From a virus (lineage: Duplodnaviria > Caudoviricetes), in the IMG/VR virus record IMGVR_UViG_3300031993_000045, positions 21,237 through 85,236 of that record: DNA of 64,000 nucleotides; one strand, given 5' to 3'. Within the stretch, counting starts at the first letter, position 1, and every line of letters begins with the position of its first letter. The position numbers were made by a program, and so were the translations under genes. This document shows, in pieces, positions 1 through 64,000 of this stretch. The notes beneath the pieces were generated by a model. That model ran no database searches. It was not told the origin of the DNA and saw only the letters and a list, made by a program, of their open reading frames with translations.

Positions 1-256
1 ATTTAGCGCCATATTGTTGGCACAGCTTTGCTTTCTCGTAGGTGTTCTTTGAAGTGTTTACAAGTTCATCCTTGTAGATGCAGTAGTACTTAATGACTTT
101 AGCACCTTTAGCGTTTACAGACTCTGCCTGTACCCACTTCTTGATATCCATAGAGTTCACACTAACTGTGTCGTTCTTTTGCGGTTGAGCCGCAAAGCAT
201 GGCGTAAATATGGTAGCCATAACTACGAACGGTAAAAGAAATTTTGATTTTCTCAT
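1..256 (-). CDS. secreted hypothetical protein, truncated by window edge
   Basis: ATG at 256, frame open to position 1; MRKSKFLLPFVVMATIFTPCFAA-QPQKND looks like a Sec signal peptide; not in the ORF track because no stop is visible. Confidence 0.7.
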   Translation of the reverse strand, partial: MRKSKFLLPFVVMATIFTPCFAAQPQKNDTVSVNSMDIKKWVQAESVNAKGAKVIKYYCIYKDELVNTSKNTYEKAKLCQQYGAK

Positions 257-269
257 AACCTTTGATAGT

Positions 270-668
270 TTAGAGTTTTTTGATTTGTAGATGCAACCTA
301 AAAGGAATGCCATTTCTCGCAGTTCTTGTTGCAGAAATTATTGATACATACACAGCCTTTTCATCAATGTTACTAAATTTGAAAACTTTGATACCGTCTT
401 TTACTGCATTGAATACTTTTTCATGAGTTCTGTATTCTACGATGATGTTCGTTCCATTACGTTCAAGTTTTCTAAGATTCGTAGCATCAATTCGAGACTT
501 GCACACATCAACTTTCTCTATTGACTTTCTGCTGAGATAATACATACAATCCTTATCCAATATACCGTCTTCTATCTTGTATGCGTATACGGATTTTGAA
601 TTAGATTTACACACACCCACTAGGTAATAGGTGCCGTCTTTTACCACGACATCTCCTTGTTTTACCAT
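270..668 (-). CDS. hypothetical protein (132 aa)
   Basis: ORF tiles with neighbours, AT-rich leader, TAA stop. Confidence 0.7.
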   Translation of the reverse strand: MVKQGDVVVKDGTYYLVGVCKSNSKSVYAYKIEDGILDKDCMYYLSRKSIEKVDVCKSRIDATNLRKLERNGTNIIVEYRTHEKVFNAVKDGIKVFKFSNIDEKAVYVSIISATRTARNGIPFRLHLQIKKL

Positions 669-684
669 TTGACGAGTTTATTAG

Positions 685-864
685 TTATTTGGTGATGATG
701 AATTCACCTTGCCAGTCACCAAACAGCTGGCTAAGGATCTTTTTTCTGTGAAGAGCCGTATGATATGTAAGCTTCACGAAAAGAGGCATTGTGCAGCCAC
801 TCTTTTTATAGAGCACTTTCCACACTGCCTCTTTTTTGTATTTCTGTAGTTTTACCGGAAGCAT
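685..864 (-). CDS. small basic hypothetical protein (59 aa)
   Basis: MLPVKLQKYKKEAVWKVLY...EFIITK-TAA fills the gap between 270-668 and 852-1169; below the track length cut-off. Confidence 0.55.
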   Translation of the reverse strand: MLPVKLQKYKKEAVWKVLYKKSGCTMPLFVKLTYHTALHRKKILSQLFGDWQGEFIITK

Positions 865-1169
865 ATTGTATCTACTTTAATTTTAGCATCTACATAATCT
901 TTGTGTCTAGAGAATACTTCGATATAACCTCCGTATTCTTCACCAAGATCGTCTATAAAGCTTTCAGTAACGTTGTAATAATCCTCAAATACATCACGTT
1001 CCCTCTTGTAGGCTTTAGCCTTGGCTTCAGCTTGGTCAGCTCTTCTGCCTTGTTCTGCGCCTTTGTGAAGAAATATAAGTGCTGCAATTGCGAATGTTAC
1101 AGCGATAACTACAACGACTGCGAAATCTAGTACTGTAACCATAACCGTGTGTTCTTTTGTTATATACAT
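852..1169 (-). CDS. membrane-anchored hypothetical protein
   Basis: hydrophobic VLDFAVVVVIAVTFAIAALIFL followed by a charged helical segment. Confidence 0.7.
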   Translation of the reverse strand: MYITKEHTVMVTVLDFAVVVVIAVTFAIAALIFLHKGAEQGRRADQAEAKAKAYKRERDVFEDYYNVTESFIDDLGEEYGGYIEVFSRHKDYVDAKIKVDTICFR

Positions 1170-1171
1170 AA

Positions 1172-1456
1172 TTACTCGAATTGACGGTGATACGGTATAC
1201 CGACCCTGATTGCGTATTCTGCGATCTTGTTAGCTTCCTCGTTTGTGAGGTTGTTGAACCAGACCTTGAATCTGCGCCTATCGTTCGTACTGATTTCGTC
1301 TTTGTGAGGTTTGATTGTGCCATTGCTGACATCACGAAAGACGTTGTCTAACGTTTTGTGAGCTTTAGCTAGAGAAGCTTCGTCTTCGAAGTCTCCTGGT
1401 TTTAAGATGATCGCAACCTCATCAATCACCTTGCGTTCTTTGGTCTTTACTTCCAT
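1172..1456 (-). CDS. hypothetical protein (94 aa)
   Basis: tiled ORF; C-terminal LTNEEANKIAEYAIRVG weakly resembles the end of the L7/L12 CTD. Confidence 0.65.
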   Translation of the reverse strand: MEVKTKERKVIDEVAIILKPGDFEDEASLAKAHKTLDNVFRDVSNGTIKPHKDEISTNDRRRFKVWFNNLTNEEANKIAEYAIRVGIPYHRQFE

Positions 1457-2132
1457 GTAACTTTTGGTCTAGAAGGTTAAACAAAGGATCAGACGGATCT
1501 AATTTCATCAGTTCCGCTATGATCAGGCGTGTTCTGAATACAAGGAAGTACCTCTTAGCTCGATCGATTTCTGCAGGGCTTAAAGGTGCTTGAAGATGAC
1601 TTTTTATGTCACACATTATTGCATCCATCACAATGTTTTTTGTCTCTTTTGTTGCTTCCTGTTCCTGATTCTCAACAGGTCTTTGACAACTGATTCGGTC
1701 CTCCTCTTCAATGTCATTGACTCGAGGAACAACAATGTGAAACATATCAGCGTATGTACTACGAAACGATTTGTACGCTTCATAATAAGCTTCATGAGCC
1801 ACTTCATCGTTACTTACCAGGTCTGGAACTGCAGATGACTCATTTAGCCTAAGATAACGTGTTGTATCCAACTCGTTGCCTGAAACAAAAACTCCTGCCT
1901 TGTTTAGGCAGATTTTGACGAGTTGTAGTTTCCTTAGATCATACACACTGATGTCCATTGCTGTTCTACCAGAATCGGCAGCTAATTGTTCTGCTACTTT
2001 GTGGTCTATTCCAAGTAAAGTACTGATTATCATAGCTGCCTTGCCATAACAATCTTTCTTTATCTTATTAGAACGCAAGCTGAATAAAAAGCGACCACGG
2101 AACTTAGCTTCTGGATCTTTTTTGCTAGCCAT
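1422..2132 (-). CDS. hypothetical protein (236 aa), N-terminus weakly L7/L12-CTD-like
   Basis: long ORF with AT-rich leader; IISTLLGIDHKVAEQL...LNKAGVFV. Confidence 0.7.
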   Translation of the reverse strand: MASKKDPEAKFRGRFLFSLRSNKIKKDCYGKAAMIISTLLGIDHKVAEQLAADSGRTAMDISVYDLRKLQLVKICLNKAGVFVSGNELDTTRYLRLNESSAVPDLVSNDEVAHEAYYEAYKSFRSTYADMFHIVVPRVNDIEEEDRISCQRPVENQEQEATKETKNIVMDAIMCDIKSHLQAPLSPAEIDRAKRYFLVFRTRLIIAELMKLDPSDPLFNLLDQKLHGSKDQRTQGD

Positions 2133-2247
2133 TTTGATGATGTTTGAAAGTTAGACTTATGGGTGGCAAGCCTTGCAGTTTTTACACTGCGTAGGCTGTA
2201 CACCTAGTTTGCAATATTTTTCTCCATTGCGAGGAGCAAATTTACAA

Positions 2248-2505
2248 CTATTCTCCATCTACTGCCTTCTTTCTAGAGTTAGACTTCTTGTTTCCAACAG
2301 TTGCGAGTTCAGCTGTGTTTAATAGCACAGCTACTTCCTCTGGTCTTTCTGTGACAGTGATTCGTGCACATCCCATTCCTGTTTTTACATGAACGATTGC
2401 ACCGTTTTCTTTTTCGCCTTCGTTGTAACAGGCTGTAACAAGTGCGACATGTTGTGGATTAACGTACACTGAATCGTTGTCGCGATCGTGAAGTTTTACT
2501 ACCAT
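2248..2505 (-). CDS. hypothetical protein, FlbD/SwrD-like pattern
   Basis: VYVNPQHVALV...IVHVKTG...VTERPEEVAVLL resembles the FlbD family pattern; TAG stop followed by TTG-TAA. Confidence 0.6.
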   Translation of the reverse strand: MVVKLHDRDNDSVYVNPQHVALVTACYNEGEKENGAIVHVKTGMGCARITVTERPEEVAVLLNTAELATVGNKKSNSRKKAVDGE

Positions 2506-2607
2506 AAATTTTGAAAATTTAAAGATTTAACTTGCTCCTCATATGAATTAACGTCAATTGGCCCGTGAGGAAACGAATCAAAGACGAATTTTGTTGGTTG
2601 AGTTGAC

Positions 2608-3030
2608 CTACGAAGAGGTCTGATTCTGTTGTCCATATCTAAGATCTTTTAGTACTCGTTTTATTGCTTCATCTTCTGCAGTCTCCATAGAATGATAAAA
2701 ATCCTTACTTGTGATAAAATAACCTTCTTTCTCGGCGAAACCTACCGCTTGATACCTGTATTTTACTTTCATGTCTGCAAGTAATATTGGTTTTACAGTT
2801 ATTGTTATCTTACAATATCTGTCTATCCATCTTATTGCTTCAGTGTAAGTAGGTATCAACAAGTAGTGTTTTTTACCATGTTCAAAATCTTCATATCCTA
2901 CAGGAACTACAGATGTTTTGTATACAAACTGTCCTTTATGTTCAGTATACTCACAATATCGTGTACACTTCCATTTAAATCCTCGCCATTTTAACAACAG
3001 AGACGTTTCGTAATGGCAATGATTGTTCAT
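2608..3030 (-). CDS. phage hypothetical protein (140 aa)
   Basis: YETSLLLKWRGF...PTYTEAIRWI...SMETAEDEAIKRVL pattern seen in small phage proteins; TAG stop. Confidence 0.7.
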   Translation of the reverse strand: MNNHCHYETSLLLKWRGFKWKCTRYCEYTEHKGQFVYKTSVVPVGYEDFEHGKKHYLLIPTYTEAIRWIDRYCKITITVKPILLADMKVKYRYQAVGFAEKEGYFITSKDFYHSMETAEDEAIKRVLKDLRYGQQNQTSS

Positions 3031-3035
3031 AACAA

Positions 3036-3521
3036 TTAATTTGCCAAGTCCTTGTGTGGATCTTCTGCAATAATTTCTATAGATACACCACGATGGTCTC
3101 TTTGTGTGAGTTCTGCATACTCTAACACGGCTTCTTTTGGAGCTCTAAATGTTATAGTATCTGGATTTGTATCTATACAATCCTTTGCTTCTTTCAAGCA
3201 GCATTCACAACACTCTTTTAAGACTTTTACAGCCCATAATCTATCGTTGCTAATATCTCTGATTCGTGCAACTACAGTTGGCTTTTTGTTTGACGGACAG
3301 TTCATGTCTACTCTCCACCAAACTTCGTTCTCGCTCGAAAGCAAATCGCTGATGTCATCTTCTGTGGTCTCTACGGAAGGAGTTTTTTCTAGTTCATGCT
3401 GTAAACCGTTAATTACGGTTATAGCTTTACACTTTGGTCCTCCTTTGAGATCCTCCCTGGAAAATGTAACAGTGAACCCTACAGGTTCTTTTACACAAGT
3501 TGAAATTTTGATAATTTTCAT
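3036..3521 (-). CDS. protein with ribosomal L7/L12 C-terminal-like domain
   Basis: RLWAVKVLKECCECCLKEAKDCIDTNP aligns by eye with the bL12 CTD ([27 protein letters not shown]); LKEAKD at 3180-3197. Confidence 0.55.
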   Translation of the reverse strand: MKIIKISTCVKEPVGFTVTFSREDLKGGPKCKAITVINGLQHELEKTPSVETTEDDISDLLSSENEVWWRVDMNCPSNKKPTVVARIRDISNDRLWAVKVLKECCECCLKEAKDCIDTNPDTITFRAPKEAVLEYAELTQRDHRGVSIEIIAEDPHKDLAN

Positions 3522-3652
3522 TTTGCTTTATATTTTTAGTTAGACATGTGAGTTCATACAAAAACCTACCGATTCTCACGAACAGGTAGGAAAATTAAAC
3601 AAAAAAGTCGTTCAACAAAATAAAACCCATTGTTTGAAGTAGTCATGAATTG

Positions 3653-3723
3653 TTGTCTCACAAGGATTCGAACCTTGTCAAACAGAACCAAAACCTGTTG
3701 TGCTACCATTACACCATGAGACA
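3653..3723 (-). tRNA. trnQ: tRNA-Gln(TTG)
   Basis: TGTCTCA TG GTGT AATGGTA GCAC A ACAGG TT-TTG-GT TCTGT TTGA CAAGG TTCGAAT CCTTG TGAGACA A; full cloverleaf. Confidence 0.92.
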
Positions 3724-3874
3724 AGACCCCAACTTTAAAAGTTGGCTGTTATTTTGCAGAAAACAGATGTGTCTGATGTAAAAAGTATCACCCACTCTCA
3801 CGAGCAAGTGATACAACTCCTTTTATTTTTGAGTCTTAAACCTTGTTAAAGGCGTATACCGCTGTATACATTTG

Positions 3875-3929
3875 TGGAGAATGTGGGACTCGAACCCACT
3901 GAGACCACCTAGCCTGGGTCGTATTCTCC
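3875..3929 (-). ncRNA. 55-nt tRNA-like RNA lacking an anticodon arm
   Basis: GGAGAAT/ATTCTCC 7-bp acceptor stem, A73, D-like arm GACC-CAGGCTAGGT-GGTC, canonical T-arm GTGGG-TTCGAGT-CCCAC. Confidence 0.55.
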
Positions 3930-4163
3930 GAAACGCAGGTTCTCGAATTTCTTACACGCTCTGAGCTACCTGCAAACCGTTAAGCGTGATATTTTTTAGT
4001 TTTAGAATAAACTACACCTATTCTCACGAACAAGTGTAGTAGAACTATTCATTAAATCATTAAAGAAGAAATGGTATTGTTCTCACGAATTATACCATCT
4101 AACGCTTGAATATTGCTTGCTACTAAACAAAAACCTATAATAACATGCATTCTAAAACCCAAG

Positions 4164-4277
4164 TGGACTACTATGGACCCGACCCATAGAAATGTGCGAG
4201 TATAATTGAATAGTTAGTTCAATACACATCCGCTGCCAATCATCATACTGTAATTGTATGACAATTCCAACTAGCCC
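4164..4277 (-). ncRNA. 114-nt structured RNA with a tRNA-Ala/tmRNA-like acceptor minihelix
   Basis: 5' GGGCTA pairs with 3' TAGTCC-A (G3:U70-like pair, A73); 6-bp T-like stem CTATGG-GTCGGGT-CCATAG; internal hairpins TCATAC/GTATGA and ATTGAA/TTCAAT. Confidence 0.45.
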
Positions 4278-4419
4278 AAGTTAAAAACACACCGATCTTC
4301 ACAGACAGGTGTGAAAGATTATTACGAAAAACACTTTTTCCTATAGAAACTGAAACTACTTTCACAAGCAGTTTGAGCTAAGACGAAAATCTGTAAGAAA
4401 ATCTTTCCAATAGTAGTTG

Positions 4420-4512
4420 AAGGAGTAGACGGGTTTGAACCGTCGACCTCTGGATTATGGTGCATCTTTGTCATCCATATGATCCAGCACTCTACCGCTG
4501 AGCTATACTCCT
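4420..4512 (-). tRNA. tRNA (Met/Ile2 CAT-like) with a 28-nt anticodon loop (about 21-nt insertion)
   Basis: AGGAGTA/TACTCCT acceptor, GCTC-AGCGGTA-GAGT D-arm, CTGGA/TCCAG anticodon stem around 4455-4482, GACGG-TTCAAAC-CCGTC T-arm. Confidence 0.7.
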
Positions 4513-4928
4513 GACCACCCTTACGGGATAAAACTAATCTTTTAATCACTTTCTTAACCACAAGCCAACACGTGTGCTACGGACCAAGCGTCCTGGACTT
4601 ACGAAACTTGTGCACAGTCTACTTCCATGTTTACTTTAACGAGAAGCTAGGAAGGTCCTAAAAACTGCTACTTCGTTATTTTCGTGTTATTTATTAAGGA
4701 TTGTAACTAATTGATTAGGTTTGCAGGTGTGATATTTAATTTTGAGAGTAGCCTCGCCTATCGCGTTTAGCAGGGCACGTCCTACACTTTTTATCAGACT
4801 GATCCTCCCATATCTTAACTGAACTGTCGAGGTCCATGCGGGTCTCTCCTCGGGAACAGCTAATATTTTCCACATTATCACTATCATAAACTCGCACCTT
4901 TACTTTAGCAATAATATCCTGCAGTTTG

Positions 4929-5008
4929 TAGACACGCTGGGAATCGAACCCAGATTAACCATTCGGTCTAAGGGAAATGGATACACTATCTTCACAGACT
5001 GTGTATCC
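4929..5008 (-). pseudogene. degenerate tRNA-like element overlapping a GUGA hairpin
   Basis: canonical T-arm CTGGG-TTCGATT-CCCAG (4937-4953) and a 3' acceptor strand; the 5' part cannot form a cloverleaf. Confidence 0.4.
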
Positions 5009-5056
5009 TACGTTCAAATGAAAAACGTAATAAAAACTAAAACTTTTATGCCCCAA

Positions 5057-5329
5057 TTATGATTTTTTAGCTTTTTCGATTAACCAGCGCTCCATCCTGG
5101 TTTTTTCGGATGGGGCTGCTGGACGGAATTGGTCAATAGTTCCGTAGACTAGTTTATAATCGTCATTGTGAACGATCATACCGACTCCGTATCCTGGTAC
5201 ACCTTTATTACCATTGGTTAGTATGGCAAAATAATGTACTCGGTTTTGTTCATCAACATGATGGACCTTTACGATGGTGCCATCATTATGAACGATGTTT
5301 TGTCCGTATCGTATGTCATTTTTCTTCAT
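5057..5329 (-). CDS. hypothetical protein (90 aa)
   Basis: tiled ORF, TAA stop. Confidence 0.7.
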   Translation of the reverse strand: MKKNDIRYGQNIVHNDGTIVKVHHVDEQNRVHYFAILTNGNKGVPGYGVGMIVHNDDYKLVYGTIDQFRPAAPSEKTRMERWLIEKAKKS

Positions 5330-5486
5330 CGTCGTATTTATTTAATGATTGATACATCATATAAGCAACACAGAACGCAAAGAATACTACACCAACGGAT
5401 ATTGATTTGGTAATTACACCAACGAACCATGAAAAACATACAGCCAATACAAGAATGACTATAAGTCTTGGATTAGGATAGCTCAT
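5316..5486 (-). CDS. small two-TM membrane protein
   Basis: likely start MSYPNPRL just after the upstream stop; two hydrophobic stretches. Confidence 0.6.
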   Translation of the reverse strand: MSYPNPRLIVILVLAVCFSWFVGVITKSISVGVVFFAFCVAYMMYQSLNKYDDEEK

Positions 5487-5496
5487 GTTATAAACG

Positions 5497-5820
5497 TTAG
5501 TAGTTATACATGTCGTCCCACGTAATCTTTTCTGGATCACGTTCAAATTCATCCCTGTAAAGGGAGCGGAGAGAGTTAAAAGGAGCTGAGGTTGCAATAT
5601 TTTTATCGAAATATTCACGATCATGTTCGTAAATTTCGTTTATTACATCCTCCAATACAGCTGCATGATGTGTGCGCCATTTAATCAGCTCATCTTTTTC
5701 TTCAATTGTCTTCTGGCATTGCTGTTCACCTATGTACATACCGAAGCAAATTCCTCCGGTGAACAATAAACCAATTACAAAGAAGAAGAGCAGTAGTTCT
5801 TTTACAGTACCTTCAAACAT
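5497..5820 (-). CDS. membrane-anchored coiled-coil protein
   Basis: likely start MFEGTVKE 4 nt after the upstream TAA; TM segment LLLFFFVIGLLFTGGICFGMYI. Confidence 0.65.
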   Translation of the reverse strand: MFEGTVKELLLFFFVIGLLFTGGICFGMYIGEQQCQKTIEEKDELIKWRTHHAAVLEDVINEIYEHDREYFDKNIATSAPFNSLRSLYRDEFERDPEKITWDDMYNY

Positions 5821-5824
5821 AATA

Positions 5825-6010
5825 TTATTGTGTATTATTTGTTTGTCGTACAGTACCTGTGAATATGGCAGCATTTTGTTTGCTGTCATACATAACCTTT
5901 AACTTGAGCTTGTTATTCACAATGTCTTTGTAAGAACCCCACATGTTTCTGCGGTAGATCCTCATTGTTACAACGAGGAGCTCAAGAATTTTAACATTTT
6001 TCTGTTTCAT
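5825..6010 (-). CDS. hypothetical protein (61 aa)
   Basis: ATGA overlap with the upstream gene. Confidence 0.55.
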   Translation of the reverse strand: MKQKNVKILELLVVTMRIYRRNMWGSYKDIVNNKLKLKVMYDSKQNAAIFTGTVRQTNNTQ

Positions 6011-6324
6011 CGTGTATAATTTTTGATAAAGTTATTCCACACAACACACGCTCCTATTAGTTTTTTTGTATTCAAACAGAGAGGACAATGTGCTTTTATG
6101 AAGCTTGTTTCGTAAACGTCTTCAATACGAACAGATATATAAGCTTTATCTGACCTCATATTAAAGTCATTCACTGTAAGACGATATTTGTTCTTACACA
6201 AACTTCTGTATGCAATCGGACACGTCTTTCTCGTTACTCCAAGGTATGCACACCACCGCATTAAGTCTCCAGTGGCAAGATCATTCTTCCATCTAGGAGA
6301 CAACATTGTTTTTAACCTTTTCAT
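6007..6324 (-). CDS. basic hypothetical protein, divergent member of the L-x-x-x-C-x-x-L paralogue family
   Basis: DLMRWCAYLGVTRK. Confidence 0.65.
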   Translation of the reverse strand: MKRLKTMLSPRWKNDLATGDLMRWCAYLGVTRKTCPIAYRSLCKNKYRLTVNDFNMRSDKAYISVRIEDVYETSFIKAHCPLCLNTKKLIGACVVWNNFIKNYTR

Positions 6325-6340
6325 TTTGATAATTTTTGAG

Positions 6341-6589
6341 TTAAACTTCTTCTTTCCAGATCAGTATATCAGGCGGAATCCTCATGTGTAAATATAAAGT
6401 TACATAGAGTCTAAGATCTGGTACATCTTTGACTATTTTTATGTCATGAGTATTCATTATTGTGTATGCTGTTTCAATATCAGTTTTCACAACCATTGAG
6501 TAATAATCTGGATGTAGTTGTCTTAAACACCTTAGAGCACGACAATAGAGACTGAGTTTATCAGCCTCTATCACCTTCTTCTGCTTCAT
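6341..6589 (-). CDS. paralogue-family protein
   Basis: start MKQKK by ATGA overlap; KLSLYCRALRCLRQ. Confidence 0.7.
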   Translation of the reverse strand: MKQKKVIEADKLSLYCRALRCLRQLHPDYYSMVVKTDIETAYTIMNTHDIKIVKDVPDLRLYVTLYLHMRIPPDILIWKEEV

Positions 6590-6846
6590 ATCGCTATAGT
6601 TAGATAACAACCCAGTTTGCGACGAATGCTACAATCATATGATAACTTATGAAACATGGAATCGCTGATCCACATGACGTCTACGTATTTCGCGTATTTG
6701 TTGTCATGCAGTTTTTCTTTTCGATAAGCAAATTGTACACTCTTCAGAATACGACGATAGCGGTAATCTTTTGATGTTCTAAGATGTCTGAGCATTTGAC
6801 AGAGCATGTCAAGCTTTTCACTTTGTGTTAATTGACCTTTTTTCAT
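6586..6846 (-). CDS. paralogue-family protein
   Basis: KLDMLCQMLRHLRT; ATGA overlaps on both sides. Confidence 0.7.
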   Translation of the reverse strand: MKKGQLTQSEKLDMLCQMLRHLRTSKDYRYRRILKSVQFAYRKEKLHDNKYAKYVDVMWISDSMFHKLSYDCSIRRKLGCYLTIAI

Positions 6847-7106
6847 AGCTTCACTTCATTTATGTCCGATTCAAGAATGCATTTGTTGTTTCCGAATATA
6901 TCTGTCCAGACGATCCAGTAGTCTACATTTTTTCTAAAACTAAATGAATGTGTCATATATGGACGAAACAGATTGTTAATAATTCTTTTGTATTCAGATT
7001 TATATAACAACCAATCTCCCATAATAGACAGTCTGTACGTTCTCATATACTTTAGAAGTTTGCAGTATGAAACCAAGTCTTTGACTGCTTTACTTTTCTT
7101 CTTCAT
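6843..7106 (-). CDS. paralogue-family protein
   Basis: DLVSYCKLLKYMRT...DIFG...EVKL. Confidence 0.7.
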   Translation of the reverse strand: MKKKSKAVKDLVSYCKLLKYMRTYRLSIMGDWLLYKSEYKRIINNLFRPYMTHSFSFRKNVDYWIVWTDIFGNNKCILESDINEVKL

Positions 7107-7109
7107 AAC

Positions 7110-7322
7110 TTATACATTTGCTCCAATATACATTAGATCACCTTCTCCACATTCAATAGTAACTAATACACGTCTTACAGGACGGATTCTGTAGTTTATG
7201 GATACAAAACGTTTTGTACAAACAATTTTATATACATTCTTACTTCTACAATCCCTACAATGCTTTAAGAATTGTGTACACATTTTAAGCATTGTAATGT
7301 GTATAGAATGATTCTTTTTCAT
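7110..7322 (-). CDS. basic hypothetical protein, possible paralogue-family member
   Basis: MLKMCTQFLKHCRD. Confidence 0.6.
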   Translation of the reverse strand: MKKNHSIHITMLKMCTQFLKHCRDCRSKNVYKIVCTKRFVSINYRIRPVRRVLVTIECGEGDLMYIGANV

Positions 7323-7324
7323 AG

Positions 7325-7522
7325 TTATTTGTTTTTACGTACAAGTTTGACTTCTATTGGCTCAGAATCACTCCAGTTAGGATTAATTGATTTTGGAAGA
7401 TGTTTTTCTTCCAATCTCAATATAAAATCTCCTGGTGAATGCCAACAATTATTTGCGTTATCTTTTTTTGGCTTTTTGCGGTAGAGATATATCATACCGT
7501 CTTCATCTTTTGCTACATACAT
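7325..7522 (-). CDS. small phage hypothetical protein (65 aa)
   Basis: MYVAKDEDG..Y..KKP...W...LP...W.DSEPIEV pattern typical of Bacteroidota phage ORFs. Confidence 0.7.
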   Translation of the reverse strand: MYVAKDEDGMIYLYRKKPKKDNANNCWHSPGDFILRLEEKHLPKSINPNWSDSEPIEVKLVRKNK

Positions 7523-7541
7523 GTTTGATCCTCCTTATAAT

Positions 7542-8027
7542 TTAGTACCATTGAGTCCAATAAGACTGATCGTTATTCTTACATTCTTCTTCCCATTCTT
7601 CATCTGTGAAGTCTTTGTGTAAGCATTCATCAGAGCAATAGTATTTCCAGCCAGCATCTACACAATAACCCTCTTGCATCAAACGACCACAAACAGAACA
7701 ACGACGACATTCTTTAGAAGTATCACGAAAATAATCGACAAAACTGTTAGCTATGTGATTACCATCGTAGATTTCAATAGTCCTACCATAGTTGCTTGCA
7801 AAGCGGTCTAAGTCTTCTGTGCTATAAATTTCTTCTGACGTTCCTTTTGTGGCTTTCCGTAGCAAATCTTCGACAACAATCCATTTCAAACGTCTTATGT
7901 CGTCTTTAAGGACTTTTGACATTTTATTGTCGGTCAGTATTACGTGATAAAAGACGTTGTTACTGTCACGATAGAACTTAAGAGCATGAACACACGCATT
8001 TAGCTCAACAATAGCTTTTGTAATCAT
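7542..8027 (-). CDS. protein with C-terminal Cys-rich putative Zn-binding domain
   Basis: CSVCGRLMQEGYC...YYCSDECLH; start MITKA by ATGA overlap. Confidence 0.7.
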   Translation of the reverse strand: MITKAIVELNACVHALKFYRDSNNVFYHVILTDNKMSKVLKDDIRRLKWIVVEDLLRKATKGTSEEIYSTEDLDRFASNYGRTIEIYDGNHIANSFVDYFRDTSKECRRCSVCGRLMQEGYCVDAGWKYYCSDECLHKDFTDEEWEEECKNNDQSYWTQWY

Positions 8028-8314
8028 AACTTTACATCGTTTAAGCGGGTTAAACTTACGACCATCCATCCGTATATATCATGATGCCAAAATGCATAAT
8101 ACCATTGTTTATCCCAAGGATAAGGTGATCTTTTCATGAAAGGAAAGAACGCATTTTTACAAATCTTTCTGTAAAAAGTACCATCTGCTTCTTTAATATG
8201 AAGTTCTGCTTCTTTAATTTGAAGTTTTCTTAGGTATTTCAACAATTTGCAATACATTATCAGACGTTCTGTTGGCTTTTCTGGTTTTATAACTAAAAGA
8301 TTCTTCTTTTCCAT
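8024..8314 (-). CDS. paralogue-family protein
   Basis: RLIMYCKLLKYLRK...DIYG...DVKL; closest to 6843-7106. Confidence 0.7.
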   Translation of the reverse strand: MEKKNLLVIKPEKPTERLIMYCKLLKYLRKLQIKEAELHIKEADGTFYRKICKNAFFPFMKRSPYPWDKQWYYAFWHHDIYGWMVVSLTRLNDVKL

Positions 8315-8554
8315 AACTTTGATAGTTTTAGGTTAAACAAAAACAGCGTGCTGAGAGGCCGAGGAAGAGGTTAACATCTGTCGGAAGTCTCAAACACGCT
8401 GTCATACACTGTGTATCCGGTCTCTTGCCTGGTGTCAAAGCCCGTCTAGCCGGCTCAGCTTTGCTTAGTTTACGATAGCAATAAACGTCGTCCCATATTC
8501 GCGATTAGGGGCTAAACTGCCTTATGCTCTTTTACAAGTCCTTGCCTAGGACGG

Positions 8555-8929
8555 CTAACGGTCAGTCTGGCGATTTTTTCTTTGTAGAATCTCACTGAAT
8601 TGTAGTTCAACTTTTACGTTGTCGATGGTATATTTCTCGGCAAGCTTATAGCATTGTCGTACATTATTATAATGCACACGCATGCTATCAACATTTGTTT
8701 GACGATAAAACCCTATGGCAGCCGTATTGAAGTCGTCGTATATTTCTACTGCCATGTCAGATGCATCGTCTAACATGTCAATATAGCGCTCAACTTGTGA
8801 ACTCATATTGTCCACATTGTTACGCATGATTGCGACTTCTTTCTGTTGTTCTACCTCACTATTGATTCCTACTGCTAGCACTACGGTGAATATAATCACC
8901 GATAGCACAATAAAGATGACTTGTTTCAT
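8555..8929 (-). CDS. membrane-anchored coiled-coil protein
   Basis: N-terminal TM VIFIVLSVIIFTVVLAVGI; TAG stop. Confidence 0.7.
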   Translation of the reverse strand: MKQVIFIVLSVIIFTVVLAVGINSEVEQQKEVAIMRNNVDNMSSQVERYIDMLDDASDMAVEIYDDFNTAAIGFYRQTNVDSMRVHYNNVRQCYKLAEKYTIDNVKVELQFSEILQRKNRQTDR

Positions 8930-8937
8930 ACCTCTGA

Positions 8938-9039
8938 CTATTTACAGAATATCCAACACACGGCAATCATCATTGTGAATGCTAATACTGTCATGAATAC
9001 GACTGCAATGTTTTCAGCAAGTTTTGACAATTTTTTCAT
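8938..9039 (-). CDS. single-TM peptide (33 aa; 37 aa if TAG is read as Gln)
   Basis: MKKLSKLAENIAVVFMTVLAFTMMIAVCWIFCK-TAG; the next in-frame TGA (8926-8928) overlaps the downstream ATG. Confidence 0.5.
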   Translation of the reverse strand: MKKLSKLAENIAVVFMTVLAFTMMIAVCWIFCK

Positions 9040-9052
9040 AACACAAATGATT

Positions 9053-9433
9053 TTAGTTGTCATTGTAATACACACATCTTACCATGTTTGGAGTGACAGA
9101 ATCTTCATCTTCTATCATTATCCGCATAGTATTGTCGAGAAGAGTATCAAACATCTTACAGTAAACCATAAAATGATGATGTTTAGCAGCATATGTACTG
9201 CTCAGTTCAAATGCTTCACGAGTCTCGCAAAGCTCCACATACTCATCGGTCTCACCGATGGTGTCCATGAATGGGAATGTAGTATTAATAGAATCCAACA
9301 AAGCCTCATCTTTAGCTATGATGTTTTCCATATCAACTATTGCTTCTTCATACATGGTTGTTGTATCCTGGGATATATCACAAGAACAACTGCAAGCAAT
9401 GAACATTGCTGCTATGAACAATAACTTATTCAT
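9053..9433 (-). CDS. putative lipoprotein
   Basis: MNKLLFIAAMFIACSCS-C-DISQD lipoprotein-type signal peptide. Confidence 0.65.
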   Translation of the reverse strand: MNKLLFIAAMFIACSCSCDISQDTTTMYEEAIVDMENIIAKDEALLDSINTTFPFMDTIGETDEYVELCETREAFELSSTYAAKHHHFMVYCKMFDTLLDNTMRIMIEDEDSVTPNMVRCVYYNDN

Positions 9434-9885
9434 AATATATGTAGTTTTGATAACTTTCACACTGTGCACTCAAGGAAGAGAGATGACCTCTTCCATAGAG
9501 CTAGATCTGTATTTTACCCTCGTGTGAATACGATTGAATACTTAATGGCGATCTTACTTCCATGCGCTCATTTACGGTGTCACGCTTGCCGTTGTCCGCC
9601 AGGCCATCAATAATACTGATACAAGTCACTTTGTATTGGTCTCAGTACTATCTAGCCCTAATCAAACTCCTTGCTAAACGTTGTGCAAAACGTGCACTGG
9701 AGTCAGAGCGGACATTTGTTCCTAAATCACAGGGCACATGTGACCAAACATTATGCCCCGTAGTTGCCGTCAAGGCTAATTTTTGAGTACCATAATGTTA
9801 TTAATATCCATTAACATTTTGCCGCAAATGGATACGTGATTTGGGATGTGCGTAATTTATCAGCATACACACACTGCTGTTAGTT

Positions 9886-9957
9886 TCCTAATACACAAAT
9901 TGTGTTTCGTCCCAGTCTCATCAGTTAGGATTTTTTATCGTGCTCCTGGGATGCACG
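9886..9957 (-). ncRNA. hammerhead ribozyme (type I topology) with loop-loop pseudoknot
   Basis: UCCUAA-CUGAUGA-G(ACUGGGA)C-GAAA-CAC(AAUUU)GUG-UA-UUAGGA; upstream hairpin CGUGC-AUCCCAGGA-GCACG whose loop UCCCAG complements loop II CUGGGA. Confidence 0.85.
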
Positions 9958-10002
9958 TGAGAAGTGAGTGTGTTTGATACACACCCACTCACTCTTATGT
10001 AG

Positions 10003-10302
10003 TTAGTCTTCGAAGATGTTGCTTCTGTCAGGATACAAGGCTATCTTGTTCATAAACTTTGATATCTTGTTCAGACTCTCAACGGCTGCGTCTTGCAACT
10101 CCTTCATCTCCTTGTCATTAGGAATCTTAGGAAAATCCTTGCGCTCATCGAAAGGAGTCTTGTTATACTTCTCCTTGAGTTCGACTGCAAGAGTCCAGTT
10201 TGAAACCTTTGTCCATTCGAGACCAAGAGCAATAGCATCTCCCTGGTTGAATTTAACACTCTTACTAACTACAGCTTCTGCATAAATGTTGTTAATTTCC
10301 AT
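10003..10302 (-). CDS. hypothetical protein (99 aa)
   Basis: ORF with AT-rich leader, TAA stop. Confidence 0.75.
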   Translation of the reverse strand: MEINNIYAEAVVSKSVKFNQGDAIALGLEWTKVSNWTLAVELKEKYNKTPFDERKDFPKIPNDKEMKELQDAAVESLNKISKFMNKIALYPDRSNIFED

Positions 10303-10415
10303 AACTTGAAAGTTTTAAGGGTTTATAATCGATTTAATGAAAAAGCTATATATTAATAAAATTTCACACTATGGTTTGTCGAGATGTACGCCAAAAACGG
10401 CGGAAAGTGGAGAGG

Positions 10416-10859
10416 CTAAGCCTTCTCCAACTTCCACGCGCTTTTGTTGTTCTCGTACTGACGTTTGAGGTCTGCTAAGCATTCGTCATACGTACCCATA
10501 TAGGCACGATGGAAAGTTTGCAGTTCTCTTTCGTCGTCACCTTCGCCGAATTTGATACTTTTGCACTCGCCGTCGGTAACGTCTAAAACTGTCACGTCGT
10601 AACACTCAATTCCGTCCGTTGGCTGGTCTTTGAAAACGTCATTAAGTTCCTTCTCAACAGCGTCTAATCTGCCAGTGAAAAGGTCTTTGATAGTGTTGTC
10701 AAAACCCCGCAGTACCAACCCGAAAGTGTATAAGTTATTTTGCATGCTTTTTTGCGCAAAAAGTGAGTTATTGTTATCACTCTTTGTGAAGAAAGCGGTT
10801 GCAAAAGGTTTATCACTTGAGAAGTCACTGCATACCTTGATGTAAGAAAATGTGGTCAT
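10416..10859 (-). CDS. hypothetical protein (147 aa)
   Basis: ORF with AT-rich leader, TAG stop; first gene of the standard-code left arm. Confidence 0.7.
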   Translation of the reverse strand: MTTFSYIKVCSDFSSDKPFATAFFTKSDNNNSLFAQKSMQNNLYTFGLVLRGFDNTIKDLFTGRLDAVEKELNDVFKDQPTDGIECYDVTVLDVTDGECKSIKFGEGDDERELQTFHRAYMGTYDECLADLKRQYENNKSAWKLEKA

Positions 10860-11024
10860 AATTGTGAAATTTTGGTGTGTTGCTAAAAATCTGTTTTAGC
10901 ACAGGGAGTGGGGTGTTCCAATCCGACAGCCGTAGTACGGGTGTGATTCATTGCTGTTTCGCGTTTTCACACCTACACAACAAAAAATTTTTAAAAAATT
11001 TTGCAAAAAAAAATCCCGAACAAG

Positions 11025-11597
11025 TTAATGTTCGAGATTATTATGTATCTATTCTAGTATACCTTTATTATCGGAGTAAGCCTTCGGTTTTAGCAGAAGT
11101 TCGAATGCGCTTTTCCTCCACTGACCCATTAGATCGGAATGGTTTGGGCACTACACACAATGTTCGTTATCTTTTATAAAGAAGGTCTTGTATATCAGTA
11201 TCCCATCTTCTGTCATATCATAGGCTAATGCGAAGCTGTATTTATCGTCGGCTTTTACATACCTCCTGTTGGTGGTAGTACTGAATTTGTTGTCTTTGTC
11301 GTGTATTAACAGTAGACATATTCTGTACCATACATTTGTTTTAGCACAGCACCTTTGCTTGAATCTATCGAAGAAGTGTCTCCATACTATACAATGTTTG
11401 CAAGTGTGTAGTTTCGAATTGTATATTGTGACATCGTATTTTCTTGTGTCTTTTCTTCTACTTCCACTTCCTTCTATTAGAATACGGTATTCATTACTGC
11501 GTACCAACCACTTTGCTTCACCTTTGTACTTCTTATACTTTTCTCCGCATCTGGAATCGAATGCGTCCCCATCCAGTAGTATTCTATCTAGCTTCAT
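11025..11597 (-). CDS. hypothetical protein (190 aa with TAG=Gln; 148 aa to the first TAG at 11151)
   Basis: readthrough adds QCPNHSDLMGQWRKSAFELLLKPKAYSDNKGILEQIHNNLEH before TAA, with a second TAG inside. Confidence 0.5.
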
Positions 11598-12058
11598 TAT
11601 GCTGCTATTCTTTGTTGGAATTTACTCATTTTTTCCTCGACAACCGCTGGATCATAATTCATGACAATATCTGTCTTGGCTTGCTCTAAGATACCTTTTC
11701 CTGTTGTTACATTCTCTGTGTCTATGTATTCGAAGTCGTCAGTCTTCTCTTCTTCTAAAGTATCATTCAGCTCTTGCAGCTTTTCCGTAACTTCCTCAGG
11801 CTTAGTACGTTTAGCTTGTTCCTCAAGGATTCGTTTAATGAGCTCTTCTCTATGTGGATCTCCATACTTATTATACATCTGGAAGAGTGCCATCTTCATG
11901 TTATCGAGTGCTAATGCATCACCATCCTCAGGATATTCGTCAATCATCTTCTCTAACTCCGGAATTGTTATATTCTTTAGTACTCCGTCCTTATCAGTGT
12001 GACGAATGAGTTTGCCGTTTTTATCGTATAAATTTGCAAATTTGTTAATCTTTCCCAT
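11597..12058 (-). CDS. hypothetical protein (153 aa)
   Basis: MGKINKFANLYDKNGKLIRH; TAATG overlap with the downstream gene. Confidence 0.75.
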   Translation of the reverse strand: MGKINKFANLYDKNGKLIRHTDKDGVLKNITIPELEKMIDEYPEDGDALALDNMKMALFQMYNKYGDPHREELIKRILEEQAKRTKPEEVTEKLQELNDTLEEEKTDDFEYIDTENVTTGKGILEQAKTDIVMNYDPAVVEEKMSKFQQRIAA

Positions 12059-12096
12059 TGTTCATTAAGAATTTAAGTAGTCGTTTTTGCCTTTCT

Positions 12097-12606
12097 TTAG
12101 TCTTCTGTATCGCTTCCCTTAAGGACGGATTTGATAGACATTCCTTGAGTGTTTTCCTAGTGTGCGACTTGTTTTGTGCACTAAGTCCAGATTCGTTTTC
12201 CATCTTCATCTTTGATAATGTGTTGAAATATAAGGTCTTTTTTCCATTTATCGTACTTAGCTAACGCGTTTTCAAACTCCTTTTTCTTGCTATACTGATG
12301 AATGCATCTTAACATCCTTTCTCCGTTAACAGCACCACAGGATTTGAGACTACAGATATCTTCGATAAACGACATCGCGCCTTCTTCTCCAAACCTTGTT
12401 TTAAGTTGTTCAAATTCTCGTTTACTCTGCTTAAAGTATTCATTTTCAGGGTTATACACCGGTTCTACGTCAGCAATGTAACAGGAATTTATTGGAGTTC
12501 CATGTATGAAAAAGTACTTACATGTATCTGTTACAGGGGTACTTGTTTCTTTCATACTGAGGAAATCAGCGTAATATAGTATAGCATTCAATTCAATCAT
12601 AGTCAT
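12097..12606 (-). CDS. hypothetical protein (169 aa with TAG=Gln; 141 aa to the first TAG at 12181)
   Basis: readthrough adds QCTKQVAHQENTQGMSIKSVLKGSDTED before TAA, with a second TAG inside. Confidence 0.55.
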
Positions 12607-12616
12607 CTGCGCGTTA

Positions 12617-13015
12617 TCATTTAATTAACGTATTATATATACATTTGGTTGCCCATTCTGTTAAATAACAGCACGCTTCACCAGTTGTTCTGTTCATCTT
12701 CATCTCGATATACTCCATCAGGTGTATTGTATAGTGCAATGCCTCATGTGCACATGCTCCGATCTTGTAGGCGGTGTCTCGTTTTAAGAGATCATCATCA
12801 AGTAAGACCAGGAAACATGATTCCTTTTTATCTTTATTGGTTAATCCAGACAGTAAACATGCATCAAAACTACCATCAAAGTCTTCTTTTGTCACGTTAA
12901 ACTTGTTTTTTAGGTTGTCGTAAGTGGCATGTTTAGCTACATATAACACTGAGTGTGGGTATATCCCATTCTCATATCGGTCTACTATTAACTTCTTCTT
13001 ATTCTTCTTATCCAT
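12617..13015 (-). CDS. small zincin-like (HExxH) protein
   Basis: AHEALH motif with a downstream GEACCYL glutamate. Confidence 0.65.
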   Translation of the reverse strand: MDKKNKKKLIVDRYENGIYPHSVLYVAKHATYDNLKNKFNVTKEDFDGSFDACLLSGLTNKDKKESCFLVLLDDDLLKRDTAYKIGACAHEALHYTIHLMEYIEMKMNRTTGEACCYLTEWATKCIYNTLIK

Positions 13016-13163
13016 ACTGTATAATATATTATATTAAGCTTAATATAGTCTATATAAGAAACGAAAATAACACAAAAACGGTTGCTTTTTGCAAAATTTT
13101 ATACGTTTTGCAACCACTTTTGTATAATTTTACGTTATGCTGGTGTAATTAAACGATACGAAA
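13016..13163. promoter_or_regulatory. divergent promoter region at the strand switch
   Basis: very AT-rich gap between head-to-head genes; inverted GGTTGC...GCAACC and TTTTGCAAAA palindrome. Confidence 0.5.
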
Positions 13164-13568
13164 ATGACAAAAACACTGAAAGTAGTTAAACCATTCTTCG
13201 TTATGGAGGTTGGTGACACATTCGAAAAGACTGAAGACGGTACATATAGAAGCGTGTATTCAACAGAATATTCGTCAACAGATGTTGAGGGAGATGATAT
13301 TTCATCTGCATACAACTCTGTATATGAGATCTCAGAAAGCTACGCAAAGAGTCTTGTTAGAGACGGCTTCCTTGCTGAGGAGACTAAGAAAGACAAGTTC
13401 GTAAACGTGTTCGATGAGATTGAAAGCATGAAACAGCAGTTCAGTAGTGAACTTGACAATCTTGATGAGGATTGTGCCGGTATTCCAGCATGCCTCAAGA
13501 CAGAGAAGCTTACAGTTCTCACAAACTTGCTTACAGTATTAAACCACCTTTCAGATCTTAAGAAGTAA
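13164..13568 (+). CDS. hypothetical protein (134 aa)
   Basis: first + strand ORF, TAA stop. Confidence 0.8.
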   Translation: MTKTLKVVKPFFVMEVGDTFEKTEDGTYRSVYSTEYSSTDVEGDDISSAYNSVYEISESYAKSLVRDGFLAEETKKDKFVNVFDEIESMKQQFSSELDNLDEDCAGIPACLKTEKLTVLTNLLTVLNHLSDLKK

Positions 13569-13569
13569 T

Positions 13570-13974
13570 ATGGAAGATAAGGATACACAGATCGTGGATC
13601 AGTCAGTACTGGCAGAGGACGTATCTAAAAAGATAAAGATAGAGTTCCGAAATCAGTTCCTGGTAAAACCACTGGATCCGGTAATGATAGAGAAAGAGTT
13701 CAGTAAACCAGTTCCTAAGGCCGAAACAAAGGATGATAATGGAATTGAAGCTACTGACTACGACGAAGTAGAAAAGGAAATCAAGAGTGTTCCTTCGGAC
13801 TACAGAAAGGGTGTAGTAATTAAGATCCCTTATGAGTTCAAGAACAACGAAAGTGCAAATCCAATAAAGATCGGTGACATTATTATATATAAGGAGGGAA
13901 CTGGTCGTTGGTTTGACCTTTGTAAGGACACACAACTGATTGACATGTATGCAATAATCGGAGTAGAGAAGTAA
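13570..13974 (+). CDS. GroES (Cpn10)-like protein
   Basis: FLVKPLD...RKGVVIKIP...IKIGDIIIY...AIIGV follows the GroES strand pattern. Confidence 0.55.
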   Translation: MEDKDTQIVDQSVLAEDVSKKIKIEFRNQFLVKPLDPVMIEKEFSKPVPKAETKDDNGIEATDYDEVEKEIKSVPSDYRKGVVIKIPYEFKNNESANPIKIGDIIIYKEGTGRWFDLCKDTQLIDMYAIIGVEK

Positions 13975-14186
13975 TGGACTTAGACAAAACTTGTCGATCT
14001 ATAGCAAAGAAACTAGGTTATGACTACGAGCTCGTACGAAAAATAGTAATGTACGAGTTCGAGTATACGACCGAAGTGATGAAAGATCCTGAAGACTATA
14101 GAGAGATATTGTTTAACAAACTGTTTAAGTTTAAACTGAAAAACCGATTTAAAAATAATAAAACAAAAGACTATAGTCCAAAATGA
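13974..14186 (+). CDS. HU/IHF-like small DNA-binding protein
   Basis: IAKKLGYDYELVRKIV helix-turn-helix followed by LFKFKLK strand. Confidence 0.5.
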   Translation: MDLDKTCRSIAKKLGYDYELVRKIVMYEFEYTTEVMKDPEDYREILFNKLFKFKLKNRFKNNKTKDYSPK

Positions 14187-14554
14187 AATACCTATTAGCA
14201 GATTGCGGATATACTCTTGACACAGAAGGTGTTGTCCTGAAACGTCAGGATAGTGAGAGACAGGGTGTCAACAGTATATATGTTGCAAAAGAAGATTGTA
14301 CAGTAACTTATAGAGACACTGTAGCACAGGCAGAGGCTGGTGATATTGTTGTCACATTCTATGAGAAAGACTTCCCTATGCAGATGATTGTCGTAAAGTC
14401 AGAGGATTGGAGAAAGAATCTCGAAGCTTACAACGAGAAACAGCAAAAATGGCTGGAGGAGCAAGCTAGAAAGAACTCTGTAGTGGGTGCATGGTCAGAT
14501 GCATGTTGCAACGAAACATGTGACGCATGTGCACCATCGTGCGAAGCAGCTTGA
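14183..14554 (+). CDS. hypothetical protein with Cys-rich tail
   Basis: ATGA overlap; ends DACCNETCDACAPSCEAA. Confidence 0.75.
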   Translation: MKYLLADCGYTLDTEGVVLKRQDSERQGVNSIYVAKEDCTVTYRDTVAQAEAGDIVVTFYEKDFPMQMIVVKSEDWRKNLEAYNEKQQKWLEEQARKNSVVGAWSDACCNETCDACAPSCEAA

Positions 14555-14599
14555 AAAATAAGAACAATGTTACGAAAATACGCTAAAAGATAAATAACT

Positions 14600-14851
14600 A
14601 TGAGAACAGTAAAGAAGTCAACTACAGTTGATTACATTGTAGATATCACAAACGCTCAGTCAGCAGCAGATGTATACTTGACAATCGCTGCAGCTAAGCT
14701 GACACAGAACGAGTTGGACGTACTTGTAGATCGTGCAGCACCTAAGATCACATTCCAGATCGTACAGTGCCCATGTAACTGCGGAGACAAGCTCGTTGAA
14801 AAGAAGCCAAACATCTTCAAGCGCTTCTGGAACTGGGTAACCGGTAAGTAA
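14600..14851 (+). CDS. hypothetical protein (83 aa)
   Basis: A-rich leader; amphipathic C-terminus KKPNIFKRFWNWVTGK. Confidence 0.75.
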   Translation: MRTVKKSTTVDYIVDITNAQSAADVYLTIAAAKLTQNELDVLVDRAAPKITFQIVQCPCNCGDKLVEKKPNIFKRFWNWVTGK

Positions 14852-14879
14852 TTAACTGGGGTATTCGTACCCCATATAT

Positions 14880-14951
14880 CTCGGGATAGTGTAAAGGTAA
14901 CATACTAGGCTCATAATCTAGAGAGTGAAGGTTCGACTCCTTCTCCCGAAA
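14880..14951 (+). tRNA. trnM: tRNA-Met(CAT) with initiator-like C1xA72 mismatch
   Basis: CTCGGGA/TCCCGAA acceptor, CTAGG CT-CAT-AA TCTAG, GAAGG-TTCGACT-CCTTC; lacks the three G-C anticodon-stem pairs of true fMet tRNAs. Confidence 0.85.
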
Positions 14952-15102
14952 CACTGCTTGTACTAGAATACGACGAAATAGGAACAAGAGTCATTGAGCG
15001 GGTCGTAACGCTGCGAATGGTTGGTGGATGGTTAAACAGAGCATCTGATACGGGTACCAACACTTATCTTGTGTCGTGGTCTACACAAGATCGGAAAACC
15101 TT

Positions 15103-15138
15103 AGAGCAAAGACGGGAGCTCTTTAAAAAACGCCCGTC
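15103..15138 (+). other. H-type pseudoknot just upstream of the suppressor tRNA
   Basis: S1 AGAGC/GCTCT, S2 GACGGG/CCCGTC, A-rich loop TTAAAAAACG. Confidence 0.5.
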
Positions 15139-15141
15139 CAA

Positions 15142-15213
15142 CGCCCACTGGTGTAATGGCTAGCACAGAAGGCTCTAACCCTTTTAGTCTGGGTTCGAAT
15201 CCTAGGTGGGAGA
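15142..15213 (+). tRNA. amber suppressor tRNA (anticodon CTA), Gln-type body
   Basis: GAAGG CT-CTA-AC CCTTT anticodon arm; D-arm TGGTGTAATGGCTAGCAC nearly identical to the tRNA-Gln(TTG) at 3653-3723; T-arm CTGGG-TTCGAAT-CCTAG. Confidence 0.92.
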
Positions 15214-15278
15214 CAAACAAAACTAACAGCATCCCGTAAGATCTGCTTTAGTTCATAATTTTTGAAATTAAAAGTAAT

Positions 15279-15767
15279 ATGCAGTTAAAGTTTAAGAAAT
15301 TATCAGAAAACGCAGTGATGCCAACAAAAGCACATGTAACAGATGCAGGATTGGATCTTACTGCTACGTCTATAACAACACAGATAAATGAATGTGGACA
15401 GCTAATGCTCGTATATCATACAGATCTCGCAGTAGAGATTCCTGAAGGCTACGTAGGCTTACTGTTCCCAAGATCAAGCATCTACAAGAAGTCTCTTGCA
15501 CAGACAAATAGTGTTGGTGTAATTGACTCAGGCTATAGGGGTGAGATAATGGCTGTATTCAAGGCAACCACAGATGTAATTCCTGCTGTATACAAGGCAG
15601 GCGAACGCTTCGTGCAACTTGTAATCGTACCAATTCCAGAGATAGAAGTTGTAGAAGCAGAGGAGCTCAGTGAGTCAGATCGTGGCGAAGCTGGCTATGG
15701 ATCTTCTGATACACAGGCAGAAGAGAAGAAAGAGGTCGAGGAGACAGCAGCAGAGCAAGCTGCATAA
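15279..15767 (+). CDS. dut: dUTPase (trimeric)
   Basis: motifs DAGLDL, PRSS, GVIDSGYRGEI, RFVQLV, RGEAGYGSS. Confidence 0.95.
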   Translation: MQLKFKKLSENAVMPTKAHVTDAGLDLTATSITTQINECGQLMLVYHTDLAVEIPEGYVGLLFPRSSIYKKSLAQTNSVGVIDSGYRGEIMAVFKATTDVIPAVYKAGERFVQLVIVPIPEIEVVEAEELSESDRGEAGYGSSDTQAEEKKEVEETAAEQAA

Positions 15768-15787
15768 TAACATAACGACATAATGGT

Positions 15788-15816
15788 AAGGGGGCATCCA
15801 AAAGATGTTCCCTTTT
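15788..15816 (+). terminator. intrinsic terminator after dut
   Basis: AAGGGGGCATC-CAAAA-GATGTTCCCTT stem followed by T residues. Confidence 0.55.
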
Positions 15817-15848
15817 GCCGTATACATATAATTCAAATTACGTAATTT

Positions 15849-16931
15849 ATGAACGGATTAATAAACGAACATCTTCACGGTGGCATAGTCGAGTATGTTG
15901 ATCGCCTTCTTGATGAAAAGATTGTAATGCTTAAGAAGGAGTTAGAACAACATCTGCAAGACGATAGTGCACACGTCACCGAGGAAGAAAAAGAAAAATG
16001 GAATGAAAGAGACAATTCCTCTTCTAGTTCGTCTGATTCATCTGACGATGCTACATCAAGTACCGTAATTCCATCCAAGATTTCGGAATTAGAGAACGAT
16101 GTTGATTACCTCACAAGAGAAGATCTGAGTATGTATGCTACAGAGGAAGAGGTAAGATCGTGGTTGGACGGGTACGAGATGAAGAGTGATATGTACTCAG
16201 GTGAAGGATCTGGTTCAGAAGGCTCATCTGATGACGATGATGACGAGTATACAGATGAAGTCATAATCGACAAGTTTAGAGTAGATCCATCAAAGACCCC
16301 TCTTACCGGAGTAAAAAGTATATACTTACACTACGACCGCCAAGACGGAAAACTTTCAATCAAACCATTTACTGCACAGACAGCATCTCTTTCTGTATCA
16401 CCAGCATCTGCTGAATATGGTACTACTGTCAACGTAATGCTTACAGCCGCTTACAAGATGGACGAGATGACACAGGTTACTGTCACAGGTGGTAATCTTG
16501 GAACGAAGAAGATTATTCAGACATTAACCGATACAATTAGCGGTATTACTGATACTGTATCATATACACTTAATTACACACCAAAAGAAGACGAGGCTGG
16601 TAAAGATACAAAGAGTATTCTCGTTTCAAAGAAGATGTATATTTGGTATTCAAACGGGTCTACACAAGATTCAATTCCAAGCAATGCTTCTTCTTCATTA
16701 TACACAGGTAAACCTGGCTCTATTACATTTGACGCGCCTAATGGGCAGTATGCATATATTGCATTTCCTAATTCATGGAACGTTAATCCTGCTACATTTA
16801 AAGTGGGTGGATTTAGCTTCGGTTACATCTCTGTAAAGAATAACGCAAACGGCCCTTACGGTCTTACAGGTGATTATACTATAATAAGATCAGCTCAAAC
16901 TGGTCTTGGTAAAACAACTATAAACACTTAA
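15849..16931 (+). CDS. virion fibre/collar-associated protein (360 aa)
   Basis: HLQDDSAHVTEEEKEKWN fibre motif, Ser/Asp-rich linkers, beta-rich C-terminal domain. Confidence 0.6.
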   Translation: MNGLINEHLHGGIVEYVDRLLDEKIVMLKKELEQHLQDDSAHVTEEEKEKWNERDNSSSSSSDSSDDATSSTVIPSKISELENDVDYLTREDLSMYATEEEVRSWLDGYEMKSDMYSGEGSGSEGSSDDDDDEYTDEVIIDKFRVDPSKTPLTGVKSIYLHYDRQDGKLSIKPFTAQTASLSVSPASAEYGTTVNVMLTAAYKMDEMTQVTVTGGNLGTKKIIQTLTDTISGITDTVSYTLNYTPKEDEAGKDTKSILVSKKMYIWYSNGSTQDSIPSNASSSLYTGKPGSITFDAPNGQYAYIAFPNSWNVNPATFKVGGFSFGYISVKNNANGPYGLTGDYTIIRSAQTGLGKTTINT

Positions 16932-16933
16932 TC

Positions 16934-19900
16934 ATGGCACATAATTGGAAAACTACTAAAGAAGGTGGTGTAGGTCTTACCAGTAAAATCGTACAGAGTG
17001 GTTCTGGTACATTCCCACTTATGTACGCAAAAGACCTTGACTGGGCTGGTGTTAACGTAGATGACGACACAGTATTAAATACCACAGACGATCTTCTTGA
17101 TTATATCTCTGGTGTAAGCAAGAAAGCAGTACACGAAGAAGTTTCTATTACAACTTATAAGATATACGATGCTGCTACCAATGCTTCATTTGAAACAGTA
17201 CAATACAACAAATATTAGCCGATCACTCTCAACATTGTACGTGCTATAAACGGCGGCGAGTCTAATCTGTCAATCGGTGAACAGTTTGACGATCACAAGA
17301 AACAGCTTCTTGATTTCAATGGTAATCTTCTTAGCGAAATTTATCTTGAAGACAAAGACAACATTGTTGATGAGAATGACAAGATAAAAGCTGGTCTTTC
17401 AGCAGGTATTAAAACAATCTCTATTAAGTCGACAGATGGCGATTATGTTCTCGCTTCTTTCGTACTTACTATTATCCCACAGGTGGATAAAGCATATATG
17501 TTCGACTTCTATACAGCTACTACAACAGAAGACGCTCCCGCTAAGCCGGAAAATGCTAAGAAGAAGAATGGCGTATGGACAAAGCCTACAGGCTGGAAGT
17601 TCATGGAAGAGATGACAGAGGAGATTGCTGATAAGAACAAGTTTATATGGATGTCCAATGTTCTTATGGAAGGATCAGACGATGATATGCATCAGAAATC
17701 TGCTACAGATCCTGTTCGTTTTATAAGAGAGATTGACATCATCAACGACTACAAAGAAACAACATCTTTTGCAGCTACTATATTCCGTGCAGCTAAGAAG
17801 GGTACAACTCCTTCATGGGCAGGTACAGCTCCTACAGGCGGCAGTTTTAACTACACTACAAAAACATTGACACCTCCTACAGATTGGAAGAAGTCAATGA
17901 GTGAAGCGGTTACTGCTTACGGTGGTAGTGATTGTGAGGTATATGTATCTTACAACAACTATGTTGCGTACAAAGAATCTAATGGTACTTATACAGAATC
18001 ACATCAGACTGGATGGACAACTCCTATAAAATATTTTGACATAGATAATATTATAAAGGAGGCAAAAGAGGCAGGTAGAGTTTCTGCTGATGCAGCAATC
18101 GCTAGAGCTACAGATGATTTGTAGAACGCTAAACAACTTCTCGAAGAGTCAAGCGAACAGTGTGCAGCTATCATTGATCAGTTGAACTCTGATTATTCTT
18201 GGACTCTTCTTAGTGATACTACCGTAAACAATCCTAAGTACACTCTCATACAAACATCTGATCCACTATATGCTGCGTTCGGAGCTGTCGGTGGTACGTT
18301 ATCAATAGCATCTGAAGAGGATTTCAACGACAACGCAAGTCTCACTACAGACGCATATAAAGATAAATATGTACTTGTAAATAGTTTTGCAGCCGGAACA
18401 CCTGCTGCTAGAACTGATTGCTACGTTGGATATGTTCCTACTAGTATGAGCCTCATCACTCAACTTGCTAGCATGGACGAGAAGGTACAAGAACTCAAGA
18501 CTACTGTGGACGAGAAAACAGATGAATATATAAGACTTCAGGCATCTAAGGGTTTCTTGAACAATGTAACATGGACTCCTGTTGAGCAATCTGTTTATAA
18601 TATTGCAAACAGCAGTATTCGTCACAATGTAAGTTCATTACCTGTATCAGGATATACATACGGTCATTACTATCATCTGACTACTTCTGACACATACTAT
18701 CGTTGTGACTATCCTATTTCTACAGGATTCTTAAATATTCTTTCTGATAATGTCAACCTCGGCGTTGCTCAAACACTTGACGGAAATACCATCTCTTCAC
18801 AGATTACTTTAAGCGTTGACGGTGGTCAGAGCCAAGCAGTAGTTGATGCTGATACTATTGTTCTTACTGGTACAACCATTGCAGCAGCTATTGCAGCAGG
18901 AGAACTTAATGTAGCAAATAAGTGTTATATCAAACCAACAGGTCAGGTTCTTCTTGCACAGGGTACAAGCGGTGCATGTTCATTCAATACAGACGGTTCG
19001 TTGTCTCTTGCAGGTGGTCAGATCCAATATGCTAAGAACTCTGATAACGTTTATGAACTCTCTGTAAGTGGTACAATTAACGCACAAGGTGGTAGGATCG
19101 GTACAGGAAGTGATTATTGGGTCATTAGTGGAAACAAAATGATCGGTAAGAAATCTAATAACGATCAAATACAATTATCCCCAACATACGTAGGATGTCT
19201 TTCTAACGGCGGAACAAGATGGGGATGGCGTTTAGATAGAAGTGGCGGCGGTCTATTAGCCAACGGCAATATAACATGGAGTGGAAATGGAGAATGTAAA
19301 ATTGGTACTAACGATTCTTATATTGATGTAAGCTCACAGGGTGTTACACTTCACGGTGCTGGCGGCGAAATTGCATTAAGCAATGAGAGTATTACAAGCA
19401 TTAGTACAAATGAGACGATTATTAATTCTCTTAATACGTCAATAGTAGGTACTTTAAACACAAAGGATCTTACTGTTGGTGGTACAAGTAGATTTAATGC
19501 TAATGGTAGTGGTCAGGTAGCCGGTGGCAATATCAGATGGGACGAAGCTGGCAATACTAAATTTGTAGGCGATGTAGAGGCTACTAACTTTAAGACCGTA
19601 AGCACAAACGGAGCTACAGCACTCGAAATAACAACTGTTGGTAAAGCAAATCTCGGTAGTGAAGCTCTTGAACAAGCTGGTCTTACAGATTACAACTCGT
19701 TCACACCTATCATGATTATTCACGATAGAAATGCTGAGGGCGAAGAGGTTGGTAAATACATCGTTTCGTTGACAAAAATTGGCGGCGTTTCTTCAGAAAA
19801 AGAGACTAATTACATTCTAAGTAATGTTTCTTCTAATCCTAAATATAAGGACTTTAAAGAAAACAGACCTGGAACAGAATCTGTACAACGTACAGTATAT

Positions 19901-20434
19901 AAGACAAATGGTGTAGTGACATCTACGGAAGTTAAACCTACTGGAATTTTCTACAAGAGAGGTAACAACTATTCAGTTCTTGTAAGCTGTACAAACAACA
20001 GTTATTATTTTGTAATGAGTGAAGCTATCGAAATTTTCCGTTACGAGGTATTCGAAGACGGTACAGTTTCAACCACACATACGTTTATGGTCAAGGGAGC
20101 TTCATACGATCCTACACACAACAGCTATACTGACTCTAGTTGGTTTATCCCTAAGTTGGATATCAATGGAGATTTTGTTTGGGATACAGATACCGCTGGA
20201 AGATATGTAGCAGTAGGTAATCCTTATTACAACGATAATACAGCATATGCTAAATTCGACATGAAGTTGACTAGCGGAACTAAGGCTCTCGGATGGCAGT
20301 CTCAGTCTGTTATCAGCTTGTATGACGGAATCAATGTACATGCATCAGATCCTAAACAGGCTGCATTCACAAGTCTGGATTATAGTCTGAACTGGTATAA
20401 CGGAAGTGGAAGTGGTCCTTGGACTAACGCCTAA
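16934..20434 (+). CDS. tail fibre-like protein (1166 aa, 2 TAG=Gln)
   Basis: track ORFs 16934, 17483 and 18182 share one frame, broken only by TAG at 17216 and 18122; Gly-rich repeats GGGLLANGNITW / GSGQVAGGNIRW. Confidence 0.8.
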
Positions 20435-20452
20435 CATCACTTATTAATCACA

Positions 20453-20971
20453 ATGTTTGATATTAAAGGAAGTAAGATATTACTAAATACAGACGACTTG
20501 GCTATACCTCCTTTTAAAGATCATTACAACAATGCTAAAGATAAATCTCAAGCATTGAAGGAAATAGAATATGTAATATGGTTATACAAATGGAACACAC
20601 CGTATGAAGCATATTCTGAAAAAGAGAGAGCTCAGAGGGTAGCTTTGGATGTATTTAAGGACGAGAAATACACCCCTACTGCAGAGGTGAAAGAATTAGC
20701 AAAGAGATTTGTTGAGTTCTAGGAAACACCTGGAACTCGACTACTCACTGCTTCAAGAGCTGCAGCGGAGGGTTTGACAGATGCTCTTACAGAATATTCG
20801 GCAGGAGCTATGGATATAGATGTGGCGCTCAAGGTGTCACGTATCTTGAAAGATGTCGGAAACATTGTCAAGTCTTTAGATATGACAATGAAACAAGCAA
20901 GAGCAGAACAAATAGAAACTGGTAGAGTAAAGGGCGGCGGACAGATCGGTCTTTACGAAATACCAAAGTAA
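20453..20971 (+). CDS. protein upstream of terminase (172 aa, 1 TAG), possibly small-terminase-like
   Basis: two same-frame ORFs joined across TAG 20720; function guessed from position only. Confidence 0.65.
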
Positions 20972-20979
20972 TAAACATT

Positions 20980-21026
20980 GGCGCATGTATACGGCTATGT
21001 AGGTTCGACTCCTACCTTGCGCCCCA
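20980..21026 (+). ncRNA. 47-nt tRNA-like minihelix (acceptor stem + T-arm, 3' CCA)
   Basis: GGCGCA...GTAGG-TTCGACT-CCTAC-CT-TGCGCC-CCA in an intergenic gap. Confidence 0.5.
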
Positions 21027-21191
21027 GACTGGCCGGTCTTTTTCGTGATAACTAATTTTATTTTTAACTCTTTGAAAATATAAAAGCATATGAACGATAA
21101 AGAAGGTATTAACATTCTGCCTGTAGTTGGTGGAAATGGCACAGATTCTGCAACAGCGATGGCTATGATGAACAACAATAAATTAATAGTT

Positions 21192-21428
21192 ATGGCAGAT
21201 AAAGATTATTTCGGAAAGGATAAGTTATACCACTTCTCAGCATGCTTAGGAATAGCAGTTTTCGAAACCGAAGCTGCTATTGCTGCTGCTCTTGCAAAAG
21301 AGTATGGAGATAGCAAAGATAATGATAATCATTGGTGCTGGTGGGACGTTACCGCGGATATACTCGGCATAATAGTCGGTACTGGTATCAGATTACTTAT
21401 CACTGGCGGTAAGTGGCACTGGTATTAA
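21192..21428 (+). CDS. YfiM/DUF2279-like membrane protein
   Basis: KDKLYHF...AKEYGD...WDVTADILG pattern; frame is open back to ATG 21090. Confidence 0.55.
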   Translation: MADKDYFGKDKLYHFSACLGIAVFETEAAIAAALAKEYGDSKDNDNHWCWWDVTADILGIIVGTGIRLLITGGKWHWY

Positions 21429-21432
21429 TATT

Positions 21433-23490
21433 ATGGTAGATTTTAACAAAAAGATTAAGAACTCTGATAAGTTCAGACAAAGCGCCATCTTTTTTCAAGA
21501 ACATGGATGCTACACTCTTGCTCCCGTTGGAACTACCGATTATACACAATTTTGGGATCAAGAGACAGAAAGATGTTTACATGGTTATGTCGCTCCCGAT
21601 GGAGACGAGATAACTGGATATCACTACTTTTACCTGAATTATTCCCCCATCATGAAACTTGATGAGGTTGAGTATACGGACAAGCACGGAAACAAGAGAA
21701 AGCGAAGAGAGCGTATCTTAGGATTCCCTAGATTTTACGATTATGATTACTACTACTTTAATGCAATAGAAGAAGCAGAAGATGCCGGAAAGCATATGGC
21801 AGTGCTTAAAGCCCGTCAACGTGGATACTCCTTTAAGGGAGCTTCTATGTTGGTACGGAATTACGAGCTCATTCCAGGCTCCAAGAATTTTGCAGTTGCT
21901 TCCGAGCAGAAGTTCCTCATTGGCGATGGTCTGCTCACAAAAGCCTGGCAGATTATGGACTTTTGCGACAAACATACAGCCTGGGCTAAGCAAAGGCTTA
22001 CTTCCACACGTATGGAGAGAGTTAGTGGACTTAAAGTCACGGATGAATTTGGTAAATCCACTGAACAGGGATATTTATCTTCTATTACAGGAATCACTCT
22101 CAAAAACGACCCAGAAAGAATCAGAGGTACCCGTGGAAAGTTAGTACTATGGGAAGAGGGTGGTAAGTTTCCTAACCTGCTCACGGCGTGGCGAGTAGAA
22201 CAGCCGGCCGTTGAAACTGACGACGGCGTAGCTTTTGGTCTTATGGTAGCTTTTGGCACCGGCGGAACGGAAGGCGGTTAGTTCGATGGACTTAAAGAAT
22301 TGTTTTATAAGCCGGACGCTTTTAACGTCTTAAGCTTTCCTAATATATGGGATGACAATGCAGAAGAAACTAAATGCGGATTCTTCGTACCGTCTTGGAG
22401 TAACATGGATGCAATTGACGAGAACGGGCAATTCAGATTCATGGACAAAGACGGCAATACGTTTAAGGACCTTGCGATAAAAGAACTAATAAATCAGAGA
22501 AATATAATTAAAGATGGTGGAGCTACACAGCAGTCTATAGACCGCTTCATATCAGAGCGTCCACTTAAACCACAAGAAGCTGTACTCGAACTTGGTAAGA
22601 ATATTTTCCCACGTAAATTACTAATGGATTAGCTTACTAGAATACGAACTAACAAAAAGCTCCAGAGTATGAAGCACATTGTAGACTTAACATGGGAGAA
22701 CGGTAGAGTAACAGCACACGAAAAGAAAAGTGGTGATATTACTTCGTATCATCTAAAGAAGGATGATAAACCAGACGGATCAGTAGTAATATGGGAGTAT
22801 CCAGTGACAGACCCTCCATACGGTTTGTATATAGCTGGCTGTGACCCATATGACCATGATGAGAGTTTTACTAACTCATTAGGATCCACCTTTATATTTA
22901 AACGCGTACTTGCTGGAGAAGCTTGGAACGACGTAATTGTAGCTGAGTATTCTGGTAGACCGGCTACTGCAGAAGAGTACTATGAAAACGTAAGAAAGTT
23001 ATTAACGTTCTATAATGCAAGACTACTCTTCGAGAATGAGCGTAAAGGAATTTACCCTTATTTCACTAATAAACACTGTGATTATTTATTGGCAGACCAG
23101 CCTGACAAGATCATTACTGAAATATTCAAAGACAGTAAGGTGTAGAGGCGTAAAGGCTGCCATATGACCAAACAGATACGAGCATATGGAGAAGGATTGA
23201 TTCTGGAGTGGCTGATGGAAGAATATGAAGAAGGTCACATGAACATTGAGAGGGTTTACAGTGAACCTCTCATTGAGGAATTGATTGAGAACGATGGTGT
23301 AAAGAACGTCGATAGATTGATCGCACTGTGTATGGTCATGTTATATAGAGAAGAGCTGTATTAGATAAAAACATCTGCAGCTAAAGAAAGAAACAAACAG
23401 GTTGAACTCTTTGATCTGCCGTTGTTCGGATCAGACTATTGGAAAGATGAACCACAACCAGACGAAAGTTTGCCGCTATTTTCATTTTGA
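21433..23490 (+). CDS. terL: terminase large subunit (685 aa, 4 TAG=Gln)
   Basis: Walker A region LKARQRGYS, Walker B LVLWEEGG, FGTGG, nuclease GCDPYD, FENE, C-terminal DRLIA; four same-frame fragments joined at TAG 22279, 22630, 23143, 23362; TGA stop. Confidence 0.93.
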
Positions 23491-23492
23491 AT

Positions 23493-25967
23493 ATGGTAGA
23501 AGATAATTTATATAATTCACGGTTTCCACAACAGAAATTACCTCTCTCAAAGAAGAACGAGAAGTGGCAGCATGATTGTGTAAACTACATCATAGGCGAA
23601 GGCAACATCGTCTCAGGAGGAAAAACTCGCTCAGGTCGTGGGGAACTCCAGCAATATTACGATCTGTATAATAGTATCTTCGACGAGAAAGACTTCAAGA
23701 AAATTACTAATCCGTTCAAAGTACAAGACGGATTTCCTGCTACACCACAGGATTTTAACATCATTAGACCAAAGGTAGACTTACTTATAGGAGAGGAAAC
23801 AAAAAGGCCTTTGAACTTTAGAGTAGTTCGTACCTCTCAAGAGTCAGCTTCCGACCTTATGGAGACACAGAAACAAATGGTGCTCAATTATGTACAAGCA
23901 GCTATTACAGCCAAGATGAGCCCAGAGGAAGCAGAGCAATTCCAACAGCAACTCGCAGAAGGTTCTGTAATGCCACCAGAAGAGATTGCAAAATACATGG
24001 ATAAAGATTATAAGGATATAATCGAAAATACAGCTTATCATACTTTGGTATACTTGAGAGAAAAGCTTGGCATGGATAATGAGTTTGTTAAAGGTTGGAA
24101 AGACGGACTTATTGGTGGATATGAAGTATATTATGTAGGAGCACTTGGTTCTGAACCTTATATGGAACGAGTTAATCCTATAGATTTTGACTTCGACAGA
24201 AGTCCGGACCTTGAGTTTATCGAAGACGGTTCTTGGTGCTGCAGGAAGATGAAGCTTCCTATTACAGAAGTATATGACCGTTATTATGACAAACTTACAG
24301 AAAAGGATCTTAAAAAGCTTGAAGAGATGATAGGTGCTGCATCAGCAACTAACCTCGGACAAGGAGATGCTTTGGATAGAGGTATTCAATTACGTATATA
24401 CGATAATCCAAGCTTCGAAGGTCTTGCTAGTAATGCTGTAGACGTGTGGCATTGTTGCTGGAAATCTTTTAAGAAGATATTCTATGTAACAACAATGGAC
24501 GAACAGGGCTAGCCACAAGTCGACATTTTGGATGAAACGTTCACTCCGTTTGGAGATGAGATTTCAGTAGAGCAAGATTGGATCATTGAGGTATGGGAAG
24601 GCTATCGTTGTGGTGCAGATTTATACTTTGGTATTCAGCCGCTTGAGTATCAGCATGTAAGTATTGACAATCCTAATAGCCAAAAGTTGCCTTATTGTGG
24701 TGCTGTGTATAGTAACACCAACAGTAAGCCACGTTCACTTGTGAGTATTCTCAAGCCACTACAGTATATGTATATTGTATTGTGGTATAGACTTGAACTT
24801 GCCATCGCTCGTGATAAAGGTAAGGTTGTTAATATGGATATTACGCAGATACCTAAGTCCATGAATATTACACCAGAACGTTGGATGCATTACTTGTCAT
24901 CTGTAGGTGTAAACTTCATAAATCCTTACGAAGAGGGTTGGAACATTCCTTCAAGAGAAGGTGGTAAACCAGCAAGCTTCAATCAGATGACAGCACTCGA
25001 TCTTACTATGTCTAACGTTATTGCTGAGTACATTCAGCTTATGGATAAGATTGAGCAGCTTGCAGGAACGATTTCAGGTATCACACAGCAACGTGAAGGA
25101 GCTGTTAGCTCTTCTGAGCTTGTAGGTAACGTTGAGCGTTCTGTAGTACAGTCATCACATATCACAGAACCTTTGTTCTGGGTACACAACCAATGTAAGA
25201 GACGTGTGATGAACATGCTTCTCAATGTAGCTAAAGGCGTTTGGGAAGAGAGTGGTAAGAGAAAACTCAGCTATATCTTCGATAATGGAGAGAGAGCATT
25301 TATCGATATCGATCCTAAGTTCTATTATGAGGATATGGACGTATTCGTAAGTGATACATCTAAGGATGTTGAAAACATACAGAAGCTTCAACAGCTTATT
25401 CAGCCAGCTATGCAGAATGGTGCTAGCTTACTTGAAGCCGCTGAAGTTCTTACAAATGACAACTTCAACATACTTAAACAGAAGCTTAAGGATATGCAGA
25501 CTCGTCAAGAACAGTTGCAGCAACAGCAGCAACAGATTGAGGCTGAGAATCAACAGAAGCTTCAAGAAATGCAGAATCAAGCTAAGGAACAAGAACTCAT
25601 GCTTCAGGAAGCACAGATGGATCTCCAGAGATACCAGATTGATCAAGATAACGCTACAAGAATTGCAGTAGCACAAATTTCTGCTTATCGTGGTACTGAG
25701 GATAAAGATGCTGATATGAATGGTATACCCGATCCAATCGAGATCGGTAATCAAGCTCTACAGCAACAGAAGATCGACAGTGATGCTTATACAAAGCGTT
25801 ATGAGGCTAAACAGAAGCGTGAAATCGAGAACCAGAAGATTCAGCTTGAGAGAGATAAAATGAAACATGAAACCGAACTTCAGAAGCAAAAAGACGATGC
25901 TGCTCTCGAAAGAGAGAAAGTAAAAGCTCGTGCCGCACTGAAGAACAAAACCGCTGGTGAAAAATAA
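23493..25967 (+). CDS. portal protein (824 aa, 1 TAG=Gln)
   Basis: directly follows terL; FNIIRPKVDLLIGEE motif, long Gln-rich coiled-coil C-terminus; fragments joined at TAG 24510. Confidence 0.88.
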
Positions 25968-28534
25968 TGGGAAGAGGAAGAGGCAAAATAATAAGGCCTA
26001 CTCATACAGCCGAGCGAATTGCTTGGAAAAAAACCAGTAAGAATGCTAAGACTTTCGATAACATTGTATCCAAGCTAAGAAAGGCTGGATACAATGATTA
26101 CGAAGTTGCCGGTATCATTGGTAATTTCATACAAGAGTCAGGCTATAACTTTAACATGTTTACACCAGGAAGAAAAGGTTTTGCTCATATGGATGCAGCT
26201 CTTTATGATAAAATGAAGAGCATGTATAAAGATGAGCTTGATTATTACATAGACTGGGGTAGCGGTAAAGTAAATAAAAAATATAAAGACGATCTTGGTT
26301 ATAAACAAGGTGTGTTTAAACCAGGTACATACAACGACATAGAGTCTGCTACTAATCAATTTTTATCTCAGTTCGAGAGACCTATTATAAAGGATGCTAA
26401 AGGAAATGTGATAGGGTATCAAAATAGTAAAGAAAGGCTTGCTTTTGCTAAAGATGTATATAACTAGTTGTTGTACGATCATATCGACAATAGTTATAAT
26501 ACTGTATTAAAGCAGCGTATAGAGGAGATGAAAACAGAGCCTACGGATGCTATTCCTTCTAGGCCTAATATATAGATGCCTATAATGGCTTATGATGATC
26601 CTAATATACCTAATACAATAGAAGCAACCGGAGCTCTTCCTAAGAAGAGAATATTGATACCAAAACCAGAAGTTCCTGATCTCACGCAGCCTTTAACACC
26701 GCCTCCGTTTGAACCAGAAAAGCCTATTGGCACAGAAGGATTTGATGAAGGTAAATCTCCTAACAAGTATACTGCAAAAAAGGGAGATAGCCTTTGGAGA
26801 ATATCTAGAAGATACACTGGACGAGGTGCTAGGTATAAAGAATTGTTGCAAGTCAACGACATTAAAAATCCTAACTTCATAAGAATTGGACAGGATATTG
26901 TCATCCCAGAAGCATGGCTGAAACCTGTTAAGAAGGAAAAAGAGCAGGAACAGAAACAGCTCCAAAAAGAAGCATCGGCTATAAATAAGATTGAAAAGCC
27001 AACCATCGATAATAAAGGCAAAGGCTCTGTTAAATACAATAAGGATTCTGATAGTTATCAGGTGGTTACTGACGATGGTCTGAATGCCTATAATATAAAT
27101 AGGAGCGCTTTGGATACTAAACAGGTCGATGTAGAACTTCCTGAACTGGTAGTTACCGGAAACAAAAACAAGGTAAAAGCCAGAGAAGAAGTTCCTGATA
27201 GCATTGCAAGACCTTAGCGTGGAATACAACCTCCTGTTTTTAAAAAGAAATCGGAATACACTCCTGAACCTACTGTCGACAACGCCGATGCGTATTAGTA
27301 TCAAATGTACAACCAACCAGAAGGCATACCTGTTCTTGACTATAACACTAATTCCACAATGTCTAGATCGTGGAACAAACCTACTAAACCAAATGCCGGA
27401 GTAAGTCCTTATGAGGTTGGACACCAATAGCGTCCAGCATCAGCGTCGTATGGTAAGGGCGAACCTGGAAGATACTATCTCGACGAACAAGCGTTTCAAG
27501 ATGCGCTCGGAGAAGATTTGGGAAGCGGATTACACGCAATACTTAGTGGAGATTTTGATAAGGCAAGTCAGATGGCAAGGACTGCATATGCGAGGAAGAT
27601 GGATAATGCTGAAGAAAAAGCATCCAAAACTTTGGATTACGGTCAAGTTACTCCTGCAAAAAAGATTAACAAACCTGTTGTTAAAAAAGAGAAGCCTGTC
27701 GAACCTGAAGTTATTAACGAATCTATCAGAGACATTAACAAAGAGAGCGATACCGAATACAAATGGAAGAACGACGTCGGCGTTGTCGATCATACTAAGA
27801 ACAAGTTCTATAAAAAACGTTCTATCAGAATTACTGATGACATGAAGTTTGGAACTAGAGCTAGAGGAGAATACAACGATCTTCCTTCTAATGATGCAAT
27901 GATCGCTCTTCTTGACAACGACGGAGAAAAAGGATAGAACAAACATAAGTTTTATTCTTATGATGAAGTTATCAAAAAGGGTATTCCTAATTGGGGTAAG
28001 TATATGAACCAAAAGGAATTTATCGGTGTAGGTCAAGATGGCACTTTGAAACTTGGAGATATTTCTAAGTTTAAGAAAGGTGACAAGATGAAGGTTATAA
28101 GTTATATAGATGTAGGCGACATCCCTAAGGATAAAAATGGCAACTACATTTATAAGACTGCTGTCGGAAACGCAAGTAGATCTAGTTTGCAAGTAACGAG
28201 TGACGGCAAGGTCGCAGGGTTGCTTACTGCAAGAAGGTCTAGTACTGGTGGTAAAGCTAACGGTAGTTATTATAACAACATTGCCGGAGGAACAATGCTT
28301 CTCAAGTGTGGATCTGAAACAAGACTTGTCAGTGGAAGTATTGACGACATCATCGCTACGCACAACATTATGAGACAGAATCATAAAGGTAAGACAGTAA
28401 GATGGTACAACGTTGATAACGGTTCTTATAACAGAGGTCTTAGAACCAAAGTAGGAAACATTAAAGCTAAAGATCTGGAAGACTACGATGGTCAGAATAC
28501 CGGTGGTGGTAATTTCATTTATAGAAGAAATTAA
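25967..28534 (+). CDS. multidomain muralytic protein: phage tail lysozyme-like + LysM + unknown C-terminal domain (855 aa, 6 TAG=Gln)
   Basis: AGIIGNFIQESG...FERP (Phage_lysozyme2-type), LysM KYTAKKGDSLWRIS...IGQDIVIP at about 26765-26908; four track ORFs in one frame. Confidence 0.75.
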
Positions 28535-28539
28535 CAACT

Positions 28540-28704
28540 ATGGACAGCCCTGTAAGAAAAATGCAAAAGCGAAATGACTATAACCGTCATAGGCTTTTGA
28601 GGAAGATCAAGAGACAACGTAAAGCTTAGGTGAAACAGTAGATGGTGTCTGCGGAAAAAGAACTCAAGCGTAGATTAAGAGTCACACCACCTAGGTTAAA
28701 ATAA
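28540..28704 (+). CDS. small Arg/Lys-rich protein (54 aa, 2 TAG=Gln)
   Basis: MDSPVRKMQKRNDYNRHRLLRKIKRQRKAQVKQQMVSAEKELKRRLRVTPPRLK; starts 5 nt after the previous stop. Confidence 0.6.
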
Positions 28705-28771
28705 TCACAATTTGAAATAACGAGCTACACGTAATGTAGCGTAAAGAATTAACTAATTATATTTTATAATT

Positions 28772-29938
28772 ATGGCAAGAAAGAAGAAAGTTGATCTGTC
28801 AGCATTGGACGGAGTACTTAGTGGACTTGGTTACACCAACCCTATGGGTTAGGAAGAGACAACTGACGTTACTAATATTCTAGACAACGGTGGCATCGAA
28901 AACTTGGATAATCAGAACACTACCAGCAACATACAAACAAGTGCTGAGGATGATGAAAAGGATGATTTCGATGACAACTCGGATATTCCTGATAATGTAT
29001 TAAACCAAAATAAAAACACATCCAATCCTGACGACGACCCCGACAAGTAGGATGATCCTGAAGACGGTGACGATCTAAATAATATAGACGAACCAAATGA
29101 GAATGAGACAACACAAATCGGATTATTCTTTGACGCATTTGCTGAGGAACTCGGTTGGGATGTAACTGACGAAGAGAAGCCAAAGTCAACCGCAGAACTT
29201 GTGAATTACATTGGTGAACTCATCGAGCAGAACAGTACACCACAGTTTGCCAACGATCAAATTGCGCAGCTTGACGCTTATGTCAGAAATGGTGGAAAGT
29301 TCGAGGATTTTTATCAGCGTCAGCAAGAGTCTATTAACTACGAGTCGATGGACCTTGAGGATGAATCTAATCAGAAAGCAGCAGTTCGTGAATATCTTCG
29401 CTATCAAGGCTATAACGATGATCAAATCAATCGTAAGATTGAGCGATACGAAGATGGCGACATGCTGGAAGAAGAGGCTGAGGATGCACTAGCTCAGCTC
29501 AAGACAATTCGTGCAAAAGAATTGGAGGAGCAGGAGAGATTGCAAGCTCAGGCTAGACAAACTCAAGAGGAGCAGGCTAGACAGTTTATGGAGAGTCTTA
29601 CTCAGAGCGTAAACACACTCGATAACATTCGAGGTATTGCGATTCCAAAAGAGGATCGTAAGAAGTTGTTCGACTACATTACAAAGGTTGATGCAGACGG
29701 ACTTACAGCTTATCAAAAAGACTTTAACGCAAACATGGTCAACAACCTTATTGAGTCTGCATACTTCACAATGAAGGGCGATGCTCTTCTTGGTGAGGCA
29801 ACACGCAGCGGTCGAACATCTGCTGCAAATAAGCTTAGAACAATTTTGAGACATCAGACTACTAATCACAGTAGATACAATGTCAATGATAATCAACAGC
29901 GTTCAGCCGTAGATCTTGCGTCACAGTTCTTCGGATGA
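28772..29938 (+). CDS. putative capsid scaffolding protein (388 aa, 2 TAG=Gln)
   Basis: acidic N-terminal half, helical C-terminal half, immediately upstream of MCP; ATG 28772 in frame with the track ORF at 29201. Confidence 0.7.
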
Positions 29939-29955
29939 ACCCAATCAAATAATAT

Positions 29956-31476
29956 ATGAATAACTCACTTTTAAACAATCTTCAGCTTTATCGCGGTAAG
30001 CGTTTTAGCGATCTCGTTGACGAGAATATGATTTCAAATGCACTCCTGTCTAAGCCTCATGAGGTAGCAGGTTTGCTTTCACTTGTATTTGGTACAAAGG
30101 ACGATGGTGTATCAACAGCCATCGATCTCATCACTGGCGGTCTTGGTAAGACAATGGTTATCGACAACCGCGAGTTTGAGTGGAACGTAATGATTGATTC
30201 TGATCATGCAGTTAATATTCGTTGGGCAAAGTGGAACGGTAATGAGATTACAACAAGCTCTACTTCTGCTACTCCTGGTATTAACGGTACACCAATCTAC
30301 CTCGGTCTTGAGGAGAAGTGGTTCGGTCCAGGTGCAATCCTTTCATTTGACGACATTAACTTCCAGGTACGTGTTACTGGTACTCCTTATCAGGACGGTA
30401 CAACTTGGGTATACGAGTGTTATGTTGCTGATGGTTTTGCTGGTTCTTATATCCCTTATCAGTATCTTCTTCCTGGTCGTCAGGTAAGCCGTCTTGGCTC
30501 TGCATACGAGGAGTACAGCGATGAGGCAGATATCATCAACTACAACACACCATTTAAGATGCGTAATCATCTCCAGACTCTTCGTCTGAGCTACAACATC
30601 ACTGGTGACGCTTATTCTACAGTACTTGCTATCGCAATCAAGGATCCTGAGACAGGCAAGAGCTCTTATCTCTGGGCTGACTATCAGTACTGGATTGCTC
30701 TTCGTGAGTGGAAGAAGCGTGAGGAGAAGGCTCTTCTTTTCTCTAAGTCAAATCGTAATGCTGATGGTACATACGGCTTGAAGGGTACTAACGGTCGTCC
30801 AGTTCCAACAATGTCTGGTCTGTTCGAGCAGATCGCTCCAGCTAACGTACGTTATTACACAACTCTCTCTTGTGAGCTTCTCGAGGACTTCCTCTTCGAT
30901 CTCTGCTACAACCTCCTCGGTACAAACGAGCGTAAGTTTATGGCTCTCACAGGTGAGATGGGTATCCGTGAGTTCGATCGTATCCTTCGTGAGAAGGCTG
31001 CTAGCTTCCAGCTTATCGATACAACATTCGTTACTGGTTCTGGTCAGAACCTCACACTTGGTGGTCAGTTCACAACTTATAAGATGACTAACGGTATTGA
31101 GCTTTCAGTTAAGCGTTGTGCACTCTTCGACAACATGGATATGTTCCGTAAGCTTCACCCACTGACAGGCAAACCATTGATGTCTTACACATTCCTCTTC
31201 GTTGATCTCGGTCAGCGTGACGGTCAGGCTAACATCGTTAAGGTTTGTCGTAAGGATCGTGAGTTCGTACAGTGGTGTACTGCTGGTTCAGTTGCTCCAA
31301 ATGGCTACGGTAACTCTGTAAATACAGTTCGTTCTAACAGCCGTGATGGTTACCAGGTTCACTTCCTCGGTGAGGAGGGTATCATGGTTCGTAACCCACT
31401 TGCTTGTGGTATTCTCTATTGCGATGCTGACGACGCTGAGTTCTCTAACGAGTTCTCTGGCTCAAGCATGGCTTAA
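29956..31476 (+). CDS. major capsid protein (506 aa, no TAG)
   Basis: crAss-like MCP appearance (LQLYRGKRFSDLVDENMI...FKMRNHLQTLR), strong codon bias, position after portal and scaffold. Confidence 0.9.
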   Translation: MNNSLLNNLQLYRGKRFSDLVDENMISNALLSKPHEVAGLLSLVFGTKDDGVSTAIDLITGGLGKTMVIDNREFEWNVMIDSDHAVNIRWAKWNGNEITTSSTSATPGINGTPIYLGLEEKWFGPGAILSFDDINFQVRVTGTPYQDGTTWVYECYVADGFAGSYIPYQYLLPGRQVSRLGSAYEEYSDEADIINYNTPFKMRNHLQTLRLSYNITGDAYSTVLAIAIKDPETGKSSYLWADYQYWIALREWKKREEKALLFSKSNRNADGTYGLKGTNGRPVPTMSGLFEQIAPANVRYYTTLSCELLEDFLFDLCYNLLGTNERKFMALTGEMGIREFDRILREKAASFQLIDTTFVTGSGQNLTLGGQFTTYKMTNGIELSVKRCALFDNMDMFRKLHPLTGKPLMSYTFLFVDLGQRDGQANIVKVCRKDREFVQWCTAGSVAPNGYGNSVNTVRSNSRDGYQVHFLGEEGIMVRNPLACGILYCDADDAEFSNEFSGSSMA

Positions 31477-31509
31477 TTTAAATATAATTAAAAAGAAATA
31501 ATGATCGAG

Positions 31510-31527
31510 CCTCCTCTTCGGAGGAGG
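31510..31527 (+). terminator. strong UUCG hairpin after MCP (terminator or mRNA 3' stabiliser)
   Basis: CCTCCTC-TTCG-GAGGAGG; no clear U-tract. Confidence 0.5.
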
Positions 31528-31562
31528 TGTTCGACATTACAACATACTAATTTAAAAAAATT

Positions 31563-32315
31563 ATGGTAGTTGAATTAAAGATTAAAAAGAAATAGCCTTG
31601 GGCTGGTCTGGTTAAGTATAAGGCATGTTTTGATTATATTTCACCTTACTTCACACGCTCAGGCTCTTTGTATACCGGATTAACACCTGAGGATGAGACA
31701 AAGTACGAAAAGGCTTTAGGTCTCGCAGAAGGTACATTAGCAAAGTCTAGTCCATACTGGAACACATTCTGCGTAAAGGTTGGTTCACGTGGTGTAATTC
31801 TAGATGATTCTATTCCACGTCAGGAAATGATTGTTAAATTTTTAAGTGGTCACAAGCGTGTTGCTACTTCTCTCGATAAGCTTGATGCTGGTAAGGATTA
31901 TCTTCTAATCAATCGTCAGGCTGAGGCTATTGAGCAGAATAAGATTAATAAGCTTCGTCGTGATGCTATCAGAGAGTTCGATAAACTTTCACTTGATCAG
32001 ATGCGTAAAGCATTGCGTATCATGGGCGTTAAGTCTGATACACTTTCTAATGAGCTTGTTGAGTCTACATTGTTTAATCTTGTAGATAAGCAGCCTAAGA
32101 AGTTCTTCGAGAAGTGGGTAGATAACAAGCAGAAGGAGACAGAGTTCATCCTTGAAGCAGCTATTGCTAAAGGTATTGTTCGTAAGGATCGTACCCAGTA
32201 TTATTACGGCTCTGAAATGTTTGCTGATTCACTTGACGAGGCAGTCGCATATCTCGACAGTAAAAAGAACCAAGACTTGAAGCTTTCAATTATTAACCAG
32301 ATTGAGAACAAGTAA
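31563..32315 (+). CDS. protein downstream of MCP (250 aa, 1 TAG=Gln)
   Basis: MVVELKIKKK(Q)PWAGL; TAG at codon 11. Confidence 0.75.
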
Positions 32316-32332
32316 TTAAATAATGTGACGCT

Positions 32333-33046
32333 ATGACGCATGCAGATATTATAACAAAGTTTTTGATTGAATATGACAAGGCTAATATTACTTCGTCATA
32401 TCCGTCGCTTACTGATTATGAAATAGCTACAGTTTTGGATAAAGCTTATTTAGCATTACTTGCCCAAAAGGTAACTGGTAATAACCCTAGACAAGTTGGA
32501 TTTGAAGCTGATATTAAAGCTATTGAAGATATAAGACCTCTTATCAAGAGGGAAGAAATCTACAGAGAAGAAAACGATTTATATACTGCGTCTAACGAAT
32601 ATACATATACACTTCCAGACGACATGCTCTATTTTGTCGACGGTTATGTAAAGTTGTACGAGAAGAGTAGAAGTTTGGATAAAGCAGGTCACCTTGGTCA
32701 AAGTGTAATATTAATGCCTCATGTTGTAGCTCAAAAGTATAGAGCTACTTCTACTAATATGCCTTGGATAAAAGAACCAATTTTATCAATAGAAGGAAAT
32801 CGTATATATCTTTTGATAGACCAGTATGCATATTCTAAATCAAAAGGCACATTAGATCTTATGCTGATCTACATACGTAAACCTAATAAGTTTATCGTTG
32901 ACGGTCAGGTTGATAGAGAGTCTGATTTTGAGTTAACTGATTCTATGGCAGAAGAGCTTATAAATTTAGCAATTCTAATGAGCCTCGAAATTGTGGAATC
33001 AACCAGACAAGAAAGTAAATCTAAAATGACAGTACTTGAATCATGA
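32333..33046 (+). CDS. putative ring/head-tail connector protein
   Basis: synteny after MCP; C-terminal YIRKP...EELINLAI pattern shared with neighbours. Confidence 0.6.
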
Positions 33047-33804
33047 CACAGGACCAGACAAGAAAATTAGGAATAGAGTTTGAGCGTAGGCTTCAAACTA
33101 TGTATCCACAAGCTGCTACGATTGATAAACCAGATACTGACACGATTTACTCTTTCTTAAGCGAATATCAAACTCAGTATATTAAACAATTACTGCTTAG
33201 TGGAGATCAAATAGAAAGTGGTACTAGAATCAGTACCAAGATTGCAGATACTATTAAGCCTTTGATCAAACACGCACATCTTACGATCCCATTTGAATAT
33301 TACAAAGAATATAGTGATGTTCAGTGTAGGATGTATAAATTACCAGTTGATTATATTTCATATATAAGATCTTCATCACTTACTGCAAGTACGTATAAGA
33401 ACTTAGATTTGGATACTGAAGAACTAGAATATCTACCTAACAAAATCATTAATGAGGAAGAAGTTTCTTCAATACTGCGTAATCCATATAACAAAGGTGC
33501 CATCATAAGACATCCTTTGGTTGTACTTGAAAGTGGAGATGAACCTTACATGAAAGTATTTCATGATAAGTATACTAATATTAATAGTATCGATTTGACA
33601 TATTGTCAGTATCCGTTTGCATTTAATGTCATTAACTATGACGACAAAGACCTTGATGCAGGAGCAGTACACAGTCGCTGTCAGCTCCCTTATTCATGCT
33701 TTGATGAAATAGTCACCGGTGCAGTTCAACTGTATGTACAATATAAGACAAACGCAATACAGGCTAGACCACAACAGGAAAAGAAATAGGAGGATAATAA
33801 ATGA
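33043..33804 (+). CDS. putative ring protein (253 aa, 1 TAG=Gln)
   Basis: reading TAG 33787 as Gln extends the gene to a TGA overlapping the next ATG (ATGA). Confidence 0.6.
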
Positions 33805-34493
33805 CAAGCTTAGTAATATTAGAATCTTTTGAAAGAGAGATAAACCAGTTAGATAATGAGCTTACTAAACCTTCTACAGACGATTCTATGTTTTGGATTA
33901 ACCAAGGTATAATCAAGTTTGTTAAAACTAGGTTTAACGGCGACTTTACGCATAAGACTGGTTATGAGCAAACAGAAAAGAGAAGGAATGATCTTGATAA
34001 GTTGTTTAGAGAGGTAACCTTCGAAATGGATCAAGAACAGAAAGTAGATAAAGCTTCTTATGCTTACTATTCCGTAGTATATCCAAAAGATTTTCTGTAC
34101 GCATTAAATGAGGATGTTGTAATATGTGATTTAGACGGTGCACACGAAATGGACACATGTGTATTTGAATGTACACAAGATTCATTTATGTATCGTGTAA
34201 ACAACAGTCTTACAGATTTCCATTATAGATTTCATCGTGCTAGACCAATACGTACGAGAAATCACAACGGATGTCTGTTGCTCACAGACAAAAAGTATAA
34301 CATATTAACTTATACATTAGGTTACTTAAAGTAGCCAGAAGAAATAACATTGGACGATCCTCGAAAGAATTACGATGATTTCGATGATTCGACAATGTAT
34401 GAAATAATTAAGATAGCCGCTCAGATGTACTTGGAGAACAAGAAAGACGAACGCTATCAAACCATTACCGCTGAGGTAATGTCTCAAGAATAA
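33801..34493 (+). CDS. putative ring protein (230 aa, 1 TAG=Gln)
   Basis: YLK(Q)PEEI...YEIIKIAAQMYLE continues in frame to TAA. Confidence 0.65.
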
Positions 34494-34570
34494 TAAATTT
34501 TAACGTGGAAATCCCAGCCCTTTAGGTAGGGTCTTAGTTTATAGGGAAAGTAGAAAAAATTAATTAAATT

Positions 34571-35602
34571 ATGATTACATACGTAAATACAGTGCTCGTT
34601 GGTACGGGCGTAGGTACAATCCAGAGTTCAGCAATCGCTAGTGCAACAAATGGTCAGTATATTGTAACTGATGGTAACGGCACACTGCTTACTTCTTCTA
34701 CAGCAGCTAAAGCTGAATCAATTCGTGTAGGCCTCAAGACAGCTAAGGGTGTTAAGTGGTCTAACATTATCAAGAAGGACGACATCAAGTCTTATACTTA
34801 TACTGAGTATGCTGACGAGACTGAAGATACAGTAACACTTGACTTCTCAAAGGCTGCTACAGCTGCTGCTTCTAATGCAGTACGTGTAGTTGTTCGTCTT
34901 ACTTTTAAGGATCTCCCAACAAAGTATCGCAAGTGGACAGAGTCTTACGAAGTAGAGGCTCCAGCAGGTGCTTCTAAGGGTGACATCGCTGATCTTTTTG
35001 TAGCTTCAATCAACACAAAGAACGCTAAGCGTGCACGTGTAACAGCTTCTAAGAGCTCTAACAACCTCGTTCTCACAGCTATGGCTTATGATGACGATGA
35101 CGTAATCGATTCAATCAGCCCAGCTAACAAGGTACGTTTCTCAGCTAACGCTTGGTTGACAAAGCCAGAGGCTACTGGTTTTGCTTCAAAGAATAAGTAT
35201 GCTGCTGCTACAATCACAAAGACAGCTGGTAATTATCCAATCGGTTCATGGAAGCTCGTTCGCGACGCAGAGGCTCAGGGTATGGGTTACCTTGGTATTC
35301 TCAACCGCGGTGAGGGTACATATCCAATTATCAAGCCTGCTATGAACGTTGTAGAGGGCGGTAAGTATGATTCAATCACTCTCGAGTTCGAGAACATGTA
35401 TCGTACAGCTGACGATCTCTTCCGCAAGACAAAGCAGACTCTTCAGATCTTCGACACATTCACACCTGCATCAGGTGGTGATGCTCGTGCTAGCAAGCTC
35501 GCTAACATCAAGGCTATTCTCGATGCATTCGTAGGTGGTGAGCACGCTTCAGGTTACAAGCACCTTGGCACTAAGGATGCACACGACAACGTGATTGCTT
35601 AA
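34571..35602 (+). CDS. high-copy structural protein, probable auxiliary capsid protein (343 aa, no TAG)
   Basis: MCP-like strong codon bias, Ala/Thr-rich; identity from crAss-like synteny. Confidence 0.6.
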   Translation: MITYVNTVLVGTGVGTIQSSAIASATNGQYIVTDGNGTLLTSSTAAKAESIRVGLKTAKGVKWSNIIKKDDIKSYTYTEYADETEDTVTLDFSKAATAAASNAVRVVVRLTFKDLPTKYRKWTESYEVEAPAGASKGDIADLFVASINTKNAKRARVTASKSSNNLVLTAMAYDDDDVIDSISPANKVRFSANAWLTKPEATGFASKNKYAAATITKTAGNYPIGSWKLVRDAEAQGMGYLGILNRGEGTYPIIKPAMNVVEGGKYDSITLEFENMYRTADDLFRKTKQTLQIFDTFTPASGGDARASKLANIKAILDAFVGGEHASGYKHLGTKDAHDNVIA

Positions 35603-35621
35603 TTCTTAAACTAATACAGAC

Positions 35622-36275
35622 ATGGATATACGAATTGGAAATGATATACGCTTAAACGTAGCTATATCGGATTTTAATATACTTGAAGAGGAAACTATCA
35701 AATGCGCTCATTGCTTTCTGATGAACGTAGCTGAAAAGAACCTATCATACGTAGATCCAAAATCTATCACACTCCCAAGCAAATATACATTACGTACTAG
35801 CGGAAGTCGTATATACAATGTCCTACCAATCAACGTCCAGGTTCGTCCATGTGGCGGGCCTGGACTTTTTGGTAAAAGTCTTCGTCAATACGGAAAGCCT
35901 ATATTCACACGAGTATCTGAAGATGACGGTTATATATACGGATATTTCCAAGAAATAGAACAGCTTATGCTGGGTGATTATCACCTAGTTGTAATGTTGG
36001 TTTTGGATCGCGAAAAGTACGGCATAAGCAACAAGAGACATATTGTAATAGATTACGGATACGTATTTACTCTCACTATGGATGGAGATGTCTGTGATCC
36101 TAACGGTATTTATGTATCTCTTGCAAAGAAGAAACTCGATGCACAGTTCGTAGAGCCAGATATACTTCTCGTTTCTGGAGAGCCTGTTAGTTATATTAAT
36201 CGCAGACTTAACATAAATATAAAAGACGATGCTGCAAAGGTATTCGACTCAGACTTAATATTCACTATAAAATAA
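35622..36275 (+). CDS. putative tail hub/collar protein (217 aa)
   Basis: MDIRIGNDIRL start typical of Bacteroidota phage fibre-attachment proteins; position. Confidence 0.5.
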   Translation: MDIRIGNDIRLNVAISDFNILEEETIKCAHCFLMNVAEKNLSYVDPKSITLPSKYTLRTSGSRIYNVLPINVQVRPCGGPGLFGKSLRQYGKPIFTRVSEDDGYIYGYFQEIEQLMLGDYHLVVMLVLDREKYGISNKRHIVIDYGYVFTLTMDGDVCDPNGIYVSLAKKKLDAQFVEPDILLVSGEPVSYINRRLNINIKDDAAKVFDSDLIFTIK

Positions 36276-36279
36276 AATT

Positions 36280-36984
36280 ATGGAAACAGTAAAGAAAGTA
36301 ACAATCAACGGCGAAACTCATCCGATTGGCGTTAATTGGGGTGATGTTGATGAGAAGCCTTCATTTGCAGCAGTTGCCGTAAGCGGTAGCTATGACGATC
36401 TTTCTGGCAGACCTGCTCCTTACAATCTTCCAGTCGCTACAAATTCAACTTTAGGCGGAGTAAAGATTACAGAAGGCAATGGTTTGAACAATGACGAAGG
36501 TGCAGTATCAGTTAACTTGGCAACATCAACTTTGCCAGGTACCATTACGAGTACATCATTCAAGACGCTTGACGCTCTTAATAATATCAAGATTACAGCA
36601 TTCAATCCTCAAACTGGTGTTATAACAATCGGCGGTAAGAAGTGGATTCTCGAGCCATACGTAGAAGTAGGCAAAGGTACTGCTTATTATGGCGGTTCTT
36701 ATGACAACCCACAGTCGCTGGGTGAAGCATTTGGTAACGTTGACCTCAACACTACATCACAATTTGATGCTAGAATCGAAACCGGTACAAACGGAGTAGA
36801 GGTATATGTTGTATGGTTCGCAGTTCCTACTACTTCAACAATCACACGAATTGAGGATAAAAACCTTACAGTAGACTGTCTTGAAGACTTTACAATGTCA
36901 ACAGAATTGATCGATGGCTATAAGGTTTACTACTACGAGTTTACAGCTCAAGCTCGTACAGAATGGAGAGTAACAGTTAATTAA
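36280..36984 (+). CDS. fibre-associated protein (234 aa)
   Basis: fibre motifs AVAVSGSYDDLSGRP and YNLPVATNSTLGGVKI. Confidence 0.65.
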   Translation: METVKKVTINGETHPIGVNWGDVDEKPSFAAVAVSGSYDDLSGRPAPYNLPVATNSTLGGVKITEGNGLNNDEGAVSVNLATSTLPGTITSTSFKTLDALNNIKITAFNPQTGVITIGGKKWILEPYVEVGKGTAYYGGSYDNPQSLGEAFGNVDLNTTSQFDARIETGTNGVEVYVVWFAVPTTSTITRIEDKNLTVDCLEDFTMSTELIDGYKVYYYEFTAQARTEWRVTVN

Positions 36985-36992
36985 TATAAATT

Positions 36993-38882
36993 ATGATAAC
37001 ATATAGTAATTTTACAAGACAACTTGCGCCAGAGTCAGCGTCATTGAACGCATACTATGGTCCTTTTGCGAGCATTCAGGCAGGTGTTGAAGAGTGCAAA
37101 GAAAGCCTTCTTAAAACTAAGGCTGGTGCTCTTGCTGCCAAGGATGGTACTATCATGGCTGTAAAGGATCCAGAGTCAAACAAGATTACTCTGCACGTAA
37201 GAAATTCATCTTTAGGCGGTGATGTCTCTGGTTGGGAAGAGGTTGGAAAGGACATCTCTACATACATCACACGTACTGATGGTCCTTACGACATTCTCAC
37301 AGTTGTGTTCCCAGATGACGTTGAGAACCCAGTTGAGTACGAGCTTAACAAGAGAGATACATTTACAACTACATATGGTGAGATTACGATCAGCAGTTTC
37401 ACATATCCAGCAATTCCTTTGAATGGTGGTACAGTATTACCTACTATCAACTTCACTCAGAACTATCATGAGGATCATACACGTCTTGAGGATGTTGATG
37501 GAATTGTTCCAAGATCAGATGCTTCAATTAGCTACTCTGTTGCATATACAAGCAATGCAAACAGCGCAAACGCAGGACGTACAGTAACATCTTCTGACGG
37601 TTCTGTAACAAGAGAAGGCACAAACCCTGTAGCTGGTCAGCGTTGTAAAATCGCTGATGTTACAGCAACAGTCATGTCACACGGCAAGACTGCTACAGCA
37701 ACATATTCTGTTTATCAGGTTGTAGTGGCAAACAAGACATATACAGTAGCTTCAAGCTCATTGTCTTATCCTACTCTTTCAAACGCTGGTTCAGAAACAA
37801 TTGAGCCTACTGTAGCCGTATCTACAAGGGAGACTATTACTTATACAGAGGGTGTAGCAAGTACAACTTCTACAAGAAATGTCACAACATTCGGTGTAAC
37901 ATATGCTGCAGGTGCTGGTAACACAACTCTTGGCGATACAGTAGCTAGTCACCTCAATGTATCCAATGGTCAGATCTCTGGTATTGGCAGAGGTACTTAC
38001 AGACTCTCTTCTCAGACCGATTCTGTTAAGACATCTCTCGCTACAATAACAGCTACTATTTCAGTAACAGATCCTAGAGACGGTTCTAACAATGTACTGA
38101 CAGCAACTCCAAGCTATGTACTTAAACAGGATACACGTGCTCCGGAGATTATAAGTTACGACTACAAAGCAGTTCTTACATCATTCACATACGATGGCAC
38201 AATCGATGGTGATGGTGGTAGTGTAGCTGTCGACGACATTGTTTACAAGATACAACATCGTGGTAACTTCGAGGACGGTACAACAGAGACTTCTTATTCT
38301 AATGTAACAGGCATGTCTAACCTCACATTAGCTTCTGTTGACGCTAATCGTACAGTAACATATGCTGCTGTTGGTGATCTCATTTCTGGTGCTTCTGTAG
38401 ATTCTGCTACAGGTACCGTTACTAGAAATGCAGTAGGTAGTGTTTCTGGTACTACAACAGTTGGTAGCATTAGAGCAACGCTTTCTACAACTATTACCGA
38501 TGAGGCTAGCGGCGCAGCTAAGACAGCTACTGGTTCTCTCGCAGCTACTGTAACACAGGCTGTAAGACAGCTTTATGTATACTACGGTTCTTCTTATGAT
38601 CTGCTTGCTCAGAATGCAGTATTTGATAGAACAAATAGTCGTCACATAACATCTGATAGCGAGTCATTCAGTGGTGTAAGCATCGAATCTACAACAAACT
38701 ATGTAGCTTGGATCGCAGTTCCAGATGGTTGGGATATTGCTATCATCGATCCACTTGCAGGTAACATCGTATCAGATTATAATACAAACGCAGTAACTAC
38801 AACTGGTTATAAGATTTATCAGTACGAGTTCTCTGCTGCTGTAAACGTTATGTATACATTACAACTCACTAAACAAGCATAA
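36993..38882 (+). CDS. fibre protein with tandem beta-sandwich-like repeats (629 aa, no TAG)
   Basis: Thr/Ser/Val-rich repeats (SSDGSVTR...ADVTATV; DSATGTVTR...GSIRATL). Confidence 0.65.
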   Translation: MITYSNFTRQLAPESASLNAYYGPFASIQAGVEECKESLLKTKAGALAAKDGTIMAVKDPESNKITLHVRNSSLGGDVSGWEEVGKDISTYITRTDGPYDILTVVFPDDVENPVEYELNKRDTFTTTYGEITISSFTYPAIPLNGGTVLPTINFTQNYHEDHTRLEDVDGIVPRSDASISYSVAYTSNANSANAGRTVTSSDGSVTREGTNPVAGQRCKIADVTATVMSHGKTATATYSVYQVVVANKTYTVASSSLSYPTLSNAGSETIEPTVAVSTRETITYTEGVASTTSTRNVTTFGVTYAAGAGNTTLGDTVASHLNVSNGQISGIGRGTYRLSSQTDSVKTSLATITATISVTDPRDGSNNVLTATPSYVLKQDTRAPEIISYDYKAVLTSFTYDGTIDGDGGSVAVDDIVYKIQHRGNFEDGTTETSYSNVTGMSNLTLASVDANRTVTYAAVGDLISGASVDSATGTVTRNAVGSVSGTTTVGSIRATLSTTITDEASGAAKTATGSLAATVTQAVRQLYVYYGSSYDLLAQNAVFDRTNSRHITSDSESFSGVSIESTTNYVAWIAVPDGWDIAIIDPLAGNIVSDYNTNAVTTTGYKIYQYEFSAAVNVMYTLQLTKQA

Positions 38883-38884
38883 TT

Positions 38885-41800
38885 ATGATTAATGTTGGAA
38901 ATATTCAGGTAAGAGAAGGAGCAGCTATACCTAAAGCCCAACATGGTACAATGACAAAGGGTCTTGCCCCTGCTGATTACAACATTGGCATAGACCCTCT
39001 CGTTGGCCCTTGGGAAAGTCTTTCTGATCTTGAGGCTTACATGATCAGTTCAGGCAGAAAAGACAAACAAGGCAATCCTCTCTTTATTAATGGTCAAGAG
39101 ACTACGATAGTAGGCTCTGATGGTGTGCCACACAAGTACATCAGATCTAATGGTGCTTGGGCTGCTATGAACTATTCTGGTAGTGGCGGCGAAGTAAACA
39201 TCGACGGTCTTACAAGACGTGTTGCAGCTCTTGAGGCAGCAGAATCTGATGAAGTACAATATGATGAAAATCTTAATGTACATCTCGGCTCTGCTATCAC
39301 AACAGATGCTTTTTAGGCAGTAGGTGGTGGTGCAGGAGTACACATTACAGGTGCAAGAGCGTTTGGTTTTGGTAGTGGTTTAGTCACTGCTTATCTTACT
39401 AGTACAGAGAATGCTAATGAATATAGCATGATGCTTCATAGCACTAGTAGTTATGCGTATATAAACATGCACGGTGCGAATATTGCGCAAACACATGTCA
39501 ACAGTTATTTGATAGCTAGTGGAGACGGCCTTCAACCAGCTGCGAAAATTCTTACCATTACATACAATGGAGCAAACACTCCGATGACAATCACCACAGA
39601 CACAGATTTAGGTGAATTGAGCTCTGCAGCATATGGTCTAGAAAATGTAGCTGGAACAAAAACATTCTCTACAGGAATCTTTGGAAACACCGGACTTTGG
39701 TCAGTAGCTATCGGTTATGCAAACTATAACACAGCTGACTATTCTTAGATCATAGGAACAAACAACGATAACAATAAGACGTATTCTTATTTGATCGGAA
39801 CTGCAAATGTAAATACAGCAGATTATTCAACTCTTATTGGTTACAACAACAAAGCCGTTACAGGTACTTATTCAACGGTTGTGGGCACAAACAACACGCT
39901 GAATAAAACAGGATACGTGTTTGGTCAGGGCAATACTGTCGGTGCTAACAACAAAGGTGCCGTAATTCTCGGCCATAGTAATACTGTTGATACAAACAAC
40001 GGAAGCGGATTCTTGTTTGGATCACATTTGACATGTACCAGCAGTCGCGGAAGTTATTATATCGGTCAATACAATAAAGAATACATCAGTATATACGCTG
40101 CTATCGCAAACTTGTTTGCTGTAAGTATAGGTGATCAAAACAATCCTACAAACGCTTTAGAGGTTAAGGGTAATGGTGACGTATATATTTATGGCGCTGG
40201 CGGATTCACTGGAGCTAATAGTGATAGTGAGAGTGTAAAACCTATACATTCCGTGCTTGCAGCACTTGATACAAAAGCATCTGCTGTAAGTCATGTTTCT
40301 GGAGAAGGCTATAGCATCGGTACAGGAAATAGCGCAACTGGAGAGAATGCTTTTGCTACAGGTAAAGACACTCTTGCTGCAGGCGATTATTCTAGATCTG
40401 AAGGCAGAGGTCGTAGGATTACATTAGAATTGTACGGAGACACTGCTGCTGATAGTTATGAAATAAAACTCAGCGGAGCAGTTCCAGTAGGAATGAATCT
40501 GTTCATGGATTGCACATCTGAATATAATGAAGTTTGCAATAAGACTCTCGATGATCTCGGAGAGGTAACTGATTGCACGGAAATAACTGCAGAAATGCAG
40601 ACGGATCCTAACAGTCCTTATTATGATTCACACGCTCATCAGTATGGCCCTTCTTACTACCTTGTAACTGTATCTAATTATCCACAAGCAGTAACTGCAT
40701 ATGATGCGTATGATGCAGAAATTTATTTGTATTATATGACAGGTGCATATGGAGATTATTCTCACATTGAAGGAGATGGAACTGTTGCTATCAACGACTA
40801 TGAGACAGTGGTTGGACAATATAACAATCCTGTAGAAGGCGCACTGTTTACTGTCGGAAGCGGATACTCTTCATCACAACCAGAAAATGCATTTCTCGTA
40901 AGCAGTTCTGGTAATGTTTATATAAATGGTGTTGGTGGATATGAAGGAGGCGACTTTTCTTCAGCAACTCCTATAAACAATATGATCAATGTAGACACCA
41001 CAAATCATACTACGATACTGGGCAATGCTCAGCAAATACGCTATGGTTTTGGTTATGGTGGTGCTACGGATACAACGATCATCGGAAATCCTACAGCGGT
41101 AAGTGGAGGATACAATGGTCTTGAAAAGGTTACATATATCGGTACAGGTGGAACACTTAGCGCTAATAATATAACAAGAGTAGGAAACGGATTTGTGACA
41201 ATGACCGAAGACGACCAGTGTGTTATAGGAAACTTAGACGGAAACGGCGGTACTGGTGGTCAAAGCGGAAAGTTGGTATTATTGACAGGACCTTCTGGTG
41301 GAGCGTTCAATAATGGTCCAGGTATTCCAAATGATTCTGTTATTGCATTTAATTTAGCAAGCGCATTGTCTGGTGGTACAAGTACTGTACAAGTGCTTGA
41401 GTATACCGAAAACAATCAAAGTAAGGTTCAGTACTTTGTAAAAGACATGGGATTTGTTGGTAGCGGAACACCGTTATACACAGATCATACCGGCAGTAAT
41501 TATAACGAAACCAATCTCGACCTTAAAACGTATATAAAAATTCTTCTTACTAAAGACGAATGGGAATCTGTAAGTGCGGACAATTCTGGAGCTGTTACGA
41601 TAGACTCATTATCTCCTTACAAACACTACGAAATCAGCGGTACTCACGGCTTATCAAGTATTACAATTTCTGCGTTCGGGTATACTAGAGCTACAAGAAT
41701 GCATGATTATTATATTGCGTTCACGACAGGTACTACAGCACCTACACTGACACTGCCGGTATCTCCTGCAATAAGGTGGAAAGACGGAGATGATTTGACT

Positions 41801-41902
41801 ACAAATATATAGGCTAGTACAACATATCTGGTTCATTTCAGAGTAGCCAGTGGTTATTACGGACCATAGATAATATATGCTTCGTATGAGGCGTATTCTT
41901 AA
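38885..41902 (+). CDS. tail fibre/receptor-binding protein with YadA-head-like repeats (1005 aa, 4 TAG=Gln)
   Basis: three track ORFs in one frame; about 14-residue S-x-x-IG-x-x-N repeats; TAA at 41900. Confidence 0.75.
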
Positions 41903-41919
41903 TTTAAGGGTTGATACTT

Positions 41920-42351
41920 ATGGATATATTAGTTAAACGAGTTGCAAAAAGAGAAACATATACTATAGGCAAATTATACATAGACGGCAAATATTACTGT
42001 GATACAGTAGAAGATAAAGATCGCGGTCTTAAAGATTCTATGACTGTAGAAGATATAAAAGCTTAGAAAGTATATGGCAAAACAGCAATACCAACTGGTA
42101 CGTATTCTGTTTCTTACACAATGAGTAACAAGTTCAAGAAAATGATGCCTCTGATCAACAATGTAAAAGGTTTTGAAGGCATTAGAATCCATTCAGGTAA
42201 TACTGCTGACGATTCTCTTGGATGTATTATTCTTGGAGAAAACAAGGTTACAGGCAAGGTGCTTAACAGTAGAGCTACGTGCGAAAAGGTATACAAGCTA
42301 ATTGAAGCTGCTGTAGGAAAAGGTGAAAAAGTCACCATACATATTCAATGA
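41920..42351 (+). CDS. DUF5675-like protein (L,D-transpeptidase-type motif), candidate endolysin (143 aa, 1 TAG=Gln)
   Basis: YTIGKLYIDG..YCDTVED, TAIPTGTY, IRIHSGNTADDSLGCIILG; directly upstream of the holin. Confidence 0.75.
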
Positions 42352-42872
42352 AAGATATATTAGTCTCAGTAGGAAACATGCTAAGTGCTGCAACACACAA
42401 TAGCTTCTTTGGTAAAATAGCAATATCAATAGGAGCTTTTGCTACAGCATATTTTACCCCGATAATAGGATTATTATTCGCCTGTTTTATGTGTACAATA
42501 GTGGACTTGCTTTATGGTCTCAAAGTCGCTAGAAAGGCTGGAAAAAAGTTAACAAGCAGTAAGAGTTGGACGGGTACTCTTAGCAAAATTAGAGATGAGT
42601 TTACAATTATCACACTCGGACACTTGATAGAACACGTAATAGGTGGTGCTGCCAGCATAACACTCTTATCCGGTGGAGCTACCGTATTAATCTGTTTAAC
42701 AGAATTGTGGTCTATACTTGAGAATCTTAATACGCTTAATCCGGACGGACCTTGGCGTATATTAAGCGGGTTCCTTAAATAGAAAGGAGAAGCGTATACA
42801 GGTGTGAATTTAAAAATAGATAAAGATGGCAAACTTGATATTGAAGCTGGTGAAACAGCTAAAGAATCATAA
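42348..42872 (+). CDS. holin (phage holin 4-1/TcdE-like; 174 aa, 1 TAG=Gln)
   Basis: three hydrophobic segments, TELWSILENL motif, charged C-terminal tail after the TAG. Confidence 0.75.
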
Positions 42873-43485
42873 AAGGCTTGCCGCAGAGCTCGTTTTAGGC
42901 CTTCTGCTGGCTTTGTCTGTAGGTTATGGAACAATTGTCCACAACAACAACAAAAAGCTGTCAGAGAGCCTAGAATTGGCTCAGAATAACATAGAGGCCT
43001 ATTAGGATATCGTAAACGATTCCTAGTAGGCCCTTTGTGTTTTAAAGCTGGATATGACGAAATTATCAGAGAGTAAAGACAAACTGATACAAGAATTAGA
43101 TAGTGTTAGAAAAGAAAATAAGATAAAAGCGTCTGGTTTAGAAACTGCGGCAACCCAAACACAATCTTTACTCGTTAGTAGTAATAAGGGGGTATAGGGG
43201 GATCTAGTAGAAATACTAGTAGATGATGTATATGAGGATAGTATAAAGTATAACGATCTCACTAGTGTGTACTACTGTATATCTAGAGATTCAGTACAGA
43301 TGACTATAGATATGAAGAACACCCAGTACCTTTATACTTATAAAACAAGAGAGTATAAGAATAAAAAGAATTTCTTAAAGAGATTATTTACATTAGATTT
43401 TAAGAAAGTAGACAGATATAAGTATACTATAGTTAATACTAATGATCTACTTAAAGAATCAGATATAAGAATAATACAGAAATAA
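42826..43485 (+). CDS. putative inner-membrane spanin (Rz-like; 219 aa, 4 TAG=Gln)
   Basis: N-terminal TM LVLGLLLALSVGYGTIV then coiled coil; tandem TAGTAG at 43024-43029. Confidence 0.65.
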
Positions 43486-43486
43486 T

Positions 43487-44194
43487 ATGAACATGTTTTC
43501 GCTTCGTACTGTAATAGATGATATACTTCTATTAGTACGCAACAACAATATTAGCGAAAGTGAAGACTTATCAAGAGCGCAGATTGCGTAGTGGGTTCTT
43601 GCTTACAGAGAGGCGTTGATCAAGGCTAAGAGAGATGCTGAAAACGAGTAGGGTGCAGAAGATGAAACTGCATTAAGCCAGCTCGTGTGTGCAAGAGGAC
43701 CTTTAGAGCTTCAAGACGAACAGTCTCTTGATGAAACGCCACTTTTTCGTAAAAGAACAAAGGAGAAGATTCCACAGTTGGTTGATAAGGACCCACGCAA
43801 TCTCTTCAGTGTTCATGACCAAATTGGTCAACCTATACAGGAGATGGGAGAACAACGTAGATTCTTCCATTATTCTAGAAAATATACAGGTGGAGATTTG
43901 ACTTATTGGTACGAGAACGACGAGAACGGTGATGGTTATATTTACATATCAGGAACCGTTGATAAAAACGAATTAAGATATATATGGATAGAAGGTCTGT
44001 TCTCTTTCAACGATGATGAAGCGGTAGATGAAGATGAGGTAAATATTCCAGGCTGGATGTTACCAGACATCAAGAACAACATACTTAACCGTGAGTTAGC
44101 ATTCATGCTTAACAGAATCAGCGATGACGATAACAATTCTACACTTGACGGAATTAAACCACAGGCGCAAGCCGTAACTCCAAATGAGAAGTAA
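43487..44194 (+). CDS. putative ring protein (235 aa, 2 TAG=Gln)
   Basis: SLRTVIDDILLLVRNNNISESEDLSRAQI start; in frame with the track ORF at 43685. Confidence 0.7.
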
Positions 44195-44639
44195 AAAATC
44201 AGCTACAATAATTGACATGTACAAATAGTACAGGAAAGATTATAAGGATGACGTAGATTACAAATAGTTCAAATAGATTCTTGATTTATTTAACAACTGT
44301 GTGTTAGACTGTTTGTTGGAGAGCTCAGAAGGTTTTAAAATGCCTTTTGGGCTCGGTTACGTTTAGATAGTTAAGTATAAACCCAAGTCTATGACGCCTA
44401 AATCGTTGTCTGTAGACTATAAATCGTCTGCAGAATATGGCAAGACTATTTATCATCTAAACGAACATTCTGACGGATATAAGTACAGGCTGTACTGGTC
44501 AAAGACTCCACAGACATTTCCAGATAGATACAGATATCAATTGCAATTAGTACGTCAAAACAAACGTCGATTAGCGTAGCTCATATTCAATAATCACGAT
44601 TATATTAATATAGATGATATACAAATATACAAAATGTGA
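44184..44639 (+). CDS. IHF/HU-like protein (151 aa, 5 TAG=Gln)
   Basis: FKMPFGLGYV(Q)IVKYKP HU-like arm, HLNEHSDGYKYRLYW; nearly invisible in the standard code. Confidence 0.65.
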
Positions 44640-45522
44640 GCCGGTTATAGCGAAAATCATGGCCGACGCGTAGCTTGGAGAATACAAGTTTCGTGTTACT
44701 GACATAAAGGAATGGATCTTCGAAGCTATAGAAAAAATAGGAGCTCCTATGCAATACATCTAGAGAGAGTCTGGAGTTGACGGCTGTCCTGTATTACCTA
44801 TATGCGAAGGACAAGTTCCAATCCCATCAGATTTGCACAGGCTATCAACCGTTGCTTATTCGCCAAATAAACGAGGACCATGGGTTCCTGTTAGAACTAG
44901 TGACAGTTCTTTTAAACAGCATTAGTTCCCGAAGCATCATCCGCATCCAATTCCAGAAGGATATCCTCTAGACAATGCCGATAAACAACCAGATCCACCA
45001 GTACCTCAGCATACTATTACATCAAACTGTCAATTGTATGGTATTAACACTATGAAGTATGTGGATAGGATACTTGGTGATGGTAGACTTGAAGATCCTG
45101 TCTTCTTTATCAAACCAGGATGGATTGTGATAAATAGAAGGAAAGGATTCATTAAGCTTGCATATAGTGCGATCGCTACTGACGAAAGAGGTTATCCTCT
45201 TATTCCAGATAGTGCTTCTTATCAGGAAGCTATATATTGGTATGTGATGATGAAGTTAAGTTTTCCTAAGTTCTTAAAAGGAACATTGGGTAGTCCTAAA
45301 GCTCCTAGAGCAGGATCTGAAATATATTCATATTTACAGCACCAATGGAACTTCTATAGAAACCAAGCTTATGCAGAGGCTATGATGCCAACAGAAAGCG
45401 AGATGAGAAGCATCAAAGATGAGTGGAATAAATTAGTTCCAGACTATAACTCAGATGAAGTATTCTTCAAGAGTGAAGGTGAGAAACAATTAAATTATAC
45501 AGATTATTACTATGGCTACTAA
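44614..45522 (+). CDS. putative ring/tail tubular protein (302 aa, 3 TAG=Gln)
   Basis: VTDIKEWIFEAIEKIGA; PLIPDSASYQEAIYWYV; P22 gp4-like by synteny. Confidence 0.65.
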
Positions 45523-48500
45523 TTAGAACAACATACATATTAATTCATTCTCCAAGGGAATGAATACGGACACATCGTTTGATATGGTTGGAAATGAATA
45601 GTATGTGTTCGGTTAGAATATTAGGATTACAGCCAACGCTCTTTTACAGGGCGCTATTGATTCCAACAACAAAGAAGGGATTGTTACTCCAGTGCCATCA
45701 GGACAATCTGGTCACGGTACATTTGATTCACAAGTGTACTACTCAATACTTGCAATTTCATCATTAGGAAACGTAGGTGCAATAATAGTTAAAGACAACC
45801 GATCTTATTGGTACATATACAGGGTACTTTGCGAAGACGATCAGTTGACGTTTGAAAAGATATTTAATTCTACCAAGACTACGAGCAAAGACAAGTTCTC
45901 AACGGTAATAAACCAAGAGCTAGACAAAGTTGTCAAATTATATATAGCAGATGGTGAACACGAGATAATGTCTATCAATCTTCTCGAAGATGTAGAACAC
46001 AATTTACTTCTTTCAGAAGGCGACTTGATAAACAATAAATATTTTCCAGCAGACCCAGTTAGGATCAACGAGAAGATTTCTGGTACGCTTCATACAGGTC
46101 AGGTACAATATACTTACAGATTCTATAATAAGTATGGCGTATGTAGCAAGATGGCTCCTCTGACGAACAAGATTCAGGTAATCGACCCAAGCAGATCCAA
46201 GGAGATTGGTAACGCAGAAGATACACAGACTACAATAGGATTCCAACTTCTGATTAATTATCCTACAGATGCAAGGAATGTTTTTGGTTATATACAGATA
46301 TACAGACTGCTTTACACAAAACCAAACACAGATGCTAAAGTAGATTTGATATATGATTCAAAGATTTCCGGTACAGACGCCATCAAGATTAATGATGGAG
46401 GTTTGGAATCCATACAAGAGTTGTCTATACAAGAGTTTGCTGCTCTTGACACAATAGACATAAAACCTAATTGTATCGAACAAAATCAGAATTATCTATT
46501 TGCTGCAGGTATTACTGATGAAACAAGATATAGGGCTGACAGTAAACAGTTTGATGCCAGAGCTTATCAGTATTCTGTAGGCAATGACGCCAAAGGTGAT
46601 AAGATAATCCTGTACGAAAATCACGACACTACTTATAAAACGCCTTAGGAATTTGACTCTCCGGAAAACGTCACCGAGAATTACACTCTCAACAAATACG
46701 TCGATATGACTATTGATGATGTTGAGAATCCTTGCAAGGTAGATAAGGATGGTTATTTTGGAGGTACCGGTAAGAATGTATCTTGGAGATTTATCACTAC
46801 TGAGATTCCTCTCGATAGTATAAATGAAGATAAGCACGACACTCCTCCTAGTTTTGAATTTGGCAGTACTTCACAAGTGTACTGGTTGAAGGTTAATCAA
46901 GTAGGAGAAGCTGTAACGGAGGATGCTGGTATCACAACCGACGAGGTATTTGAAGATCACAATGTCTGTATTCCAAACAAACTTGGTTACGATGATATCT
47001 TTACTTCTAGTATCTTTAGAACACTTAAACGCGATGAAGTATATAGATATGGTATCGTACTATACGATAGGAACGGTAGACGCAGCGATGTACAATGGAT
47101 TGCAGACATAAAGACTCCTTCGGAGAAAGAATTTCCATCTACAACTTCGTCTAGTACCAGTAGTTTTATCGAGCAGAATGAATATTCTTGGACTCCACAA
47201 CGCTACGTGTACACGAGATTAAAAAAGAACGAATACGCTGGTAGTGGCGGATCTTCAATACTTGGTCAAGAGTATGAATACGAATATCATAGATACGGAC
47301 AATTAGTTACAATAAACGGAGATCGTTCGCATCAGTTTACTGTACAAAGTGAGAATGACAGAATAAGTGTCAAGGTTGATGAAAATTCTTTGTGTTACGG
47401 AACAATACATTTTGCTACACAAGAACCAGTAGACGGTGGCTCTCAGTGGATGACACGTATTATAGATGTACCGCTTGACGGAGTTGAAATAAAAAACTTT
47501 TGTACGTACATAAATCAATTTGTAAGACGTAATTTTAATCATGAGGACACTATCGTTACTGACAGTTCCAAGATTACAGTACAAATGAGGGCTAATCGTG
47601 TAGGAAATGTCGAAGATGTAAATCTTAAAGGAGCATGGATAGATATAACTCTTAATGAAGCAAGTGATTTTAAATACGTAAGTATTGATGGATTTGAAAT
47701 CAATCCTGTAATAAAAGCAATTGTATCAAGATACTCTGACAAGAATACAAATACTTAGAATGTATATGCGAGACCAATCGGTATACAATTCGACGTTAGG
47801 TTTGAACAAGATTCCGACATTGCTTCTTACCAAATCGTAAGATGCGCAAAAACTGCATCGTATACTAAGAACCTGATGCAATGTGTTACATCTCGTCCTA
47901 ATCGACAAAGAATGTATTCAACGTCTTCAACGTCTATCAAGTATTCTCCATATTATCCTACACCATTCCTAACATCCGATTACGTACACACTGTATACAG
48001 GTTGGGTAAGGAAGATATATATGTTAGTACAGCATTAGAGGCTGGCAGCAACGATGCGTATTTCATATCTGACAATGTTGAGAACAGAGAGTTGTTTTAG
48101 ATATTCTCTCCTGAGATACAAATATCTCAAGAAGATTCTATATCTAAGCTACAATCATACATATCAAAAGTACATCCAGTAATGTTCCTTTCTGGTCTTA
48201 CTGTTTCAGAAATGGACGCTTTGATCAAGGATAGTGGTTCTAGTATGTGTATGAGACAGATGAACAACGTTCCTAACGGAGGCGACCTACAAGATGTAAC
48301 ATTTGTACGTGGTTATACCAAAGGTGCAGATGCTAACTGGAGTGAGGAATACGATAAACAATACCTGTCTTTTGTATTTAAATGTTATGACCAAGAATTT
48401 GTAAATTACGAAGATAAGCAGATTCAAGATGTCCAAAATGTTGCCAACCCAACTTGGGAGCAAGGTTTTAGTAATATAAACATCAGCGGTGAAGATGTTG

Positions 48501-50278
48501 TGTCTGGTGTAAAACAGTACAAGAGTTTCTCAGCTTCAATATACTCTTATGAGTATGTTAACTGGATCTGTAACGGAATGTATGATATTAAGATCTCTCC
48601 TAGCACTAGCCAACAGCAAGGAATAAACGACAGCTATAACTGTGCTATAATGGATTATAAACACAGGGGAGATGAAAGACACGATGCTGCTAAAGGCTGG
48701 ATTGGTCCAGGCCCTAAGTGTTTCGTAATGAAAGTAAACAACGACGATGTTGATTTCATGACGAACCTTGGAAAATACAACGATTCCATTTTAAGCTCTA
48801 GAGACGCAATGGCAACTTGCCTTGTGAATATCACACACGTTCCTTCTCAATACGCAGGTCTTACAGAAGAAGAGCGACAATATGACATATATTACGGATT
48901 CGGTAATATAAAGAAGGTTGATGGTAAACCATACAACGTGTTTGACGGAGATGCATACATAACTCCTTGTGAGATAATGTCAATGTATAAAGCATATGAC
49001 TTTAATTCATTTGACACACTTCCTTCTTGTCAGATCGTTTATTATGTTCCGATGGAGTCTTCAATCAATACGTACTTTGATTACGGAATGTGTTATAAGA
49101 ATACACAATCAAAGAATGTGCAGATTGAGCCAGGTGAGATAACAGGTGTTGTAAGTCAGGCTAGACCTGAACACCAGTATAATCTTATTTACTCTGACAA
49201 CAACGTTAGTAACGACATATACAACGTACAGTCTCTTGAAGATCCTCAGTTGACATTCCCGCAGAGAATACATTACTCACAGCTGAAAACTAACGGTGAG
49301 TTGATCGACAACTGGCAGATGTTCAAGCCACTTGATTATATCGATGCTGACACTAGGTACGGAGATATTACAAACCTTCTTACCAACAAAGAGACTATAT
49401 ACTTCTGGTAGAAACAGGCGTTTGGTAAACTGTCAGTAAACGAACGTTCTCTTGTCACAGACAATAATAGCAATACTGTACAGCTTGGTCAAGGTGGTGT
49501 GCTTCAGCGTACTGACTACATTAACACAAGGTACGGAATGAGGTCGCAAGACTATTCTGCAATCTCCGCCGAAGGTTCTATTTACTGGATAGACATTGTT
49601 AACAAGGCTATACTTATGTCAAACGGACAGGCGGTTGTTAACATTGGAGAGCAGACAAATGTACAGAGTTGTATAAATAAATACATTACAGACGACATTC
49701 CTACAATACATTACGATTTGTAGAACAACGAATTGCTTTGTAAATGTCTTGGTGGAAAACAGATGGTGTTTAATGTAAAGATGAACATTGCTACATCAAT
49801 ATACGATAGACAGTATGAAGACATGATTATGTTTAATAATGTGCTTTACGGTATATATGTAGATGAACGCCAGATACTCAAATACAATTATTTGTCTGAC
49901 AAAGAAGACGATTTGATACAATATAACGAACCTACTAAATTGGAGTTCGTAGTAAATCCATCGGCAAGTATAACAAAGGTGTTTGATAATCAGGAGATTG
50001 TCACAATGCAAAGAGGTGGTGACTACAATAACCTACCTGACTATTTCGACGGTAAACAATTCTCATTCACTACGAATATTCTGGACACTGTGGATAAAAA
50101 TCCTGAAGGATATACAGACAGAGAGGGTAACGTTAGATATGCGATACCTAGATATGCAGAAGATTACGGAAATAGAATAAGAGGTAAATGGATGAAAGTT
50201 GATATAGAAGATAGCAAACCTAGATACGAACACTCTATATCACACGTAATCACTAAATTCAGACAATCATTTAGTTAA
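45512..50278 (+). CDS. tail stabilisation/muzzle protein (1588 aa, 8 TAG=Gln)
   Basis: NSFSKGMNTD start, FKRDEVYRYGIVLYD, YIDADTRYGDITNL, RIRGKWMKV; six track ORFs in one frame. Confidence 0.75.
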
Positions 50279-50280
50279 TT

Positions 50281-52449
50281 ATGAAAGGTATAAATTATAA
50301 CAAATTAAAAAGGTTTGATATCGGAACTAAACCAACTAATCCAGGTTATCAAACTAACACTAGTGTTGTTGACACTAGCTCGTTTGCATCAACTCCAGGA
50401 TACGATATGTCCGGAGATGTGCAAGCCCAACAGAACAAATGGATGCCTACCGTTTTGTCTGGAGCATAGAATCTCGGAAACGTTGCTATGAATATAGCAA
50501 AAAACTATACTACAGAATCTGCTGCTGCAGCTAATGGAACAAAAGCAGGAATGAACGCTGCTGGTAAGGCTGCTGGTATTATAGGTTCTATATACGGTAC
50601 TGGTTCTATGATTAAAGACTTTGTAGATTTTAGTGATAGACTAAAAGGTACTGACATGCAGAACATGTCTTCCGAATCTTGGCAATCTAAGTATGGAGTT
50701 GGTTATAAAACATACAACGGATTTAATTAGAAACAGGTAGATGATTACACTGATGCACAAAACAAAGCAGGAATCTGGAGCTCTACTCTTAACGGTATGA
50801 GTGCAGGTGCATCGTTTGGTTCTCTGTTTAGTTATTTGGGAACAGCTATCGGAGGTGTTGCCGGAGGTCTTACCGGCCTTGTCGGTGGTTTGATAGGAGG
50901 AAGTAGTCGTAAAAGAAAGATTGAAGAGTCTAAGAACAATGTACTCGGAACACAGCTTGGATTTAACACACAGTCAGAGGGTGCTGCGGCTTCAGAAGGA
51001 AAGAGACGGTAGTTCTACGAAAATGCTGACGGCGGTAAAACTCCAGGACAGCCACTTGGAGGTAGTGGATATGGTATGATACAAACACCAAGTGGACCTA
51101 CTTATGGTAAGATCGAAGGATTAGCTTCTCCGGATGAAGGACAGATAGACATGACAACAGGAGAAACACAATATAACGGAAGTAAAAATATGAATGTAAA
51201 AGACAGACGAGCAGATGTAGTTCCTGTTGGTATTACTGGTTACGCTAACGGAGGAGCATTTGATTAGAACGTAGGTATTCCTGGTCATCAGATGGATATA
51301 AACGGTCGTACATTTGCTGACAACGCGAGACCTTTGTTCAAAGAGAACGAATAGCTTAAAGATGCTAGTAGAGCTATTGCTATACAACAAGAACAAAACG
51401 ATTCGCATAAAACAAGAAACAAGGCTACTCACGACTATATTGCAAATAAGTTAGACAAGATGCAGTAGAAGATCGAGCTTAGGAAGCAGGATAACGCACA
51501 AGCTATTGCTGATATTGTAAACAGACAAACAGCAGTTCTTAATGGTAATATGTATAGCTGTGGTAAGACGCCTAGATATTATGACGGTAAAGTTTTCACA
51601 TATGGACAGCTTACTGAACCATGGAAGTGGCAAAGTCCACTCAAGATGAACTATAATCCAATCACTCCAGAAAGTGCTGCAGAATACTTTAAACCTAAGA
51701 CAGGTTTATACGACGCTGTTCCTGTGCCACAACTAAAACAACCAAATTAGTTCATCAAGACTACTAAGCCGTCTACAACATCTGATGCAGACACAAATGC
51801 AACTGGTCCTGGTGAAGTATTTAATAGTATATTTGGTGTAACAGATTTGGGCGTAGGTCCAGGTTGGGGTGTTACGTCAGCACTTCCTTATTTGATTACG
51901 AGAAGTGCTAGAGCTAATGGTGCTACTCCTTATGCACAAAATTCGTTCGCACCAAACTTTACAGCACCCGCTGCGCTAAATGTACTCAGAAGCCTAAGAG
52001 ATAATACTGGCAACAAGCTTAGCAATCTACTTACTGCTAACAGGACAGGTCAGTATAATATTAAAAACGCAGGTGCGCTTTCTTCAGGATAGAGAGCAGC
52101 ACTGTTGTCTTCTAATAATCTTGCCCTCGCACAGGCTAAGAACGCTATATATGACGAGTCTAACAAGATTAATAACGGCTATCTTTCACAGTATGCTGGA
52201 TCACTGTTTAACTATGGTCAAGACTCTGCTAGCAGAATGCAACAAGATAACGCTTATCAACAAGAAGCTTATAGACAAGCTGTTGCATCTAAATATGCTA
52301 TGCAGGAACAGGCTGATAAGAACTGGTTCAATGTTACTCAACAGGGTATACGTGATTACAATACTATGAAAAATGCATTGGCTATGCATAATTTGTACAA
52401 CAGACAGCTCGCAATTGACGAGGAAGGTATAAGAAAGGGACTTGCATAA
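50281..52449 (+). CDS. putative cargo/ejection protein (722 aa, 8 TAG=Gln)
   Basis: Gly/Ala-rich hydrophobic segment GTAIGGVAGGLTGLVGGLIGG; seven track ORFs in one frame. Confidence 0.7.
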
Positions 52450-54377
52450 TGGTATTAGGATATGAAAAACCTGTCGATATACCTGTAATGAGTATATACG
52501 ACAAAGATATGATGAAAACATACTTAGGGGCTCTACAAAAAGATTACGAGCAGGGTCTCTAGGATATGCGACAAGCGAATACAGACGCCGCGAATTTTAG
52601 TTCTCCGATAGCTGCCGATAATGAAGACTGGTACAATATTACATCCAGACCAATTAAAGAATTTTTAGATAAGAATCCAAATGCAATAAGATCCGTAGAA
52701 GGCAGAGCTTGGATTAGAAACTTCATTAACTCCAGACCTTATGGAGATATGGCTAAACTTAGGCAGAGTGCTGAAAACGCAAAGACATTTAATGCCGCAG
52801 TAAACAAGATGCGTCAAGATGGTACATACTCTGAGGAACTTTCTAAATTCTTTGGAGAAGGCTATGACGGATGGAGAACTCTTGGTGACAATGGAAACGG
52901 AGTGTTTAACACAATGGCTCCTACAAAATATGTTGGTATGGAAGAGGCACTTCTTCCTACTATTCAAATGCTTCAGAAATCTTACAGATTTGATGAAGAA
53001 GCTTCCAAGAAGCGTCCTGGATATAATGTGTTTAACGTTTCAGAAAAGCAGGCTCGAGAGGCTGTCAATAGGAATTACGTAGACCTTATGAGGATACCTG
53101 CTATGAAGTATCATCTTGCCAAGTCCGGATTAACAGAGGATCAGTTTAAGGACTTACTTACAAAACAAGCTCTTGCTCAGACTCCTGAAAAATTTGAAGC
53201 AGACCAGTGGGCAATGTTACAGGCTAATCTTGCTGCAAAAGCTGCAGAAAATGCTAAAGATAGAGCTCACCAAAGAGCTATGGCTAAAGATAAGGAAGAG
53301 AAACAACCTACGCCACAATTGACAGATAAGATTAATCAGCGTACATTTGAGAAGATCAGCACAGTACACGCTCCTCAATTTGTTCGTTATATGGAACAAA
53401 GGGCAGCTAAAGCTACCACACCAGAAGAGAAGAAGATGTTCCAAGGATACGCAGATGAATGGAGAAAGTTTAACAGTCTCAATAGGCAAGGCAAGATTGA
53501 TTTCTTAAATAAGTACAAGTATTTAAATAGCGACGGAACGTTGTCTGATAAATATTTCACATGGTACGGAATGACTAACGGCTGGAGTAGAGGTGCCGGC
53601 GCATTGACCAGAAAACAATCTAAAGAAAATGCCGCTCAGTACTACAACTCATATCTTGCTGATGTATCTGGTGCTGAAGAATCGCAGACTCTTGTTGGTG
53701 CTATTACCGGAACTTATCAAAAACAGAAGAACGGTTATTACGGAGTTTCCTTTGGAGGAAAGGTTAGTTATACTCCTGTAAGAGCATTGCAAGTATCTGG
53801 ACACGATAAGATGGTTAAGTCTGCTACAGGACACGGTCCATCTAATTCTGTAGAATACAAGTTCGGAGACTTCCTTAGGAAGAATCACATTCATGGTAAT
53901 GTGTACGACACTACTGGATTGAGAGCAGGTAGACTTAGCGGAAATGTTCTTGAAGTATCTGGAATGAGAATATCAGTTCCAATCTCTCAAGTTAAGTCAT
54001 TTGTCAAGACAGCACAAAGCAAAGGATACATGTTGTCTACTGGTAAAAACGCAAAGAATGCAACAGCTGAGGAAATTTATCAGGATCTTGGTATAACATT
54101 TGTAACGCCAGAAGGGCACGATGTTACTACAAGAACGGCAATAGATGGAGACGAGAAGAAGCAGAGCGTTACAACAAAGAGCTCTCCATTGTACTACGCT
54201 GTAATAGATGCCAGCGCTACATTAAATGCAGATGGAACATCTTTGTCTGCGTTAAATGACAGTTACAATAAGATGATAGGTGGAACTGGAATGGGTAGAG
54301 CTGAAGTAACTAACTCACAAGTATCTGCAGAAGCATTTGTTGATCCAAACAGCAACATGTTTAATGGATGGAAATAA
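52449..54377 (+). CDS. putative cargo/ejection protein (642 aa, 1 TAG=Gln)
   Basis: TAATG overlap, TAG at codon 38; lies before the giant polyprotein. Confidence 0.7.
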
Positions 54378-54390
54378 TTAAATAATTAAT

Positions 54391-57300
54391 ATGGGACCTA
54401 TAGATAAAAATAGAAAATTAGCACTCGATAGATTAGATTAGTTTTAGAGAAACAGAACATCTGTTAACTTGAGTTCCAGAGCTGGTTATGAAACATTAAC
54501 TGGCGGTGGACATACTAGAACTGACAACGATGTATTGAGTACAGATCCTAGCTTGTAGATGCTTTAGGATTAGCTAGAAGACATACACGACGAGGAACTA
54601 CAAGAGCAGGAAGAAAATGGGTTCTTATCAAACGCTGTAACCTTGGCGGCTGATGCCGCTAAGGTTGCAATCAGTTTGAATAATAGGAAACTTGATATAG
54701 CTAGACTTCTTACGCAGAAAGCTGCTGAGTCTATACTGAACTCAAATGAGCATGACAGAGACGAATCTAATTAGGAGCTACAACAAATTGAGACTATTAG
54801 AAACTATAAAAACGCTTGCAATGAAATCGAGCAATTAAAGACTTCCATATTAAAACAAACTGGCGGAGATCCGTACATAACAACAAACTTTGATTCTTAT
54901 GTAAAGTCTGTAGCTAACGGTAGCGCGTTTGCAAATCCTCAACTAGAAGCTGCTTGTAAAAGATATGTAGAACTCGACGATACTATAAGAAATCTTGATA
55001 ATTACTTCAAGACAGAAGGAAGACAGTTCTGGACAGTAAGAAATGAAATGTTCTCTTCTGACGACGCATCTGCTTTTGATAAAACAAGAATTGCCCTAGG
55101 TAACATGAACCAGGGCATAAAAAGAAACGGTAATCTTATAGACGCTGCGGGTAACCTGATAGGAGCTCCTTTAGGATGGATAGGTGGTCTGCATGATCTG
55201 ATCACAGGCAACGCTAAGAATACTGCTATATCTAGGCTTGATGACGGAGACCCTCTTATAGATAGATTGTATAAAGGTAGAAACATCTCAAAAGAAGATG
55301 ACGCTACTCTTAAAAGCAACGAGGACTACTATAAGAGACTTCTCAATCAGTATGATATGAAGATAAAGGCAGACCTTGAGTTCTATCGCGAAGGTGTGCT
55401 TCATCCTTCTGTCATTGCCAAGTCTCTCCCGTTTGTTGGAGAAGATGTATTTGGAGATCTTAATCAATCCGATCTAGAAGGGAGTAAATACAAGGTATAC
55501 AATCCTGAAGACATTGACGAATAGTATAAGAAGGAACAGCAAGAGAATAACTGGAAAGTATGGAGACCGGACTACTGGATTCCAGAAGTAGGTTCTTCTT
55601 TAGGACTCGGTGTAGGCATGGTAGGAACTGCAGCTAGTGGCGGTTTTACAAACTTTGTAATGAAGAGACTTCCTGTATGGTTGAATCCACAGAGTAAACT
55701 TCTCACTGCTGCACAAGGTACATTGCTTGCTACTGAGGCTGCTAATTCTGTAATGTTTACCAGAATGTCTAGACAAATGGAGACTGGTGGTGAAGCATCT
55801 ACTGCGCTTGCGTCAAGAGTAATTAGCGAATTGCAGAAAGACGGTCAGCAGTACACTGCCGTAATGGCTGACATAACAGATCAGCTCAAAAAATTTGGTA
55901 TAGATACATCTGGTCTTACTCCTGAGCATATTTTCAATTTGGCGATTGCTTACAACGTAAAGAGCGAAAATACCAAATTCAACTATGAACTTGATGCTGC
56001 TAGAAAAGGCTTAACAAAGCTTATAAACGCAAACAATTCACTTGCTTATTCTGACTACCTAGAGTCACTTCCATTTACAAGTTTTGGTGGAAGTTTCTTC
56101 AGAGCTGTCGGTAACAGTCTGTCTAAAGGCGCTGAAAAACTCGTATCTTCAAGAGGTTACAGATTATTAGCTTCTAAGGATGCAGCAGAGTTCGAAGCAA
56201 GAACTGCTCAAGACGTAGCCATGCAAGGCATGAGAGGTTTACAGAACGCTACTGGTAGAGCTTTTGGACCTGCAAATGCTGGCGTAGCCTCTGTAGGAAA
56301 AGTACTGGACGACATAACACTCCCTCTTGTAAATAAATTCAAACCAGAAACAACAGCTGTGTTTGATAATATTATCGAGAGAGCTGCTAAAAAAGCTCTT
56401 GAAAAGTCTGCAGCTACTGCTTTAAGAAAGAAGCACGTTGGAGAATATCTACAGAGGACTGCTAGAAATATGGCTGGTATAGGACTCACCGAAGGTATTG
56501 AAGAGGCAAATCAGGAGATCTTGCAACGTAAGTACGGTAGAGGTGAGTACGACAACTACAAAGAACCTTATAGCATGTTTAACATTCCGGAAGTATTCCA
56601 GGATGTTGTACTTTCTGGAGAAGCAATGTCAGACTTACTTGGTGTAAACTTTGGAAGTCCTGACAACGGAAGTCCTGACATAAGAAGGGCATTCGCTGTT
56701 GGTGTACTTGCTAGTATGGGTATTCCTGCTGGAGGTAATGTTGTATCCAACTTAACTGGTGCTAACGAGAGTAATGTAAGAGGTTTGATACGTCAACTCA
56801 GGGCTGACAAGGCTGCAGGAGAGATGCTTGATTATGATAACCTTACCATGAAGAACCTTATAAAGGAGATGAAAGATGATAAGGTTACTCTGAAGATGGT
56901 CGGAGATGCTCTTGGTGGAGATCAAGACCAGCAAAGACTTGGCATTTTCTTCGATGCGATGCATAGAGGTAAAGCAACAAAACAAACTTTAGCCAAAGCA
57001 TTAAATGATTACGAATCACTGATTGACAACAACGATCTTGTATCAAAACAATTCATATAGGACGACAGGGTGTTGTTGAACTCTATGGACATTATGTACA
57101 ACAGTGATTGGATAAACGACCAAGTAAAAAAATCTGGTTGGAAGAAGTTTGGAACTGAACATAGAGACATTGCTATTCAAGGAGCTCGATATCTCGCTGA
57201 AACAGCAAAGGACGAGGAGATGATGAATGAAGAGCGTGTCAATGCCGTTACACACAGAAGAGTTCTTAATGATTCAATCAATCAGCTCAGAGACATAGAA

Positions 57301-60300
57301 GACCAACTTGCCTCTATCGCTAACGACGGTACTTAGCAGTCCGCTGAAAAAAGGGCAGCCCTTGCACAATAGAGAAGCGATTTACTGCAAAATAACGCCA
57401 CTCTTAAGGGTTTGCACGAGCTTGCTATAAAGTTGTATGGTCCTGCAAAAGAAGGATATACGAGCAGACTTCTTAACGATTTTGAAGAGTTCGCAAATAA
57501 TCCTACTATCAAAAAGGCTATCGAGAGTAGACAGGGTAATAAGTAGGATGGTAATGGGTTTTACAGAGAGTTTAACGATGTTGCTAAAGAACTTTTTGGC
57601 GATGAAGAGAGTAAGAAAAAGCTTGTCGAACAGGCTACAAGTGAAGGCAGAGTAAGGGATCAGTGGAGTTTCTTGGAAGAGTTCGCTTCTCTTTATCACG
57701 ACTATATTGAAAGAAAAGCAGCCGAAGAAGTGTTGGGTGTAACCAAAGATCAAGAACAACTTCAAACATAGTTTAGAAAAATTACAGGTCTTGGTATAAA
57801 CACCAAAAAGCTTAAAGGTATCAATAAGATTATGTCTACAATAGTAGACAAGATTAAGAAGGAAGAAGAGGATTATGTAACAAAACACTTAACCGGATAC
57901 AAATCTCTCGACGAATTGTTTGAAGGTATCGAAGAGTTTAACGATATCAAAGAACACAGAGCGAACCTTATGAGCTACTTCTTAAACTCTGCAGCGTATG
58001 AAGCACAGGCTACTGTAAGAAACGCTTATCTTACTGGTACATCTATGTATGGAAGAAGCGTAAAAGCTCCTGATGCAGACGTTCTCGAACTTGCATTGTT
58101 TGGTGAGGATGAAGGAAATTCTATTGTTTCTGAATACGTAAAGAACTTCAAAAAACTCAACAAGGAATACAAGGAAAAGCTCGAGGAAGAAAGAAGGACT
58201 ACTGATCTGCACGATATACAAAAGGTAAACGAACAAGCTGCTTGGGCAATAATAAAAGATAATCTTAAAAACTTCGAAAAAAATAAGAGAATTGCTCATA
58301 GAATTTACGAAGAAGAGAGACCTGTAAATGCACAAGACGTAGACAATGCCACAAACGGAGATCCTGTAGCTGCAGAAAAAATTACTGGAGAAAAACCTGA
58401 ACAGCCTCAGCAACAAGATCAACCACAGCCTTAGCAAAATACTGGTAAAAAAACTTGGGGTGGAGTTTCTATAGACAACGATGTTAGACACGAAGAGTCT
58501 GATGCATCTAAGAGATCTAGAAAAGACATAGAAGGAGCTAATCTTGCCGCAGAAGCTGCTAGAGAAGCTGCCGAGCGACTTGCAAGAGAACGCCAAGCTC
58601 CATCGGAACAGGCTGTAGAACAGCACAATGCTGAACAAAATGAGAAGGTTTCACAGAAGCAAGACGAGTAGGAAAGAAAGTCAGAACAACCTGTCAACAA
58701 TCCTGCTCCTGCACCTGTAGTAAATCCAGAACAAAAAGCTGGTGATCCTGAGCAAAGTGTTCAGCCTTAGGTTTCTACAGAATAGCAACAACAAGAACCT
58801 CAAGTAGAGCAACAGCAAAATCCAGAACCAATCCCTACTCGTTCAGAGGAAACACCGACGCTTACCCAAGATCCAGACGATGCATTACAGACAGCACCCG
58901 AATCTGAAGAGGAGAATGAAGCCACTGTTGTTACAGACGAACGATTAGAAAAGGAAAAAGCCGCAGAAGCTGAGGCAGAATTGCTTATGCAGAATGCCGC
59001 AAAAGAAGATAAGGAACGTTAGGCTAACGAACAGTTTGCTGAAGAATCTATGAACAATGGAATAAATCCAGATTCACTTGACATTGATGATGAAGGCAAA
59101 CTTACTGTAGATGGAATGATTGTTAATCAGACCGTTGCAAATGAAATACAGGCGGAGTTATCATTGCTCTTAGCTGCAGACAAATATGATTCAATCATAC
59201 CTCATTCTGAAATTGGAGTAGACAACTCTAAGTCTAAAGAGAAGGAACTCGGTACTAGCAAGAGAGCTGCTGCTGATTATGTAAGTCAGACGTTCTTCTA
59301 CGATCCTTCTGCAAAAGACGTAATAAATCTTGCTATAAATGGTAAGACCATACAGCTTGAACATCCTCTTGCTCCAAATAGTCAACTTGCAAAGAATCTT
59401 CTGCAAGAAGGCTGGTTTGAGAATGCAAAAAAATACTACGTTGTAACACAATCACTTGCTGCTCAAAACAATCCTAATGACGCAGATTCGTTTACTGTCG
59501 CAATGATCATAGACGATGGAAAGAACTCTTATGCTGTGACATTAAGACAGCTTGGTGTTATCGAGAGTAAGGATAACGACGGAAAAACTTACTTTAAAAA
59601 CCATGAGCAAAAACTTAGAGCATGGCTTAGCAAACTTGGTACTAAGTATGAGAATCTTAGCACAGAAGAAGCGCATCAAAAATTGTTCGAGATAGAAAAG
59701 GAGATTGCACAAGACGTTTATGCAGTATCTAGAAAACCTAGACCAAACACGGTTGTAGATACAAACGGCGTTGAAACTTCTGCATCAATAGCTGCGCAGA
59801 TTGAGTGGAAAAGGCAAGCTACATCGTGGTACACAACAGCTCCGTCCAGAAGCGATTATCATAGCGAAAAAGCTTACGAAAAAGATCTCGACACTTGGAA
59901 ACAAGCTGTAAAGAGAATTAAAGCTGATGCTAGAAAAAGGGCCCAACAGCCTTATAAATCCATAATGACTGACGAGCAGATTGATGACCAGATCAACAAG
60001 CTTAGGGAACTTAGAAATAAAATTATAGACACCGTGCTTACCAAAAACGGCGATCAGTACATATTCCCAAGTACTGATAAAGCTTATCCTCAGACAGCAA
60101 AACCACAGTTCGCTACTAGAAGTAATGGCGTTATAAACAACGTTAAGAATGACGCTGGTGTGCCTGTCTTCAGAAGTGTGGCTGAAGGATCTATTGAAGA
60201 AGTTACACGTAAAATAAATTCTGGTGAACTTGTATTCGGTATAGGTCTTGGTTATTTTTCAAAGACAGCTCCTGGTCAGTTTAAGATAAGAGAGCTTGGC

Positions 60301-63300
60301 GACACAGGTATTGAATTTGAAGGTAAGGGTTTGTCTGGTAAGGTGTACATGATGGTTCCAGGACGTGATGGATACGGAAATAAAAAAATGATTCCGATAA
60401 TGCTTACTGAGTCCAGATTTGATGTTCAGGAAAGAGAGTTTGAAGAAGATGGTAAAACACGAAAAGAATCTTCACACATAAGACCAGAATATCCTGGAAG
60501 AAAGTCAAACGTGCGTCTTTCTATTGATCCTTCTACATGCTAGAGAACCGATGCAAAATACAAGCCTAGTGCCGCAGAAGTACTGTTATACTTGATATGT
60601 GGAAAAACTCCAGCTAATGACAAGTTCTTTGGAACGTAGATGAATAATATACGACTTGCATCTATACTGTCTGGTATTTTCATAAATCATGGTGAGATGA
60701 CACTTCTGCGCTCAAAGAACAGGAAGTCTAAAAAACTACTTGCTCCGTTTGCTCAGAAACAAATTGCTTGGTATCAGAAGGAGGGCTCTAGGCAATTTAC
60801 ATTTGCAATAGCAATGCCTAGTGGAAGCAACGATGAATACGAAGTAAGAGAGTTTAGTGAAGAAGATTTGTTTGGCTATTCTGAACAAGCTACTGAAAAC
60901 AGAAGAGCAGTAGTTGCTGCAATAGCTACACAAATGCACTGGAATACGGAAGAGTCCCACATGACTTCAAACTTTGGCTCTGAACAATTCAAACCTTTCA
61001 TAGACGCACTTTACAACTACTTCAAAGAGAATGACGTAGATTCTGTATCAATATTCGACTGTCCTCAACTTACATTCAACAGAGATGACTTCTTTAACGA
61101 GAACATGGACCTTAAGAGTAATCTTAGTATGTTGGCATGGATGATAAAGACCGGACGAATTGTTACAGATACTGCAAAAGACATATTCAAAGATCCGTTT
61201 GTATTCGCAAATGGAGTTACTCAGTCTGAAAGTAGTCAAAAGCTCGGCGAAATGAAACAAGCTGCAAATGTTGCCAAAGATTCTGAAACAGTTTCTGTAG
61301 TAGAAGCAGTAGGTAATAGTTTGGCAGAAGATACACAGAAGAAGGTTGAAAATCTTAAGGGTGTTTCTAAAGACTTCAACTTGGTTGCAGAAAACGAAAA
61401 ACAAAAGGTTCTCGATTTTTATAGAAAAAGACCTGCAACTAGTAATGTAAAAGAAGTTCTCGCTGTAGATATTTCAGAAGCAGGTCAGGTTTCTACTGAT
61501 ATTATCAAAGCTATCAAAGATAAGGTAGAGAAATACGCAGAAAAACACGGCATAAAGACTGTAAACTACGAGTCCCTAGAGATAGACGGTGAACCTAGCA
61601 ATGCTGTAAAACAAGTTCTCGCTAGAGGCAAAGGCTATCCTGTAGTATACGTATTTGATGATCACTGTCAAGTATTGGTACAAAGTACTGGTAACCTGAA
61701 CGTAAAAACTATAAAAGCAGGTGTTACCGGAGTATTTTCAAAGACAAGAGGCAATGGCGAGTTTAATGAAAGAAAAGCTAGAAAGTGGCTTAGAAAAACG
61801 TTAGGACTCACTGGAGCTAATGTGATTGTAGAAAATGCCATATTCAAGAGCGCTTCTTCTGGTGAAGAGGTATACGGTCTTGTAAATCTCAGCTTGAATG
61901 CGTTAAATGATTTGTCTGCTGACATCAGACTTAGTTCTAAGGCAGGAAAAGGCGTTCATTATCATGAAGCTTGGCACTATGTGAACTTGCTCATGCATGA
62001 CGCAAATGAACGAGCTATACTTTACAAAGAGTATGAAGATCTTCATCCTGAACTAAAAGGCAAGACGTATAAAGAGATAGAAGAAGCTATGGCTGAGGAT
62101 TTCAGAGCCTATATGGAAATGAGAACCTCTTATACTCCTTCTAGTATAATAAACAGATTGTGGGATGACATAAAGACTCTCATAGGCGTTGCTAACAATA
62201 AGTCTGCTTATAGATATGTATACAAGCAGATACGCAACGGAAGATATGCTGGACAAAAGCTGAACGATAAGTCTGTCAAAGAGTTTGCGAGAAAGTATCC
62301 TAAAGGAGCTTTGATGGAAGGTTATATACCTAATCTGGATAAACACACAACTGAACAGTTAGACATGCCTAGTTACCACGACTTTTACGACATCGCATAC
62401 GCTATTGTAAACTATATCATAGATTTTTATGATATTGATTCTGTAGAAACATTAAGAAGTGTTTCTGGAAAAGGATTCAAGGAGACGTTGAATTTGGTAA
62501 AACAATTTGCAGAACAGCAATCCGATCCTTCTCTTTACGATTCAATAATGTCTGTATACAACAACCCTCTTGCTTTACAAAAGATATTGTTGTAGCAATT
62601 TGCAAAATACGGAATCAATGTTAAGGTTAAATCTTTTAAAAACAATAACGTCGAAGACGATGACGAGGCGCATCAGTTCGAAGAGGGTGCTTCTGACAAT
62701 CAGTATGACAAGTTTGATTTGAGTATATCTGGAAAGGACAATGTAGCTCTTAAAGCGAAAATGTTTATGTCCAGAATACCTGTACTCAAACCTGTAAGAG
62801 TTGAATATAAAGAGAACGGTGTTACAAAATATAAGACAGAATACGAACCAGATCTCGATCCGTTTGGAAATCCAAAGATGTACTCCTTCAGCGAAGTGTG
62901 GGTAGCTTCATCACAAATGTTGCATAACACTGATTCTTTTGACAAGACTGACAAAGAGGGGCATTATCTTCCAAACTCTACTTTAGGAATGTGCGAAAAG
63001 TTCGGAAGAGCTAATCCTATGTTCATGTCCATGCTTGAGAAATTAAAGCAGGTAGTAGATAAGGATTCTTTCAATATACAGCTTAAACAGTGTCTGCAAG
63101 CCACAATGAACAGATCTATGGCTAATGTACAATACATCTAGCTTTCAGATCCTAAATAGATGGCTAAGATGAACGAAGCCGATCTTATGGCTAATATAAT
63201 GTACGGCAACGGAAATCAAAACAATGCATACGCTAAAGCTGCTGACAGAGAAAGATAGTTTGATTTGTTTAACGACAACAGGCTGCATATAGCTAGAAAC

Positions 63301-64000
63301 ATACCTAGAAGATGGTCTAGAAATGCTATCCTTAGAGGTATTGTTAAGAACAGCAATGGTGTACAGGTTGTAAACGATGAATTTGCAAAAGAACTCGTTA
63401 GTATACTTGGTTATACTGTCAAATCTGATAAGAATGGTCAGTATAGTTTAGATACAAGTAGTATTGCTAACGATTCTCTTATGTATCACGTAGCTGCACT
63501 GAAGCCTAAGAAAGGCGTTGTACTTAGCGATACAGAAAAGATGCAACATATAGATCGAATCAATCAAGAGTTTGTAAAACTTCTTAATGCAATGGGTATC
63601 GATGCTGACGAATATTCTGTAAATACGTTTGTAAACTCATTTACAAAAGAAGATTCTCAATCTGCTGACAATTTGTCCAATATATACCAAACTATATTTA
63701 GAACTACAGGTTCTAAGAAGGGTGGTAATATAATTCAGACAATCAACCTTATTGTGAAGAGTATTGGCAAGGAAACACTTGATACAGGTGAAGAAGAGGG
63801 CAAACCTATAGAAGATGTATATAACAGATATGGTTTGAATACAGACATAGCAAGACTTGCGTTAGCTTGGAATGCCACATATCCATCATCACAGGAGTTC
63901 TCTCTGCCTGGACCAAACGGCGATATGTTATATCCAGTTAGCCAGAATAATTTTATATCAGATATAGTAAGGTGGTTAAACAACGAAGAGGGTAAGTCTA
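54391..64000 (+). CDS. giant virion RNA polymerase-type polyprotein with zincin domain, 3' truncated (>3200 aa, about 23 TAG=Gln)
   Basis: one frame open to the window end except for TAG; HEAWH at 61963-61977 plus EEAMAE; position after muzzle/cargo genes as in crAss-like phages; RNAP catalytic DxDxD not seen in the window. Confidence 0.75.

Follow-up and report, generated by a model that had tools for sequence, protein, structure and literature searches.

A conserved G·U/GUGA hairpin separates tRNA and tRNA-like modules in a crAss-like phage island and is a candidate RNA 3'-end punctuation signal

Crassvirales are among the most abundant gut viruses, and the expression of their early and non-coding regions is largely unknown. 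To our knowledge, the Bacteroides clade possesses neither Hfq nor ProQ. tRNAs and tRNA-like elements act as punctuation or as handles in mitochondrial transcripts, in MALAT1-mascRNA, in the small RNAs of E. coli tRNA 3'-trailers and in the T4 tRNA cluster with its stable RNAs. The PeSL cassettes of T4-type phages, attributed to Arbiol, Comeau and Krisch in 2010, reportedly carry an early promoter and flank protein genes. The FopS small RNAs of the host have a terminator hairpin at the end (PMC11697453). Here we describe a 1.45-kb gene-free island of a crAss-like gut phage, in which seven conserved hairpins (hp1 to hp7) separate tRNA and tRNA-like RNA modules. It lies within the window, the 64,000-nucleotide stretch of DNA that was analysed, and all seven hairpins are on the - strand (Table 1).

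An earlier note on this DNA, made from the sequence alone, had listed six hairpins. All six were confirmed, together with a seventh that it had missed at 4379-4348 (apex CUU-GUGA-AAG). Each unit is built from a basal stem of 5-9 bp that varies between copies, a G·U wobble that hardly varies, a 3-bp Y/R stem and a loop of GUGA; Us follow in most cases. As the note had described, the GTGA loop sits on a 3-bp stem (7/7 copies) and a G·U pair lies directly below that stem in most (6/7; hp4 has A·C), and the basal stems differ in sequence yet remain paired. The structure is kept by compensatory change, far beyond chance: 92% of 77 pair cells are paired, and both partners differ in 25 cells, where shuffling predicts 8.1 and 0/500 shuffles reach 25. 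The copies fold at -10.5 to -18.5 kcal/mol (z-scores -3.3 to -5.7). With the covariance model R1, the seven copies score 38.4-43.4 bits against 16.8 bits for the next best match in the window, and an R1 scan of the whole 85-kb record returned no further copies. The U-rich tracts that the note had placed after most hairpins are real but uneven, as U5 follows only hp3, hp6 and hp7, with weaker runs after hp1, hp2, hp4 and hp5. Downstream modules, or the next gene, begin 10-44 nt past a hairpin. The hairpin itself is absent from every Rfam family, and no description of it was found in the literature.

Table 1. Features of the island in - strand order. Apices are written 5' to 3'; L235 and L239 are relatives with orthologous islands.
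Feature	Position (- strand)	Apex	R1 score (bits)	Remarks
hp1	4979..5008	AG-UCU-GUGA-AGA-UA	38.4	48 nt past the stop codon of the upstream ORF
T-arm minihelix	4929..4970			Canonical T arm (CUGGG-UUCGAUU-CCCAG); acceptor-like stem short and imperfect
Conserved non-coding stretch	4720..4928			~87% identical to L235; holds a 'tmRNA tag' frame (relaxed ARAGORN)
~160-nt segment	4560..4719			Present in the window, missing from L235 (alignment)
tRNA with 28-nt anticodon loop	4420..4512			Rfam tRNA, 55.5 bits; 21-nt insert at 4478-4458
hp2	4348..4379	UG-CUU-GUGA-AAG-UA	39.5	Overlooked in the earlier note; kept in L235
hp3	4288..4313	UG-UCU-GUGA-AGA-UC	43.3	U5AAC tail; next RNA 10 nt past stem
114-nt cloverleaf-shaped RNA	4164..4277			Four-way junction; ends pair GGGCUA/UAGUCC; G3·U70; A73
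U-rich trailer before hp4	4099..4163			Last ~35 nt kept even where the upstream module differs
hp4	4071..4098	AA-UUC-GUGA-GAA-CA	40.2	Sole copy without G·U; kept in four relatives
hp5	4011..4040	UG-UUC-GUGA-GAA-UA	42.8	Tandem with hp4; 30-nt gap between stems
5' part of slot after hp5	3930..4003			Conserved in window, L235 and L239
Mini-tRNA	3875..3929			7-bp acceptor stem, D-like hairpin, canonical T arm, no anticodon arm; A3-U70
Small AGCG-loop hairpin	3854..3869			Just past mini-tRNA; stem covaries between relatives (GUAUAC/GUAUAC vs CACAC/GUGUG)
hp6	3785..3814	UG-CUC-GUGA-GAG-UG	42	U5 tail
tRNA-Gln (UUG), normal	3652..3723			ARAGORN; Rfam 60.7 bits; 7-bp hairpin ahead at 3745-3729
hp7	3565..3590	UG-UUC-GUGA-GAA-UC	43.4	U5 tail; 44 nt before next gene start (3521)

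The order of modules given in the earlier note was reproduced: the tRNA-Gln, the insert-bearing tRNA, the mini-tRNA, the GGGCUA...UAGUCC-A RNA and the T-arm minihelix were all located. With the Rfam tRNA model (RF00005), tRNA-Gln gives a full cloverleaf with a 7-nt anticodon loop at 60.7 bits, whereas the RNA at 4512-4420, at 55.5 bits, carries a loop of 28 nt. ARAGORN in relaxed mode reads the latter as tRNA-Met(CAT) with a 21-nt intron; its orthologues in L235 and L239 are uninterrupted, scoring 55-58 bits with Rfam and carrying the anticodon ATT according to ARAGORN. Judged by sequence comparison, the 21-nt insert is specific to the present phage. Neither ARAGORN nor Rfam called a tRNA in the mini-tRNA or in the 114-nt RNA. 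The 114-nt RNA, for which there is no Rfam match, has a minimum free energy of -35.4 kcal/mol (z -3.4) and shares its fold with L235 and L239; arm 1 has changed there in a compensatory way, and the 3' two-thirds are identical. The mini-tRNA is conserved in L239 and weakly matches Rfam tmRNA in its tRNA-like domain (17.9 bits). The T-arm minihelix, identical in L235 and similar in a third relative, L245, folds no better than shuffles (z -0.7). Besides the tRNAs and weak GibS and tmRNA fragments, no known ribozyme or other Rfam family was found in the island at E up to 10.

Relatives were found through a protein database and contig look-ups. Searches of IMG/VR and JGI contigs with the flanking proteins returned no direct relatives, a nucleotide search of the island against GenBank phages matched only the tRNA-Gln, and the closest IMG/VR relative by capsid has almost no island sequence in common. 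Assemblies break repeatedly ~186 nt upstream of the next gene.

In the orthologous islands of L235, L239 and L245, the hairpins are kept through compensatory changes and the modules between them are replaced. hp1 is retained in L235 and L245 with altered basal and apical pairs (UCU/AGA to UUU/AAA), the basal stem of hp3 is fully changed but still paired in all three relatives, hp5 has one compensatory pair in L245, the apical stem of hp6 covaries to CCU/AGG in all three, and the basal stem of hp7 is altered yet paired in L239, L245 and other relatives. At the slot of the 114-nt RNA, L245 possesses an unrelated tRNA-like module; at that of the mini-tRNA, L235 has an 88-nt tRNA (Rfam, 36.7 bits) and L245 another mini module. 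The left breakpoints of module exchange coincide with the U tract of hp3 and hp5, and the right breakpoints lie at module 3' ends, not at hairpins. The earlier note had also proposed that the locus may make tRNA mimics or decoys; the modules concerned vary between lineages, and one of their abnormalities, the 21-nt insert, belongs to this phage alone. The earlier proposal of a modular small-RNA locus bounded by one shared signal is borne out by these islands, in which the signal persists and the modules are swapped.

Exchange of this kind could also mean that the hairpin is chiefly a DNA-level recombination module for trading tRNA and small-RNA cassettes, in the manner of PeSL or integron attC. 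The retention of hairpins and adjacent trailers around different modules in the same slots is compatible with such a role, as are the left breakpoints at hp3 and hp5, the repeated assembly breaks ~186 nt upstream of the next gene and the presence of the motif in unrelated phages of 19-370 kb. However, the basal stems differ and only ~15 nt are shared, offering little for homologous exchange, and the right breakpoints coincide with module 3' ends. The strict G·U pair and the strict co-orientation with transcription favour a role in RNA instead, and we regard a mainly recombinational function as quite improbable.

Conservation of the motif in related phages was among the checks that the earlier note had proposed, and the hairpin is present in 12/12 complete relatives. 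It is also present in the cultured crAss001, in more than 100 other viral contigs and in many other Bacteroidales phages, the unrelated carriers spanning 19-370 kb. Across 39 family members, 92.5% of cells are paired and 145 are changed on both sides against 43 expected. When sites were chosen by the 15-mer apex with the flanks ignored, 106/119 were the apex of a hairpin (chance 0.7%). Pair 11-22 is G·U in 37/39 members and pair 9-24 is U·G in 15/39. These combinations pair only in sense RNA or on the sense DNA strand, and the G·U wobble points to a signal in the RNA of the sense strand.

This strand preference bears upon a further suggestion of the earlier note, a promoter for the virion RNA polymerase. 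The hairpin would be extruded as single-stranded DNA and the small RNAs would start just after it. The virion polymerase of crAss-like phages acts on denatured DNA and has no known promoters (10.1101/2020.03.07.982082); furthermore, RNAs begin 2-12 nt after many hairpins, and with G. On the template strand, however, the G·U and U·G pairs become mismatches (A·C). Non-crAss phages and the ends of host CPS operons carry the motif as well, copies at convergent junctions outnumber those at divergent ones (10 vs 2), and the R1 scan left the head of the - strand block, near 14-15 kb, without a copy. Additionally, published work on the crAss-like phage phi14:2 found no common motif upstream of early transcripts. 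The promoter is disfavoured on all these grounds, and we consider it highly improbable.

The hairpin is co-oriented with genes. In a set of 163 non-redundant hairpins, those located within long ORFs number 6. Of the neighbours on the upstream side, 41 are co-oriented stops and 2 are divergent starts; on the downstream side, 10 are convergent stops. Where a tRNA is adjacent, the hairpin follows its 3' end at 20-75 nt (20 cases) or precedes its 5' end by 0-15 nt (19 cases). T accounts for 65-76% at positions +1 to +4 past the stem. At least four T in the first 6 nt were counted in 100/142 hairpins not beside a tRNA and in 6/19 tRNA-adjacent ones, and the crAss001 copy, at 1881-1911 of MH675552 and 3 nt ahead of the annotated tRNA-Glu, has AAAAU in place of the U tract. 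Three copies that are paralogous to one another stand at the ends of capsule (CPS) operons on a Bacteroides chromosome. The enrichment of hairpins in large gene-free gaps is only modest (56% of hairpins vs 49% of gap bases). Sequence upstream of the hairpins is rich in U and G, and GTTTT, TTTGT and TTCAT are 3.5-5 fold enriched there. In the relative cr130_1, a RAGATH-1 hammerhead abuts one hairpin.

Some broader assignments were tried and rejected. For a general host terminator, a loose pattern was no commoner than its reversed control in 150 Bacteroidota genomes. The host promoter TAnnTTTG lay just upstream in only 6/150 cases, and a FopS-type seed, as a general partner of the hairpin, was seen in only 13/151.

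A degenerate permuted (two-piece) tmRNA (Rfam RF04321) at 5022-4596 was likewise rejected, at 19.2 bits vs a cut-off of 47 and with an acceptor stem that would carry A3-U70, not G3·U70. In L235 a stop closes the 'tag' frame after 6 codons, and the tmRNA tag is thus not conserved. The real permuted tmRNA of the genome lies elsewhere (G000, ~18.4-18.8 kb) and is directly followed by a tRNA-like structure, an arrangement that recurs in relatives. In three relatives, a hairpin with U5 stands between the two permuted-tmRNA pieces, 10 nt ahead of the coding piece at its 5' end. Synthesis of the tmRNA as a single precursor would oblige the polymerase to read through this hairpin.

The analysis shows the structure, strand, conservation and spread of the hairpin, where it lies with respect to genes and tRNAs, and how modules are exchanged around it; a part in termination, processing and factor binding is what we infer from this. 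A terminator or processing signal, as the earlier note had suggested, fits the co-orientation with genes, the U tract of most copies and the excess of convergent over divergent junctions. Our preferred reading, in which belief and doubt are about evenly balanced, is that the seven copies represent a 3'-end or punctuation hairpin of a leaky terminator type, whose apex serves for recognition. Such a hairpin would be read on the sense transcript and would mark the 3' boundary of each small-RNA unit. Copies with a U tract would most likely be leaky, factor-independent terminators for the host RNA polymerase, and every copy would furnish the upstream RNA with a stable stem-loop at its end. The invariant apex, comprising the G·U wobble, an unpaired step, the 3-bp Y/R stem, the GNRA loop and UA, could present a recognition surface for a putative factor, and modules possessing an acceptor stem and T arm would be cut out by RNase P and RNase Z, setting the ends of the flanking RNAs.

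Two expected properties of a terminator were found, namely a stable stem-loop and a co-oriented placement at 3' ends (41 stops vs 2 divergent starts). Termination is nonetheless not a universal activity, because many tRNA-preceding copies are without a U tract (6/19 have one). Moreover, with modules or the next gene 10-44 nt past a hairpin there is no room for a promoter, so that efficient termination would silence them. Plain terminators need no invariant apex, and more stable sequences than UUC/GAA were available for the apex stem, which again counts against a plain terminator.

It is possible, if rather unlikely, that the hairpin is mainly a processing or protein-binding signal, whose G·U/GNRA apex is read by a putative RNA-binding protein or endonuclease, of host or phage, that sets or protects RNA ends. 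The products would then be hairpin-ended trailers, with a single-stranded U-rich 5' part followed by the hairpin, as FopS small RNAs and the small RNAs of tRNA 3'-trailers are built, and the tRNA-like modules would be release handles for RNase P/Z. An apex of invariant sequence above variable basal stems points in this direction, as do the U-tract-less copies 2-7 nt before tRNAs and the hairpin that lies between the two tmRNA pieces. Before hp4, the trailer persists where the upstream module has been replaced, and the real permuted tmRNA, directly followed by its tRNA-like structure, is consistent with tRNA punctuation. The U/G-rich regions upstream of hairpins also suit such trailers, but may merely reflect composition. 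Perfect FopS-type seeds stand directly before the hairpin in L186 and L104; seed-like sequences are nevertheless a minority (13/151) and not significant in the window, where GTGTTTTTCGT at 4334-4324, before hp3, resembles the host FopS/GibS seed and is not conserved in L235. The terminator-like U tract on most copies also speaks against processing as the main role.

A bolder combination, which we judge unlikely, would make the island a factory of hairpin-ended small RNAs. The tRNA-like modules would be exchangeable RNase P/Z handles that free U-rich trailers capped by FopS/GibS-like hairpins, and a Bacteroidales factor would bind the apex. If so, many phage lineages would plug their own regulatory RNAs or decoys into the host small-RNA machinery, with possible targets including A-rich start-codon regions such as those of SusC-type transporters.

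The hairpin constitutes a compact, sequence-searchable signal common to crAss-like phages, unrelated Bacteroidales phages and some host operons and small RNAs. It may give access to RNA 3'-end formation, to processing or to the binding of factors in Bacteroides, and should help to delimit phage small-RNA genes and to explain the exchange of tRNA and tRNA-like cassettes. If the apex binds a factor, it would also be a useful part for Bacteroides engineering and a marker for annotating phage RNA islands.

Among known systems, the lambda nut boxB, to which the earlier note had likened the apex, is also a small GNRA-type hairpin on a phage early transcript. The analogy fails on copy number and position, since the present phage has seven copies in 1.45 kb, placed after genes and provided with a G·U step and a U tract; no N-like protein was found. 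Unlike the N4-type hairpin promoter, the phage hairpin pairs on the sense strand rather than the template strand and is not at the head of an early operon, and compared with integron attC its basal stems are variable. The gut-phage islands associated with ribozymes (RAGATH motifs; theta ribozymes, PMC10879173) are likewise gene-free tracts of small structured RNAs beside phage tRNAs, whereas no ribozyme family matched within 3300-5300. As in tRNA punctuation, elements with the shape of a tRNA separate the other RNAs and might attract RNase P/Z; the added conserved hairpin is without counterpart in those systems. With PeSL, the island has in common a short conserved stem-loop that brackets variable modules in a hyperplastic early region, and the exchange of those modules. 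It differs in that its modules are RNAs and that no promoter was found there.

Rho-independent terminators share the stable hairpin and U tract, the co-orientation and the placement after genes and at convergent junctions. In the phage, however, the apex is sequence-invariant with a near-invariant G·U, many copies are without a U tract, and copies occur 0-15 nt before the next RNA, some of them inside the tmRNA precursor.

The GibS (Rfam RF04182) and FopS small RNAs (PMC7366714, PMC11697453), in their Bacteroides genome copies, show the same basal stem, G·U wobble, 3-bp Y/R stem, G-rich loop, UAG and Us as the phage hairpin. Several FopS hairpins and the first internal GibS hairpin share this build (e.g. 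UG-UCU-GGGAU-AGA-UAG and UG-CUC-GUGAU-GAG-UAG), although the apex was not singled out in the GibS/FopS papers (PMC7366714, PMC11697453). The host clade is the same, and some phage copies are preceded by the seed GUGUUUUUCAU. Before the window hairpins, sequence resembling the conserved 5' R1 seed of these small RNAs stands only at hp3 (1 mismatch) and hp1 (2 mismatches), which is not above chance and not conserved in L235, and the window's matches to the GibS model stay far below its cut-off (30.5 and 29.7 bits vs a gathering score of 115). The host loops differ in having 5 nt (GGGAU, GUGAU), and the covariance model R1 scores only one host copy, at 20.5 bits. The phage copies, furthermore, form arrays beside tRNA-like RNAs.

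A search for paired arms around a GTGA loop returned seven minus-strand hairpins within 1.45 kb (numbered hp1 to hp7 along the array), with nothing comparable elsewhere in the window. All six GUGA hairpins claimed in the earlier note were recovered, together with one that had been missed (hp2). The predicted fold was obtained for every one of the seven (energies -10.5 to -18.5 kcal/mol, z-scores -3.3 to -5.7). In a loop-anchored alignment, GTGA was the sole invariant part. The basal stems had been described as differing in sequence yet staying paired, and this was supported: 92% of 77 pair cells were paired across the seven copies, with changes on both sides in 25 cells against 8 expected. A covariance model made from these copies (R1) gave them 38.4-43.4 bits, against 16.8 bits for the highest-scoring other match in the window, and found no further copies in the remaining 21 kb of the genome.

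Features in and beside the small-RNA island (window positions)
Feature	Position	Strand	Remark
Hairpin hp2	4379-4348	-	
21-nt insert	4478-4458	-	Within tRNA 4512-4420; makes the anticodon arm a long hairpin
161-aa protein gene	3036-3521	-	Directly after the island; weak L7/L12 C-terminal domain match (23.9 bits, cut-off 25.9)

The source record comprises 85 kb at an estimated completeness of 84% (IMG/VR), of which the window covers bases 21237-85236. Its major capsid protein shares 83-88% identity with those of Suoliviridae (Oafivirinae) crAss-like phages, e.g. cr272_1, cr130_1 and cr131_1. TAG is a sense codon in the plus-strand late genes, and a tRNA with a CUA anticodon is present at 15142. 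This suppressor tRNA adjoins a tRNA-Met (14880-15214); from 15.8 kb, long late plus-strand ORFs are seen only with TAG as sense, including one of >3200 aa at the window end. The island sits within a block of small minus-strand genes, and the interval from 5057 (stop) to 3521 (start) is without credible ORFs. Relatives of the L12-like protein encoded after it occur at 75-89% identity in related uncultured phages (ENA and Logan assemblies).

The covariance-model scan of relatives that had been proposed was run, and several clustered R1 copies were present in 12 of 12 complete relatives, one of them at only 62% capsid identity. The consensus unit, defined on 39 aligned copies, comprises a variable basal stem (5-9 bp), a C-G or U·G pair above it, a step that is mostly unpaired, then a G·U wobble (37/39), a covarying 3-bp pyrimidine/purine stem (UUC/GAA, UCU/AGA, CUC/GAG, CCC/GGG, CUU/AAG), the GUGA loop and the 3' letters UA, then usually U4-6. 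More than 109 IMG/VR contigs, 19-370 kb in size, contained the 15-mer GGTTCGTGAGAATAG. At 106 of 119 such sites, picked irrespective of their flanks, the flanks form a basal stem of 5 bp or more, against 0.7% by chance, and R1 recovered most of these sites. Followed by T5, the 15-mer was found at 34 places in species-representative bacterial genomes, approximately 29 of which belong to Bacteroidales; the sequence around several of these matches resembles a phage contig or a prophage tRNA array. A general host terminator was rejected, the loose pattern being no commoner than its reversed control in 150 Bacteroidota genomes.

The cultured phage crAss001, of another family, carries one copy (GG-UCU-GUGA-AGA-UAG) without a U tract, 3 nt upstream of an annotated tRNA-Glu start. 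A hairpin in a more distant crAss-like relative is followed after 6 nt by a tRNA for which ARAGORN gives a four-base anticodon, tgta (L051 1347-1419, minus strand). Additionally, cr130_1 has four clustered hairpins, one of which directly adjoins a RAGATH-1 hammerhead ribozyme (74.7 bits; L071 2729-2805; NC_055901.1 76228-76304) in a gap without annotation. The hairpin matched no Rfam family, and no description of the motif was found in papers dealing with transcription in crAss-like phages, with Bacteroides transcriptomes, with RbpB or with theta ribozymes.

Contigs encoding relatives of the L12-like protein (ENA and Logan assemblies) yielded four orthologous islands (L235/L236, L239, L245/L246). 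L235 keeps all seven hairpins, L239 keeps five and L245 six. Compensatory changes between islands occur in the basal stems of hp1, hp3 and hp7 and in the apical stems of hp1 (UCU/AGA to UUU/AAA) and hp6 (CUC/GAG to CCU/AGG), with the G·U, GUGA and UA unchanged. Downstream of hp3, the window, L235 and L239 carry a 114-nt cloverleaf-shaped RNA whose common four-way fold has compensatory changes in one arm; L245 has an unrelated tRNA-like module in this slot. The slot after hp5 holds a mini-tRNA in the window and L239, an 88-nt tRNA (Rfam 36.7 bits) in L235 and a different mini module in L245. L235 has one extra tRNA, the window ~160 extra bases in alignment with L235, and the trailer before hp4 is kept even where the upstream module is swapped. 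The earlier note's modular locus delimited by a shared signal is thus borne out, in that hairpins are kept by compensatory change while the modules between them exchange; as judged from these alignments, the island is a conserved frame with exchangeable cassettes.

Eight independent assemblies (L237, L238, L240-L244, L247) end 77-200 nt upstream of the L12-like gene, five at exactly 186 nt. These breaks lie close to hp7, within the distal part of the island, which suggests repeat-driven or population-level heterogeneity there.

Module functions were inferred from shape alone. The tRNA-Gln is normal. The 21-nt insert is private to the window phage, since the orthologous tRNA is uninterrupted in L235 and L239, and may be a recent disruption. 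The orthologous tRNAs (L235 3915-4082, 4563-4650; L239 93-165) have odd anticodon loops, with ARAGORN anticodons ATT and AAA and C, not U, before the anticodon. The segment 5022-4596, which relaxed ARAGORN annotated as a pseudogene of a permuted tmRNA, was rejected as such: it scored 19 bits against an Rfam cut-off of 47, its acceptor stem would be without G3·U70 and its tag frame is unconserved. The real two-piece tmRNA of the genome lies 2.4 kb before the window (~18.4-18.8 kb of the whole record, G000:C1; L267). Circularly permuted two-piece tmRNAs are present in Suoliviridae relatives (L042, L045, L046, L047, L050, L052; tag GNYNVVDYTHVA) and the window genome, with the tag G/D-NYNVVDYTHVA; Rfam scores are 50-56 bits in three relatives. 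In three of these relatives, the segment between the two tmRNA pieces contains an R1 hairpin and UUUUUAAC, placed 10 nt ahead of the coding piece with its GGGC 5' end; hp3 precedes the 114-nt RNA in the same arrangement. A tRNA or tRNA-like structure directly follows the coding pieces in relatives and the window genome, which suggests that tRNA shapes are used by these phages as processing handles.

Positions were counted for 163 non-redundant hairpins pooled from fetched loci (reversed-sequence control, 0), with gene calls from simple ORF scans; variant counts are biased because the loci were gathered mostly through one apex variant. Long ORFs contain six of the 163. On the upstream side, the nearest feature was a co-oriented stop for 41 and a divergent start for 2; downstream it was a co-oriented start for 42 and a convergent stop for 10. 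T made up 65-76% at the first four positions after the stem, and four or more of the six nucleotides after the stem were T in 100/142 copies not next to a tRNA versus 6/19 tRNA-abutting copies. Spacing peaked sharply at 20-75 nt from tRNA 3' end to hairpin (20 cases) and at 0-15 nt from hairpin to the next tRNA 5' end (19 cases). Three paralogous copies stand at the ends of capsule-synthesis operons on the Bacteroides sp. KFT8 chromosome (L215, L219, L223); each of these operons ends in a shared ~60-nt element, then a CG/UG-UCU-GUGA-AGA-UA/UC hairpin, with a U run afterwards in 2/3.

The structure is assigned to the sense strand by its wobble pairs, and its orientation follows transcription; therefore RNA would be the form in which the signal is read, the non-template DNA strand being a conceivable alternative. 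This strand assignment makes the hairpin promoter offered in the earlier note very unlikely. Between a hairpin and the RNA or gene that follows it there is too little space for a separate promoter, and only 6/150 hairpins have a canonical Bacteroides -7 box in the 30 nt before them. A factor-independent terminator would fit the U tracts, the post-gene placement, the ten convergent junctions and the three capsule-operon ends. Of the terminator and processing options raised earlier, these terminator-like traits stand and efficient termination as the whole role falls, because some copies have no U tract, one occurs in a tmRNA precursor and downstream starts are too close. Because terminator features are present yet efficient termination is insufficient, we favour, with moderate confidence, a hairpin that would punctuate the array as a leaky terminator or 3'-end cap, its apex kept for recognition by a putative factor. 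The main rival, a purely processing or binding role, for which the same exceptions leave room, seems rather doubtful beside the terminator features. A recombination role, improbable in our estimate, could coexist with either the terminator/cap or the processing/binding reading.

The hairpins of GibS and FopS, small RNAs of host Bacteroides, offer a comparison. A perfect host FopS/GibS seed (GTGTTTTTCATGGTA) directly precedes a phage-type hairpin in two fetched loci (L186 ~4030-4110; L104 ~5090-5170). In L104, seed and hairpin lie between two tRNAs and may constitute a trailer-derived small RNA. In build, several FopS-like copies and the first GibS hairpin of a Bacteroides genome match the phage hairpin, although R1 picks up a single one of these host hairpins, and with a weak score.

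Follow-up and report, generated by a model that had tools for sequence, protein, structure and literature searches.

The − strand at positions 9886–9957 very probably encodes a functional type I hammerhead ribozyme of the pseudoknotted (PK), or RAGATH-1, kind, carried by an uncultured rumen crAss-like phage. The DNA analyzed (the window, 64,000 nt) comprises bases 21237–85236 of an 85-kb IMG/VR record that is estimated to be 84% complete. Judged from its sequence, the element is a complete ribozyme and a slightly divergent member of a known family. The assignment draws on an intact catalytic core, a full-length match to the Rfam family RF03152, and a loop–loop pseudoknot that covaries across phage relatives; self-cleavage is predicted from these features.

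Architecture of the predicted ribozyme

A direct reading of the − strand from 9780 to 10080 shows a hammerhead core that is canonical at every catalytic position, with A at H17 (Table 1). The topology is that of a type I hammerhead, with an open stem I (9930–9925 paired with 9891–9886) and stem III closed as a hairpin (9905–9893). A preliminary description of this DNA had proposed this core, three stems (I–III), and cleavage at a GUA triplet between 9892 and 9891, and all of these were found where it placed them. It had also described a stem II of a single base pair, with 6 nt of its loop complementary to the loop of a separate 5-bp hairpin on the 5′ side; this is confirmed both in the sequence and by covariation, and the six Watson–Crick pairs are U9951-A9910, C9950-G9911, C9949-G9912, C9948-G9913, A9947-U9914, and G9946-C9915. 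Within stem I, the CCUAA segment is paired in the family model, and U9930-A9886 is a possible sixth pair.

Table 1. Features of the predicted ribozyme and its immediate surroundings (window coordinates).
Feature	Position	Strand	Remarks
Upstream ORF, 99 aa, function unknown	10003..10302	−	Weak match to phrog_9042 (unknown function)
15-bp hairpin (12 + 3 bp, loop AUCAA), without U tract	9959..9994	−	Minimum-free-energy (MFE) fold of 9840–10010, z = −4.2
Helix IV hairpin	9939..9957	−	5 bp, C9957-G9939 to C9953-G9943; 4 bp in the Rfam model
Helix IV loop, 9 nt, AUCCCAGGA	9944–9952	−	9946–9951 are the pseudoknot nucleotides
A-rich linker AUAAAAAA, helix IV to stem I	9931..9938	−	2–3 nt longer than family consensus
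Stem I 5′ strand UCCUAA	9925..9930	−	Sequence and RF03152 alignment
Catalytic core CUGAUGA (C3 U4 G5 A6 U7 G8 A9)	9918..9924	−	
Helix II remnant, single pair G10.1 (9917)-C11.1 (9909)	9909..9917	−	Closes a 7-nt loop
Stem II loop ACUGGGA	9910–9916	−	Pseudoknot 3′ strand
Core G12 A13 A14	9906..9908	−	Sequence and RF03152 alignment
Stem III hairpin, A15.1 (9905) to U16.1 (9893)	9893..9905	−	4 bp with 5-nt loop, or 5 bp with 3-nt loop
Predicted cleavage site, triplet GUA, A17 = 9892	9891..9892	−	Core alignment and established hammerhead chemistry
Stem I 3′ strand UUAGGA	9886..9891	−	5′ end of the downstream product once cut
Noncoding stretch, cut to lipoprotein-like ORF	9434..9885	−	No convincing ORF; fold z = −3.5
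First downstream ORF, 126 aa from ATG 9433	9053..9433	−	Translation

A permissive scan of 9700–10100 returned a full-length match to RF03152 (RAGATH-1 hammerhead ribozyme), covering model positions 1–77 at 50.4 bits, with E values of 1.2e-7 in the 401-nt search, 4.6e-6 in a 15.5-kb search, and 6e-9 in a single-family search of the 85-kb record. This is the sole RF03152 match in the record, and control genomes yielded none above the family cut-off. In the cmscan alignment the helix IV hairpin aligns with the 5′ hairpin of the model, and the linker carries a 3-nt insertion relative to it; the linker of another collected locus, L012, is equally long. A comparison with the Rfam hammerhead models had been suggested as a check on the preliminary description, and RF03152 matches over its full length, though below its gathering score. 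Because the consensus of this model is exactly the architecture described, the design is the one that defines a catalogued family; the novelty implied for the one-pair stem II with its kissing hairpin does not stand, since this combination is already the hallmark of the PK/RAGATH-1 hammerhead (RF03152, PMC11300833).

Covariation and energetics of the pseudoknot

We assembled 88 distinct sequences, picked by core pattern only, from two IMG/VR core-pattern scans together with the phage relatives. The exact reverse complement of the inner stem II loop lies ≤45 nt upstream in 70 of the 88, where chance would give ~4%, and in 10 more it is found at −56 to −58, beyond a hairpin that has been inserted into the linker. 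A MAFFT alignment of 36 phage members (A1) was selected with ≤1 pseudoknot mismatch, and because its members were thus pre-selected for pairing, 70/88 is the unbiased figure. In A1, 98.9% of the pseudoknot cells are paired, and compensatory changes are present in three of the five pseudoknot pairs (for example, A-U 18/G-C 18 in one, and A-U 14/U-A 13/C-G 5/G-C 2 in another); none of 500 shuffles matched the observed pairing values, and slid registers pair at 21–46%. The helix IV stem also has compensatory changes in three of its four pairs, the G10.1-C11.1 pair is invariant in all 36 members, and the core columns are invariant except for N7. The loop–loop helix is thus real in the family, and it is retained in the window copy. 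The particular pseudoknot combination in the window, CCCAG/CUGGG, is common to no other IMG/VR contig among those collected; a second rumen contig has the same CCCAG/CUGGG pair with a different helix IV stem.

Folding calculations yield two competing structures. In the plain MFE fold (−15.6 kcal/mol), UCCUA of the stem I 5′ strand is base-paired to UGGGA of the stem II loop, giving an inactive competitor without the pseudoknot, and the nested hammerhead fold is at −6.9 to −8.7 kcal/mol. The loop–loop duplex is worth about −10.5 kcal/mol, and when the kissing nucleotides are reserved the hammerhead junction becomes the minimum-energy fold, so the pseudoknot is predicted to tip the balance to the active fold. 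That the modeled pseudoknot favors the active fold fits its role in the crystal structure.

Several variant arrangements are present among the collected loci. Ten of them (L044, L053, L056, L063, L072, L090, L094, L100, L104, and L106), on IMG/VR contigs of ~52–162 kb, have a helix IV–stem I linker that is interrupted by an extra ~26-nt hairpin, and keep helix IV and the complementary loop 56–58 nt upstream. Eight others (L048, L055, L064, L073, L085, L093, L096, and L105) are canonical in helix IV, the pseudoknot, and the core, but neither a compact stem III nor a 3′ strand for stem I was found in them; GAAA is followed by a conserved terminator-like hairpin and U tract, and from their sequences these may be split or otherwise unusual hammerheads. 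Paired PK hammerheads 90–310 nt apart are found in L011 (9820–10203), L073, and L076, and in L010 (12761–12933) a type III hammerhead comes ~40 nt after a PK hammerhead.

The host phage and its relatives

The portal and major head proteins match crAss-type PHROGs, and the head protein is 80–88% identical to those of Suoliviridae/Oafivirinae phages such as cr272_1, cr130_1, cr131_1, cr124_1, and Dulem virus 42. DNA of the phage is present in bovine gut metagenomes, and from these sequence data we assign it as a rumen (bovine-gut) crAss-like phage of the Crassvirales. A T5-like context was considered and dismissed, because by its capsid and portal proteins the phage belongs to Crassvirales.

RF03152 copies above threshold are present in four of the five nearest relatives (Crassvirales, Suoliviridae, Oafivirinae), and all of these copies are intergenic, co-oriented, and inside arrays of small ORFs. 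Phage cr131_1 (L029) has up to four PK hammerheads, including copies 86–147 nt upstream of tRNA-Gln and tRNA-Met; a weak RAGATH-12 match lies beside these tRNA-adjacent copies. We found no DNA relatives of 9500–10400 by megablast and blastn among 50,697 phage records, no relatives of either flanking ORF in IMG/VR, and no syntenic orthologue of the window copy in the 50,697 phage records, IMG/VR, or the fetched loci. Dulem virus 42, which has the closest capsid protein, codes for a PK hammerhead of 69.8 bits at L030:3934–4002 (− strand; PP511876.1 93433–93501), whose core reads CCGAUGA, with C in place of the U4 that is normally invariant; the PP511876.1 record has a 'hypothetical protein' CDS annotated over it.

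The window also contains several tRNA and tRNA-like genes. A tRNA with the anticodon CTA (an amber suppressor, labeled Pyl by ARAGORN) is located at 15142–15214 on the + strand and implies TAG recoding in part of the window phage; TAG recoding is known for some crAss-like phages. On the − strand, a tRNA-like gene at 4420–4512 scores 55.5 bits with Rfam and is not called by ARAGORN, and its anticodon loop has 27 nt for 6 model positions (~21 extra nt). Within the same tRNA-like array, a weak match to the tmRNA model (3872–3929, − strand, 17.9 bits, E 8e-4) probably reflects a tRNA-like acceptor/T-arm element and not a tmRNA.

Genomic context of the ribozyme

The ribozyme is intergenic and co-oriented with its flanking ORFs, which belong to a − strand array of small ORFs without known function. 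Its start is 45 nt from the stop codon of the upstream ORF (10003–10302), and the 15-bp hairpin at 9959–9994, which is not part of the ribozyme family, fills the gap between them; no terminator-like site was called at this hairpin. Scans with sigma-70, terminator, and Bacteroidetes-type promoter patterns located no promoters or terminators. We assume that the ribozyme is cotranscribed with the neighboring genes, and the 'early transcript' of the preliminary description is likewise an assumption.

The first downstream ORF (9053–9433) has an N terminus, MNKLLFIAAMFIAC, with a lipoprotein-type signal peptide and a lipobox-like Cys, and has no Pfam or PHROG family and no IMG/VR relatives. Its ATG at 9433 is 458 nt from the predicted cut. 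We surveyed the distance from cut to next ORF in the 52 family members with a downstream ORF (≥50 codons) in the fetched locus: about a quarter are at 21–31 nt, and most of the rest are at 110–760 nt, with a median of 249 nt. The window thus belongs to the long-gap class. A very short ATG-initiated ORF of 21 codons (9801–9866, − strand) starts 25 nt past the predicted cut, inside the 21–31-nt spacing of that quarter of the family.

The noncoding stretch downstream of the cut

No credible ORF was found in 9434–9885 with any of three genetic codes (code 11, TAG=Q, and TGA=W); a 74-aa ORF on the + strand (9562–9786) is spurious-looking by eye. The 422 nt from the cut to 9470 fold better than shuffled sequences (z = −3.5). 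A search of Rfam with 9400–9900 at E ≤ 10 returned only a meaningless snoRNA match, a local blastn of the 458-nt stretch against all fetched loci gave only chance matches of 15–28 nt, and exact words from a conserved block at 9560–9594 were found 0 times in IMG/VR and 0 times in the JGI metagenomes.

We placed the contigs of three RNA runs and of one DNA run on 9000–11000. Two rumen metatranscriptome runs from one study each have one contig of 333–336 nt, at depths of 65 and 43, compared with 2–18 for neighboring phage contigs; the contig is 4–17 times deeper than these. These abundant contigs match 9519–9594 and 9747–9770 at 95–99% identity, with ~154 unlike letters between the two matched blocks and a loose extension to ~9826, and adapter letters abut 9519/9522. 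In a further RNA run (X3), 9153–10444 is uncovered. We consider 9519–~9826 a candidate abundant small RNA, on either strand.

The preliminary description had proposed that cleavage leaves a leader of roughly 450 nt ahead of a lipoprotein gene. Its geometry holds, with 458 nt and a signal peptide in the ORF that follows, although the stretch may be a separate abundant RNA. The combination of structure, no ORF, no Rfam family, and high depth raises the prospect that an active ribozyme generates the 5′ end of a separate, previously undescribed noncoding RNA, abundant and structured and ~310–370 nt long (9891 to ~9519, − strand), instead of an mRNA leader. The adapter letters at 9519/9522 indicate a defined molecule end, and noncoding gaps of 110–760 nt follow most family members. 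However, the abundant RNA could instead be an antisense transcript of the + strand starting at 9519–9522, and no homologues of the stretch were retrieved from IMG/VR, the JGI metagenomes, or the fetched loci. Moreover, the contigs, which do not reliably show RNA ends, end ~65–110 nt before the cut, and 9827–9891 and the ribozyme itself have no RNA contig; no metatranscriptome contig spans the ribozyme or the cut site, and, as contigs cannot show ends, this has no bearing on cleavage. On balance we think it unlikely, if the strongest of the alternatives, that the stretch is such an RNA, and favor a functional ribozyme that would cut a polycistronic transcript.

Divergence from the family model

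The window copy misses the RF03152 gathering threshold by scoring 50.4 versus 56.3 bits, a threshold that is a curation cut-off and not a structural feature. A default Rfam scan of the window reports four tRNAs only, and the ribozyme is absent; as it lies under the curated cut-off, routine annotation would miss it. Three features account for the score deficit: an insertion in the linker, GUA as the triplet, and a very short loop on stem III. The cleavage triplets among the IMG/VR and phage-record sequences are GUC (42), AUC (9), AUA (6), and GUA (4), and a passage of PMC1636495 also notes GUA sites in natural hammerheads. From these sequence comparisons, neither the longer linker, the GUA triplet, nor the short stem III loop is disqualifying for membership of RF03152.

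The same features could be taken as signs that the copy is decaying or cleaves too slowly to be of use, a relic left from arrays of small genes that are rich in ribozymes in Oafivirinae phages. The subthreshold score, the stable competitor fold at −15.6 kcal/mol, and the single copy in this genome, compared with up to four in cr131_1, are consistent with such decay. However, not one core position is mutated, all four helices are intact, and so is the pseudoknot, which is kept through a lineage-specific compensatory pair that decay would not preserve. Each apparent defect is also found in copies above threshold, with a GUA site in cr130_1 (74.7 bits) and a 4-bp stem III in L008 (69.2 bits), and far longer linkers are tolerated in other members. 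The second rumen contig with CCCAG/CUGGG on a different helix IV stem also argues against decay, and we regard a relic as improbable. A chance resemblance in AT-rich phage DNA, for which the subthreshold score is the one point in favor, is effectively excluded by E values of 1e-7 to 5e-6 with full-model coverage, by an independent 6-bp pseudoknot that the covariance model does not score, and by control genomes with no match above the cut-off.

Comparison with other self-cleaving RNAs

The discovery of the PK hammerhead is credited to Weinberg et al. 2015 (Nat Chem Biol; PMC11300833), and the pseudoknot stands in for helix II in the crystal structure (PDB 8YDC, Zhan et al. 2024; PMC11300833). 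A designed representative of the family cleaves at 16 per min, faster than an extended hammerhead (PMC11300833). The window ribozyme shares with this family the type I topology, the canonical core, a helix II cut down to G10.1-C11.1 with a loop of the form ACNNNGA, an additional 5′ hairpin (helix IV) whose loop is 9 nt, the loop–loop pseudoknot, the A-rich linker, and a location between small phage genes. It differs in scoring ~6 bits under the gathering threshold, in a linker longer by 2–3 nt, in GUA for GUC, in a stem III of 4–5 bp, and in its CCCAG/CUGGG combination. A further difference lies at U9951-A9910: most members have a G opposite this A, which forms a G:A cap in the crystal, whereas the U in the window makes a sixth Watson–Crick pair.

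The secondary structure of the PK hammerhead is pistol-like (PMC11300833), and in the window element, as in the pistol ribozyme, a hairpin is joined to a linker and a pseudoknot reaches an internal loop, the connectivity being nearly identical (PMC11300833). The chemistry differs, with the G8 2′-OH serving as general acid in the PK hammerhead and a metal-bound water in pistol (PMC11300833). We rejected assignment as a pistol ribozyme because the core is that of a hammerhead (CUGAUGA…GAAA) and the Rfam pistol model has no match in 9700–10100 at E ≤ 10. A classical type I hammerhead was also rejected, as helix II is only one pair and no model of the hammerhead clan for classical hammerheads matches 9700–10100 at E ≤ 10.

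Extended type I and II hammerheads of phages and prophages are similarly intergenic and co-oriented with short phage genes, and have been proposed to cut long transcripts into gene-length mRNAs (PMC3088659). Some form a pseudoknot between stems I and II, but unlike the window ribozyme they have a real helix II of several base pairs (PMC3088659). Tandem phage ribozymes cut ~2-kb polycistronic transcripts in vitro, and in a halovirus a transcript 5′ end was mapped at the ribozyme site (Perreault et al. 2011; PMC3088659). The theta (minimal HDV-like) ribozymes are also small self-cleaving RNAs of gut phages, with TAG recoding, suppressor tRNAs, and a processing role in phage transcripts; however, they are a separate ribozyme class sited next to tRNAs (PMC10879173). 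The nearest same-strand tRNAs to the window ribozyme are >5 kb downstream, and the nearest called by ARAGORN, a tRNA-Gln, is 6.2 kb away.

Proposed mechanism and function

We propose that the ribozyme would be transcribed within the − strand array of small genes, and that the helix IV and stem II loops would then form the 6-bp loop–loop helix, which would replace stem II and dock beside stem I. With G12 acting as general base and the G8 2′-OH as general acid, the RNA would cut itself after A9892. Self-cleavage is predicted to be cotranscriptional and would split the polycistronic transcript. The 5′ product would be an mRNA ending with ORF 10003–10302, the 15-bp hairpin, and the folded ribozyme with a 2′,3′-cyclic phosphate; the 3′ product would begin with a 5′-OH at U9891, followed by the 458-nt noncoding stretch and the downstream genes. 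The end of the upstream product, with its hairpin, ribozyme, and cyclic phosphate, may resist 3′ exonucleases.

The preliminary description had the cut separating the 10003–10859 genes from the rest of the − strand array, and from the gene arrangement this is plausible. The likely purpose would be to make the two halves of the polycistronic transcript independent of each other in stability or translation. The proposal that phage hammerheads cut transcripts in this way goes back to Perreault et al. 2011 (PMC3088659), and a review describes the purpose of such phage ribozymes as still unproven (PMC6765202).

As a ribozyme, the window copy contributes little: how such RNAs fold and react, and that phages carry them, is already known, and the family is common in this phage group. 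It is of interest as a natural variant that has a U-A pair for the G:A cap, a lengthened linker, and GUA at the cut. It also means that divergent real members score below the Rfam gathering threshold, so that copy numbers in Crassvirales are underestimated. If the stretch after the cut does prove to be a discrete RNA, the long gaps that follow most PK hammerheads of crAss-like phages might be ribozyme-released RNAs rather than mRNA leaders. The structured and apparently highly expressed noncoding neighbor of this ribozyme offers a concrete place to test what phage ribozymes are for.
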